DNA from: Vitrella brassicaformis CCMP3155
Taxonomy: Eukaryota > Protista > Chromerida
DNA: 64,000 nt
Direction: 5' to 3'
Assembly (NCBI GenBank): GCA_001179505.1
Contig: CDMY01000400.1
Location: forward strand, 22,599 to 86,598
Under the pieces are notes generated by a model. The model had not been told where the DNA came from and made no database searches. It saw only the letters and a list, made by a program, of their open reading frames with translations. Positions 1 to 64,000 of the stretch are shown here, piece after piece. The first letter of the stretch is position 1; each line of letters opens with the position of its first letter. Both the position numbers and the translations under genes were made by a program.

Positions 1-1401
1 TTGTCTCTGACGTGTCATGCATGTCCAGCCCACATCAGAGCTGTTGTGACCGACCGATGGACAATGGACACTCACGGCTGACTGACACAGATGCGATGTG
101 CGGATGTTTAGCTGATGTGATCAAAAACACCTCTAACATGAAGCTGTAGGCTGCCCTAGGCGGTGTAGTTGTGTTCCCGCGTGTCTCTGTCATTTCACGA
201 TGTGTGACGTGACAGTGTCTGTCTGTCTCTGTGTCTGGGTTGCCGGTGTATTGCAATCCTCTCCACACGTTCGTTCATCGAATGATTCTAGACACCACAC
301 CACACCACACCATGCCACACGACACCATGTGTCACACAGTGGCGGATGGATCACACAGTAAGTAACTAACTGGTTGATGCAATCAATGTCGTGTCGCGTG
401 ATTTGAGTCTGACTTGCTCGCCGACACAGTTTGTTCATTCATCGCCGTTGCAACATCTCATCTGTCAGTCAATGCATCAATCCTCCTCAAAGAAAATGTC
501 CCTCCCCCTCCCTCCCCATGAACTATATATGATACACACCGCACCCACTCATCAAGTCTTTTCACCAAAGAAAGAAAAGGCATGATTTAATTTGCGGATG
601 GCTGAATGCAATGCATTTAGCCGCCCGATCGCCCGACCGACCGACCACTCAGTCAGTCAGTCGCCTCCTTTTGGCGCGGCGCACTTTTCTGCTCAGCTCA
701 TTGGGCGGAGGGGGCGCATCACTCACAGCCACACACATCAAATCACGCGCACTGAGCTCTCACAACACGTCACACGAAGACATACAGACCGACCAACACC
801 ACACACACACACACACACGTTCGTCGTACCAACTATTGGATGGCCAAGATCAGGCTAACACGCAATGCCAAACCCCACTCGACAACCGCCGAGGGAGCGC
901 ATCAGTGCAAAGCGCAAGAAGTCACTTGCCACAAACAAATCACAGACAAAGTACAGACACTACTGGCAGTCCTCATGAACCACCCGTCGCCAACCCCCCC
1001 CCCCCCNNNNNNNNNNNNNNNNNNNNNNNNNNNNNNNNNNNNNNNNNNNNNNNNNNNNNNNNNNNNNNNNNNNNNNNNNNNNNNNNNNNNNNNNNNNNNN
1101 NNNNNNNNNNNNNNNNNNNNNNNNNNNNNNNNNNNNNNNNNNNNNNNNNNNNNNNNNNNNNNNNNNNNNNNNNNNNNNNNNNNNNNNNNNNNNNNNNNNN
1201 NNNNNNNNNNNNNNNNNNNNNNNNNNNNNNNNNNNNNNNNNNNNNNNNNNNNNNNNNNNNNNNNNNNNNNNNNNNNNNNNNNNNNNNNNNNNNNNNNNNN
1301 NNNNNNCCCGGGCCCCACCAGAACAGTCACACACACACACACACACACACAAACTCAGACCTACATTCAGCGACAGAGCAGCGACAAACATGTCGGTGTG
1401 T

Positions 1402-2272
1402 CTACTCCCGGCGCAGGTGGCCACTGCAGCGGCCGTGGCAGTGGATGCAGCAGACGGGCTTGTTGGCGATCCACTGGAGGGTGCCCCTGGCGCAGCGGTG
1501 CTGGACGGGCGCGTGGTCGCACCTGATGCAGGTCTCCTCGTGTGGCTCGACACCCAACGGCGGCGGCAGCTCGTCGCCACGCTTGAACTCAAAGCCATCC
1601 GGACACGAATGCCTGATCAACAGACACACACACACACACACACACACCCATGGGGACGGTGACGGGTGGACGAGCCCTTTCCCGTGTTGCGGTGCTTACA
1701 GTCTCGGTGCGAAGTGCTTGGCGACGCACTTGTCGCCGCTCGGTTGGTAGCCAAAGGGGCACCTGAAGTCAGCCGGGTGCGTATGGGTGATGACGGACAC
1801 GTGGCGGTGCGCATCGAGAACGCCACGGGGGCAGTAGGGGTCGCGAGGGGCATACTGGATCCTGCCGGTGAAGGGGCACTTGGTGTGGCACTTGCTGCCG
1901 TCGGCTGTCAGCTGGTAGCCGAAGCGGCACCTGTACTCGGGAGGGCAGGTCTCCTCTGTGATGCAGGTGGTCCCCGACAGAGTGGCGTGGGGGTCCCTGC
2001 AGAAGGGAGTGCGGTTGGCGTACTGATACAGAACACACTGATTGCCCTCAACCACATAGCCCTGACGCACACACACATACACGCAGCCGATGCCTCATGA
2101 CGTCCTACTGAGTGTGAGTGTTTGTGTACCTGTTTGGCGCAATAGTAGTGTGGCTCGTGGCGGAACGGCTTGGCGCACTTGTCGTCGAGATGCACGAAGC
2201 CGTGTGGGCACTCGGGGAGGGGGTCCTCTCGGATGGGACAGAAACCATTCTTGGCCGCTGCGAGGGGCACAC
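1402..2272 (-). CDS. Oocyst-wall-protein-like Cys/His-rich secreted protein, copy 1 (5' end lost in gap)
   Basis: Spliced exons 2272-2130, 2061-1700 and 1612-1402 give CPIREDPLPECPHGF...YYCAKQ|GYVVEGNQC...CPFGYQPSGDKCVAKHFAPRL|HSCPDGFEF...HLRRE*. Repeated CPxG...C units resemble COWP/OWP repeats. Confidence 0.7.
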
Positions 2273-2668
2273 NNNNNNNNNNNNNNNNNNNNNNNNNNNN
2301 NNNNNNNNNNNNNNNNNNNNNNNNNNNNNNNNNNNNNNNNNNNNNNNNNNNNNNNNNNNNNNNNNNNNNNNNNNNNNNNNNNNNNNNNNNNNNNNNNNNN
2401 NNNNNNNNNNNNNNNNNNNNNNNNNNNNNNNNNNNNNNNNNNNNNNNNNNNNNNNNNNNNNNNNNNNNNNNNNNNNNNNNNNNNNNNNNNNNNNNNNNNN
2501 NNNNNNNNNNNNNNNNNNNNNNNNNNNNNNNNNNNNNNNNNNNNNNNNNNNNNNNNNNNNNNNNNNNNNNNNCCCCTCCCGGGCCCCACCAGAACAGTCA
2601 CACACACACACACACACACACTCAGACCTACATTCAGCGACAGAGCAGCGACAAACATGTCGCTGTGT

Positions 2669-3590
2669 CTACTCCCGGCGCAGGTGGCCACCGCAGCGGC
2701 CGTGGCAGTGGATGCAGCAGACGGGCTTGTTGGCGATCCACTGGAGGGTGCCCCTGGCGCAGCGGTGCTGGACGGGAGCGTGGTCGCACCTGATGCAGGT
2801 CTCCTCGTGTGGTCCGACACCCAACGGCGGCGGCAGCTCGTCGCCACGCTTGAACTCAAACCCATCCGGACACGAATGCCTGATCAACAGACACACACAC
2901 AGAGACACACCCATGGGGACGGTGACGGGTGGACGAGCCCTTTCCCGTGTTGCGGTGCTTACAGTCTCTCTGCGAAGTGCTTGGCGACGCACTTGTCGCC
3001 GCTCGGGTGGTAGCCAAAGGGGCACCTGAAGTCAGCCGGGTGCGTACGGGTGATGACGCACACGTGGCGGTGCGCATCGAGAACGCCACGGGGGCAGGAG
3101 GGGTCGCGAGGGGCATACTGGATCCTGCCGGTGAAGGGGCACTTGGTGTAGCACTTGCTGCCGTCGGCTGTCAGCTGGTAGCCGAAGCGGCACCTGTACT
3201 CGGGAGGGCAGGTCTCCTCTGTGATGCACGTGGTCCCCGACAGAGTGGCGTGGGGGTCCCTGCAGAAGGGAGTGCGGTTGGCGTACTGATACAGAACACA
3301 CTGATTGCCCTCAACCACATAGCCCTGACGCACACACACATACACGCAGCCGATGCCTCATGACGTCCTACTGAGTGTGAGTGTTTGTGTACCTGTTTGG
3401 CGCAATAGTAGTGTGGCTCGTGGCGGAATGGCTTGGCGCATTTGTCGTCGAGATGCACGAAGCCGTGTGGGCACTCGGGGAGGGGGTCCTCTCGGATGGG
3501 ACAGAAACCATTCTTGGCCGCTGCGAGGGGCACACAACAGGCCGCCAGGAGAGCCAGCACACACACCGCCACACCGCACTGGGAAATCAT
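2669..3590 (-). CDS. Oocyst-wall-protein-like Cys/His-rich secreted protein, copy 2 (complete, 3 exons)
   Basis: Exons 3590-3393, 3324-2963 and 2879-2669 have GT-AG junctions in compatible phase. Signal peptide MISQCGVAVCVLALLAACCVPLAAA is followed by tandem CPxG-xn-C repeats. Differs from copy 1 by several substitutions (CHTK/CYTK, APRL/AERL). Confidence 0.75.
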
Positions 3591-3953
3591 CTTTGTTCTT
3601 GTCGTTGCAGACAGGAGACCACTGAGGCAGGGATAAGAGAAGGTGGCACGGGAGAGAGGCAGGCGGACGCACAGAGAGATCTGAGTTCGGATGAATTATG
3701 ACGATGGCTGGAAGGATAGATAGAACGGACAGGGAGAGAGAGGCAAAACGGCGGGAGGGGGGAGAGGAGAAAAATCCCTCCCTCCATCCCTCCCTCCTAC
3801 CCTACCCTTAGCCAAGGTATCGTCCCAGATCTTCACTTCCCACCTTCCAGCCTTCCTACTTCCCGCTTCCCTCGGCCTCTCTCTTGGCATCATCACCTTC
3901 ATCCTTCCTCGACGACTTGATCATCGCTCTCTATCGCCCTGTTATCGTCGGCA

Positions 3954-5859
3954 ATGGCTCAGCTTGCGGGAATCGTGTGGACTCTGCTGGTCGCCCTGTC
4001 CCTGGTGGCCAGTCAGCCCTCTGCAAACAAGACGCCCGTGGTTTCCTACAGCACATTCAGCCTGGTGAGTGATGGTGCCGCCAACGACCAGCCGAGTGTC
4101 CGTGCGCTCAGCAGTCCGCCACCGCGTCCAGCTGGTGCAGCTGGCATCCACCGCATAATCGTCAAGCTCAAGCACCCACACACCGAGGGCCTTGCCCGCG
4201 CCGAGACCATCTCGAGGGCACTGCAGGCCTCCCTGTCAGCCGAGACCACCGTGCACACGGCTGAGACGACGGTCCACCACCTCAACAGCTTGTCCATGGA
4301 CGTGGTGGATCTGCCGCTAGGTGTCGATGCAGCGGCCACATGCGAGGCTGCCCTCCTGGCGTCGGATGAGATCGACATCTGCGAGCCGGATGCCGTTGTT
4401 GCGACGGCCTCTGGCCGCAGGCTGCGTGCCCGGGCAGCACAGGAGCCCAACCGCTTCGTGCCCGACGACCCAATCTTCAAGGAGCAGTGGGGGATGGCCA
4501 GCATCGATATGCCCGAGGCGTGGGCCTTCCTGTCTGAGCAGCAGCAGGAGACGGCCAGTGGGGCCGACTCAGTGGGCAAAGGTACGGTGGTCGGGGTGAT
4601 TGACACCGGTGTCGACTACACCCATCCGGACCTCAAGGACGCCATGTGGGTCAATCAAGGCGAGATCGCTGGCAACGGCATCGATGACGACGGTAGGGAT
4701 GCAGGGAGGGAGGGGGGGAGGGAGGGAGGAAGGGACATCCACACACACGATCTGCATGCATTCCTGGGTCTGTATGTGTCTGTGTGCAGGTAACGGCTTT
4801 GTTGATGACATTCACGGCTGGGCCTGGTGCGACGGATCCGAGAACCCGCACATTGGCGACGGCGATCCTATGGATGAGGGTGGCCATGGAACTCACTGTG
4901 CAGGTACCAGAACTCGCCCTCTCTCTTCGCATCATCACCTTGATCCTTCACCGACGACGTGATCACTGTGCAGGTACCATCGCAGCGACTGCCAACAACC
5001 AGGAGGGCATCGCAGGCGTCGCATTTGGCAGAACCAAGATCATAGCACTCAAATTCCTCTGCGGCGAGGTAAGTCGAATAACCATAGGGTCGCGGGGCGC
5101 TCAAATCACATGTCTGTGTGCCCCTACATCAGGATGGTCGGGGTTCCCTTGCTGACGCGGTCCACGCAATCAACTATGCCGTTGCCATGGGGGCCACGCT
5201 AACAAGCAACAGCTGGGGCTACCTTGGGTCTACTGCATACAGGGCGCTCGAGGAGGCCATCAGGGAGGCAGAGGAGGCCGACATGCTGTTCATCGCCGCG
5301 GCTGGCAACGACGACAACGACAATGACGGCCCCAGGAAAGGCTACCCGGCATCATCTGAGCTGGACAGCATCATCAGCGTCGGCGCGGCGACTAGAAATG
5401 GAGAGAAGGCGCCCTTCAGCAACTACGGCCTCGAGAGCGTTGACGTCTTTGCGCCGGGGACGAGAATCTTCTCGACGATGCCCGGTGGCAAGTATGCGGC
5501 AATGGGGGGCACCAGCATGGCAACGCCATTTGTCGCTGGTACGCAAGCACTGAGGACTGCTGTGTGATACCCATTAGACGATCCAATCGACTGTTGGTTT
5601 CTTTGTGACTTCAGGTTTGGCTGCCCTTCTGTGGTCGACGGATCCGGCGCAGAGCTATTGCGACATCAAGCATCGCATTCTGTCGACTTCCGAGAAGATG
5701 GACTCGCTCGAGGGCCTGTGCGTCACGGGGGGCCAGATCAACGCACTGAAGGCCGTCACGTGTGCCGATTGCAAATGGACCCCCACGGAGGAGCCGACGG
5801 CGGCTCCGACGGAAGTTCCCACGCAGGAGCCTACGACGGAGGAGCCGAGTACCCCGTAA
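3954..5859 (+). CDS. Secreted subtilisin-like serine protease (S8), paralog A
   Basis: Exons 3954-4692, 4790-4903, 4974-5068, 5133-5538 and 5615-5859. Contains signal peptide, prodomain, VIDTGVD (Asp), HGTHCAG (His), AAAGND (oxyanion Asn) and GTSMATP (Ser), plus a Thr/Glu/Pro-rich tail (PTEEPTAAPTEVPTQEPT). Confidence 0.95.
4904..4973 (+). other. 70-nt GT-AG intron present only in subtilisin paralog A, flanked by a 17-bp direct repeat
   Basis: tcactgtgcaggtacca occurs at 4893-4909 and 4963-4979. Paralog B (about 50488-50504) has a single copy with no insert. The filler resembles the leader at about 3871-3923 and 49460-49510. Confidence 0.8.
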
Positions 5860-7916
5860 GGGCCCCCACGGCTGGTTCGCTGACGAGAAGCTGCACTGAC
5901 GGCCGGGGGGAAGACTGCCTGCCTGCCTGCCTGCCTGCTGTCTGTAGCGGCGGATATGTATGTGTGTGAATGTCTGCGGCATGTTGGTGTACTGGCTGCA
6001 CTGTCTGTGCTGTGGTGTGGTGTGCTGTGCTCTAGCTTAGTAAGTGAGAGTCGTGTGTAGGTAGTTCTTCGTTCGTTCGTTCATTCGCTGGTCGGCCGGC
6101 AGCGCCGCGCCACTCACTGCCACTCAATGTCTCGCGCAGCCTAGTCGGCTGCATCTGCCCTTCGTTGTGTGTGAATGAAACAGCTCTCTCTCTCTGTGTC
6201 TCTCTCTCTGAATAGCTCTCTTTGTGAATACACTCGTACGTTAGTGCTGTGTTCATGTTCGTGCTTTGCCAAGCCGTCGGTGCACCGAGTTCTGACGCGA
6301 TCCGACGTGAGCTGAGCGGCTTGTTGTCTGTGCATATATGTGCATGTGTGCTGCGATCTGATCATTGGCTGTATAAATTTGTCGATAGCAACTGACTGCA
6401 CTGCACTGCACGCTGATCTGTGCATGTGTACACATTACACATGGGAGGGCGGGGTGGGGGATGGGACGGATAAGAGACCGACGAGAGACACATGCGCACC
6501 ACATATACATACGTCAAGTGAATGATATCATATGATCTATCCAAATGAAAACGAAATTCGGCACTGAGGCGGCTTGACAGCATTAACACACAAACTTGGC
6601 CGGACATGCGCGCAGACGGCCCGTGCTGTCGTTCCATCCATCCATCGCCTGTTCCATGAAAGGACAGTGAGCGACGCACACAGTACAATATGCGCGTCAG
6701 ACAGGCAGACGGGCGAGTGAGTCAACATCAGCCAGAGGGTGGATCGGATCCATCGCCTCTTCTCTATCCCGTGAGGCGTCATCGCCAGCGCCCCTCGCTG
6801 CACACGGGACAATAGAGAGACACGTGATAGCGAATCATCCCGAGGCGACGGGTTTATTGTCACAATCCGCCAAACCAAACAGACGTCTCTCTCCCTCCAT
6901 GCCTTTCCCTCCTCCTCAGCCCATGTAGCTCTTTGCTGCAGGTCCAGCCGCAACTTTTGTCTGCAGTGGATCTCTGACCTCTGGGGCACCTCTCCACCCC
7001 TCCAGCAGGCACGCGACATCGCTCCACCACTGTCTCACACCATGGAATCAGACCTGTGCGCTCCCTTGGTTGATGTGTGTGTCGCTCGCTCTTTCTTTGT
7101 GCAGAGGAGGGCAGGGGCAGCTGGGCCGGGAAGGGTGGGGTGGGATACTTGGTTGATCTTTTGTCGGTTCACACATTCACGTGACAACAACTTGAGGTGG
7201 ACGATGAGCGAGGCCGTTACGTATTTGTGGTGACGATTCATGGTGAAGTGTCCGTTCCTTTGTGTCCCCCAGGTGTCCCCCCAGCGTGTCAGTCATGCGA
7301 TGAAGAGAAACTCACTAGGCCGTCCCCTCCCACACGGAGCAGAAATCCACTACAAATGTACAACAAAGGGCACAGGTGCACTGCGAACTTTGCAGACAGA
7401 CAGACAGGGCACTACCGACACACACATGTGCGTGACAGACAAATGACCGTTTGTGACGAATGTGTGGGTATGCATGTGGTGGCCATAATGATATCATGCC
7501 CACCGCATCCACACCCACACCCACATCAGGCAACATCCACCCTCTCTCAGTCCAGAAAGCACACAAGCACACCACACCCATGATACCAACCCGGTGTTCC
7601 CCAGCCCCTGTCCCCTTCCCCACTTCCCCCACTCGTGTGTCTATTTACATGCTGAAGTCACACACATAACACAGTACACTGACAGGCAAAAGGCACACAC
7701 AACACCACACAACAAAAACTATGCAGTGCAGACGCATAACGCAAACAGCAAGACAGGCCAAGTGCTCTTCACACTTACGCAAACATGCACACACAACACG
7801 CAACAGGCATGCATTCATCTACAGACTTAATGAAAGAACAGTGACGACACATCGGAGGCAGACGAGTGCACAGACGGTGTGGGTCGGATCGAATCAGCTG
7901 ATTGGACCGAGACCTC

Positions 7917-8410
7917 TCAGTACCTCCGGAAGCCTGCACACATGTCCCGGACAGAGAGCTGCCCTGTGTCCTATGTGCTTCTGTCTCATCCCTTACATTT
8001 GTGGCGCCAGCAGCGATAGCCGGACCGGCAATGGCGGTCTTGACGACAATCATGAGGTCCTGCACAGCAAAAACCACAGAAGGGAGGGGTACGTGATGAT
8101 GCTCACTCACTGTCGGGCCAGTCGTGGGTGCGTTGTGGTCGTGCTCACCCAGTGCACGCAGGTTGCCCGACGTCGCAGGCCCGTCCTTCTTCCCTTCATC
8201 CCTCTCATAGGTCTCAGGCTCATCGACCAGCAAGTCCTCTTGTTCATCCACAATCGTCAGGCCAATGTCAGATCCATCAACAGCAGCAGGAGGGGCAGCA
8301 GTAGTGGAAGCGGGAGCAGCAGCTGTGCTGGCCACCGTGGCTGAGGGCATCCACACCGCCACAAGCAGAGAGGCGAAGACAACCAGTGTCAGGCGCGAGA
8401 AGAGAGCCAT
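7917..8410 (-). CDS. Secreted prepropeptide: signal + acidic pro-region + 4-Cys cationic peptide (paralog A)
   Basis: Exons 8410-8149, 8059-7997 and 7933-7917 give MALFSRLTLVVFASLLVAVWMPSAT...DEQEDLLVDEPETYERDEG...SGNLRAL-GPHDCRQDRHCRSGYRCWRHKCFRRY*. Confidence 0.7.
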
Positions 8411-8981
8411 GGACGCTGACGCCCAATCGAGAGCGGTTGAAAGAGAGAGAAGGGGGAACTGATTGATCCATCCCTCCTCCGCGCTCTAACTCTTCCGTGT
8501 AACGAACGTGCATGCTTAACGGCAGCTCTTTCGTCCTCCTTCCCTCTCCCCACCTCCGGCTGAGCCTCGTGCACTGCTCGCAGCATCATCGTATAGAGAG
8601 ATCGGCGGCTTTGTCCTGTTGGTTCCACTCATCAAGGCAAACACGGAGGACAAGAAATCGAAACCTGTCCGCGGCCCCTGATCAAGAAGGAGGGCATATG
8701 TAATCGACCGTCCCAGCGCATGGACACACGGACAATCTTACCCTTAACCACCACCACCCAGAAGGAGGGAGCCGTGTTATCGCTTGAAAGTGGTAGAGGA
8801 GTCAGGTTAAAAGGAACATTTAACCGTGTCTCGGCCCCACCCAATCACGGAAAAACAAGCGTATACACGTCTGTGTAGACAACGCACGCGTCTGTACAAC
8901 GAAACGAAGATGCAGCAGCCAGCTGTATAGACGCCATGCCATGAGCGACCGACAAACACAAAACACACTCTCTCCGCCCAC

Positions 8982-10075
8982 TTATTCTCTCAGGTACACT
9001 CCCCCCGCCACTGAACTGATTAGTCAGATGCGTATTCGTATCAGTCGGTGTCTCTTCTGTATCGTGGTGGTGTATGCTATGGGCGCCGTCTTGCTCACAG
9101 CTCGCCCTCCTTGGTCGACCCGCGGTGCTTGGCGACCGTCGAGTCGACTGATCACACCCACCCACCCACACACACATGCATATATATCCATGCGTCTGTA
9201 CATGTGTGTGGTGCGGTGTGCTGGTGTACGTGTGTACCTTGGATGCTGGCCGTGGCCCAAGGCCCGCGCTTTGGGAACTTGAGAGTATTCTCGGGCTGCA
9301 TGTATCATCAAATGCACTTGCATACGCGCGTGAGTGTGTTTGTATGTACCCAGCAGTCGAGTTCTCCTTGAAAGATACCGCAGATGCAATCCTCAACATC
9401 GCCGCCGTGCTGTGTTGGCACACACACATGCATACACGATGCATCCATCTCAAAGAGAATTCCATCGCATACGCGCTGGAATTTGCCGCAGTGGGTGCCA
9501 AGGGTGTCCTGAGAACACTTTATCACGTCCGAGAACCCCCCCGGAAGCGGTGTAAAGCACCTGCCGCCCTGCGTATCTGCACTCGCCCGCAGGCATGAAT
9601 GCATTCAGAAGAGACGCATCTCTGTTCCTTTCGTCTGTGCGGTCATCCATCCATCCATCCATCCATCCACGTATACCTATCTGGGCGAAGGAGCCGTCCT
9701 CGTCAGTATTCTTGCTGTGCTTGGTGGCCGTGGAATCGACTGCACAGTGCAGAGACCCCACACATCATGCGCACATGCAGAAATCCATGACTCGCGTGTG
9801 CACACCGTCACATGTGTATGGATCAGTCAGCGCTCCCTCACTCTCTTTGGTGCCGTCTTCTTCGGCGAATGCAGGTTCCGGAGGCACACAGTCGCCGGCA
9901 GGACCCTCCGCCCAGCCGAGAGGACACTATAATCAACACAACAAGACCCCCATACGCGTGAATGCATTCGTCGGCCATCGAAACGTACCCGCATCTTGAC
10001 GTCATGGGTTTTCGTGCCATCAGCGAGGCTCGCCAGGAACCCAGTGGCCAGCAGCACCACCACCAAACGCAACAT
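8982..10075 (-). CDS. Hypothetical secreted Cys-containing protein, multi-exon (3' end uncertain)
   Basis: Signal peptide MLRLVVVLLATGFLASLADG. Phase-compatible exons include CPLGWAEGPAGDCVPP, IDSTATKH, GRCFTPLPGG...HCGKFQR, GDVEDCICGIFQGELDCW and VDSTVAKH. Confidence 0.5.
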
Positions 10076-10198
10076 GGAGGAACCGAAAGCTGAAACCTTG
10101 GTAGACTGCGTTTACAAAAAGGGGTCGATCATCTATGGATCTCCGTCGGTTTCCGTCTTGATGTAGCCAAGTAGAGGTGTTGTCGTGCGTTGGAGAGG

Positions 10199-13100
10199 AT
10201 GGCGAGGAGGCAGCTCGAGCGCACATACAGGTCTTTCGGGGTGGCATGATGAATGCATCCGCCCGCGTGATGTGATGAATCTGTGGATCTGTTTGTGTGC
10301 AGGGAGGGCATGGCGCCCGAACAGCATATCGATGCTATGCGGGTGCGGACACACAGGCGCACGCACGCAGGAATGACGCACTTTCTTTACGGCGTGTGTG
10401 TGTGTGTGTGCAGGTGAAGCGTAAGGTTGGAGAGCCCCTTGAGAAGCTCAAGGAATTCTCTGAAATCATCAAGATGCTCAACGAGGGGTCTACGGGACTC
10501 GCAGAACGCGTAAGCATGTGCGTGTGCGTGTGTGCGTGTCTTTGGTGGAGATCTACCTGTGTCCAATTGTGCAGATCTATTCCGAGAATGATCATTGTGT
10601 CGAGGAACTGATACAGAACGTCCGGTGAGCTTGAAACCCACACACACGTGTACGCGCATGCGCACGACCGTCGTGTGTGCGGGTGGTGTGACGTATGAGT
10701 GGGCAGCGATGCGCAGCTGAGTCTTTCCGACGGCGAGCTCGGGGACCTGGACATCAGGCTGCTCAAAAGCGACCCGTTCAACGCCATGAATGGTAGACAA
10801 ATACACGGAGGACGGCCATCTCCCATTTGTGTGTGTGTGTGTGTGTGTGTATGCAGTGAAGTTGATCGCCTCTGAGCAGAAGTGCGCATTCCCCCCAGAC
10901 AAGAGTCTGAAGCAGGACAACGGCTGCCTCATCCTCGTAAGTAGCCNNNNNNNNNNNNNNNNNNNNNNNNNNNNNNNNNNNNNNNNNNNNNNNNNNNNNN
11001 NNNNNNNNNNNNNNNNNNNNNNNNNNNNNNNNNNNNNNNNNNNNNNNNNNNNNNNNNNNNNNNNNNNNNNNNNNNNNNNNNNNNNNNNNNNNNNNNNNNN
11101 NNNNNNNNNNNNNNNNNNNNNNNNNNNNNNNNNNNNNNNNNNNNNNNNNNNNNNNNNNNNNNNNNNNNNNNNNNNNNNNNNNNNNNNNNNNNNNNNNNNN
11201 NNNNNNNNNNNNNNNNNNNNNNNNNNNNNNNNNNNNNNNNNNNNNNCATACATTCGTCATGGCTTCAACTCATGGATGGATGGATGGATGGATGGATGCA
11301 GTGCTACAACGAGCGTGGTTTCCGCTGGCAAGATGTCGAGTCCATCTGCTTCATCGGCGAGTCCACCAAAAGGGTACCTACGTACCTCCACGCACGACAC
11401 ACATGACGCGGGCCACGAATGTGTACACGATGGGTATATATGGGTGGTGTGTGGATTGTCCATCGATGTGTGTAGGAGGGGAGCGGCAAGTTCGTTGGCG
11501 AGAAGGGCCAGGGCTTCAAGGCCGTCTTCAACATCGCCAAGTGAGCTGACCGGCCATTCGATTCATGTGTGCGTGGATCCATCCATCCATCCATCCATCC
11601 ATCTGTGTGTGTCTGTGTCCGTGTGTCCGTTGTCAGCTTCGCGTACGTGCTGTCGGACCAGCCTTCGTCGCAGTACTTCTTTCGGCTGCGCGAGCACAAA
11701 CACCCCCTGTGTGGCGTCAAGTACGTATGGCACCACAAACACCATACTCGCCCATGTGTGTGTACACATCCAAGCTGTGTGGGTATGGGCGAAGGTATAT
11801 CGTCCCTGATTACCTGCCGCGCGCATCGCTGCCCGAGGAGGTCACGACCATCATGAAGGGGAGGTATGTGCCGATAGCAATCAATGTGTCCATGCACTCA
11901 CAAATGAATTTGTGTCGCGTGTGGTGTTGCACATGCATACATTCGTCATGGCTTCAACTCATGGATGGATGGATGGATGGATGGATGCAGTGCTACAACG
12001 AGCGTGGTTTCCGCTGGCAAGATGTCGAGTCCATCTGCTTCATCGGCGAGTCCACCAAAAGGGTACCTACGTACCTCCACGCACGACACACATGACGCGG
12101 GCCACGAATGTGTACACGATGGGTATATATGGGTGGTGTGTGGATTGTCCATCGATGTGTGTAGGAGGGGAGCGGCAAGTTCGTTGGCGAGAAGGGCCAG
12201 GGCTTCAAGGCCGTCTTCAACATCGCCAAGTGAGCTGACCGGCCATTCGATTCATGTGTGCGTGGATCCATCCATCCATCCATCCATCCATCTGTGTGTG
12301 TCTGTGTCCGTGTGTCCGTTGTCAGCTTCGCGTACGTGCTGTCGGACCAGCCTTCGTCGCAGTACTTCTTTCGGCTGCGCGAGCACAAACACCCCCTGTG
12401 TGGCGTCAAGTACGTATGGCACCACAAACACCATACTCGCCCATGTGTGTGTACACATCCAAGCTGTGTGGGTATGGGCGAAGGTATATCGTCCCTGATT
12501 ACCTGCCGCGCGCATCGCTGCCCGAGGAGGTCACGACCATCATGAAGGGGAGGTATGTGCCGATAGCAATCAATGTGTCCATGCACTCACAAATGAATTT
12601 GTGTCGCGTGTGGTGTTGGTGTGTGTGTGTGCGTGGGGGGGGNNNNNNNNNNNNNNNNNNNNNNNNNNNNNNNNNNNNNNNNNNNNNNNNNNNNNNNNNN
12701 NNNNNNNNNNNNNNNNNNNNNNNNNNNNNNNNNNNNNNNNNNNNNNNNNNNNNNNNNNNNNNNNNNNNNNNNNNNNNNNNNNNNNNNNNNNNNNNNNNNN
12801 NNNNNNNNNNNNNNNNNNNNNNNNNNNNNNNNNNNNNNNNNNNNNNNNNNNNNNNNNNNNNNNNNNNNNNNNNNNNNNNNNNNNNNNNNNNNNNNNNNNN
12901 NNNNNNNNNNNNNNNNNNNNNNNNNNNNNNNNNNNNNNNNNNGGGGGGGGGGGGGGGGCATACCTGCACACAGGACGTGTTTGTGTCTGTCGATGAAGAA
13001 GGACGACCGCATCGACGCGTACGACATCATACACAAGAAGATCGCCGAGGTGAGTGAGTGTGCCGCGCTGCTCCTCCACTCATCCACAGACACGACCATC

Positions 13101-16100
13101 TGTCTGACCATCTTTGTGTATGGCGTGTGGTGTCTTGTGTTGTGATGTGCAGAAGTTGCAGCCCGAGTGTTTCCTCTTCCTCGACAAACCTGACAAGATA
13201 AAAATCACTGGTACCCATCCACACGCGCACACACGCACATAGAGAGAGGGTCAGGGAGAGGGAGAGATACCCACACACGCAGCCATGTAATTGCCCACCC
13301 ATGTGTGTGTGTGTGCAGCTGAGCACAAAACCAAGCGCCGTGTGGAGAAGGTCCTCATGCGCACCGTCACGCAGCACGGCGAGAACTACCAGGTCATCCA
13401 ACTATCCGTCGCAGAAGGTCCGGCCGTCCACACGAATGCACACATCGACGAACGACGGAAGCATCATGTGTTTGTCTCAATGATAACAGGGGGGTCGACG
13501 CACTCGCGGCGGTACCTGTTGGTGGAACAGGAGAAACAAGTGCCACAGGAAATCAGAGACGTATGCACCCCACCCCACCCCACCCCACCCCCCACACACG
13601 ATCTACAGCAATCGACTGTGTACCCACACCCACGTCTCTGCATGCATGCAGGCGACCGAGACGCGCAAGTCGGCGGAGCGCCGCGCCGTGTGGGTGGCCT
13701 TCAACCTCGACGACAACGATAAACAAAACGGTCGGTTTGTCAACACATTTGCACACGTGTGTGTGCGTGTGGGGGTGCGTGGGTGCGCAGTTGCGGGCTT
13801 CCTGCCCATCGCCAGGCTGCCGTCCCTCTTCACCTACCTGCCCACGGGTATCCCAAACCCTCCCACCAACCCCCAGCAACCTTCCCACAGCACGTCGATA
13901 CACACGTGTGTGTCGATGCAATGCAGCTCAGGAGAGGACGGGCCTGCCTGCGTTGGTCAACGCCGACTGGCGGCTGGCGAGCAACAGGGAGACGCTAGAG
14001 TCGGGATCAGGCGCATGGAACGCGTACGTGGGGACCTATGCTGGGAGAGAGGGAGGGAGGGACGGAGGTGTGTGGGTGGGTGGGCAGGTGGCTGCGTGAC
14101 GAGCTGGTCATTCCCACATACGTCGAGGTACGTCTGTGAGTACCTACCTGCGTCTGATGCACACATACGGACGCTCGTGTGTCTGCTCACATAGGCGTTG
14201 GGTGTGGTGTCATCTTTGGCGGCGTTCGCCCACCTGCTGCCGAGGTTCATCCCGCAGCAGGAGGGCTCCCAGCCCAGCAAACACTTTGCAAAAGTGGCCG
14301 AAAACATCATCACACAAGTCACAGACGGGTGGGTATACCGTTCTACGTCTGCAGACATGCCCTCATACGCATGGGTACAGATCGGCTGGATGTCTGTGTG
14401 TGTACGTATGTGTGTGCCAACAGGTCTGACGGCCCTCTCAAGTTGCTGTGGTGCGGCGATTGGGACCAAGACCAGTCCTTGCGCGTATCTGGTATGTCGT
14501 GCCAGCCAGCCAGCCACCCACCCACACAGAGAGGGAGGAAGACAGAGAGGGAGAGAGGGAAACAGAACAGACCAACAGCACGTAACACAACTACGCATCC
14601 ATGTCAGGCGACAAATCGTTCATTCCCGACGTCAAGAAGACCAAGAGGGCCACCGGCGAAGAGGACATCGTGACGGAGTTCAGACAGATGGAGAAGAAAC
14701 TGCTACCCAGTAGCCAAATTCCACGCACCCACACACAGGCGAGTATGTGTCTGTGTGCTTGCATTCGTCAGACGATGGCGATTGCGTCTCTTTCGAGCGT
14801 GCGAACGGCATTGTGTGGGAGAAGTACGCTGACTCGTGCGACGACTGGTACACATGCATGTCTGCACCCATCCGGCCATCCATCCATCCATTCATGTGTG
14901 TGTGAGTGTGTGTGGGTGTGTGCAGGATTGACCGTCTGGGTGAGATCGGAGTTGAGGTGCCGGTCAGTGCTAAGAAGTTCGTCGAGTGGCTCCACACAGA
15001 CACCGCCAAGGAGGTAGGGAGATAGTCACACACACACACACACACACACAGAAATGGATCTCTCTCTCTCTCCCTCGCTCTCTCTGCGTTGTAGGGTTTT
15101 CTGCAAGCAGAAGAGGACGTGTGGGTGCAGATCTATGAGTTCTTCTCACTGCAGGTACCCACACGCCACACACATGCATTGAATGGGCCGACCTCATCAC
15201 TCTGTCTGCTGTGTGTGTGCATCAATCGATCGACACCTGACAACACAGGCGTTCAAGAGCCGCAACGCCGACTTCAGGAACAACATCGTGCCCATCTTCC
15301 CTCTCAGAACAGTACAATACCATCGCGACACACCCACACACACGTAATTGTGCGCGTACACATATACAGCTTGACGGCGAGATCAAGACCAAGAGTCAGG
15401 GCGTGCTGTTCAAGGACGGCGTGGCACTCAAACCGCCCGTTGACGTAACCATACACCCACATACCACACACGCTCCACATGGCGTCACGTTGCTTTCTCT
15501 CTCTCTCGCTGTGTGTGTAGGGTGTCGGCTGCAGCGTGTTGGCGAAGGAGTGTCTGCCCACCAAGGAGAAATCTGAAGTGGTATGCACGTGTCTGTGTGT
15601 CTTGTCTGTAGGTAACCCCATGACTGTCTCGTGTGCTGCGTGCCTGTGCACACGTGTGTGGTTTCTGCAGGCGCACAGCTTCACGACCGAAGTGCTGGGC
15701 GTCACCGCATTGTACGCAATACGCGCACGCGCACAAGACATACAAGAGAGCACCAACACACATACACGCGCGTGTGTGGATGTGGTTCACTCAGTGACAT
15801 CCGGATGTATCTCCTGGATCTGCGCAGCAAGATCGACCAGGCGCACACCGACCCACTCGCACCAGCACGACGCAAGAAGGCCACGTAACTACACACACAC
15901 AACACACACACAGAGAGAGAGAGAAAGAGAGAGTCCACACACGTGTGCATGGGTGGCCTCGCTGTGTGAAAACGCAGTGACGAGCAGAAGTTGGAGCTCA
16001 CACCCGAACAGCGCGCCAAGGTACGTGTAAGTTTCTGTGTGTGAGTGTGTGGATTCATGCTGTGAATGTGTGCGACGTGCGGAATGCGTGCAGCTGTTCT

Positions 16101-18919
16101 GGTGGCTGGACGATCTGCACAGCAAGATGATGATACAAAACAAACCGGCACTCGGCTCACTCACTGACATCGCGTACGCATCCCCAGCCACCCACTCACA
16201 CCTCTCTCTCCCTCTCTCTCTCTCTCTCTGTGTGTCTGTGTGTGTGTGTGCAGGTCGGTCATCCCGGATACGTTGCGTGTCGACGGCAACGGCAACTTCG
16301 TCCCAAAAGCTGTGTGAGCATCCCAGTGCGCATCGCACACCTGTGAGAGTCATGTGTGGATGGATGCATTCATTGCGCAGAGTTGACGGCGAGTTGCGTC
16401 CCGAGGGCGTCATCTTCATGCCAAATCTAGAGGGTACTTTCACCCCCCCACCCACCCGACACACACACAGAGAGAAAGGGAAATGCGTGTGTGTGTGCGT
16501 GTGTGTATTCAGGCAAGTGGCCTCTCCTCTACGGCAAGGATGTCGACGAAACCATGAAGGCCATGGTACATTCACGCATCGCATCGCATTCACCCACACC
16601 CGCCGATGCACACTTTCGTCTGTTCTGTGCGTGTGTGATGATGGTGTGCACTGCAGGCTGCTGCAAGTGGTGGTGGCGGTGGTGGTGGCAAGAAGAAGGG
16701 CGGCGCCTCCTCGAGTGAGAAAGCCGCGTTGGCGTCCCCGATGCTCTGCCTTCACGACGCATTCATCGCCTGCAGGTGGGTGGGTGGGCTTTGTGGATCG
16801 GCTCAGCTCACCCGCATCCACACACACGTGTGCATTTGTGCGTGTGTGTGGGTTGGTGCAGGCCAGATGGCATGACCGTCCATGAGGCCAAGTACTCCGT
16901 CCATCCATCCATCCATCCGCCCACCACGTCTGTTTGTTCCCCATCCATGCATGCATGCAGGCGTCGTCTGGCCAAGGCGTTTGAGAGCTGTGTGGTGGAC
17001 CTGGTCCACTGGGGCACAGGGGCGGGGCAGGCCGCGGCCGTCAGCAAGACCATCGCCGACATCAGTGACCCAAACATGGCCATGGACAAACTTGCCGACC
17101 TGTGAGCGCGCGAATGAGCGCACCAGGAACACTCAATACACACGTGTGTGTGTGTGTGTGTGTGGATCGTTCTGTGCGTGTTGTTTTAGTGCACGTGTGC
17201 CGTTGGCTGAGAGGGCGACTACTGAGGAGGAGAAGATTCGCTACCTCAGAAGCACCGGGGTGTTCGCCGCATGTATGTCCGAAAACATACACACACCACA
17301 ACACACAATATACAGACATGGGGGCAATTGGGGAGAGATGTGTGTGTGTGTGCGCGCAGGGGAGCATGTGACTGTGAAAACCTCGGTCATCCTGGAGAAG
17401 CCCCTGCTACTCGTACGCAGCCGCCACACCCACACACACCCAAGTGCACACACACGGAAATGCATGTGTGTATGTGTGTGGCTGATACAGACGCCCCGCG
17501 CACCCCAGTTCCTCGTCGGCAAGTTCCTGGGCAAGGTAGACACCCCAGGGGAGAGAGAGGGCTTCTTGCTGTGTCTTGTGGTGCTGCATGTATGTGAGAG
17601 TGTGTGTGTGTGTGTGTGTACCCCACGCAGCTGGACCGCACCCCCGACAAAGAGAAGAATGACAAAACAAAAGCCACCCTACTGCTCAAGTAAAGCCTCC
17701 CCTCGTCCCCCCTCTCCCTCCCTCACTGCCTGTGTGTATGTGTGCATATTTGTGTGTGAATGAATGCAGTCATCTGTGTGCGTTCTACGGCCCTCTGTCA
17801 TTGTCGCGTCTGTCTGTGGCCAACGAGTCCAAGAAGAAGACCGACGCCACCCGGGTGGAGGTCGGCGGACTCATGCTAGGGGAGATTGGGTAGGTATGCG
17901 ATGCGTCTGTTTGTGTGTTAACAGCTCTCTCTCTCTCTCTCTGTGGGCGCGTGTGTCTGTGTGTAGGTTCTTCGCCATCTTTGCGCACTGGCTGCCGGCC
18001 ATCATGCTCGACATCAAAGAGAGCCAACAACAGCAGCAGAAGGCCACGGCAACCGCCCAGCAGCAGCACAACAAGGGCAGGATGGAGGGCGGCAGAGGGG
18101 CAGGGCAGCAGCAGCAGCAGATGGGGGGCCGGCTGAAACGCCCACAACCACCAGCACCACCAGTGGCGGAGAAACCAGCTGCGGCAGCTGCTGCTACTGA
18201 AAAAATCGAAAAGGCCATCTGGTGAGCATTCACGCGCGTGTGCCCGCGTGTGTGTATTGATGCATATGTGTGTGATGTGTGTGTGTGTGTGCTTGTGCAT
18301 TTGTGTGTGCGTGTGTGTGCGTGTGTGTGTGTGTGTGTGTGATCAGGGCGCCTCCCGCAGTGGTGTTCGACCGCTCGCTCATCCCTCCCCACCTCACAAC
18401 CGACACCCACGTCACACACATACCCCTCCTCGACGTTGCCGACAATGTAGGCGCGCGCACACACATAGGCGCAGACGGCCTCGTTGTATGCACGAGCGCA
18501 TTTCTGTGTGTGGTCAGGAGCTGCAAGGTGACGGTTGTGGGTTCAGCGACGCTGTGGGTCTGACGGCCGGAATTCCCAACGTCACTGTGGAGCATCTCGT
18601 GCACAAGTACGTGTCTGTGTGTCTTCATGAACTCATGGATGGATGGATGGACGGATGTATTTGGTTCTGTGTGTGGTCCGTCCGTGTGCAGGTTGATAGG
18701 TCTGTCACGGCTGTCGGCACTCCATCTCCCCGAGGATTTGCCGCACCAGATCGTAGCTGCCGTGGTAAGCACACACGCAGCTCCTCCTTCCTCACAAATG
18801 GACAAACCCATCTGACGTGTGTGTGCAGGCCATGTTGACGTACCGGATGATAGCGCACAAAGCCAAGAAGGACACCGACGGCGTACGCAGAAGCGCACAC
18901 ACAGACCTGGGATCTATGG

Positions 18920-18952
<33 letters not shown>

Positions 18953-21900
18953 TTGATATGACATGCAGCCGAGGCTGCGCGAGGCGTTTGAGAAGGACGA
19001 GCTGCTGATCGTCGGCAAAACGTGGAAACGGCGATCGGTGAGAAACCGTATCCCTCCCACCCACACGCGCAGAGACAGAGATGCGTGTGTGATGTATCTG
19101 TGGTTGGCAGCAAGTGATCTTTGACACGGGCGGTGAGCAGCAACAGCGTCGCGGCGGTCCGCAGCAGCACCAGTACGGGCGGTACATGGTCCTCAAGCCA
19201 CACGGCTACGAGGGGGACGACATCAGGTCGCTCATACAGATGCTCGACGTACGCGTCAACACACACACAGGCAGAGAGAGACCATGTGTATGTGTGCGGG
19301 AGTGGCTGTTTGTGTGCATCCTCTCTGTCTCTGTGCACAGATCCCTCTGGAGCCGCCCCTGTCGGTCCACTGTGACTACTACATCGACCTCCAGAACAGG
19401 CTGCTGCAGCGGGGCGCTGGCGCCGCTGGGGGTGCGGTGCCTTCTGCAGGCCACCAGGCCATGCAGGGCACCTTGCATGCCATGAAGGCGTCACTCAGGC
19501 ACATTGCCGACGAGTTGACCAGATCTGGTACGACAGTCGGACCACCACATGAACAGGGCCGTCCATCTGTCTGTCTGTCTGTCTGCGTGTGGGCATGTGT
19601 GTTTGTGTCAGGCAATCGTGCTGAGTTGCCTGAGTCGTTTATGAGGGAAGCCATGGTGGTCACCGATAGTGGCAAGGTACACATACATAGACACACGCAC
19701 GGAGGCAGGACCATTTTACCTGTGCGTGTGTGGGCGGGGGTTTGATGGCTGCAGTTGGCGGCGTGCAGCAGTGCGGTGGTGGTTGACAGCGACTTCTGGC
19801 GACGGCCTGTGGACGTAACCATACACCACACACATGCCCTTATCTGCATGGTGTGTATGTGTCTTTGTGTGGGTTTGCTGCAGCCGTTGAGCGACCAGCT
19901 CTCGTTGGCCTTCACCGGCTACATGATGCAGGGGCAGCTCAGCGACGGCTTCATGCACCTGTACAAGTAAGCAGCCATACACGACTTGACGCACTCGTGT
20001 GCACATGATACCTCCAATGCACTTGTGGTTGGTGTGTGTGCAGGAGTTTGGGCGTGCGTCAGCTGTCGCACTATCTGACGTGCTTCCCTGACGGACGGGG
20101 CGAAGAAACGGTACTGCACCACACACACACACACACACACAGAGGCTGTTGTGGTTGTGTGCAGACGGTCCCAGTGCCCCAGCTGCTGAGCGATGCGGTC
20201 AAGAGGGCGTTTGTGCAACTCCTGTGCGAAGACAAGAGCGAACAGGCCGTCATGTAAACACACAATGCACACACACACACATACACAGAGAGAGAGAGAG
20301 AGAGACCCCTGTGGACGCGTGTGTGTGTGTGTGTGTGAAGGTCGTGTTTGTCGTCTCCCCGGACCAACACGGACATGCCCCTGGGAGCATTCCTCTGTGC
20401 CAAGGAGGTCGGTCATCTCACACATATACACAGGCACATACATACGCACATTCATGCGTACCTCTGTGTGCGTTCGTTACAGGCCTATTGCAGCGGCGTG
20501 CGTGCCTCCTGGCGCATCATGGACTGGCAGACAGACACTGCTGACCGAGACACAGACAAGGTCAGTCAGTCGCGCCACCTGTCTTTCCTCACCCACACCC
20601 ACAGCCACACCCACACCCACGTGTGTGGTGCGTGCAGGCCCCGCTGCCCATGTTGTCGACCGACGATCTGCCCGTCCAGGGCGCATTCCGACTTAGAACA
20701 CGGCCTTTTCGGTATTGCGGCACGGAGGGGCACACGGACGGCATGAGTGAGTGTGGTGTGTGCAGGCTGCTGTTGTGTGAGGAGTACCTCGCCAGAAGCG
20801 GCAAGAGGTGCGCTGTGCTGTGTGTGTTGGTGTGTGCGTGTATGTCGGCATTAATCTCCCTCTCTCTCTCTCTCTCTCCGTGTGTGCATGGCAGCCCGTC
20901 GACAGACATGCGTGGCGACATGCAGCTGTTCGATCACCTGGTGCACCAGCTCGCCGCTGAGTTCAGACTCTCGAAGGACGCCAAAGTGAGCACAGGCAGC
21001 ACCAACACACACACACACGCGTGGATGGCCTCATCTGTCTGTGGTGTCTGTATGGTCGTCAGAGCAAGCTGAGGAGCCTGCTGAGCGAGCCCAAGCTGGT
21101 CACACTCGACGAAGTCTCAACTGCAGTCGACAGCAAAATCAGTACGATACCCACACCCACACCCACCACCTGTCTGTGTATGGGTATGCAGATCAGGTGT
21201 TGCGCGACCCTGAGAAGTGGGTTGAGGACAGCATGGGCCCGGAGGAGCAGCCCGACCACTACCAGCAAGAGCAGCAGCACCTGGGGCTCTTCGGAAGGGA
21301 CATCATCAGACAGGTATACACACACGCCGAATCTCTCTCTCTCTCTCTCTGTGTCTACCTCTCTCACCCTCTCTCTCTCTCCCTGTGTGTGTGTGTGTGT
21401 GTGTGAGTAGGGTTTTGACGAGTCGGCTCGTGCGGACGACATGCTGACCACAGACGCCCTTCACACCAATGAGGGCAGGTGCGCATACCCACGCACACGC
21501 ACACATACGTGTGGGTGCGCGTGTGTCTGCATGTCTGTCTGCGCGTGTGCTCACCCAGGCACAGAGGGGTCTTCTACAACTCGGGCCGTAGACTTGGGCA
21601 GTCGGCCAGCCTGGGACGGGTACACACACACACACACAGAGGCAATGATGGCAAAAAAAAAACACGAACATCCAGACCTGAGTGTGTGTGCTCAGACCCG
21701 CATCTTGTCGGGCAATTTGCCTGAGATCTCTGGGGTGCGGCCGTTGTCGCGGACTCAGCTCATGACCAGGGAGAGGGAGAAGCTCAACAAAAAGGGCCCC
21801 AAGGGGCAGGTACACAGGCAGCGACACGTGCGCACACATGGGTCCACTCTGTACGGTGTGGCAGGTGCTGATGAAGCGCCCGAAGTTCTCGGAGAAGGTC

Positions 21901-22874
21901 AAGCGCCAGAGCCCACTTGAGGTATGCATCCGCCCCGCCCCCCCCAACACACACAGCAACATCATCTGTGTGTGTGTGTGTGTGTGTTGTCACCTGTGTG
22001 CTTAGTTCGAAGTGTCGTGGACGGACTGCCCCGGGGCCGACAAGTACATGCTGCAGGTGAGTGAGCGTGACGCACGCACAACACACAGATGGATGGATGG
22101 ATGGACGGATGTCGTCGTGCGCCTCATTCGCACATACATGGGTAGATCTTTGACCGGTCGTCTGCACTAGACCCCACGAAGACACCTGGTGGGGTGGGTG
22201 GGTAACCACACACACAGCACTGTGTGTGTTTGTACACACACACTCTCTCTCTCTCTCTCTCTGTGCGTGTGTGTGGGCTCTGTGTGCAGAGGAGAGGGCC
22301 GAGTACGCCGAGAACCCCATTGACGCCTTCGTGCTCGACAAGGTACACATCCCCACCCCCACAGCACACACATGCACATGCACATGCACACACCGACCGA
22401 CTCACCGATGGATCAGGACACGCGCAAGAAGCTCATCACCAAGGGCGAGACCCGCAAGTGCGTGCGTACACACACCACGCACACACACAGACACACACAC
22501 AGACACACAGACGTAGATGGAGTGTGCACGCAGGTTGGAGCACCTGCACCTCTACGAGCTGTTCGTCACCGCACTCTACAAGAAATCCGACGACGAGACA
22601 GACAAAGACAAGGAGCAGCAGCAGCAGCAGCAGGACGACACGCACGAAGACGGTAGGCACACACCCGTCCATCCATCCATCCATCCAATCACACAGGGGG
22701 AGAGATAGATAGATGTGTGTGTGCGTGCATATGTCAGACAAGTACATTAAGGTCAAGTGCGACAGGGCTGTGAGCTACTCGACCAACCTCTCCACACCAA
22801 AGTGGAAAATGCAGGCCGTCAAACGGCTCATCGACGGAATCGACGTAAACCAGACGTTCTATTCCCCACCTCTC

Positions 22875-22907
<33 letters not shown>

Positions 22908-23259
22908 GTGTTTGGATGGGTGTGTGCGTCGACAGGCGGACGAGTGGGTGGCGTCTCGTCGGGAGGGCATGCAGCCCTTCACGGCCACCATCAAGCTGGC
23001 ATGGGACCGAGTCGAGGGCGCCGAGGGGTTACTGACAACACACACACACACACACAGAGAGAGACAGAGGCGCAAGTGTGCCTGTGTGTGTGTCTGTATG
23101 CGTGTAGTTATGACGTGTACGTCATCCTGTCGTCCCCGTCGTTCCCATTCGGCCGGTCTCCGAAGCGTTTCGAGCTCAAACACGACAAGACCTCCATCAC
23201 ACTCGACGAACTCAGGTACACACAGGCGGCTGCTTTCGCTTCCTTTGCTTCGGCGCGGA

Positions 23260-23295
<36 letters not shown>

Positions 23296-26200
23296 TGTGT
23301 GTGTAGGCATGAGGAGGCGCGTCTGGCGTGTCATGTGAAGGTGCGCGAGTACGTGTGTGCGGATGGATGCGATGCATCCATCTGTGTGAAATTTGTGTGT
23401 ATGTGGTGTGTGCAGATCCGTGCGTTCCACAAGAAGCAGGAGTCTTCTGTGTCTTCCATCACGTCATCCGACTGGTGCCTCTCTAGAGTGCACCCACCCA
23501 CACCGATCCATCCCTCTCTGTTTGTGTGTCCCACCCAACCGTCCGTCCGTCGATTCATCAGGTCTGCGCTGATCACTCTGCTGCCCTTTGGCGGCGTCCA
23601 CATGACCACAGTCGACACACTCGAGGAGAGCGACACGCCGCACGACGACGCTGCTGCCGAGGAAATCGAAAAGGTATGTGTACGTTCGTGGACACCTCCA
23701 TGAGTGTGTGTGTGGCGGGTGTCCACAGGTGTGGAAGGACGTCAAGAGAACGAGCAAGAAGGTACTTACTGTGGGTGTGCATGTGTGGGTGCGGGTGTGG
23801 GTGTGGGTGCTGATGTGCATGTGTGTATCTGTGTGCAGGGTGGCAGGAAGCGCCGCAACAACAATGACATGGACGAAGACGACGAAAGCACACAATGGGT
23901 ATGTTTTTCTTTGTATGTCATGTGTACACACGCGAGAGGGATACACCTGTGGCCATCGTGCGTCCGTCTGTGCACATGTATGTCCACATCCACCCACAGG
24001 CCAAGGGCGAGCTGCCGATAGAGTTGGCGAAAGGTATACAAATCAATGCAACCAATGCACTTGGCACATCGGCGCTACTGATGTTTGTTTCGTATACGTG
24101 CGTGCAGACTGCGAGTACATCCATCTGGCCGAGAAACGTATCCCCACACCCTCCACCCACACACACGCGCACACGCATCCATGTCTCTGTCTGTGCGTGC
24201 AGCCGACGAGCCGATGGAGCACTCAGCCACAGTGGAGCCGGCACGTGCCCCTACACACACACACACACCGCACCACACACCACACACCCGCACACGTGCA
24301 TTTGTGTGCAGGGTTGTCTATCTCCCGGCGTCCACGTGGCCTTCCACCCACACGCATACGAAGACACCGGCGGCATGCTTGCACGTGTCAAACAAGTCTG
24401 TAGGCCACTGTGCACATACACAGAGAGAAAGAAAGAAAGATATACATGGTCGTCTTCGTCTGTGTGTGTGTGTGTGTGTGTATGTGTGCAGGTGGCCGAT
24501 GACGCTACCGCCTTGACGATAGACCGCCTGTACATTTTCCCACGGATGTGCGCCTTCATGCGCACCCACATAGCTGGCAACACACGCGAGGTGACCCATC
24601 ACCCAATCACCCACACAAACAAACGCACAGATGGATGGATGGATGGATGGACGGACGGATGTGTATGCGCGTGTGTGTCTAGGTGTTGTGTCGGAGCATT
24701 GCCGACCGCTCGGTGCTCATTTCCCATGTGTCGCGTGTCGTCAACGTGCAAGAAACCGACCCATGGGGCATCCCTGACACACAAGACGTACGCACGCACA
24801 CACGCTCTTGAACCGATCAACGTGTGTGTGGATGGGTGCACCAGGCGATGGACACCGATGAGGCTGCGGCCGACGAGTACTTCTGCCGATACAAGATTGA
24901 CCGCCTCGCCACTCAAACCATGCACAACGGTACCTTACACCAAGACCCATACACGCACACACACACACACACACAAAATGTTCCGTTGCTCATGTGGGCA
25001 TCTGTGGACGCGTGTGCAGGTCTGGTGACGTACAGCGTGTCGGTGTCGCCGCTAATCGAGTCGCCGAAGCGGCCGCTGTTCGACTACAACCTCTTCGCAC
25101 AGCAGATGGACAAACGGTCGGTAACACCATGCACATGGCCCGGCCATACACCCACACAGAGTGTGTGTGTTGTCTGTGTGGATGTGCATGCGTCAGGTGT
25201 CGCTGGACGGTGGGCGATCTCTTCGCCGGTGGCGGCGCTGCCGCACTGGGCCTCTGGCAGGCCGGCATCCGCACCTCATGGGCCATCGAAAAGGTACGCA
25301 ACCACCCACAAACCCCTCTCTCTCTCCACACACAAAGGAGGGTGTGTGCAGGATTCGGTGGCTCATGCGTTGTTCAAAGCCAACATGAACGAGCGATACG
25401 CACACACAGGAGGAGATGCGGACCTCTCGCCGGCCCCGCCTGCGTGTGATGTGCACGATCTCGACGTGTACGAGGTGCTCAGGGGCATTATCCATGGCAA
25501 AGGTAACACTTGAATGCACACGCGAAGAGAGAGGGAGGGGTGTGTGTATGCCCTATGTGTGTGTGTGGTGTGTGGATGGATGTGAGCAGCTGGGTGCCCC
25601 CTGCCGTATGCGACTCGCGTGTTGGTGGCCACGAGCACATCGCTCAACATGGGCAACGACGGTACACACACACACACACACACACAACGGACATGGACAG
25701 AGAGAGAGAGACATTGATGCAAGTGAATGTGTGTATGTGTGTGGGTGTGTCTGTGTGCAGCATCGCGTCTGCGCGCGCGTCAGAGTGACGTGGTGCATGC
25801 CACCCTCGCCGCGGCCAAGATCCTCCAGCCGGAATATGTGGTGCTTGGTACGTTTGTCTGCTGTATACGTGACACATCCATCCATCCATCCATGCATCCA
25901 TGCATCCATGCGTCTCTTCCCGTGTGAGTGCAGAGTCCCCCCTGTGTGTGCTGTCGTCTTCCGCCGACACGGCCACACTCATGGCCTTCTACAGCCTCGC
26001 CAGCGGCTTCCTGGACGCAGGATACGCATATAATATCCAGGTGCCCACACCGTGTTTGCACACGTCGGTTTGTCCATCCATGGGTGTGCATTTGTGTGTG
26101 CATTCAGGCTGTCCGTGCGTGTGACTATGGGGTGCCCAACACCCGCACCCACCTCATGTGTGTCGCCAGACGAGCCGACGTGACTATGACATCAACGCAA

Positions 26201-28829
26201 GAGCTGTTTCCGAAGCCGATTGACGCACGTACGCACACACACACACACGGCAAGGACGTATCAACACACAGATGTGATGGGTGTTGTGTTGGTCTGTGTG
26301 CGGGTGGGTGGGATGGCCAGGTGTGTGTGTGCGTGAGGCCATCGGGGATCTGCCGTCGATCAGCGGGCCGCTGGCGTGTCACGAAAACGGGGGCTACAGG
26401 ACCTACGCGCGGAAAGGCAAGCGCTCTCGAGACGCCAATTCATGGACTGATGAGTCTGTTTGTACGGGTGTGTGTGTGTGTGAACAGGCACGCTGTGTGT
26501 CTACCAGAAGGACATGCGCGACATCGTCAACAACCGACCACTCAGGAACCATGTAGGCGTGCATGGATTGTGTCCGCACCCACCCACACCCCCACACACA
26601 CACGCATGGGACAGACGCACCTCGTTGACGTGTCATGCAGGTGTTCGTGTCATCGGATGAGCACCATCACCCGTCGCAATCGTCGCAATCGTCGCCGTCG
26701 GCGTGCGAGTGGCAGCAGATCTACACCCACACAAACGTCATCACGATGCACCCCGACCCAAAGCAGAAGAGGCCTCTCACCGTGTAAGCACCCATCCATC
26801 CACCCATCACACAGAGAGAGAGAGAGAGAGAGAGGTGGTCCCCCCCGCATGTGTGTTGTGTTGTGTGTGTGGCAGCCGTGAGTACGGTCGTCTTTGGTCG
26901 TTCCCCGACTCGTTCTTCTTCTCTGCCGGCATCACACAGCACCAGATCAACATCAGTATGCGCACTCACAAAGTGTGGTGTGCGCCGGTTATATACTCTG
27001 TGTGTGTGTGTGTGTGTGTTCAGTTGTGGCATCCACGCCTCCCCTGGTGCTCAAGCACATCGCCATGGCTCTCACTGACGGCGACGTGTATGTGCCCCCC
27101 CCCCCCCCCCCCNNNNNNNNNNNNNNNNNNNNNNNNNNNNNNNNNNNNNNNNNNNNNNNNNNNNNNNNNNNNNNNNNNNNNNNNNNNNNNNNNNNNNNNN
27201 NNNNNNNNNNNNNNNNNNNNNNNNNNNNNNNNNNNNNNNNNNNNNNNNNNNNNNNNNNNNNNNNNNNNNNNNNNNNNNNNNNNNNNNNNNNNNNNNNNNN
27301 NNNNNNNNNNNNNNNNNNNNNNNNNNNNNNNNNNNNNNNNNNNNNNNNNNNNNNNNNNNNNNNNNNNNNNNNNNNNNNNNNNNNNNNNNNNNNNNNNNNN
27401 NNNNNNNNNNNNCCCCCCCCCCCCCCCCACACACACACACACAATGATGCAGAGATGTGTGTGCATGGGTATGGGGCGTCTATCTACGTCGGTGTGTGTG
27501 TGTGCAGGCCTCCCGCGGTAGACGATGCCCACCCCGCCCCACCCGCACCAGCTGCGGCTGTCTGTGTTTGTGTAGCTGACGGCAAGGACGACAAGAAGAG
27601 GGGCGGTGGCAGGAAGAGACCATTGGAGGAAGGTATGTGTCCGCACATCCACAATCCGAATCATTGTATGCCCCTGTTTGTGTGTGTGTGTGTGTGTGTC
27701 CGCCTGTCTGGGCGCACTCAGCCGATGAGAAGAAGGACCATAGGGAGGGGGGTGGCGGCGGCAGTGGCGGTAGCAAGAAGGCAGCGTCGGATAAGAATGA
27801 AGGTCGGTACCCCATACACCGTACACACGCCAAACGGTTCACTCAATGCATATAGGACGGCAATATGGGTGCGTGCAGATGACGTTGATGTTGATGTTGT
27901 TGATGACGACGAGCCCAAGCGGCCAATCAGGGCCAGGAAGAACAACAAGCGCAAGCTGCCCGACAGCGACATAGAGGAGGAGGACGGTACGCACACACGC
28001 ATCAGAGAGAGAAGAGACACATGTGTTTTCATTCCTGCAGATGAGCACGAGAAGAAGGAGGCGGAGAAGGACAGCGAGAAGAAGAAGGACAAGGACAAGG
28101 AGACACCCGTGGCCGCCGCTGCTGCAGCAGCTGCTGCTGCACCCGTCCCTGCTGCTGCTGGTGCTGCTTCTGCTGCTGCATCGGGGTGAGTACCACATTG
28201 GTGTCCAAATGCAGCACCATCTGTGTGCACGTCATGGATGGATGGATGAGTGCAGGTCAGCTGCCGATGGCGATGACGGCGTCCATGATGAGGACGGGTT
28301 GAGGATGTACGTGGACATCGTCCCGGACGGCCAACGCCACGGCGGCCATCAAGACCAAGCAAAGGAGGAAGAGGCAGCTGACAGCACACAGGACAAGAAG
28401 GACAACAAGGGCAAAGACACACAGAAGGTACCCACCCACCCCCACAGAGACACGTGCCCCATCCGTACTTGTTCGTGCCTTTTTGTGTGCCGCATTCACA
28501 CATAGGCCGACAGCAAGAAGGTCTCTCCCAAGCCGAAAGCCAAGTCGGCCCCGAAGGCCAAGCCGCAGGCTGAGGCCAAGAAGAAGACCTCGGGCACCAA
28601 ACCGGACGCCAAGCGGCAGAAAAAGGAGAAGGAGGAGAGAGAGGGAGACCACAAACGGGGTGAGTGCTGCGCCCCACATGAGATGCGTGTATTGACGGCG
28701 GACACATGTTTGCCTTTGCGTGTGGTGTGTGTTGGGCGGGTGGATGCGCTGTGCATGTGTTGTGTTGTGTTGTGTGTGTGATCAGGCCAGGTGCAGAGCA
28801 GCATCACGCAGTTCTTCGGCAAGAAGTAG
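10199..28829 (+). CDS. Giant multi-exon protein: NOV/sacsin-like GHKL ATPase - FN3 x2 - BAH - degenerate C5 cytosine methyltransferase - low-complexity tail - PIP box
   Basis: Short exons separated by ~50-150 nt GT-AG introns run across 18.6 kb with no intergenic-looking break. Phases were traced by hand over about 10.2-14.0, 17.8-19.0, 21.2-27.1 and 28.5-28.8 kb; not every junction was verified, and three gaps interrupt the gene. Ends GQVQSSITQFFGKK* at 28829. Confidence 0.65.
10414..14023 (+). other. NOV/sacsin-type GHKL (HATPase_c) module of the giant gene
   Basis: Motifs: EQHIDAMR...IYSENDHCVEELIQN; CYNERGFRWQDVESICFIGESTK; FVGEKGQGFKAVF; LQPECFLFLDK; GLPALVNADWRLASNRETLESGSGAWN. These match the family pattern ELIQN / NExGF..DVE.IC..G.STK / GEKGxGFKxVF / P..LLFL / ADF.L.SSRE...WN. 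Confidence 0.85.
11247..12618 (+). repeat. Exact 689-bp tandem duplication between two gaps (probable assembly artefact)
   Basis: 11247-11935 is repeated from 11936, and ORFs recur at +689. Reading both copies would join a phase-2 donor to a phase-0 exon. Confidence 0.85.
22006..23480 (+). other. Two tandem fibronectin type III-like domains in the giant gene
   Basis: Spliced translations FEVSWTDCPGADKYMLQ...LEHLHLYELFVTA and TIKLAWDRVEGAEGYDVYV...KTSITLDEL...VKIRAF...SDWS show the FN3 W, Y and LxxxxxYxxxVxA pattern. Confidence 0.55.
24312..24928 (+). other. BAH domain in the giant gene
   Basis: PGVHVAFHP...LARVKQVADD...IDRLYIFP...TREVLCRS...V..SHVSRVVNV...DEYFCRYKID, placed directly before the methyltransferase fold as in DNMT1. 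Confidence 0.6.
25197..27085 (+). other. C5 DNA-cytosine methyltransferase fold with degenerate catalytic motifs
   Basis: Motif I DLFAGGG; motif II/III WAIEKDSVA..LFKAN; motif IV region LPYATRVLVATSTSLN (no PC); motif VI QPEYVVLESP; motif VIII DYGVPNTRTH; REAIGDLP; motif IX RPLTVREYGRLWSFPD; motif X IIVASTPP. Confidence 0.85.
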
Positions 28830-29416
28830 ACAGATGGCTGGCGGCGGACACGGACAGACAAGTAGATAGTTGTTGGCGTTTTCCATCCCACCCACTCCAT
28901 TCCACCTCATGGCTGCGCTGCCCGTCGATGTGCATATGTGAATGCAGGCAGACGTTTGTGTGTGTAGGTATCCAGCATTCCTTTTGTGCATAATTCGTTC
29001 GTATGTGAGAGATTCGGTCACTCACTCAGCACACAGACGTGTACGTGGATGTATGCGTCGAGCTCACGACTATGACTAAAACTGCATAGGGTGACGATGT
29101 GCGCTCCTTTTTGCGCGTCAACAGCGTGTGTGATTGATTGATTGCTTGATTGATTCCGAGCATGCATGACACGTGTGAATGAGACATGGCAGGTCACGGC
29201 ACAGCCCGTGATAAAGCGACCTATTAGGATGTGTGTCCCTCCCTCTCCCTCCCTCCCTCCCTCCCTCCTAGCTCTGTCTACACAGCAGCCAGCCATCCAC
29301 ACAGGCACACGATTAGACACACACAGACACACGCACGCAGTAACTAAGTCACCCTCACATAAACCAACAAGGACAGCCCCCCCAGTATCAGCAGCAGCAA
29401 GTAGGTGAACATCACC

Positions 29417-30108
29417 TCAGACCACAGTCCTGAAGGCAGCCAGCAGCTTCTTGCCCTCATCCCTGCCCACACTACTGCTACTCCAACGGGCCAGCAGTAT
29501 ACTGCTGGTCAGCTGCGACTCGGTGATGAACACCGTGTTCGCCACCAGGGGGATAAGACAGAGAAGCCCGAGCCAAGTCGCTAAGTCCCAGACCAGTGGA
29601 AGAGTCCACACCAAATAGTGAGCCCAAGCGATGACAGATACAGCACAGATCAAGTGGGTCAACACGGCGCGGCGTTTGGCGTCGTCCAAGAGAGGTGAGA
29701 CCACCCCAAAGGCAGCAGAAAGCCGTGTGAGGAACGCCACAGAGGCTGGGAAGAAGAAGGCCCAGGTCAGGCAGGCCCAGGCCCAGACGGACCGAGGGAT
29801 GAGGCCAGCGAGGAAGAGGAAAGGGACCAGGAACCACACGTGATGCAGCAACAGCGACACGTAGAAATCGATCCTACAGAACTGCATAAACGAAAGCAAA
29901 GACACAGAGAGGAAGGAGTCCGATTGGCACCCACCACCCCGGCTGTGCTTTCTTCACCCGATCTCACCCTCTCGATCTTGGGTTGCGCCTCGCGTGCTAG
30001 CGTGGCTCGTGTGGCCCTGCGCAGTGGTCCTGCCGCAACCTCGCGAGGTCCTCGTTCCGCCGTAGGCTGAGAAGCCGGACGCCATGGTGGAAGCACCAGG
30101 TAAGGCAT
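29417..30108 (-). CDS. Hypothetical multi-pass membrane protein (5' end uncertain)
   Basis: Exon 29887-29417 encodes about four hydrophobic segments (FYVSLLLHHVWFLVPFLFLAGL...). An upstream exon ending AQPKIER|gtgaga joins in phase 0. Confidence 0.45.
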
Positions 30109-30395
30109 CGAACGGCCAAGAGGAAACGGAAACAGGAGAGATCTCGCCCAGCTCGAGGTCCAATCCCACGGGCTTCACGGTCGCATCCTCAGAGAGATCA
30201 CCAGGTAGATCTTCTATGGGAATCGAAGGATTGCCAAGCACGCGAACAGCCATGATCGTCCAGACCTCCTTGCCCGGAAAGGGAAGGAGAGGAAGGAGAA
30301 AGGTGCTGAGCTCGTCAGCAGCCTTAGGACTTTCCGTGAAACCGTGCTCAGGCGCTAAGCTCGCAGTGAAATTGGAAGCTTGAGCCGAGACACCA

Positions 30396-31195
30396 ATGGT
30401 AAGAACACACCCCCCACTCCAGAGCAGCAGGCAGCCAGCTGCAGGAAGAAACACGAAAACAGGCGGCACAGATCAGATCTGACAAACGAGGCAGTTGCAG
30501 GCAGGAGGAGTCCCGCCGAGGCAGTCTGCCAGTGTCGCTTCCCTCACACGCTTCACGACACACCACGCACACACACACCACTCACGCACGGGTGTTTGAT
30601 GGTCACCTGCCCTCCCCCTCTCACTCCATCCGCTGTGCTCTCTCTGTGCGTGTGTGGTTCAGGTTGGCAAGACCAAGGCGCACGAGTTGCGCAACTCGAG
30701 CGAGAAGGAGCTTTTGAAGAAGCTCGAGGAGTACCAGAATGAGCTCGCCTCTCTCAGGGTCGCCAAGGTCACTGGAGGTGCCGCTTCGAAACTCGCCAAG
30801 ATCAAGGTACACAACACACGCACACCCAGTCAGTACGGAAGGAAGGAGGCGTGTATGCGTCTATGCGTGTGTGTGTGGTGCAGATCGTGCGCAAGTCGAT
30901 TGCGCGGATCCTGACGGTGTACAATCAGAAGCGGAAGGAGGAGGCGCGCAAGGAGTGGGACAAGAAGAAGTACAAGCCCATCGACATCAGGCAGAAGAAG
31001 ACGCGCGCCAAGAGACGGAAAATCCCTGCCGGATTCGCTAAACCAACCGTCAAGTGAGTGGTCGACACAACACAGCCATGGTTGTGCCCGCCTCATGTGC
31101 TCTTGGTGTGTTGCATTTCGTGTGCGTGTGTGTCCTGCAGGGAGACCAAGAAGCAGATGAACATCAAGACTCGCCGCTATGCTGTCAAGGCATGA
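30396..31195 (+). CDS. RPL35: 60S ribosomal protein L35 (uL29)
   Basis: ATG-only first exon (30396-30398), then [10 protein letters not shown]...[18 protein letters not shown]|[16 protein letters not shown]...[14 protein letters not shown]|[17 protein letters not shown]. Confidence 0.95.
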
Positions 31196-33530
31196 GCCGT
31201 CTCTGAGTGGTGCTTGCAGAGAATGCATGTGGGCGGCTCTCATGTGCGGACGGTTTGGCGACCTCTTGTTGGGTGGCGATGTGACGACACTTGCGTGGTC
31301 GGTGTGATGTGATGTGAAGGGCTGACATCTCCTGCATGCGCACGCACGCACTCCCAGACACCGAAAAGCGATTTCACGGTGCCAATCAGTCATGGGAGTC
31401 CATCACACATACATGCACACGCACGTTCACATTCATGCACAACAAACTCATGACATGCAAGGCAGCTACAGTCATCACGCAGCACACACATGTGTCTGCG
31501 ACCCCTTCGTTCGTTCGCCAACCACCGCCCGCCCACTCATCTGTACACACACGGGCACTCTCTCGCTCAAGGTAGTGCATGTGAAACGCACCACGGTCGA
31601 CTGAAAACGGTAGATTCGCCGTCTCGACACCGAGGCCAAGTGGTTGAAAGGCAGAGTCCCCTGCCCATCAAACACTCGGCCTCCGGCTCGACACGCAAAA
31701 CCCACCAGCCATCAGCCACCCATCAGAACGACAGTCCATCAGAAGGAGAGGGAGGAAAAAGCGTTCGCAGGACCATACCTCAGCCCGTCAGCACCCAGCC
31801 AGCCGTATGCACAAATGACTCTCTCGCTCTCTCGCTCTCTTCTGTCGCCACCCAACCCAATGAAAGACGGCAGGAAACACTCGACTCACTCGGTGTATCG
31901 TGCCCTCATGAATGCGGCTGCTCCCCGTGTCTCATGCTCTCACCGCACACGACCTCAGCCACGCCAGCGCGCATTGGCTCGACCAAGGACATGTACTACC
32001 AAGATCTGAGTCACAGGCAGCAGTCGCACCGAGCCTCCATGGGACAAACAAGACGAGATGATCATGCAGTTGCATCAGCAGCAGCGGTAGTGAAAGGGAG
32101 AGGGGAGATAGCCAGTTGCAGGCAGGCAGGCAGGCCCTCCCTGGTGAGGTGAAACATAACCAACATCGGAACAATTTCACCATTCATGCGCGTGCAAAAA
32201 TGCGCCCTTCATGTGATGTCAAAACTGACCCACCCAGCCATTCCCCTCTCCCATACGACGATACCCACACGCACACTCTCCCACTCATATAACTCATGGA
32301 TTGGTGCGTTGAGAGAGGCGGGCCTGCTGTCTGTCTGCCTGCCTGTCTGGTCGTGTCTGTCTGGAAGTGCATCAGGTTTCAGGTAACGGGTGGTAGTGGT
32401 AGGAGTGTGTTGATCGGGTAGCAAAAACACGTCCGCCGGATGCTTGAGGTGAGCTTATCACAGTCGCCGCGCCAACCCACGCCACGCAGTCTCTATCTCT
32501 CTCTCCCATCCCCTGCACCTGGCCTTCTGTACATTATACGCTTGTATACACACACAGACAGACACTCAGTCAGACAGACAGACAGACTGACCAACACGCG
32601 ACACAACGCAGACCCAGACGCACACAGCAGACAGGCCGATGGAGCGAACGAAGGAAGGAGCCATCACACCTTCAAAAATCCNNNNNNNNNNNNNNNNNNN
32701 NNNNNNNNNNNNNNNNNNNNNNNNNNNNNNNNNNNNNNNNNNNNNNNNNNNNNNNNNNNNNNNNNNNNNNNNNNNNNNNNNNNNNNNNNNNNNNNNNNNN
32801 NNNNNNNNNNNNNNNNNNNNNNNNNNNNNNNNNNNNNNNNNNNNNNNNNNNNNNNNNNNNNNNNNNNNNNNNNNNNNNNNNNNNNNNNNNNNNNNNNNNN
32901 NNNNNNNNNNNNNNNNNNNNNNNNNNNNNNNNNNNNNNNNNNNNNNNNNNNNNNNNNNNNNNNNNNNNNNNNNNNNNNNNNAACACACAAGACACACATG
33001 AATTGCATCCCAATCGTCAAAAACTCATGTAGCACGCATCCGTGACATCCATCCATCCAGCAGCTACTCATGGCACAAGTGAACGAAATCAGAGAGAGGA
33101 GGGAAGCCGAATTCCTGTCTGAACGTTCGTGCGTGTGTCTCCCTTCCTGCCCATTCCCCGCAACTGCATAAAGGCCGTTTGTGTGCCTGTCTGATCGGCC
33201 GCTTGACGACCGACCGATGGTGAATGAAAATGGCCGTCATGATGGTGGTGAAAACACATCACACACACACGGACACACGAAGAACCTCTCTCACACTCAC
33301 TCTCTCACGTACGCAGGTCGGTCACTTTGTGAGCGGGGCCCTTCTCCCCCTCTCTGTCTCTCACTGCACTACACACATGCAACAAAATGCACGCACCGCT
33401 CACACGCACGTCGTGACACGATAGAGACAAAGAAAATGCATTACATACGACAACGGTGTGTACGGTATGGAATAAAGAAAACTCTCCCATGCAGGCAGCC
33501 GTGTATGAGCGAGTGTAGTCGGTTAGCTAG

Positions 33531-35360
33531 TTAGTGTCCGGGCGGGAAGGGGTTGGGGTCGTTCCTCTGCATGCCCGCAAACGTGTGGTTGACCTCACGG
33601 TGGTGGGACTCGTCAGCTGCAACGGCACCCAAAACACCCCCCAAAACAGCCATCCATCCAATCTGTCTGTCTGTCTGTCTGCGCGTCCCCGCCTGTCTGC
33701 CTGTGTGCGGTTTTACCTCTGATGGCGAGCCAGACGTCGCGGAGCATGGCCTTCTTGCCCAGCTGCCAGTACGCGCGCGCCACGGGTGGTGCGGGCATGT
33801 GTGTGAAGAGGGGCAGCTTCCCCTTGTCCATCTCTTCTATCAGGTGCGTGTACGTCTTGACGGCCTCCTCCTCAAGATATCCCACAAACCTGACACACCA
33901 ACGCCACACACACACGTGCGTGGGGGGGTATGGGTAGATGAGATGAGTGAGAAGGTGTCTGAGTCTAGTCTCCATCTCTCTGAGGCATCCCTCCGTACCT
34001 GTGTGCGAATCTGGGTGAGAGGAGGTATGAGCATGTGAAGAATGCGAGGAAGACGCCCTGTGCGAAGAGCACGGTGGACCGGAAGATGGGGCCGGGCTTG
34101 CGCAGCACCAACGCCGTCATCAGATGCATCCGCTCGTTCTCGGCCTCTGAAGAAGCAGACAGATACCGTACACAGTGGTGGATGGTGTGAGAGAGTGGCT
34201 GTGTGGTTGTCTCACAAACCTTCGAGCAGTGTGTGGATCCATCCGTAGTCCCTCTCCATGCGGCGGAGGGAGTTGAGGTGACGCACCATCGCACCCACCA
34301 TGCCTGGCACATACACACACCAACGACGCAGATGAGTGTTCCATGCTCTGTGTGTGCGTGTGTGCGTGTCGAGGACTCACCAGGAACGCCTGCGACGGTC
34401 TCGAGGAAGACGACCCGGTTGAGCCATCCCTTCTCGTCAACCAAACCAAACTTGTAACCTGCAAACACGCACATCAAACGAATGCAGGTCGAGGGTATTC
34501 TGGTTGGTGTGTGGGTCACTCTCTCTCTCACCCGATGCGGTGTCGAAGACGAATCTGAGTGCCGACACGGACGCAAAGGCCATCCGGTCGGTAATGTTCA
34601 GTGGCTTGTAATGGGTTATCCTGACAACGCAACACAACACAGCACACAAACCGCACAATCAACACGCGGCCTTACGTGCGTAGCCAGGTGTGTGTTGAGC
34701 TCACGAGACAGTGTTTGCGGAGTTTTCGTCCCAGATGGGGTGTGGCAGCGAGTAGGACGCCTTCTGCTGTCTCTGCTCCTCAACCACCTCACCGGTCAAC
34801 GGATGCGCCTGCAGGGGGACGCCAAGAAACACAGATGCACATCCACAGGTCGCTCTCCACGTGTGCGTTCTGTGGTGAGAGCTATGTGCTTACCAGAGCG
34901 TCCTTCCTGAAGTGCGGCGTGTCCGCCGCACCCTCTGCGATGCGCTCTGCAGCACGCTCAGCAGCTGCCAACGACACAAGACACACAACAGACAGACACA
35001 CACACGTACAGCCAACCTTCTGACTTGCTTCTCTCGAGACCTCCCTCCCCCCTCTCTCCGTGTCGCCCTTGGTGTGTGCCTGCCTGAGGTACCAGGTGAG
35101 CTGCGGTGGAGCTGGTGCTCGTGTCCCTCGCTGTCCTTGAGCATCTCGCCCCTCCCGCTGTGCTCCCCGCCCAGCACACCAGTGCTGGCCGTCCTCACCC
35201 TACCCACCACCAGAGGGCTCGCCCGCACAGCCTGGGAGCCCGTCTGACGCACCAGGGACGACGCAGCCATGCTCTGAAGACGCACGAGGGCCGCTGCCGA
35301 CATGTGAGTGCCCATCTGCCCGCCGAGCGAGAGGGCGACGCGAGACGAAGTTGCCAGCAT
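33531..35360 (-). CDS. AOX: Mitochondrial alternative oxidase
   Basis: Transit-peptide-like N-terminus; [44 protein letters not shown] and [13 protein letters not shown], so all di-iron motifs are present. Confidence 0.96.
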
Positions 35361-35734
35361 CACAATAGGTGAGAGGATGAGGTGTTAACGATTTGTTTTC
35401 TCCAATCACGGGGACACCGTCAAGTGCGCGAAGGTTTCGCGGAGAAGCTCGCGTCCCGCTTCCCCTTCCTTTGCGTTTTACCGGTGCTTCGCGTCAGTGT
35501 AAGGTGCGTCGTGAGAGAAGCTGGGAAGTCCTCTTTGTTCCCTCTTTCCTCCGTTGAGAGAGCCCGACTGATTGAAGGTCGGTATGACAGAGAGGGAAGG
35601 GAATGGGATTGGGAGGATAGGCAGGGAGGAAGAGCACTGGCACATGAAACCAAATTAGCGGTTGATCATTCCCTGTTGTGCTGGATTCCGCCTGATCTCG
35701 TCCTGCGTGTGTGCTGTGTGTTGTGGCCCAGAGC

Positions 35735-38303
35735 ATGTCGGCCCCTCCCGCCCCTCCCGCAGCCGCCGCCGTCAAGGATGTGTACGAGTACATCCCGGAA
35801 CCAAAGCCAGCCCCTGGCACAACCGGTCAGTCACTCAGTCAGTCGAGCCATGCATTCGTTGTGTGTCCGAGTGGGCATGCATCCCTCTCTGTGTCTGTGT
35901 GTCTGCATGCAGGCGTGCCGAATGTGCCGTCGTCAGGGCTGGGCTACACTCTGCGTGGCGCGGGAGCTCGCGAGAAGGACAGGGACAAGGAGGAACTCGA
36001 CGTCGGTACGCCAACCGAAACCGCGCGCGATTGTCCATTATGGGCGCGTCATTCATGCACCATTCAGCGTCGTTGAAGCCCGAAAAGGCGTACGAGACGT
36101 TTAAGGGCAAGAAGTATGAGGTCACCATTCCCCAGGCGGGAGCCATGGGCACATTCCTGAGACAGCAGCCAAGGTGTGCGTACACCCACACACCAGATAT
36201 AGCCACATGAATGCACGTGTGTGTGTATGTGTTGTAGGAGTGAGTATGAGAGTGTGGGCGGGCTGGGTGGTGCGCTCAAGGACTTCGAAACGCCGCTGCA
36301 GAGGACACAGAGACTGCAGGCTGAGGTATGCCCGACCCCCACCCACATGCAGCTCCATGCCTTTCCCACGTTCATCCCCCTTGTGTGTGTGCAGGTGTCC
36401 GAGTTGCTCGAGTACGTCACGAACGAGATCAACCTCGGCCGCGGCAACGAGCTGAGGGCGCTCTTCGAGGGAGCGGGGGACCCTGCCGCCATCAAGGTAC
36501 ATAGATCGCCCCACCACACAATCGGTGTATGCACTCTGTTTGACTGTGTATTGGCTCAGGAGGAGTTGAAGACTCTGGAGGGGCAGCTGTCGACCCTGCT
36601 CAACGACGAAAAAGTCAGTCAGCCGAGACGAAAAAAAGAGAACACACACAAACCGAAAAACGCGACAATATGTGCTTGAGCCGGTCCGTGTATGTGTGTA
36701 TCTGTGTATGCGCGTGCGTGACCAGGTGAAGGCTGAGCTGATCGGCAGCAGTGACCCCAGCTACAAACTGCCTGCCGTGAGGCAACACACGCACAACCAC
36801 AACCACAACCACTTCACATACGTGTGTGTATGTGTGTGTGTGTGTGTGTAGGGTGAGGCCGACCTGTTCAACAGCGTCATGCAGCAGCTCAGCGCACTCA
36901 AGACCACTTCTGCCGCCACAGCCGACAAAGACAAAGAGAAGAAGAAGGACGGTGAGGGACAATGCACTGACACACACACGGGTGCTCTCATGCACGTCAC
37001 GGCTGTGTGTCTGTGTGTGTAGGTGAGAGCCGGATGGTGTATGAGGTGTACTACGACCCCAACGAGCGGCCGCTGGTTGAAACAAGCAAACTGATCGGGT
37101 GGGTCGAATAAGAGGGAGTATCTCGCAGATGCACGGATGGCCGGCCATGCGTCCATCTGTGTGTGGGGTGGTGGTGCATGTGCATCCATCTGTGTGACAC
37201 TCACGATCAGGTTGGAGAGTCGTTTGTCCGAGTTGGAGAAGCAGATCGGGGTGGAGGCACAGTCGCAACTGCCCTTCCCAGACGTACAGGTAGGTACGCA
37301 TAGATCCATCCCATACCCACCAGCCTGTTCGTGTGAAGTGTGTGCGCGCGGGCGTGTGTGCGTGTGTGCGTGTGTGTGTATCAGAGCGGCATCTACGACC
37401 TGAATGAGCGGCTGAGTCTGCTCGACGCCAACAAACTCGACGCCATCGGCAGACGCACACAGGTACGCAGAGGCGGACGCCACACACACACACACACATT
37501 GCTTTCATGTATGCGTCGTGTGTGTGCAGGCGCTGATGAGTGAGCTTGAGATGGTGTTGCGGAAGAAGGCCGAGATCACCAGCGCCGCGCTGACGGACGA
37601 CGACCAAAAGGTACTTGCTGCCATGGCGGCACACCTGCCTGCATCTGATATGATATGTATGTCGGCGTGTTGGTGCCTGTCTCGGTGTGTGTGTGCAGGT
37701 GCAGGAGCTGTTCCTCATGAGCCAGCGGTGGAAGATTGCCACGTGAGCCAATGCATCCTGTCTGTGTGATTGCGCGCGCGCCCTCTGTACGTGTTGATTG
37801 CGGGGGTGCGTGTGTGTGTGTGTGTGTAGTGCTGGTCTGCCGTATATCGTAGTCCGGCTGAAGTCGCTCAAGGCCCTGCACCAACACTCGGGATCATTCG
37901 CCACACGCATTTCAGGTGAGTCGGGTCGGTCGCCGCACATGCGTACGAACAGCCGACCTGTGTGCATGTGTGTGTGTGCATGTGTGTGTGTGGTTGTGTG
38001 TGTAGTGTTGGAGTCGAACCAGACTGAGCTGCAGAAGCAGCTGGACGCCACGTCGGCCGCACTCACCACTGTCAGCAAATCCCTCCAGGTACACACACAC
38101 ACACACACACACACGCACGCACAGAGAGAGAGAGAGAGAGGGAGGGACAGAGGGAGAGCGGGAGAGAGAGCGACTAGACACACACGGGAGACATCCCCCC
38201 CCTCGTGTGTGTGTGTGTGTGTTGCTAGGATTCGCTCAAGACCTTCACCGAGAACATCGACAAAATGCACACCAGGATCGCAGAGCTGCAGAAGAAGAAG
38301 TGA
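35735..38303 (+). CDS. DCTN2: Dynactin subunit 2 (p50/dynamitin)
   Basis: DVYE N-terminus, FETPLQRTQRLQAE, RLESRLSELEKQIG, LPYIVVRLKSLKALHQHSGSF and a coiled-coil C-terminus; many phase-compatible exons. Confidence 0.8.
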
Positions 38304-38759
38304 ACGAATGACGCCCCCACCCTGCCACTCACCCCCTTCCCCCCCAATCTCTCTCTCTCCAGATGATCCAACAGGGCGTCTGACTTGTTGCTGCGTCAGG
38401 GAGAGAGCCGGATGGAGCGGTTGGTTGGTTGCTCGTTGCTGGTTGGCTGGATAGTGAGTAAGGGGAAACCTGCGTGGTTGGATGAGACGGCCGTGAGGTC
38501 GATGTGTGCACGTCCACGTCCGTGCGTATGTATGTTGATTACATGTACACATGTGACACTGGTCTGTTTGTCCTTTGTATGGCAGGGGTATAGACAGCCC
38601 TGCCTGCGGCTTGGTCAGTTGCACTCACTCCCATTCGTATGTGTACTGTACACCACAGATCACCCACCACCCTGCCTACCGACCATGACAATCACGGCCG
38701 GTCCTCCGAAAAATACGTGCACGCGCGAGAGGATTGTGCCCCAGCGCCGCTTGTATCGA

Positions 38760-39083
38760 TCAGCTGCACTTCATGATGCCCGACACGACGAAGTCCCACT
38801 TATTAATGTGAGTGATGTCCCGCCTCACGTAGCACTTGCCACTCCTCAGCATATAAGAATACGCCACGCACCCGCTGGTCCTCTCACACCGTTCGCAGCA
38901 CGCGTCCTCGTCCCTCTCGGTTGTACCGGAGCGGTCCTCCAGTAGGTCCTCGTCCTCGTCGCTCCAGAACATTTTCCTGCCCTTGCTGCGGACGTGTCGG
39001 TTCGTACACTGCGCCCGGCCTCCCACGAGAGCACACAACAGCAGCAGGGCAATAACAGTCAGAACACCTTTGTAGATCTGCAT
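38760..39083 (-). CDS. Small secreted PAN/apple-domain protein (intronless)
   Basis: Signal MQIYKGVLTVIALLLLCALVGGRA, then C...DACCERCERTSGCVAYSY....KCYV...VSG, the PAN_4/apple cysteine pattern. Confidence 0.75.
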   Translation of the reverse strand: MQIYKGVLTVIALLLLCALVGGRAQCTNRHVRSKGRKMFWSDEDEDLLEDRSGTTERDEDACCERCERTSGCVAYSYMLRSGKCYVRRDITHINKWDFVVSGIMKCS

Positions 39084-40031
39084 CGCAAGCGAACGATAGG
39101 ATCCCGTTACCGCTCGTTTTTTGAGGCGAAGTTCGATCTTGGCCGCGGCCGCATGAAACCCCACGGCTCACCTATAGAGATAGGGGATTCCAAATGAACA
39201 CACATGCAAGATGTGCACACAGACGGTGCTTGTCGAAAGTGCGTGAGAGGCGTAGAGACAGGCGGAAATCGGCTGTTTGACATTCGTTGGGCGACCTTGA
39301 AATGCTAGAGGGATCGATACATGGTTCGATGGATTCTTCACTTCGATGCTTGAGTGTTCTCGCGATGTCTCTGTTTACCCGTCCCATCCCATGTTTACCC
39401 CTGTCTGTAGCTGCCCCTCCCGCCCTCCCACATCAAAGACATGCAAGTATACACACATCCAGTCAGCCAATCACATATATCAGATCAGCTGAGAGCTCGG
39501 TGAACGAACCACTCGAACATCTAAATAAATGACTGACTGACTGACGCACACGAGCGGGTGCTGAGTGCAGCACCCCCCACACACCCCCTGGCTCCCACAC
39601 ACACGAAGATGAAGATGACATGACTGACGACACATGAAGATGACGACACATTAAAAAGGGATATGAAACAAACACTATGTGGCCTATGTACATCCGTCAC
39701 CAGGACGGGGTGGGACATTCTATTCGACCAGACCAGACCAGGACAGACAGACCGACCGACTGACTGGCTGAGAGGCAGAGAAACAGCCCAGCATGAAGCT
39801 ACTTGAACAAAAGAAAGAACGCACAGCGCACAGCATTTCAGTATGAGGGATCTCGTTGGTCGTGTGGCTCGTTTATCTCCTCAGTCGCCGCTCGGCACGT
39901 CAGTCAACGCACCAGCTGCCGCACCAGACGGAAAAACAGTCACACACACACACGCACACGCGTTCCCACATGCACGTCACTCATCCTCGCCCTGCCTAGC
40001 CCAGCACACCCACCTGTCAGCAGGAGTCCGT

Positions 40032-40662
40032 TCACCAGCGCGGTCGATAGATACATCGGCAGGGGGGGGCCATGGGACGGCGAGCGCAGCGACGGCGCCA
40101 GCGTCTGCAACGGTCGGTCCAAGGATGGTCCCAGCACCTGTTCTTCATTCTGCGGCAGCGCCTTCGCCCTCCCCCTCCCCGCAGCATTCGCAAGGGGTGC
40201 TCGTCAGAATCCTCTTCGTCATCGTCGTCGTGGTCATCATCATCACCCACCTGGATTCATACACACAAACACCCGCCGACAGGCACGTGGCTGGTCTGTG
40301 CGCGCTCCATGTGTGTGTGTGCGTCTGCGTGAGCTGCATATGTGTGTGTGTGGGTCTGTGTCAGGGCTCCTGCCCACCTCATCTTCATCTTCATCTTCAG
40401 CTTGCAGCATTCCATCTGTGTCGAGATTGTTGTCGGGGATGGCCATGTCATCCTGCACCCACGTGACACCCAAGGGAACGACAGGAGGACAGACGCATGA
40501 CATCCATAGTGACAAAGAGCAGCACAGGTGGCCATGCATCCTTACCGTCAACGGATCAGTGACCGCCGTGGACTCCTGAGCCACCTTGCTCAGCAGGGGT
40601 GTTGGGGCGCCGACAGCACCGGCCAACAGGAGGGCGCCAACGAGGCACAGAAGCAGCTTCAT
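40032..40662 (-). CDS. Secreted prepropeptide: signal + very acidic pro-region + Arg/Cys/Trp-rich peptide
   Basis: Exons 40662-40546, 40452-40378 and 40250-40032 (all phase 0) give MKLLLCLVGALLLAGAVGA...AEDEDEDEVGDDDDHDDDDEEDSDEHPLRMLR-GGGGRRRCRRMKNRCWDHPWTDRCRRWRRRCARRPMAPPCRCIYRPRW*. Confidence 0.75.
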
Positions 40663-41367
40663 GGTGAGCGAGAGAACAGGCAAGAAAACAACAAGGGGAA
40701 GCAAGCCGAGAAGGAATGAAGAATATCTTGAGGTGAGATCTGTTAAGGAGGGATCTGATATTCTTCCCTCTCTCTCCTCTCCTCTCCCTCTCTCCCCTCC
40801 CTCCCTCTTCTCTCCCCTCCCTCCTCTCCCTCCCTCCCTCCCTCCCTCCCNNNNNNNNNNNNNNNNNNNNNNNNNNNNNNNNNNNNNNNNNNNNNNNNNN
40901 NNNNNNNNNNNNNNNNNNNNNNNNNNNNNNNNNNNNNNNNNNNNNNNNNNNNNNNNNNNNNNNNNNNNNNNNNNNNNNNNNNNNNNNNNNNNNNNNNNNN
41001 NNNNNNNNNNNNNNNNNNNNNNNNNNNNNNNNNNNNNNNNNNNNNNNNNNNNNNNNNNNNNNNNNNNNNNNNNNNNNNNNNNNNNNNNNNNNNNNNNNNN
41101 NNNNNNNNNNNNNNNNNNNNNNNNNNNNNNNNNNNNNNNNNNNNNNNNNNCAGGGTGTAGGGTAAGCAACCCTGAGCCCCAAACCCTAACCTCTAAGTTG
41201 TGTTCACCTATGAACCATTCCTCTGTTGGACTCCACGTAAGTCATGAGCTGACGCGTTACAAGCGAATCACACCCTGCGAGGAGTTATACATAGATCCGT
41301 CGTCGGGATCCTGGCCGATGAAACCCTTGACCCCACAAAACCCTGCAGTTTCCTCCTCCCCCCCTAC

Positions 41368-43121
41368 ATGCATCGTTTTGCCAGCCGGCTGGTCCCTCCT
41401 GCATGTCCCTCCCCTCTCCTCCTCCCATCGCTGCAACTCCCTTTATGCAGATCTGCCCTCTCATCCCCGAGTTGTGCGCGGCACCTGTCAACTGCACACA
41501 GAGAGGAGGGGAAACATGACAGCAGCAGCCGCATCAGCAGCAGCCGCAGGAGTGATGACGTGAGTGTGGTGGAAGAGGGTGGTCACCGGGCGGTGGACGA
41601 GAGGAAAATCGAGAGGGAAGATGACGGCCGGACGGAGCGACTCATCATTGGCATGGTGAGAGCAACGCAGCAGACGGACGCACGAATGGCTGCACCGCCA
41701 CACTAAACAATGCTGGCGTTGGCGGTGTGCTGGTCAGGATGAGGGCGCGGTCTCGCGTGCAGAGGAGGGAGTGCTCATGCAGAGGAGGCGACGCGGCATT
41801 CAGATCTACCCAGGTGGCTGCCACTGATGAAACATCTGACACACTCGCACATCCATTGTGTGTGCAGGTGGCCCTGTTGATCGGTATTTGCCTCCAGTGG
41901 ACCCTTCGCGCTTCCTCGTCGAGCCCGACAAGCTTACGAGAGAGGAACAACGATTCCAGGTAAGGCCAATGTCACGATCCGGATAGCCGACACGAGTTAC
42001 AGGCATGTGTTGCCTCCTTCAGGTATTCTTCGCTGCCTTCCCGTGGCTGACCTTTCTGGCCATGCTGAGCGCTCCCTTCGCCCTCGTGGCCACGTTGCTG
42101 CCACGGCTGGACGAGAAGGCACGGGCCAGCTTGGCGTCTGAGTCTGAGGAGCTGCTGCGGCTGTTCCGCGTCCCTGAGTTCGCCATCGTCCCCTTCAGGT
42201 ACGGAACGCACTCACGGACGGACCCATAACCGGCATCTGTGTGTGTGCTGATCGGTTTGTGCACAGGGCGTTGGTTGACGTGATAGAGCGTCCCCTGCAC
42301 TCGCTGATCGTCTTCTTCCACCGTGACGTCTTCGGCACCTACGCGTTGCTGCCGCTGCTGGTCGACCTCGCCAGGCTGTTCAGGAGCCAAAACCTGCCCG
42401 TGGCTGTGGTGGCGGTCGATTTGGCCGGCAGCGACGTGCCCGACACACACAGAAAGAAATTCCCCCCCGGCCTGTCGCCGTTCATGCAGGTTTGTGTGTG
42501 AGGATTGAGGGACACGCGGGGGAGGTGTGTATCCTCTGTGTGTGTTTGGCTGGATGTGTATATGCAGGTGTTGTGTCCGTACAGCCAGTCTGGCGAGCCG
42601 GGGCTGCTGGACCACGACGGCCCCTGGAACGCTGTGGAGATTGTCAAGACGGTGGAGAGCCAGGTCAACATCCCCGACACACAGCACGTCTACCGAGACG
42701 CAAGAGTAAGCGACAGCGAATGCACAGCCACCCACCCAGCCATCCACAAGTGCTCTCGTATGTGCTGTGTGTGTGGCAGCGTCTGGATGAGATCACTGAG
42801 AGGCTCACCGACTGTCTTTTTCAGCTGGACTTCATCGACAGCGACCCCTCAATGCCGCCTGAAGCGCCCCCCACACCGCCAGCCCCAACCCTCATCCAAC
42901 GAATCTCTTCGGCACTCTTCGGGCAGCAGAGGCCTTCAGACACTCATCCAGCAAGGTCTGCAGATGGTGACGGTGGCGGTGTTGTGTCTGATCGCCACGG
43001 TGCGTATGGGCGTGACGGTGTGTATGTGTGGCGTGGTGGGTTGGAGGCGGCCCATCTGTCGTGTGAGGCAGCGCGCGAACAGCTCCTAACAGAAATGGCA
43101 GCGAGGAGGGGCGGCGGGTAG
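41368..43121 (+). CDS. Hypothetical protein with mitochondrial-type presequence, one TM helix and a possible thioredoxin-like alpha/beta domain
   Basis: N-terminus MHRFASRLV...ARHLST; exons PVDRYLPPVDPSRF...RFQ|VFFAAFPWLTFLAMLSAPF...|LIVFFH...VAVVAVDL...PFMQ|...GPWN. 5' exon structure is uncertain. Confidence 0.5.
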
Positions 43122-43913
43122 CCCACGCGTGGATGGTTGTATGTGTCTTGCCTTTGTTCTCGGATTATTGGATTAGCCGTCGAAATGACAGACATTACAC
43201 ATCACATTCGTGTGTAGAAGGGACGAAGGGCAGCCAAAGCCGATTCACATGAGAAGAGTATGCTGGTGAATAGAGCTGTGTGTGCAGCACCTTTGCGTTT
43301 GTTGAGTGGATGAACTCATTGGCGGCTGTCCACTTTTGGCTGCGCGAGGATTCCTTGCATGTGAAGCGACAAAATGCACTCACCGATCGGCCGACTGTAT
43401 CATTGGCCCATTCATCAAATCACCCATGGGAGCTCATCGCACTTCCAGCGAGTCCACGTAAGTCTTGCAGCTGTCTTGCCGGCTGTCATTCACTCAACAC
43501 ACACACACACACACACATTCGCAGAAACACATCAGGGCAGGATGACGACAAACACACAGGCAGCCACAGTCACTCAGTCATTACAGTCAGTCCAGCCACC
43601 GCGCACACACTCACTTCAACAAACAAACACACCAATACACACACACAGGGGCACCAGCAGTGTGCCGGCAGATCAGCTACACTCAGATGTGGAGGCAGGG
43701 AAGCAGACAGACAGACAGACAGACAGACAGGGAGGGGCGCAGAGGACGGCACAAATGGATGGCGCCCATTTATGTCAGTGCAGCACGGAGGGAAAGGCAC
43801 ATCTCCCTCCCTCCCTCCCTCCCTCCCTGGCTACTGCACCGTACGAACCACTTCTATCTCGTCAGCCATGAACTCATACGACCCGCCCAACACAACATCG
43901 CCATCTTCATCCC

Positions 43914-45556
43914 TCACTCCCATGTAGCCCTCGGGCAGATCGTCTCGCGGGTTCTGCTTATCTTCGGCTTCGGCTTCGTGTTGCTCACCTTGGCTGTCAT
44001 GCCTCGAAGCCGCTTCACGATGATCGTATGGAGCGTAGCGCCCCCTTTAATGGCTATTGTCGAGGTTGTGGCCGTGATCGAGATAGCGGTGGTCACGCGG
44101 TCAGTCGACTGTGTTCCGTACAGGATGGTCAGAACCAGGATGGGCACCTCGAGTAGCGACGCCGCAAAAAGAGATGCGTGCTGCCATAGGTCGCCCTTGT
44201 TCGAATGCCGTAAGCGATAGCCGCACTGATCGTGTCCACTTGGCAGAGGAGAAGAACTGCCACTCCAGGCAACACCACGCCATGAGTAATCATGCCCATT
44301 CCCACAGCTGCACAGACGACAAGAAAAACTCATTAACGAATAATATGTTATGCGCGGCTGCCCGCCCACTTACCCAGGTCTGAAATGTAGTCCACAATGG
44401 TGAGCAGATAAGTAATAGACTTAAGCAGTCGACAAAAGTCTAGCGCGTCCATCGCCTTCATGCAAGGCACATACTTCCGGAGCACAGAGAACAGCCGATT
44501 TTGTTCCGCCCACATATGCTCCGATGTCGTCAGCATGCGTGTGTGAGGGACATCCATCAAGCTGAATTTGGCCGGCAGCCACAAATTGGTCTTCAGCACC
44601 TCCTCACTTGTGAACAATCGTGGCTCGGCAATGAGGGCAAAAACGGGCGCGCAGAGTGCCATTTCAATACACACGAGAATCAGCGATGCCGCGTAGCCAA
44701 ACGCTGCACACACATGCGGAAGGAAAGAGGCAGATGAGGAGATACGAAGGCATACCCTCGCTTCCCTGCTCACGTGCGTAGAGCAGGATGCCAGCCATCG
44801 TCATGACGCCATACATAATTGCCACGCATTGGACAGCCAGGTTCTTGTATGTCCCATAGGGAAATAAAACAGGTTGCAAAAAGCTGGCAACAGGGGGTCT
44901 CCCACTGCAAACCAACACGCAAACAATCAGCGAACAAGAGCAGAGAATGACTGGGAGCTCAACTCAGTGGTTGGAACCCACCAATGCCACTCGTAGCGTA
45001 GAGGCCAGCCCATTTCAACTCAGGGGCAACGACAAGAGTGCCCACTCCCAACGCAGCCATCCACAGACCCGCCAAGACTGCACGAATAACACAACAAACA
45101 GCAGAAGCTCTTTCGGCCAACGCTCCCCCTCCTCCCTCCTTGGTTCTTACACAGCGATATATAGTAGAAGCACATCTTGGCGGGCACGTCAGGAAGATAG
45201 AACCTGACTTGCCGGTCCTTGCCCCGCAACCTCCCGCCGACGTCCATCACCAGGTACTTGCCAGGGAACTGCGTGGCGTCATGTCCACACGAAGAGGGGC
45301 TGGGATCTTGGTCGCCGACAGCAAGGCTCACTTGGCTCACTTGGTGTGATGGCGGCTGTTTGGAAGGGAGCAAACAATCGCCGCTGCCGTTCCTCTCTGC
45401 CGTAGGTGATGCAGGGGTGGCCAAGTCGAGGACGTCAATGACAGACCTCGATGGCAAGGCAGTCCATCGTGGGCGAATAGCATCGATGTCGTCGGGGGCT
45501 TTAGAGGGTGAGTGACGTTGGCAGCAGAGGCGAGGGGCAGCCATGCTGACGGTCAA
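43914..45556 (-). CDS. Hypothetical lineage-specific membrane protein (exon structure uncertain)
   Basis: Consecutive long minus-strand ORFs with hydrophobic stretches (45556-45020, 44918-44348, 44369-43914) in microsatellite-poor DNA. No family recognised. Confidence 0.35.
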
Positions 45557-45769
45557 TAGGGAGATCTTCGGCTCAACAGATCAGCTCCCGCAAAATCTGT
45601 CGAGGGTGGCAGTCCCTCCCCTCCAAGGCTGTCGACGCAATCCGCAACGATCTTTTGGCTTCAAGCTCGCCAAATCCGGTCTGGTCTCTTCGCAGCGCAT
45701 TGCATGTCCTCCTGTTTGCTGCATCTGCCCTCTGCTTGCATCTGCCCTCTGCGTGCACCGTCCTGGCCG

Positions 45770-45832
45770 CCTAGGGTGCTTCCTGAAACCTAAGTTTGTG
45801 CAACCCTAAACCCTTGCTTCCTTTCAGGGTTT
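45770..45832. promoter_or_regulatory. Telobox-like (AAACCCTA/TAGGGT) cluster in a divergent intergenic region
   Basis: cctagggt, gaaacctaa, aaccctaaaccct and cagggttt lie within about 60 bp; a similar aaaccctaa is at 41181-41189. Confidence 0.3.
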
Positions 45833-45957
45833 CTCCCCTTCTGGCTTTCTTCTCGCGCACTCCCTCTCCTCTCGCACTCCAGTGTCTTTGCTTTCCTACG
45901 CGTCGCACGACAAAGATCCTCTGTCGGTTTTCTCAGTGACACGCGTCACCACTTGAG

Positions 45958-46598
45958 ATGTCGGGAAGCAGGTACACTCCTCACAACACACACAACAGAA
46001 CCTCCAGCTTACTCACGTATCTTCCCGTCGTATCTGTCAGCCACATCATCGTTTTCCTGGTGGTTGGCCTGTCGGTGGCTGCCGGCGGAAATCACACTAG
46101 CATCAGGCGCCTGGACCCGTGCGACACTTTGGGAGCGCCTTGCAGCTCTCCCTATGCACGGGTAAGAGTTTAAACGAAGACAAAGCGAGTACGTGACCCC
46201 AAACTGCGCTTGTCTGTGAGTACAGGTTCCCAATGGTTGTAATGGGGTGCCGGACACATGGGGTAGCGTCGACTTCACAGAGGTGTGCAACGAACACGAC
46301 CGCTGCTACTATACGCTGGGTAGGACGGGGAGAGGAATCGCTGGACATGTGTGCTGTAATTCATGGCCTCCTTTGCTTCCCAGGCTCGGTTGCCGATCAG
46401 TGCAACGACGCCTTCCGTGCGGGCCTTATCAGCGAATGTGAAAGAGCCGTGACATTCGGCCCCCTGTTGTTCGCCTGTAAGACTGCCGCCAACGGGATGT
46501 ACACGGCGGTCGCCGCGTCGGCCGACTTCTACCACGCTCGCGCGCAGAAGCGGCAGGAGCTGCATGAGTGTTGCTGCTTCGACGGCACCAACTGCTGA
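45958..46598 (+). CDS. Secreted phospholipase A2, group XII-like
   Basis: Exons 45958-46161, 46226-46319 and 46384-46598 give a hydrophobic signal, then VPNGCNG...FTEVCNEHDRCYYTLG...QCNDAF...C...MYTAV...AQ...CCC. The catalytic HD dyad is in CxxHDxCY. Confidence 0.8.
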
Positions 46599-48174
46599 CT
46601 GCACTCGACTGCCTCACCCAGTGCTGTTCTGAGTGTTGTGGGTGAGGTGCATAATGGATGGCCGTGACTATGGCATCCTCGTCTGTTCCTGTACGTCGTG
46701 TTGTGCCGTGTCGTGTCGTCTGTCTGAGCCTATTCTCCCGTAGGCAGTGCCTTGTGCTGTTCTGTCTGGGTGCCTTGCGTACGTGTTGTGTTGGGTTCTA
46801 TATAGTGAGGTAGGGGAATAAGGGCAACCACCATATTTATTGAAGCGATAGAATGCACATGTCCATCAATCGATCATCACTTTTGTTCCGTGTGTGGCGT
46901 GCAACACACAGACACATCGTCATCTCGCACCCAACAGCGTGCAAGAATGACACATATGTACGTCGTGTTGTCACATCGTGTTTTCGTGTTTGTGGGGAGT
47001 GACATCATGTGTTGGCAACGGGATGGATTCATCAACTGCAAATGGAGCCACAGGGGTGAACGAATGAGTGAATGAATGGATTACCACACTCAAATCGCTG
47101 CCGGCAACTCCAACCATCATCCGCTTGGAATGGCTTCCCTCAGAGCCCATGCAGGGAATCCTTGCAGTGAAATAAGTCAATAGTCATCAGAGAAGCAATC
47201 AGGCCCGCCCGGCCTTCCTCACTTTCTGGCCGAGCTGACGCCTCAGAGAGTCAGACGACCTGCTCCGATGGCCATGACTTAGAGGGGCAGGTCGACATGC
47301 TTCTCGTTTCAATGAGGGGAGGGAATGACAGTATGAATGGCATTTGAGTTGTGCGACAGACAATGTTTGTGTGCTGTGGCAATGGGTGTCGCGAGCCGCG
47401 TGCTGTGCACATTTCGCTCTCATACATACAATTCGGCACATGTGTCAGTCATGCCATCATGATGTCATTCACTTGACGTGATGGTCGGCACGGCATGTGT
47501 CTCTCGTGGGTCTGTCTCTTGTCCCTCCCACCCCCTCCCCCCCCGTCCCCCCCGTCATGGAATGGATATGTACACATAGACCGCGCACACGCACAGACAC
47601 ACATCAGATGCAGTGAGTGCAGCCACTTCCTAGCTATTAACAAAGAATCAGCAGATCAGATCACAGCACGGCACAGCACAGCACAGCACAAACAAAGACA
47701 ACGAAGCACTCAGTCAGGGCACATCACGTCAGATCGCGTCAGAGCTCGGTGCACCGACGACTTAACAAAGAACAGCGCAGGCGACATCAACACGAAGACC
47801 CTCACTGTTGACATCAACACATGCACTTACACGAAGACAGACGGTACGCAGTCAGATCAAATCAACTAACAGGCGCGACACGCCACACGCACCGTTAAAA
47901 ACTATTCGTCAATCACGAGACTAATACAGCTTGCACCGCACCGGTCGCGCACACGCAGTGTGCGCATCAGGCCGGCAGCCAGCAAAAATCACGGTGACAA
48001 AGAAAGACGCTACTAGCGTGTTTGTATGTACGCAGCCACAGAGACAGCCAGGAGACATATGATAGACACACGATGATTCACACGAACCATCCACGAGCAC
48101 AACAGTCAGTCAGTCAGTCAGTCACCCACACATACACACAGACACAGACAGAGATAGAGCGGTGGCTCCCATGT

Positions 48175-49105
48175 CTACAGGCAGCAGACGGGCTTGGAGT
48201 TGATCCACTGCAGGTCTCCCCTGTTGCAGTGGTACTGGACGGGCGCGTGGTCGCACCTGATGCACGTCTCCTCGGCTGGGCCGACACCCAACACCGGCGG
48301 CAGCTCGGCGCCACGCTTGAACTCAAAGCCATCCGGACACGAATGCCTGATCGACACACCCACGTGGGGACAATGGATGGATGGATGGATGGGTGGATGG
48401 ATGAGCCCTTCCCTGTGCTGCGCTGCTTACAGTCTCTCTGCGTAGTACTTGAGGACGCACTTGGCGTCACATATTTTGAAGCCGATAGGGCAGGTGAAGT
48501 CCACCGGGTGGCTCTTGTATATGTGGCACTGCTGGGTGTCCTCGTCCATTGTGCCGTCAGGGCAATAGGGCTTGACCGGGCAATACACGATCTTCCCAGA
48601 GTACTCGCACTTGCTGAAGCACCTGCTGCCGTCTTGAGTCAGCCGATAGCCCGGAGGGCACGAGTTCTCGGGTGGGACCGTGACCTTTTCAAGGCACTTC
48701 TCGCCGGGGATGAGAGTCGCGTCCTGGTACTCGGCTCTGCAGTACTCAATAAGATCAGCGTAATGGTCCTGGACACACCGATCGCCCTCCACCACATAAC
48801 CCTGACACACGCAGGCAGACAGACACACAGACAGACAGACAGACAGACAGGCAAGACACAGATGAGTCAAAACGTCCAGTGTGTGTGTGTGTGTGTGCGT
48901 GTGTCCCTACCTGCTCGAAACAGTAGTAGTGTGGCTCGTGGCGGAACGGCTTGAGGCACTTGTGAGCCGCCTGGTCATACATAAAGCCGGGGGGGCAGTG
49001 AGGGTGAGCCTCCTCCCGAAACGGACACTGGTTCGCAGCTGCGAGGGGCACACAAGCCGCCAGGAGAGCCAGCGCACACACCACGACCGCACCACACTTC
49101 ATCAT
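48175..49105 (-). CDS. Oocyst-wall-protein-like Cys/His-rich secreted protein, diverged copy 3
   Basis: Same 3-exon structure and intron positions as 2669-3590. Signal MMKCGAVVVCALALLAACVPLAAA. Exon 2 is strongly diverged but keeps the Cys spacing; exon 3 is near-identical. Confidence 0.75.
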
Positions 49106-49544
49106 CACAATCGGTCGTTGCAGAAGGAAGACGTGAAGGAAGACGAATGATAGGAAGGAGGGGAGGAAAGATGTGAGCTGCGGACGAAGCAAGGATAAGA
49201 TCTGCGGAGAATGCCGATGCCTGCGTCCTCCCCTGGCCTCCCTGCGTTCCCCTCTTGCCCTAACCCATGGCAAGAAACCTATCGACAGTGGTTTCACAGG
49301 GAGTTGAGAGTTAGGGGAGGGAGGGAGGGAGGGGGAGGGAGGGAGGGCTTCCTCTCCATCCCTCCATCCATCCCTCTATCTATCCCTCCATCGGTCAGGC
49401 AAGGTATCGTCCCAGATCTTCACTTCCCACCTTCCACCCTACCTACTTCCCGCTTCCCACGCCCTCTCTCTTCGCATCATCACCGTCATCCTTCACCGAC
49501 GACTTGATCATCGCTCTCTATCGTCTTGTTATTCACTGTCGGCA

Positions 49545-51387
49545 ATGGCTCAGCTTGCGGGAATCGTGTGGACTCTGCTGGTCGCCCTGTCCCTGGTGGC
49601 CTGTCAGCCCTCTGCAAACAAGACGCCCGTGGTTTCCTACAGCACATTCAGCCTGGTGAGTGATGGAGCCGCCAACGACCAGCCGAGTGTCCGTGCGCTC
49701 AGCAGTCCGCCACCGCGTCCAGCTGCTGCAGCTGGCATCCACCGCATCATCGTCAAGCTCAAGCACCCACACACCGAGGGCCTTGCCCGCGCAGAGACCA
49801 TCTCGAGGGCACTGCAGGCCTCCATGTCAGCCGAGACCACCGTGCACACGGCTGAGACGACGGTCCACCACCTCAACAGCTTGTCCATGGACGTGGTGGA
49901 TCTGCCGCTAGGTGTCGATGCAGCGGCCACATGCGAGGCTGCCCTCCTGGCGTCGGATGAGATCGACATCTGCGAGCCGGATGCCGTTGTTGCGACGGCC
50001 TCTGGCCGAAGGCTGCGCGCCCGGGCAGCACAGGAGCCCAACCGCTTCGTGCCCGACGACCCAATCTTCAAGGAGCAGTGGGGGATGGCCAGCATCGATA
50101 TGCCCGAGGCGTGGGCCTTCCTGTCTGAGCAGCAGCAGGAGACGGACAGTGGGGCCGACTCAGTGGGCAAAGGTACGGTGGTCGGGGTGATTGACACCGG
50201 TGTCGACTACACCCATCCGGACCTCAAGGACGCCATGTGGGTCAATCAAGGCGAGATCGTTGGCAACGGCATCGATGACGACGGTAGGTCCCGAGGGAGG
50301 GAGGGAGGGAGGGAGGATGCAGGAAGAGACATTCACACACACGATCTGCATGCATTCCTTGGTCTGTATGTGTCTGTGTGCAGGTAACGGCTTTGTTGAT
50401 GACATTCACGGCTGGGCCTGGTGCGACGGATCCGAGAACCCGCACATTGGCGACGGCGATCCTATGGATGAGGGTGGCCATGGAACTCACTGTGCAGGTA
50501 CCATCGCGGCGACTGCCAACAACCAGGAGGGCATCGCAGGCGTCGCATTTGGCAGAACCAAGATCATGGCACTCAAATTCCTCTGCGGCGAGGTAGGTCG
50601 AGTAAACATAGGGGCGCGGGGCGCTGAAATCACATGTCTGTGTGCGGCTACATCAGGATGGTCGGGGTTACACTGCTGACGCGGTCCACGCAATCAACTA
50701 TGCCGTTGCCATGGGGGCCACGCTCACAAGCAACAGCTGGGGCTCCCTTGGGTCTAGAGCACATCCAGGGCTCGAGGAGGCCATCAGGAAGGCAGAGGAG
50801 GCGAACATGCTTTTCGTCGCCGCGGCTGGCAACGACGACAACGACAATGACGGCCCCAGGAAAGGCTACCCGGCATCATCTGAGCTGGACAGCGTCATCA
50901 GCGTCGGCGCGTCGAATAAGGAAGGAGAGAAGGCGTGGTTCAGCAACTACGGCCTCGAGAGCGCTGACGTGTTTGCGCCGGGGACGAGAATCGCCTCGAC
51001 GATGCCCGGTGGCAAGTATGCGAAAATGCAGGGCACCAGCATGGCAACGCCATTCGTTGCTGGTACGCAAGCACTGAGGACTGCAGTCTGTGTGATACCC
51101 ATTAGACGATCCACTCAATCGCTGCTTTGTCTGTGACTTCAGGTTTGGCTGCCCTTCTGTGGTCGACGGATCCGGCGCAGAGCTATCGCGACATCAAGCA
51201 TCGCATTCTGTCGACTTCCGAGAAGATGGACTCGCTCGAGGGCCTGTGCGTCACGGGGGGCCAGGTCAACGCACTGAAGGCCGTCACGTGTGCCGATTGC
51301 AAATGGACCCCCACGGAGGAGCCGACGGCGGCTCCGACGGAAGCCCCCACGCAGGAGCCTACGACGGAGGAGCCGGGGACCCCGTAA
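49545..51387 (+). CDS. Secreted subtilisin-like serine protease (S8), paralog B
   Basis: Exons 49545-50283, 50384-50592, 50657-51062 and 51143-51387. Intact D/H/N/S motifs; lacks the extra intron seen in paralog A. Confidence 0.95.
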
Positions 51388-53407
51388 GGGCCCCCCACGG
51401 CTGGTTCGCTGACGAGAAGCTGCACTGACGGCCGGGGGGAAGACTGCCTGCCTGCCTGCTGTCTGTAACGGCGTATATGTATGTGTGTGTATGTCTGCGG
51501 CATGTTGGTGTACTGACTGCACTGTCTGTGCTGTGGTGTGCTGTGGTTTGCTGTGCTCTAGCTTAGTAAGTGAGAGTCGTGTGTAGGTAGTTCTTCGTTC
51601 GTTCGTTCATTCGCTGGTCGGCCGGCAGCGCCGCGCCACTGACTGCCACTCACTGTTTTGCGCAGCCTAGTCGGCTGCATCTGCCCTTCGTCGTGTGTGA
51701 ATGAAACAGCTCTCTCTCTGTCTGTCTCTCTGTCTGTCTCTCTCTGAATAGCTCTCATTGTGCATACACTCGTACGTTAGTGCTGTGTTCATGTTGGTGC
51801 TTTGCCAAGCCGTCGGTGCACCGAGTTCTGACGCGACCCGACGTGAGCTGAGCGGCTTGTTGTCGTCTGTGTATGCGTGTGTGCTGTGATCTGATCATTG
51901 GCTGTATAAATTTGTCGATAGCAAGTGACTGCACTGCACTGCACGCTGATCTGTGCATGTGTACATATTACACATGGGATGGTGGGTTGGGGTGGGGTGG
52001 GATGGGAGGGACAAGAGACCGGCGAGAGACACATGCGCACCACACATACATACGTCAAGTGAATGATATGACATGAGATTTCCAAATGAGAACGAAATTC
52101 GCGCACTGAGGCGGCTTGACAATACTCACATACAAACTTGGCCGGACATGTACGTACGTACGCATGCATATGTACACACACAGATGGATGGCCCATGCTG
52201 TCGTTCCATCCATCCATCGCCTGTTCCATGAAAGGACAGTGATCGACGCGACGCGCACAGCACAATATGCGCATCAGACAGGCAGACGGGCGAGTGAGTC
52301 AACATCAGTCAGGGGGTGGATCGGATCCATCGCCTCTTCTCTATCCTGTGAGGGATCTGATACGTGTCTCATGATCATAGCGAGGGACAATAGAGAGACA
52401 CCGTGATAGCGAATCATCCCGAGGCGCCGGGTTTATTGTCACAATCCGTCAAACCAAACAGACGTCTCTCTCCCTCCATGCCTTTCCCTCCTCCTCCTCA
52501 GCCCATGTAGCTCTTTGCTGTGTCGGCAGGTCCAGCCGCAGCTTTTGTCTGCAGTGGATCTCTGCAGGGGAGGGCAGGGGCTGGGACACCTCTCCACCCC
52601 ACCAGGGCAGGGGCTGGGCCGGGAAGGGTGGGGTGGGATACTTGGTTGATCTTTTGTCGGTTCACACATTCACGTGACAACAACTTGAGGTGGACGATGA
52701 GCGAGGCCGTTACGTATTTGTGGTGACTTCATGGTGAAGTGTCCGTTCCTTCGTGTCCCCCAGGTGTCGCCCCAGCATGTCAGTCATGCGATGAACAGAA
52801 ACTCACTACGGCCCTCCCCTCCCACACGGAGCAGAAATCCACTACAAATGTACAACAAAGGGCACAGGTGCACTGCGAACTTTGCAGACAGACAGACAGA
52901 CAGGGCACTACCAACACACACATGTGCGTGACAGCCAAATGACCGTATGTGACGAATGTGTGGGTATGCATGTGGTGGCCATAATGATATCATGCCCACC
53001 GCATCCACACCCACACCCACACCAGGCAATATCCACCCCTCTCTCAGTCCAGACAGCACACAAGCACACCACACCCATGATATCAACCCGGTGTTCCCAG
53101 CCCCTGTTCCCTTCCCCACTTCCCCCACTCGTGTGTCTATTTACATGGTGAGTGAAGTCACACACAACACAACACAGTACACAGACAGGCAAAGGGCAGA
53201 GCGCCACACGCAACACGCCAGTCGACTAGTCAGTGATGGACATGACTCAGTACAAACAACACGTTTAATCAAAGAACAGTGAGTGACGCACACACATCAC
53301 AGCACAACACATCACATCACATGACGACGTGACATCGCATCACAGGCAGACGAGTGAGGGAAAGTGAGTGAAGTGCAGCCAGGGTGTGGATCAATCAGAC
53401 GGGCGGC

Positions 53408-54116
53408 TCAGTGCTTCTTGCCTGAATGAAAGGAGGAAGAGAAATGGGACACAAATTCGTGTGTGTACATATCAAAGGAGGTTGGCGCGTGTGTTGGTGT
53501 GGACATCTTGCCTTGCCGCCGCACTTACATTTCCCCCCCCACCACTTCTTCTTGCAATAATAGCCAGGGAAGCACTCGGAGTCGTGCTTGCACTTCTTGT
53601 GGTGCTTGTGCTTGCCTGAAAGCAACATAAGTAAAGGGTGGATTCGCCGTCAGACTGTCTCCCTGCCTGTCTGCCTGTCTGCCTGTCTGTCCCACTTACA
53701 TTTCCCCCATTTCTTCCCCCACTTCTTCTTGCAGTATTTGCCATGGGAACAGTCGGAGTCGTCCTCGCACTTGTGGCCTGCACACCACACACCACACAGA
53801 AGGGAGGAATCGAGATGATGCCCCCTGTCACTGGGTGCGTTGTGGTCGGTTGCTTACCCAGTGCACGCAGGCTGCCCGACGTCGCAGCCTCGTCATCCTC
53901 GTCCTCATCGTCGGCATCGACCACGTGGGCATCGTTGGCATAGACCAGGAAGTCCTCCTCGTCCAGCTCATCCACAGTCGCCAGGCCATTGTCAGCAGTA
54001 GTGGGAGCAGCAGTTGTGGTGCAGGGTGCCTTGCCCGCCATGGTGGCTGAGGGCATCCACACCGCCACCAGCAGAGAGGCGAGGACAACCAGTGTCAGGC
54101 GCGAGAAGAGAGCCAT
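53408..54116 (-). CDS. Secreted prepropeptide: signal + acidic pro-region + two 4-Cys Lys/Trp/His-rich modules (paralog B)
   Basis: Exons 54116-53858, 53777-53700, 53615-53529 and 53421-53408 give ...DDEDEDDEAATSGSLRAL-GHKCEDDSDCSHGKYCKKKWGKKWGKCKHKHHKKCKHDSECFPGYYCKKKWWGGKCKKH*. Confidence 0.75.
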
Positions 54117-57100
54117 GAATGCTGACGGGAACTAACTGAGAGTCTTGGTCGCAGGCAAACAGACGAAATGTAAGACGAGAAGTGAAGATCTGCGGTCAAG
54201 AATGCTGAGGGAGGGATAGAGGGGAGGGAGGGAGGGGAGAGAATGGTAGGGAGGGAAGGAGGGAGAGGGAGGGGTGTTTTCGTGCGATGCTGCCCTAGCC
54301 CATAACAGTAAACCCTCCCTTTCTCCTCTAAGCGACAAGAAGACTGGAGATGTACATGCGTTCGTGTTTGATTCGAATGGTTGACGAATAAAGCAAGCAA
54401 ACCACACGCATCCACCCACCACTATGTCGACTGTCGCGTCTCATCCAGTCGTCACCTCTTGGACGTTGTCCGTCGGAAGGCACGGCACACCATGATGGTC
54501 ACTATCCATGCGACGTGTTGGTCTTTCCCCCACACAGATAAACGCACGTACGCACCATTAGCCAGCCCATTTGTCAGCGAGCGCCCAAGCGACAGTGAAG
54601 GAGGAGAGAGTGAGGCAGGGAGGTTACCACGAGTGAGTTGGTGAGCGTATGCATGCACTCGCACCCAGCACAGTGCTGTCCAGTCTGGCAGAGAGGAGGA
54701 TAGCAAGGACATGCATGCAATGCAATGCAAAACCATGAACCAACGAACCAATAGCAGACACGACACACACACGCATATATTATATATACCCACACCCACC
54801 CCAATGCCCCACCCACCCAGCACGAATCCATCGACAGAGACACGCAACGCCCTACGTATACCAACCCTCCCCCTTCGCGGCCAGCCGCAATGATGCGACC
54901 ACGCCCCCCATCACCGACACACCACAGAGCCCGCAGACACAAAAATACACACACATTCATTCATTCATGTTCACGTGAGTGAATGAATGAACGTGCATAT
55001 ACACACACTGGGCAGCGATCGATCTTATCTGAACCCGAGAGCTCATCGCCTCCCCTTCCTCTCTCCTTGACTCTTACGTGCATGGGTGGTGAGTGAGTGA
55101 GTCTGGGTCATCCGCTGTGCGTGTGTGTCTTGTGTCCCTCCCCTCTGTGTGGGTGAGTCCGTTTCTGTGCGTGTGTGTGCGCGTGAGTGTCCATCTTTCT
55201 TTCTACGGCCGGCCAGCAGCCACCCACCCACGCACACGCGCACAGAGTCGCTGGCCGGCTGCCATACGTCGCTGCCGAAAGACGAAATTGGCGGGCAGCT
55301 CCCGCTTGGCCCTCGTCCCTCGTTCATGTGTCACACACACAGAGAGACCCACACACATAAATGCACTTTACAACATGACCAGACAGACACGGGAGTCGAT
55401 AGACACTCGCACAGACAGACATACAGGTAAAAAATAAGCCATACATACGAGATCGTTCAAATCACCTTATCCATCCATCCGTCCGTCCATCCCTCTCTCT
55501 CGTCTCTTTCTCTCTCTCACCTCACACACACATCCGTGGTACCGTGTGTCGGTGAGAACAACCCCATTCTGTCTGTCCGTCTTGCTCATACATGAATGAA
55601 TGCACAAATGCCAGTAGTGAGGAGAGCACAGCGGGCGAAAAGACACACATACACATACGCACACTCACACACTGACCACACGGACACGGACAAAGGCGAA
55701 GGCAAAGGCAAAGAGCTCACATCAACACGCCGGGAGTTGAAAACATGGCCACATCCACACACACACACACACACACACAGCAGAAGGTGTTAGATACACA
55801 CCAGGAGATGATGAGACAGACGCAAGACACAGAGTGAGAGAGAGGCAAGCCTGCGACTACGGACCCTGAAAAGGGTGTAGAGAGAGAGAGGTGCGAGAAG
55901 CATGCAGAGAGAGCGAGGGTGAGCATTTCACAAATACGCCGACATGAGTGGGTGGGTGGGTCGGTGGGTGGGTGGGGTGGATAGAAGGAGGAGAGAATGG
56001 AAAAAGAGGCCCAAAGACAGCCAGCCAGCCAGCCACCATCAGGTATGAACAATAGCTGGTACACTGACTGCACTCTATGAGTATGTATGCATGGTCTGTC
56101 TGTCTATCTGTTTCGCTCGCTCAGCTGTTGCCCGCCTGCCTGCCTGCCTGTCTAAATGCACCGGACCGTTACTGACAATACGCAGATCGAGTAGTAGAGA
56201 GATTAGACAATAACATTATCAAGATACTCAATGGAAAATTACCCATGAAAAAACCGCCCCTTCCTTACTGTCAATGCACCGACGTAGGTATCGACACACC
56301 AGCCAACCGAGAGAGCAAAGCGGAAATAAATACAGACGAGAAGAGGTTCGAATGACACAGAGAGAGAGAGACAACAGACGCAGCGGCCAGGCAGGCAGGC
56401 GGGCAGGCAGGCAGCCCCCCCGCCAGCCACCCAATGAGAAGGCGTCGAATGGGCCGACGTATCCCCCATCACCCACACCAGGAGCCCGAGCGCTACCACG
56501 GCGTGCGACTGTGCGTGTCTGCCACACCCATTGGTGACGGCATTTCGCCCCAACTGATGTGTCGAGACGAAAAGGCGTCACAACTGTGGATAGCAGACAC
56601 GCACACCCACACGCACGACTGTGAAGCCAGCAAGTGCAAACCACACCTCACGACCACACCGATCTGAAAAACCACATCGTGTTTGTATGCGGTGGCGTGC
56701 ATCCCCTTCCCTCCCTCCCTCCCTCCCTCCTTCCTCTCCCCTTTCTCCCACGTAACCTGACCGACGAGCCAGCCGCCCATTAAATCCCATTGATGGCGTC
56801 ATGTCATCAATCAATGAATGAATGACGTGTGTGGCACTAACGAGCCACTGTACGTATGCATGTATGCGTAGGGGGAGAGGGGAATGAATGGATGGATGGA
56901 TGGATAAAGGAGCCGTAACAAAGCACACACAATACACAGACACAGATACAGAGGGAGAGGGAGAGGGAGAGGGAGACGGCCGGCCGTGTGTATGCATGTC
57001 GATCGCACCACACCGGCCAGCCAAACGGCGAATTGGTATGAATCCATCTATCGACCCGTCACCAGACAAGGCGTCAAAGGCACGGCATGCGTGTAGGCAA

Positions 57101-59071
57101 AAAAGACCACAACAACACGGGACATTCTGGCTGTGTCGCTGTCCTCTGAGAGAACCGGCAGATAGAGAGAGTGTGCGCGGTGAGGGTGGAAAAGCCTCGA
57201 GAAACAACAAGAGACACTAGATCAAAACCTCCAGACAGAGATGGGTGAGAAGGAACGTGCAACAACAGAGAGTCAGCTGAGCCAATCCCCATCTCTCCCT
57301 TCTCCCTGGCCCGGCCCACCAACTGGTACTTGGTAGGTATTCTTTCTGGCTGGTCATTGTCCGTGCTGTTCACTACCTACCGGTAACCGTAAAACCGGTT
57401 GCTGGCCTGGCTAATTCCTGACAAATAAGACCAACTACCTACCTACCAGTAAGAACGGCCAACTAGCTGCACTAGCTGCGATCCTCGTCTGCCTGTCTGC
57501 CGGTCTGTCTGTTTGATTGTCTGTCTGCCTTTGCAGCTAAGACGCATGGGCACACAGGCAGCAACGCAACAGCAAGTGACGAATTGACCGAATGAGCGAG
57601 GGAGGGAGGGAGTGGGTGGTGGGTCGGTGGGCCACCAGGGCTGGCTCGGCTCGGCTCGATACGTAAGCACGAAGAGATGCAAAACCGCCTCAGGTTGGAG
57701 TAGCGACCTTGGCTTAGTGAGGGAGAGAGAGTGTCAGAGAGGGTGTTAGTGTGACAGTGAGTCCGTGTGCACAACCGGAACATCATAATGAACAAGACAA
57801 GACAGGGTGAGTTTCCATCACGCCATTCCACGTCACATCACGACATATCACATAAAAAGCAAAGACACACACATCCATCCATCCATCAATTCACAACACA
57901 TACGTATGTAATGTAAGAAACGCGCAACGTACAACGGTCATCTCACCTCAGCATCCATCGTGGCCAGTAAAAAACAACGGCAGCCACCGTGGATGGGGAG
58001 GAGAAACATTGCCCAGCTGGAAAAGCCGGCGACGAACAAACGAAAGACGACGAACGAGCGAGCGAAAAGCAATACAATGCAACACACCACACACGCAGAG
58101 AACACAACCCCCCCTAAAAAAAGGAAAGGCGGAAAAGGCACCTCACGACACACCACAGCCACATCAACGGCACGAAACACGCAGCCATCCATCCATCCAT
58201 CTTGACGCATGCGACCAACGATAGGGTGTGTCACGCACGCACGCATGCAGTGAGTGAGTGTGTGAGTGAGTGTCTACCTACCAGCCAGCTAGCTAGCCTG
58301 CCTACCTATGCCAAACAAAAAAGTGTCTGGTCGGTCATCAAATCCATCCCTCACACCACACCACACCACCCCTCCCCTCCCCTCACACGACAAAGCCATC
58401 GTCCATCGAGCAGCCATCCACCCATCCATCAGATGATGGAAGGTGTCATCGCGCGATACCCACCTACGCAACAGCTAGCCAGGGTATAGAAAAACGATCC
58501 CTTCACGCATCCATCCATCCATTCATCCATCCATCCATCGGTTTGTGTGCATGTGTGTATGTCTGTGTCGGTGCCACCCCCTCCCCTCCCCTATCCTCCC
58601 CCCCCCCGTGCTGTGCCCCCCTGTACATGGGACGAAATGGGTGTGGTCGGTTGGTCGATCGGTGGCGGTCTTCGGCTGGCCCCTGCCCCTGCCCCTGCCC
58701 CCGCACCCACGCGCGCACAGACATACAGACAGGCAGGCAAACGAGTAATGCGCGGAACCGTCGGACATTTGCAGACAGACAGACAGAAAGGCAGACAAGC
58801 AAGTATGTAGGTAGGTAGGTACAGAGCAGTAGATAGATAGATACAGGGGGAAGGTAGGAAGGAAGCAGCAAGCAAGTGGAGAGAAGAGAAGGAGGAAACC
58901 CATACAAAGAAAGCATCACCCACCCGTCATTCATTGTCTTCTGCTACACAGCCAACACACACCACACCACACCACACCCCATCACGCCACGCACGAAAAC
59001 CCCCGCTCCCACCGACAGCCGCCCCGTCTTACACACTACCACCATCATCCCGGCCATCCCTCGGTCGCCCC

Positions 59072-62000
59072 TCACGCCCTGTGCATGGGTGTGGTGCCGG
59101 TGTCGCCCGCGAGCGCCTTGTTCCTGGTCATCAGGAAGGCGGGGAAGCCCTCCTCGGCCTCGGTGTCCAGGTCGATCAGCTTCATGATGGTGTCATGGAT
59201 CGTCTTGGCGTACTTCTGGGCCAGCGAACGGGACACAAAGTTGGAGGCATACTGAACAACACACAGAGCGAGAAAGAGAAAGAGAAGAGGAGGAAGTGCG
59301 GGTACAGAACAAAACGGGTGTGTGTAGTGTGTCCGTTGCTCACCTGCAGCGACCAGTTGAGTCTGCCCGAGATGGTGACCAGGTTGTGCGAGAAGAGGTT
59401 GTTGCCCACGCCGTGCTGGCTCACGCACGACCAGCTGCTCTCGATCTCCATCTCGAAGTCGCCGCCGCCCCTCACCTCGCTGTCGCTGTCACTGCCGCTG
59501 TCCATGTTGTCGACGTGCTCGTGCAGGATCGACCGAGGCGAGTCGATCGACGTGTGGACGATGGTGGGGGTGCGGGGGTAGCGCGACAGCCCGGCCAGCA
59601 TGGTCGGCTTGCGGGGGCCGCGAGCCGACGCGCCGTTGCCCTTGCGCAGATCCGTCGTGTCCCAGTTGCCCGTATTCTGAAAATCACAACACACACATCA
59701 ATGTTGCGAGGGATGGAGGGGTGCGTGTGTGTTTCCTCGCGTACCGAGATGAGGAACACCGAAGGGCGTGGCTTGGGGGCCAAGAGCTCGAGCATGTTGT
59801 CCAGCCGCTCGCTCTCCATGTTGTTCTTGAGGAACTTGGTCACCACGTCCCAGTCGGAGCATGCGTTGGTCGGGGTCGGCCGGTCCACCTTGCTGTGGAT
59901 GCTCGTGTTGACCGTCGACGCAAACTGCCAGAAATGGTCAGCGCGGGTCGAGTGGGCCGGCACCTCCAGACCCAGGCCCATCAGACAGGTGAAGCACCCC
60001 AGACGCGGCAGCCCGTCGGCCTTGGGGGCCGGCTTGTCGCTCTTGACGTCGGCAACGGCAGGGGCGAGGGCGGGGATGCGGGGAGGGGCGCCGAGACCGC
60101 CCCTGCACGACGAGGGGCTGAGCAGCGATGGGCTGAGGTGGCTGAGGACGTCCGGGTGGCTGTCCTGCTTGTCGATGGGCAGGAGGGGGGGCGAGGGGGG
60201 CGAGTGTGAGGGCGGGAGGGGGGAGGGAGGGGGCGTGGGGTTGGTCGACGTCTTGCTCTCGGTGCGAAGGGGGGGCGGCTTGTCCTTTATGGCCTTCTGC
60301 ATCCACCTGCGTGTGGAGATGGCCTGGGTGGTGTAGAGGGAGGTCTTCTGGTCCTCCTTGCCGATCAGCTGGGCGGCAGCAGAGGCGGCCGTGGCGGTCA
60401 GCACCGAGTTGAGGGGGATGTTGTGCTGCTTGCACGTCTGGATGAACTTCTTGGTCGTCGACGGATCGAACAACAGAGGCACTATCGATGTGTGCGCAGC
60501 CTACACAACACACACAGGAAGAGAATGGACGGATGCTAATGCGTTGTGACCCCCCTTCCCCCCCTCTCCCTCCCTCCGTCCCTCGCTTCACTTCACTCGC
60601 CTCACCTGCTGCCTGTCCCTGTAGTGCTCAGCGGGGTACATGACGGAGAAGGGGTTCCTCTTCTTGACCATCAGCTTGCGGAAGAACATCGTCAGGCCCT
60701 TGCCGATCTGGAAGGCCACCTCGTCACTCACTGCGTAGATCGGCTTCGTCAGGGCGTCCAAAAGCGTCCCAGGCATCACGGACGACACCGGCGGCGGCAG
60801 CGACTCACTCACGGGCCCCCCCATGAAGGTGTTGTCGGCCATCGAGGGGAGTTCAGGGAGCGATTCCAGCGATGCGATGGTCGACGCGGAGGCGAACATG
60901 TGCAGAGGGGGAGGGGAGGTGCGGTGGGGGTTGCGGCGCTGGGCGAGGGTGTAGATGGTGTTGAGGAAGTCCTTCCAGAAGTTCTGCCGCGCCAGGCCGT
61001 CCATGATGAGGTGGTGGAAGATGCCTACGATCCACGTCCGGTACGATGGGTACAGCACCGAACCCTGCGCACATCAAGACACACCAGCACCAGACGCAGC
61101 GATGGTGCAAGGGATCGTCCGCAAATGTGTGTCCGAGTGAGGTGGGTTACCCTTCTGATTTTCTGAGTGGTGGGTGTGGCCTGGAGCACTCTCATTCTCC
61201 AGAGAGGCCCCGTAGTGGTGGGCAGGGGGTAGTTCTGCTCATAGCGGAGGAGCTCCTCCCAATCGCTACACTGAGACATCTCTATGTCTGCACACAACAC
61301 ACACAGATAAGCCAAACATTGAGCACACAATGCGAGCTTGTTTCAATCTCTCTCCTTCTCCCTTCTCTCATTCTCCCTTTCTCCTCCCGGCTGTCTCGCT
61401 GTGCGTGTCTTTCGTCTTACCAGGCTCGTGGTGAGTCTCTGCCCATCTGCGCCTAATGCGCCCCCTGTGCTTGTCGACCAGGACCCTGGCGCGCAGAGCG
61501 GCGNNNNNNNNNNNNNNNNNNNNNNNNNNNNNNNNNNNNNNNNNNNNNNNNNNNNNNNNNNNNNNNNNNNNNNNNNNNNNNNNNNNNNNNNNNNNNNNNN
61601 NNNNNNNNNNNNNNNNNNNNNNNNNNNNNNNNNNNNNNNNNNNNNNNNNNNNNNNNNNNNNNNNNNNNNNNNNNNNNNNNNNNNNNNNNNNNNNNNNNNN
61701 NNNNNNNNNNNNNNNNNNNNNNNNNNNNNNNNNNNNNNNNNNNNNNNNNNNNNNNNNNNNNNNNNNNNNNNNNNNNNNNNNNNNNNNNNNNNNNNNNNNN
61801 NNNGCCGATCAGCTGGGCGGCAGCAGAGGCGGCCGTGGCGGTCAGCACCGAGTTGAGGGGGATGTTGTGCTGCTTGCACGTCTGGATGAACTTCTTGGTC
61901 GTCGACGGATCGAACAACAGAGGCACTATCGATGTGTGCGCAGCCTACACAACACACACAGGAAGAGAATGGACGGATGCTAATGCGTTGTGACCCCCCT

Positions 62001-63237
62001 TCCCCCCCTCTCCCTCCCTCCGTCCCTCGCTTCACTTCACTCGCCTCACCTGCTGCCTGTCCCTGTAGTGCTCAGCGGGGTACATGACGGAGAAGGGGTT
62101 CCTCTTCTTGACCATCAGCTTGCGGAAGAACATCGTCAGGCCCTTGCCGATCTGGAAGGCCACCTCGTCACTCACTGCGTAGATCGGCTTCGTCAGGGCG
62201 TCCAAAAGCGTCCCAGGCATCACGGACGACACCGGCGGCGGCAGCGACTCACTCACGGGCCCCCCCATGAAGGTGTTGTCGGCCATCGAGGGGAGTTCAG
62301 GGAGCGATTCCAGCGATGCGATGGTCGACGCGGAGGCGAACATGTGCAGAGGGGGAGGGGAGGTGCGGTGGGGGTTGCGGCGCTGGGCGAGGGTGTAGAT
62401 GGTGTTGAGGAAGTCCTTCCAGAAGTTCTGCCGCGCCAGGCCGTCCATGATGAGGTGGTGGAAGATGCCTACGATCCACGTCCGGTACGATGGGTACAGC
62501 ACCGAACCCTGCGCACATCAAGACACACCAGCACCAGACGCAGCGATGGTGCAAGGGATCGTCCGCAAATGTGTGTCCGAGTGAGGTGGGTTACCCTTCT
62601 GATTTTCTGAGTGGTGGGTGTGGCCTGGAGCACTCTCATTCTCCAGAGAGGCCCCGTAGTGGTGGGCAGGGGGTAGTTCTGCTCATAGCGGAGGAGCTCC
62701 TCCCAATCGCTACACTGAGACATCTCTATGTCTGCACACAACACACACAGATAAGCCAAACATTGAGCACACAATGCGAGCTTGTTTCAATCTCTCTCCT
62801 TCTCCCTTCTCTCATTCTCCCTTTCTCCTCCCGGCTGTCTCGCTGTGCGTGTCTTTCGTCTTACCAGGCTCGTGGTGAGTCTCTGCCCATCTGCGCCTAA
62901 TGCGCCCCCTGTGCTTGTCGACCAGGACCCTGGCGCGCAGAGCGGCGTGTCGCGCCATGAGCATCCTGCCGGCCTCCTTCATGTCCTCGAGGTGAAAGGG
63001 CTGGCTCGTGATGATACTGATGGCGTTCTGGATGAAGAGCGGCCGCTGGAGCTTGACACCGGCGGTGTGGAGGATGTCCCAGTTCTGCTCCCAGTTGTCC
63101 AGCTCTCTGCCGAAGCCATGCTCGTCCACCTCGCGTGGGGAGGAGGGGGGGAGGGGGGTGGGATGGGGGGTGCCGTCAGGCGCCAACAGGATCTCCTGCT
63201 CGTCCACCTTGGTGGGGCGGGCGCAGCACGTCAACAT
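59072..63237 (-). CDS. CoA-dependent acyltransferase (condensation-domain / alcohol acetyltransferase-like), containing an artefactual internal duplication
   Basis: GRELDNWEQ...LMARHAALRARV; GPLWRMRVL; IVGIFHHLIMDG (HHxxxDG); TCKQHNIPLNSVLTA; FWQFA; LISNTGNW; HNLVTISGRLNWSLQY. Confidence 0.8.
60360..62947. repeat. Exact ~1.14-kb direct duplication (offset 1444) either side of a gap (probable assembly artefact)
   Basis: 60360-61503 matches 61804-62947; the ORFs are identical at +1444. Confidence 0.85.
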
Positions 63238-63725
63238 GGCCAGATCACGCCCGTCTACCGCAGGAGGCAACACTCGCGCGTCAGCAGTCGGTCGACGGAG
63301 CTCTCGCGGTCACACGTACACACGAGGCAACAAGCTCAGTCGGTAAAAACGAGTACGGGGGGTGGGGGAAGGCGGAGTGAGACGAAAACTCCGATGCGCT
63401 CCGATGAAAACAGACGCCGTCGAAGGTGTCAAAACCAAGCAAGATGAAAGCAGCACAAGTAGAAAAGGAGGTTCGTGTCGTGAAAGGAACAGCTCGCAGG
63501 TCGATCCTCCTTTAGCTCGCAAATTGATCTGCCTGACTTCAACCGTTTTGACAGCAGATCTGTGTGGGGTGTGACTTCCCATTGAGGAAAGGGGAAAAAG
63601 AGGGAGACAAGAGCCATCGAAAAAAAAGCGAGCTCAAGAATGGACCCAGTGAAGATCCGGACCGGGTTTGAAGGTGCAGACGGCTCAGGAACAGCAGGTG
63701 AAGCGGCCTTTAAAAGAATTCAGCG

Positions 63726-64000
63726 ATGTCCACCGACGACCGCTGCCCCCTCTGCCTTCTTGACCTGCCCATCCTGCATATCATCGCCCTGGAATGCGAC
63801 GTCGTGACCAGCCTCAGGCTCCGGGCAGCCAGCACAGAATGGCACGGCATCGTCACCGTGAGCACCCTTCGCAGACGGCTGGAGCGCCTCATCGATTCGG
63901 AGGGCCTCAGGGGGGCGCTCAGTTGTGTCGGTGACCCTGCCGAAATGCCCAACGGCCTGACACACTTCGGCTATGTGTCACGGGCGCTCTATGTGGTGAT
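63726..64000 (+). CDS. Partial ORF of a Vitrella-type lineage-expanded family (runs off the window)
   Basis: MSTDDRCPLCLLDLPILHIIALEC...LRAASTEW...LRRRLERLIDSEGL...GYVSRALYVV. Stop-free to the window edge, so it is absent from the ORF track. The family assignment is from recall. Confidence 0.5.
   Translation, partial: MSTDDRCPLCLLDLPILHIIALECDVVTSLRLRAASTEWHGIVTVSTLRRRLERLIDSEGLRGALSCVGDPAEMPNGLTHFGYVSRALYVV

Follow-up and report, generated by a model that had tools for sequence, protein, structure and literature searches.

A 70-nt intron in a Vitrella brassicaformis subtilase gene made of duplicated exon sequence and a copied 5′ leader of the gene family

Introduction

How new spliceosomal introns arise has long been asked, and most young introns have no known source sequence (PMC4202315). 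Among the closest described systems, the creation of introns by tandem duplication of an exon segment with AGGT in it—the Rogers model—has been shown in vivo, and neo-introns derived from mitochondrial DNA have been described in Bigelowiella and Daphnia (PMC3443670). Repair of staggered double-strand breaks is in turn an established model for the neo-introns of Daphnia and for others (PMC3443670; PMC4202315). The intron described in this report, found in a gene for a subtilisin-type protease that we call paralog A, belongs with the intron gains ascribed to double-strand-break repair. It comes from Vitrella, a compact, intron-rich relative of apicomplexans, and our literature search found no paper on intron gain in this organism.

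Materials and methods

Positions are counted from the first letter of the window, i.e. the whole 64-kb stretch of DNA that was analysed, which belongs to an 86.6-kb scaffold of the Vitrella brassicaformis CCMP3155 assembly GCA_001179505.1. The gene family was recovered by a profile-free search with exon 1 of paralog A, which led to one close relative (P0001) that was then used as query; the members recovered in this way were all annotated proteins of V. brassicaformis CCMP3155. Six further family loci (L001 to L006) were compared beside paralogs A and B. The RNA and DNA evidence consists of bubble-popped Logan contigs of four public runs, referred to as X1, X5, X6 and X10.

Results

The window holds two genes encoding secreted subtilisin-type proteases, paralog A from 3954 (CEM10062.1, or P0151, 532 aa) and paralog B from about 49546 (CEM10084.1), which share the scaffold and each lie within one cassette, duplicated ~45.5 kb apart. 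Paralog A is a member of the peptidase S8 (subtilase) family, with matches to Pfam PF00082 in exon 1 (1e-05) and exon 4 (1.6e-26) and with visible DTG, HGTH and GTSMA motifs (Asp/His/Ser). Exon 1 gives a 100% BLASTP match to P0151, and the exon model listed in Table 1, which starts at an ATG at 3954 and not at about 3945 as had been noted earlier, translates exactly to that protein. Since this model leaves out 4904–4973, the stretch that concerns us here is already annotated as an intron in the public gene model; stranded RNA-seq served as intron evidence for Augustus in the annotation of Vitrella (PMC4501334).

Two features of the surroundings deserve mention. One RNA contig (3536–3930) spans the whole 335-nt gap from the subtilase ATG to the divergent upstream gene, which suggests either that divergent transcripts overlap here or that the 5′ UTR is long. 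In addition, three pairs of direct duplications lie beside 300-N gaps (60360–61503 and 61804–62947; 11247–11929 and 11936–12618; 1307–2272 and 2578–3535), two of them 100% identical and one 97% identical, and these are likely to be gap-closing artefacts of the draft assembly and not biology.

Table 1. Coordinates of the features discussed, in window positions
Feature	Position	Strand	Evidence
Segment of A's own leader matching the filler (47/53)	3871..3923	+	alignment
A exon 1 (signal peptide, propeptide, catalytic Asp region)	3954..4692	+	BLASTP, Pfam, exon model
A intron 1, 97 nt, common to the family	4693..4789	+	zero RNA depth in X6 and X10; exon model
A exon 2, with the catalytic-His motif HGTHCAG at its 3′ end	4790..4903	+	exon model
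Duplicated exon stretch; repeat copy 1 is 4893–4909	4889..4909	+	sequence comparison
New 70-nt GT..AG intron	4904..4973	+	RNA joint in X6 (depth 56) and X10 (depth 11); removal gives CEM10062.1
GAACTC, left fragment of the second 21-mer; its final CTC is the left microhomology	4910..4915	+	sequence, leader alignment
Leader-derived patch, 47 nt, pyrimidine-rich, with YTNAY branch-point-like motifs	4916..4962	+	leader alignment
Repeat copy 2; its initial TCA is the right microhomology; acceptor AG at 4972–4973	4963..4979	+	repeat search, leader alignment
A exon 3, carrying A4984 and A5044	4974..5068	+	comparison of family copies
A intron 3, 64 nt	5069..5132	+	joint in X6 and X10
A exon 4, catalytic Ser region	5133..5538	+	Pfam 1.6e-26; exon model
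A intron 4, 76 nt	5539..5614	+	joint in X6
A exon 5 with stop codon	5615..5859	+	exon model
B leader matching the filler (48/51)	49460..49510	+	alignment
Empty target site in B (CEM10084.1), single 17-mer	50487..50503	+	sequence comparison

As the initial annotation had noticed, A carries 70 nt immediately after the HGTHCAG codons that are absent from B, and they are bounded by a perfect 17-bp direct repeat, TCACTGTGCAGGTACCA, containing CAG|GT (Table 1). The repeat is found once in B, and these three matches compare with 0.05 expected in shuffled sequences; the matches of the repeat and of the filler between its copies are far beyond chance. Throughout the 64-kb window, this pair is the only exact direct repeat (at least 12 nt long, spaced by 40–400 nt) that contains AGGT and is not of low complexity. 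The duplicated unit is 21 nt long (GAACTCACTGTGCAGGTACCA), not 17 nt, and its second copy is split into GAACTC and TCACTG...CCA by a 47-nt patch that derives from a leader of the gene family. Homology to the leader extends over 4913–4965 and overlaps the exon-derived pieces by 3 nt on each side, with CTC as the left overlap and TCA as the right one. The junction between the two 21-mer copies, CCA|GAAC, shows no microhomology, and for this reason the history may have had two steps or may have combined a staggered cut with capture of the filler. In terms of sources, 21–23 of the 70 nt are duplicated exon and 47–51 nt are family 5′ leader. The insert therefore combines a direct repeat of adjacent exon, the mark of intron gain by double-strand-break repair (17/17 perfect, or 21 nt with the split copy), with CTC and TCA borders around a stretch for which a family leader is the template, the mark of microhomology-mediated templated insertion (a TMEJ or MMBIR scar). 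A structured-RNA reading of the insert can be set aside, its fold not being significant (z-score −1.46).

The insert has the boundaries of a U2-type GT–AG intron, with GT at 4904–4905 and AG at 4972–4973. Its removal gives HGTHCAGTIAAT and, over the full model, CEM10062.1, which bears out the claim that splicing restores the frame exactly; if the 70 nt are retained, the frame shifts and a stop is reached at 4960–4962, after 303 aa. Two of the runs, X6 and X10, behave as RNA: intron 1 has zero depth, the intron 3 joint is present in both and the intron 4 joint in X6. Contigs of both runs skip exactly 70 nt with a GT..AG joint, at the junction 4903^4974 that had been predicted. Contig 14 of X10 joins exons 2, 3 and 4 with no mismatches over 242 nt, carries A4984, C5020 and A5044 and enters exon 4 in the A form, while contig 28 of X6 joins 4794–4892 to 4963–5043, also with no mismatches. 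Of the eight family copies aligned, A alone has A5044, A4984 is otherwise found only in the divergent copy at L006, and the 31-base words underlying the contigs tie the joined form to A4984. In every run, the 11-nt overlap of the repeat accounts for all depth within 4904–4973, and no RNA contig of X6 or X10 keeps the 70 nt. The remaining exon 1 variant letters of these two runs are all those of another assembled family copy, L004a (CEL99688.1), so the runs fit the assembled strain. On the evidence of these assembled contigs, the A transcript is spliced at 4904–4973.

The intron also resembles its neighbours in length and splice sites. Its length falls inside the 64–97-nt range of the other introns of the gene, its donor GTAC also starts intron 4, and the duplicated exon end, CACTGTGCAG|GTA, is very similar to the acceptor of intron 1, CTGTGTGCAG|GTA. 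Pyrimidines make up 63% of the intron, the same figure as for the leader patch, and YTNAY-like motifs can be seen by eye at 4940–4944 and 4947–4951.

One alternative is that A is a pseudogene with an unspliced insertion and that the joined RNA contigs derive from a twin copy that lacks the insert and is missing from the assembly. This assembly is fragmented, the family counts eight copies or more, and an insert-less DNA form with A4984 does exist in some Vitrella population: the marine sediment metagenome X5, which over window 3644–5743 contains near-identical Vitrella sequence including A-type intron 3 and exon 4, holds an insert-less genomic contig with parts of introns 1 and 3. However, this contig combines A4984 with G5020 and G5044, a combination found in no assembled copy, and is hence another sequence than the one transcribed in X10, whose contig matches A at all the diagnostic letters given above. 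Together with the lack of a retained form among the RNA contigs and a reading frame in A that has no other defect and equals that of the public model, this leaves the pseudogene explanation hardly credible. What the X5 contig does imply is that an unassembled insert-less copy or an insert-less allele exists somewhere, and it may represent a further paralog, a variant of B from another strain, or A itself in an insert-less allelic form.

A second alternative is that the 70 nt are an assembly artefact, absent from the genome and hence from the A mRNA. The assembly does have artefacts elsewhere, in the 100% identical duplications beside N gaps, and the DNA contigs of X1 and X5 leave the interior of the insert uncovered; indeed, 4910–4962 is represented by no contig in the four runs, including X1, a DNA run from the organism itself. 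However, the exon 3 form of B is likewise missing from the contigs though B is assembled, which makes the gap in the interior uninformative, and A-specific single-copy X1 contigs have a depth of 6–8 versus 19–27 for collapsed paralog paths, so that the contig builder can be expected to have dropped the insert path. Moreover, the insert is shorter than a read and does not lie beside a gap, and its leader-like part has one private substitution and a set of states that no assembled leader combines, something that neither an assembler nor a chimeric read could make up. All of this makes an artefact very unlikely. A search for independent assemblies through the ORF across the insert (window:4600–4959) gave no candidates, including from other paralogs, and in a scan that allowed both letters at 4984, no JGI metagenome contig matched the target site.

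Comparison of the paralogs points to a gain in A, as the initial annotation had proposed. The site is empty in five other copies: B, L001 (CEM19546), L002 (CEM19534), L004b (CEL99686.1) and the very divergent L006 (CEM39664). These five, which include the two most divergent copies, keep introns 1, 3 and 4. CAG|GT is present at the site only in A and B, the other copies reading CAG|GG, GTG|GA, CTG|GA or CCG|GC, which indicates that the insertion went into a sequence of the A/B type, in which a proto-splice site was present beforehand. This lineage-specific presence with ancestral absence, and the make-up of the intron from flanking exon and leader, which is that of an insertion, mean that a gain and not a loss is well supported by the comparison. 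An ancestral intron lost precisely from every other paralog, or a mobile introner-type element, would have to account both for this insertion signature and for the five empty copies; we give such readings next to no credence. The introner or transposon variant is further countered by a search of the insert for terminal inverted repeats, which found none, and by the distribution of matches to the patch, which in ~105 kb (the window and the six loci) are confined to family leaders.

Two other copies differ from A in the same region in ways of their own. CEL99686.1 (L004:5874–5958, the same as L005:3956–4040), a more divergent copy, has a paralog-specific intron of ~85 nt, 10 nt downstream of the A site, that reads GTGAGT...(TCTG)n...CATAG and is bordered by ATCG/ATAG; a search for its source in the window and the six loci found no more than matches to the (TCTG)n microsatellite. 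That two gains occurred independently within 10 nt of each other points to a possible hotspot immediately downstream of the catalytic-His codons. At L003 (CEM27074.1 and the next gene), exon 2 with its catalytic His has been lost altogether, and the 3′ part of intron 1 is joined to CCACTGCAGTGGAACG (L003:3820–3846). The arrangement suggests that the stretch between two similar sites of the CTGTGCAGGTA type was deleted. The annotation has two separate short genes at this locus, which is probably a broken copy.

The leader origin of the patch, which the initial annotation had recognised, is confirmed by alignment, with 48 of 51 positions identical between 4915–4965 and the B leader and six mismatches to A's own leader. 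The leader of B, when considered as donor, has to give way as best match to that of L004a: over 53 positions the patch agrees with L004a at 51, with L001 and B at 49 each, and with the present leader of A at 47. L004a (L004:2852–3699, scaffold CDMY01000286) is a truncated copy that retains only the leader and most of exon 1 and diverges after window-equivalent 4631, and it is clearly transcribed, since the exon 1 contigs of both RNA runs carry mostly its letters. Each of the seven known leaders differs from the filler at no fewer than 2 of 53 positions. The patch has one private substitution (T>G at 4959); its other variable states each occur in some paralog, and no surviving leader shows their combination.

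These comparisons also bear on the age of the event, which had been described as intron gain caught in the act. That description does not hold, with the intron present in the public gene model, no retention in the RNA contigs and no surviving leader identical to the patch. On the other hand, the insertion is later than the A/B-type site and its flanking repeats are still perfect. Judged by these sequence features, it is young, yet not brand new, and there is no sign of an ongoing event. Compared with L001 to L004 over 3815–3953, the upstream region of A is itself a mosaic, B-type up to 3869 and with a leader of L001/L003 type from 3886, and A and B diverge by 1.4% in exon 1 and 0% in exon 2 but by ~9% in exon 4, which together show that gene conversion is frequent in the family. 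A's own leader before such a conversion, in cis 1 kb upstream of the site, is therefore a plausible donor of the patch.

Discussion

The most complete explanation of these findings, and one that we regard as probable, is that A contains a spliced U2-type intron, confined to this paralog, that arose through one complex template-switching insertion at CAG|GT. In the course of events that we infer, the insertion site in A would already have read CAG|GT, and a 21-nt piece of exon 2 would have been duplicated in tandem. Within the second 21-mer copy, a patch of 47–51 nt would have been copied, presumably from DNA, with a family 5′ leader as template; the donor would be either A itself, through its earlier leader ~1 kb upstream, or a paralog of the B/CEL99688 type. 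The repair polymerase would have come off the exon template at CTC and gone back to it at TCA, no more than 2 nt from its exit point, during break repair or replication restart, by a pathway of templated repair guided by microhomology (theta-type end joining, SD-MMEJ or MMBIR-like template switching). Donor and acceptor both come from the duplicated CAG|GT, an initial proposal with which the exact spliced model agrees, and the pyrimidine-rich leader copy would have provided an intron-like body. With its splice sites and body supplied in this way, the insertion could have been spliced at once, leaving the protein unchanged. The 21-nt duplication alone would set the AGGT sites 21 nt apart, which is too close for an intron, and it is thus the leader patch that would give the needed length.

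The initial annotation had favoured repair of a staggered break with templated filler. The templated filler stands, since the leader is its template, but a plain 17-nt staggered break fares less well. In that account, a staggered double-strand break of 17 nt would be followed by fill-in of the overhangs and end-joining capture of a free piece of leader DNA or cDNA, possibly a reverse transcript of the 5′ end of some family mRNA. It would explain the perfect 17-bp repeat on both sides of the insert by a model already established for other neo-introns, and the filler has the sense orientation and stems from a leader that is transcribed (contig 24 of X6 covers that of A). However, an overhang of 17 nt exceeds the 4–12-bp repeats known for this mechanism (PMC4202315), and the account leaves over both the extra GAAC, four more bases identical to the sequence upstream of the repeat, and the CTC and TCA border overlaps. 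The RNA contigs are also unbroken over 3536–3930 and show no 5′ end at 3871. We therefore consider a staggered break unlikely: a 21-nt duplication with 3-nt microhomologies is better accommodated by template switching than by a 17-nt staggered cut.

It is also conceivable, although we think it quite improbable, that the patch was copied directly from RNA during repair of a break in exon 2, with A's own or a sister transcript as template, run-off at or near its 5′ end and a switch back to the exon, and that the insert-less copy with A4984 is the pre-insertion allele. If so, the mRNA leader of the gene itself would have seeded a new intron, and this intron would still be segregating in wild Vitrella. 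The patch is in sense orientation and lies in a transcribed region. The RNA contig over 3536–3930, which could merge the transcript of the divergent neighbour, runs on past 3871, where homology to the filler starts, and with contigs continuous upstream of this position no transcript end is shown where the homology begins; clustered molecule ends were looked for in the RNA contigs, and none were reported.

Template switching on DNA remains the reading that we prefer. The significance of the intron lies in its resolution: every base of a working intron can be assigned to an identified source, and the scar would record the template switches of the polymerase. The case suggests how one accident of repair at an AGGT motif could give rise to an instantly spliced intron, since a pyrimidine-rich leader resembles an intron body. 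The Vitrella sequence in X5 further indicates that wild populations are open to sampling for presence or absence of the intron.

How does this intron compare with those described before? It shares with the Daphnia neo-introns a lineage-specific presence, a direct repeat of adjacent exon at its flanks, a body unrelated to other introns and an unchanged protein. It differs from them in three respects: its repeat is 17–21 bp long versus 4–12 bp in Daphnia (PMC4202315); the source of its body is a family 5′ leader, whereas most Daphnia sources are unknown; and its patch has microhomology at the borders and interrupts a split copy, which points to template switching and not to fill-in and ligation. 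As in the tandem-duplication (AGGT) model, the splice sites are the original and the duplicated exonic AGGT and the message is restored exactly, but only 21–23 of the 70 nt are duplicated exon, and a pure tandem-duplication intron is rejected because the other 47 nt come from the leader. As with neo-introns derived from mitochondrial DNA, traceable cellular DNA, inserted at what was presumably a break, became an intron; here, however, the donor is nuclear, an untranslated leader of the same family and possibly of the same gene 1 kb upstream. The closest parallel in the scar itself is with theta-mediated end joining and MMBIR, in which short microhomologies also mark the switch points and local and ectopic copying are combined, and with which the return to the original template at most 2 nt from the exit agrees (PMC7165422, PMC8421209). 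Theta-type inserts, unlike this one, are typically shorter and copied from within ~100 bp, and the pathway in A is read from the scar alone. The intron of paralog A is, in sum, a new and unusually well-resolved example of an already known type of event, with a nuclear 5′ leader of the same gene family among its identified sources.

Follow-up and report, generated by a model that had tools for sequence, protein, structure and literature searches.

The precursors of defensins, cathelicidins, frog dermaseptin-type peptides and conotoxins are built from a conserved leader, an anionic pro-piece and a cationic cargo. The micro-exon genes of schistosomes follow a modular exon plan, in which a conserved signal-bearing first exon and a conserved last exon enclose short symmetric internal exons that can be swapped or duplicated. 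R-x-L motifs are a feature of diatom biosilica and wall proteins, from which an RXL pro-domain is removed by a protease that has yet to be identified (PMC5525289), and of the PEXEL/TEXEL system, in which the sequence RxLxE/Q/D (or RRL) occurs soon after the signal and is cleaved by plasmepsin V or ASP5-type enzymes (PMC8540915). Chromerids are photosynthetic, coral-associated relatives of the malaria and Toxoplasma parasites, and Vitrella is a close free-living relative of the apicomplexans. Our literature search returned no account of antimicrobial or Cys-rich secreted peptides from Vitrella, nor any of defence or competition peptides, or of a pro-peptide processing code, in chromerids.

Here we describe two genes, A (7917-8410) and B (53408-54116), which are located within a 64,000-nucleotide stretch of the genome of Vitrella brassicaformis CCMP3155 (the window, to which all coordinates refer), together with the gene family to which they belong. 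An earlier note on this DNA had proposed that the two genes specify precursors with the architecture of defensins and conotoxins, and that part of the proposal which concerns layout is borne out, as signal, acidic pro-piece and cationic cargo recur in approximately 12 paralogs with a pro-piece that is scaled to the charge of the cargo; homology to defensins or conotoxins was not found in Pfam or sequence searches of A and B. The likeness to the defensin, cathelicidin, dermaseptin and conotoxin precursors extends to the signal, the charge-balancing pro-piece, the use of one leader with differing cargo classes (both Cys-framed and Cys-free Arg/Trp/His-rich) and the placement of leader and cargo on separate exons. 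The Vitrella family differs from these precursors in that it shares no sequence homology with them, its junction S-G-x-L-R-x-L is not dibasic, its cargo is under purifying selection and some of its members are membrane-anchored or acidic. The family is thus a variant of the well-known shared-leader prepropeptide architecture, with features of its own in the R-x-L junction, the phase-1 micro-exon cargo, the four cargo classes and the charge-scaled pro-pieces.

The diatom RXL pro-domains have the same layout, with a signal and a pro-domain ending in R-x-L before the functional region, in the absence of sequence homology. The PEXEL/TEXEL motif has R-x-L in common with the Vitrella junction, but its E/Q/D at position 5 is not present in A (R-A-L-G-P) or B (R-A-L-G-H), R-R-L is absent, and the motif begins some 60 residues downstream of the signal cut and at a distance of 60-80 residues from the N-terminus. 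The exon plan of the schistosome micro-exon genes is alike, although these belong to another organism group and are not homologous, and no evidence was obtained in this analysis for alternative splicing as the source of variation in the Vitrella family. With 12 genes, one leader, four cargo types, an invariant junction and pro-pieces matched in charge, the family offers a compact and testable system for the maturation and deployment of secreted cationic peptides, and it could show whether cleavage of the R-x-L type, which is central to apicomplexan export and to the maturation of diatom wall proteins, predates parasitism.

Structure of gene A

Gene A is located on the minus strand at 7917-8410 and comprises three exons encoding 113 amino acids. 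Directly upstream of its start codon is a 5'-UTR element, CTCGATTG...CGTCAGC (8411..8431, minus strand), which has one exact match within the window and of which variants precede most paralogs, as established by comparison of the upstream 25 nt of 11 loci. Exon 1 (8410-8149, minus strand) commences with a signal peptide of 27 codons (8330..8410), where inspection revealed Arg in the n-region, a hydrophobic core of approximately 14 residues and small residues at positions -3 and -1 of a cut that is predicted between ATVA and S. The acidic pro-piece which follows (8171..8329) is predicted to be disordered and, when all 60 residues including the junction motif are counted, contains 13 Asp/Glu versus 4 Lys/Arg, with a pI of 4.05. 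The exon ends with the junction motif S-G-N-L-R-A-L (8150..8170), a candidate processing or sorting site (R-x-L), plus a single base of the next codon (phase 1).

Intron 1 (8148-8060, GTGAGC...GTGCAG, phase 1) matches the public gene model and its first 25 or so nucleotides are conserved in gene B and in the paralog L004. The basic cargo is encoded by exon 2 (8059-7997) as one four-Cys module, C-x5-C-x2-G-x2-C-x4-C, of which the exon holds three Cys codons and the first base of the fourth, this codon being split by intron 2 (7996-7934, GTAAGG...GTGCAG, phase 1). A stop codon is present nine bases into intron 2, such that a retained intron would yield ...C-K-G-stop. The terminal micro-exon (exon 3, 7933-7917) supplies the rest of the Cys codon, followed by F-R-R-Y and a TGA stop at 7919-7917, and analogous basic tails (KKH, RRH and QRR) are found in paralogs.

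The spliced product is identical to a public protein of V. brassicaformis CCMP3155 (P0001, 113 aa), which was retrieved in a word-index protein search with exon 1. Support for the gene A model is indirect, as it consists of this public model, of two canonical GT-AG introns, of intron phases that are the same as those of gene B, and of homology between exon 2 plus intron 2 and the repeated exon-intron unit of L004 (donor, acceptor and first 30 intron bases). No gene A transcript was found by an exact-product look-up, by a leader-profile scan of metagenome and transcriptome contigs, by a scan with a 25-nt exon 1 pattern or with the unspliced 211-aa open reading frame as query; the collections searched in each case may not cover V. 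brassicaformis's own records, so these blank results are not evidence of absence. We consider it most improbable that gene A is a copy which is not expressed or is in decay, with a public model that is no more than an ab initio prediction: such a state would account for the searches having returned neither a transcript nor a second database record from collections of that limited coverage, but gene A retains an intact frame, splice sites, Cys framework and terminal micro-exon, its exon-intron unit shares homology with that of L004, and the Vitrella annotation was produced by Augustus with intron hints from strand-specific RNA-seq (PMC4501334). The unspliced 211-aa open reading frame was rejected as the gene A product, since the Cys framework is lost in it and it conflicts with both the public model and the gene B transcript.

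Gene B and its transcript

Gene B (53408-54116, minus strand) comprises four exons encoding 145 amino acids. Exon 1 (53858..54116) specifies the signal, the acidic pro-piece and S-G-S-L-R-A-L, the two cargo exons each specify a four-Cys module (the first module in exon 2, 53700..53777, the second in exon 3, 53529..53615), and a terminal coding micro-exon (53408..53421) completes a Cys codon and adds K-K-H and the stop, with a 3' UTR that extends to about 53006. The spliced model is identical to a public V. brassicaformis CCMP3155 protein (P0002, 145 aa). In addition, the 145-aa open reading frame of gene B is present without interruption in a contig of 1,224 nt (L011; JGI sample 3300017148), and this contig aligns to the window in four blocks (54261-53857, 53778-53695, 53615-53524 and 53421-53006) whose ends are the predicted splice sites, by which the three introns of gene B are confirmed. 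The earlier note had deduced both spliced peptides from the DNA and had looked to transcripts for the junctions; the peptides are as it claimed, and the junctions have transcript support in gene B, with none retrieved for gene A. The same note had described the genes as hidden, a term which does not apply as both were already in the public annotation, where they are uncharacterised and carry the automatic UniProt names 'Dickkopf N-terminal cysteine-...' and 'WAP domain-containing protein'.

A family with a shared leader in the Vitrella lineage

The whole genome (72.7 Mb in 1,064 contigs) was searched with the leader, by DNA and profile searches, and with a profile of the Cys module. The leader search, akin to the signal-peptide search that the earlier note had named as a way to enumerate the family, detected 11 loci, and the Cys-module profile one more, giving a total of approximately 12, four of which (L025, L004, gene A and gene B) are located on the 86.6-kb contig that contains the window. 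Whole-protein searches were conducted with the database records P0001, P0002 and P0004, the other paralogs being read and searched exon by exon; the cargo exon boundaries of L003 to L008, L020 and L021 are the provisional outcome of this exon-by-exon reading.

Four groups can be distinguished. In the first, consisting of A, B and L004, the junction ...S-G-N/S-L-R-A-L is directly followed by a phase-1 intron and the cargo is made up of one, two and approximately nine four-Cys micro-exon modules, respectively. L003 and L005 combine the same leader with a cargo that lacks Cys and consists of Gly-Arg-Trp repeats and runs of His. The third group, subfamily II (L006, L007, L008, L020 and L021), has the junction S-S-G-G-L-R-G-L, which is intronless at that point, and a cargo composed of a 6-Cys module with knottin spacing, two four-Cys modules and a linker rich in His and Asp; the public protein of L006 (P0004, 267 aa) possesses a C-terminal transmembrane helix. 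L009 and L025, which form the fourth group, have the same signal peptide, no pro-piece, and an acidic four-Cys module followed by a transmembrane segment. The cargo exons, mostly of phase 1, are interchangeable behind a shared first exon, and a tiny terminal exon adds the basic tail.

A HMMER search of 1.84 billion representative proteins with the leader profile retrieved P0001, P0002, P0004 and P0003, the last being a protein from an environmental Vitrella-like contig, along with one further weak match to an unrelated repeat protein; no leader of this family was detected in that search outside the Vitrella lineage, Chromera included. As the profile matches Vitrella or Vitrella-like proteins only, the family appears to be confined to this lineage. 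The L005 locus has a counterpart of 91% identity, with the cargo frame retained, on an environmental contig (L023). We are highly confident of the gene and family architecture, that is, that A and B belong to a modular family of approximately 12 genes for secretory-pathway proteins in the Vitrella lineage.

Constraint on leader and cargo

The signal peptides of A and B match at 25 of 27 residues, in keeping with their description as near-identical in the earlier note, and S-G-x-L-R-x-L is invariant in all eight leaders that were aligned. The codons of the junction differ synonymously between paralogs (CGT, CGC or CGG for Arg; CTG, CTT or TTG for Leu), and such synonymous variation at the signal and the seven-residue junction indicates that the constraint acts at the protein level. 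The junction motif is also retained whether or not an intron follows, so that it is more than a splice signal. Between paralogs, the acidic central part of the pro-piece is free to vary in both length and sequence. Plastid targeting was dismissed, as the strongly acidic stretch that follows the signal does not resemble a transit peptide.

The cargo modules of A and B conform to C-x2-D-x2-C-x2-G-x2-C-x(4-10)-C, present as one copy in A and two in B. The mature regions had been regarded as unrelated apart from their C-x5-C-x5-C-xn-C spacing, which is as stated; the modules of the two genes do align, however, with C1, D4, C7, G10 and C13 invariant across A, B, subfamily II and L009, and those of B, subfamily II and L009 are 29-35% identical to that of gene A in the alignment. 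In subfamily II, Nei-Gojobori estimates of dN/dS range from 0.09 to 0.31 in the leader and from 0 to 0.49 in the cargo exons; in the RW group the leader gives 0.8-0.9 and the cargo about 0.3. Purifying selection therefore acts on the cargo within subfamilies (dN/dS about 0-0.5), a result which, together with the module shared by A and B, runs counter to the notion of a hypervariable mature region. Hypermutation of the conotoxin kind is likewise contradicted by cargo dN/dS values well below 1, and the differences between the genes are attributable to the type and number of cargo exons, through swapping and duplication.

Charge matching of pro-piece and cargo

Net charge was calculated as the sum of Lys and Arg minus the sum of Asp and Glu, and for unannotated paralogs was summed over the exon pieces, with cargo limits set by our own reading. 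The pro-piece and cargo have net charges of -9 and +6 in gene A, and of -15 and +13 in gene B, with pI values of 4.05 for the pro-pieces and of 9.9 (A) and 9.55 (B) for the cargo, and the acidic pro-region ending in LRAL and the cationic cargo that had been noted previously are thus confirmed for both genes. The corresponding pairs are -26 and +21 for L003, -25 and +24 for L005, and -35 and +18 for L004, and range from -8 to -15 and from +6 to +7 for L007, L008, L020 and L021 of subfamily II. L006 has a pro-piece of -8 and a cargo of +3 if the Cys-rich part only is considered, or -17 for the whole ectodomain of P0004. The pro-piece is present in all cationic members and missing in the members with an acidic cargo, L009 (-9) and L025 (-5). 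Across seven phylogenetically independent groups the acidity of the pro-piece follows the charge of the cargo with a Spearman coefficient of 0.96 (0.93 with the whole P0004 ectodomain; exact one-sided p 0.001-0.003), and this charge matching is the strongest quantitative support for a neutralising pro-piece.

Fold of the cargo modules

P0001 has no match in Pfam, and searches with single exons returned nothing significant. P0002 matched Dickkopf_N (PF04706) across its two modules with 33.4 bits (cut-off 25) and has sub-threshold matches to Squash, LEAP-2 and tachystatin; gene B contains 8 of the 10 Dickkopf_N cysteines, and an exon of this gene was the sole match (24 bits) when the genome was searched with that model. 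Pfam DUF7107 has no match in the genome. In a sequence search against the PDB the sole match was to DKK4 and was weak (E 0.03).

AF2, run without an alignment, predicted for gene A a signal helix at residues 2-20 (pLDDT 82-85), a disordered pro-piece and a cargo (pLDDT 77-79) with a beta-hairpin formed by residues 102-105 and 108-111, and for the gene B cargo (pLDDT 78-89) one hairpin per module. The best Foldseek match was 5o57, the N-terminal region of DKK4 (E 0.065, below significance), with further weak matches to DKK1, a double-knottin toxin and mamba intestinal toxin 1, and the best VIA match was 3s2k_C (DKK1; Z 3.9, rmsd 5.5 over 57 residues), which is also below significance. The nearest structures, all of them weak matches, are Dickkopf, double-knottin (double-ICK) toxins and tachystatin B, and single modules superpose on knottin hairpins with an rmsd of 1-1.4 Å over 21-28 residues. 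The ESM Atlas neighbours of P0001 are precursors of spider toxins and LEAP-2 with scores of 0.75-0.84, a range often reached by shuffled proteins, and are taken as a lead only.

The disulfide-directed hairpin (DDH) consensus is that of a two-disulfide beta-hairpin whose four Cys are arranged about a C-x2-[G/P]-x2-C core. The modules of A and B show such spacing, with Gly as the invariant core residue, and are predicted to form a hairpin; the last loop in gene A is only four residues long. A published description of the colipase/prokineticin fold treats it as two DDHs in tandem (bioRxiv 10.1101/485722), an arrangement that gene B may resemble, with gene A as a putative single unit. The ICK spacing, with its six Cys (CX3-7CX3-8CX0-7CX1-4CX4-13C; PMC4942781), does not accommodate the modules of A and B, which have four Cys each, and is approached only by the first module of subfamily II, C-x8-C-x5/6-CC-x3-C-x4-C. 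The C-x5-C-x2-G-x2-C-xn-C spacing and the predicted hairpin are what the modules have in common with the small disulfide-rich DDH, ICK and colipase/Dickkopf folds, gene A being without a Pfam family. This resemblance probably reflects convergence, or else extends over too few residues for a verdict, and the cargo fold is taken as a small two-disulfide hairpin, knottin/Dickkopf-like, without membership of any family.

Proposed maturation and possible function

A and B may be explained as modular secreted prepropeptides in which the cargo is neutralised, then released and active on anionic surfaces, and we give this explanation as a whole an even chance of being correct. The signal peptide would direct co-translational entry into the ER, the acidic pro-piece would neutralise or mask the basic cargo in transit, and a protease of the secretory pathway would cut at or just after R-x-L, whereby a peptide of 26 residues (3.4 kDa, pI 9.9) would be released from the gene A product and one of 59 residues (7.1 kDa) from that of gene B. 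The freed peptides would then act extracellularly, with microbial or other anionic surfaces as their likeliest targets, in defence or competition. Proteolytic maturation at S-G-x-L-R-x-L, for which the diatom RXL domains (PMC5525289) and PEXEL/TEXEL (PMC8540915) provide the analogy, may or may not occur, the balance being about equal, and an antimicrobial or toxin-like activity of the cargo is a tentative proposal which we would sooner doubt than expect.

A distinctly less probable explanation is that these are structural or surface-bound proteins, either polycationic components of the wall (that of the cell or of the sporangium) or the contents of a secretory organelle, whose modules cross-link or bind anionic wall polymers and whose pro-piece serves only to keep them in solution before deposition. 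The approximately nine tandem modules of L004, the membrane anchoring of L006/P0004, L009 and L025, a cargo that is conserved rather than diversifying and the presence of secreted subtilases adjoining the cluster are all in accordance with such a role, as is the order of signal, acidic domain ending in R-x-L and polycationic region, which is the layout of diatom wall precursors (PMC5525289). The 26-residue product of gene A, with its single module, is nevertheless short for a cross-linker, and no finding in this analysis places the proteins in a wall. Either a transmembrane helix or an extended acidic region rich in His and Asp is found in P0004, L009 and L025; such membrane-anchored members, and multi-module ones such as L004, resemble surface or structural proteins more than free peptides, and the alternative readings may describe them better. 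Should the family consist merely of wall or surface components, it would still represent a clear case of diversification by swapping and duplication of symmetric micro-exons.

The remaining explanations are further from what we expect. The proteins might be secreted intact as bipolar (acidic-basic) molecules, engaged for example in self-association or coacervation, with the motif acting in sorting or binding instead of cleavage; the A and B junction is without a dibasic, classical convertase site, the motif could equally serve receptor-mediated sorting, and all cationic members keep the pro-piece. The pro-piece of the RW subgroup is nearly neutral in its evolution, however (dN/dS 0.8-0.9), which fits a disposable spacer better than the functional half of a mature protein, and we regard an uncleaved product as quite unlikely. 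Even lower in our estimation, and very unlikely, is a role in the binding or buffering of metals, with a secreted Cys/His-rich cargo chelating Zn, Cu, Ni or Fe: the 15-18 His residues in L003 and in the subfamily II cargo, and the 24 His with HHDD-type repeats in the P0004 ectodomain, speak in its favour, but gene A has just three His, its four Cys are set in a framework of the disulfide type with a predicted hairpin, and metal binding leaves the charge matching unexplained.

A six-frame translation of the window contains exactly three sites at which an acidic stretch is followed by L-R-x-L, namely gene A, gene B and a gene at 40035-40662. This third gene has an unlike signal peptide and no paralog in the genome, and its product consists of an Asp/Glu/His-rich stretch, then L-R-M-L, then an Arg/Cys/Trp-rich tail of 49 residues. 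The occurrence of this acidic/L-R-x-L grammar in an unrelated gene suggests a general signal in Vitrella, beyond inheritance within the family, and is the main hint that S-G-x-L-R-x-L (R-x-L) could be a general secretory maturation site of chromerids, cut by a plasmepsin V/ASP5-type protease or by the co-located subtilases, a proposal that is on present evidence unlikely.

Genomic neighbourhood

A subtilase (Peptidase_S8) gene at 3954..5567 (plus strand) is convergent with gene A, and a copy of it adjoins gene B within a segment of 88-96% identity. A, B and L009 all have subtilase genes at a distance of no more than some 3 kb, and the three best-scoring subtilase loci of the genome are all on contigs bearing family members; a link between subtilases and peptide genes is hinted at by this arrangement, and no more than that. 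The segment of 88-96% identity (3774-7695 versus 49358-53198) comprises the subtilase gene together with the far end of the peptide gene's 3' UTR, where it stops. The leaders of A and B, by contrast, share only 76% identity, and the cargo regions do not align. The proposal of a cassette replacement inside a young duplication has therefore been softened, and A and B are best viewed as older paralogs at the edge of a younger duplication or conversion tract.

Conserved 5′-UTR, intron and donor sequences

The start codon of gene A is abutted by a conserved 5′-UTR element (window 8411-8431, minus strand) that reads CTC[GA]ATTG ... CCGTCAGC and is found immediately before the start codon in most paralogs, being located 5-25 nt 5′ of the ATG in L002-L009, L020 and L021. 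The initial ~25 bases of intron 1 are alike in gene A (window 8120-8148, minus strand), gene B (window 53828-53857, minus strand) and L004, the paralog with about nine tandem 4-Cys modules (L004:1826-1855), and a looser likeness is seen in L003 and L005, the paralogs with Cys-free Gly-Arg-Trp/His cargo. Subfamily II (L006, L007, L008, L020 and L021) is without an intron at this position, and intron 1 is therefore present in some members of one family and absent from others. For L003 and L005 it is proposed that the leader is joined to the Gly-Arg-Trp exon by putative splicing at non-consensus donors, these being GTCAGC and GTTAGC, respectively, each following L-R-A-L-Q-R (L003:1067-1267, minus strand; L005:1900-2087, plus strand). 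The cargo-exon donor of gene A (window 7986-7996, minus strand) carries a conserved stop nine bases into the donor, TGT AAG GRA TGA, which the repeat units of L004 have likewise, and intron retention at this donor would leave the 4-Cys peptide complete, with C-K-G or C-K-E as its C-terminus.

Genomic surroundings and related contigs

Window segments 3774-7695 and 49358-53198 are 88-96% identical, and each takes in a Peptidase_S8 subtilase gene along with the distal portion of the peptide gene's 3′ UTR. The paralog L009 is also flanked by subtilase genes (G000:C286:87300-88280 against 89402), and all of the best three subtilase loci by score are on contigs with family members. An environmental metagenome contig, L023 (ENA ERZ893784, k147_4753463), has 91% identity with the L005 locus and retains an intact frame for the Gly-Arg-Trp/His cargo; it points to a Vitrella-like organism in the sample. 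The contig carrying the gene B transcript gave no colinear alignment with the window over its final ~240 nt (L011:986-1224), a stretch that may represent a 3′-UTR intron or a chimeric assembly.

The acidic / L-R-x-L / cationic grammar of the family is shared by a single-copy gene with no kinship to it (window 40035-40662, minus strand), the signal peptide of which differs from that of the family. In this gene an Asp/Glu/His-rich stretch is followed by L-R-M-L and a 49-residue tail rich in Arg, Cys and Trp. Immediately upstream, an assembly gap (a run of N) extends from window 40851 onward, and is preceded by a long CT-rich tract.
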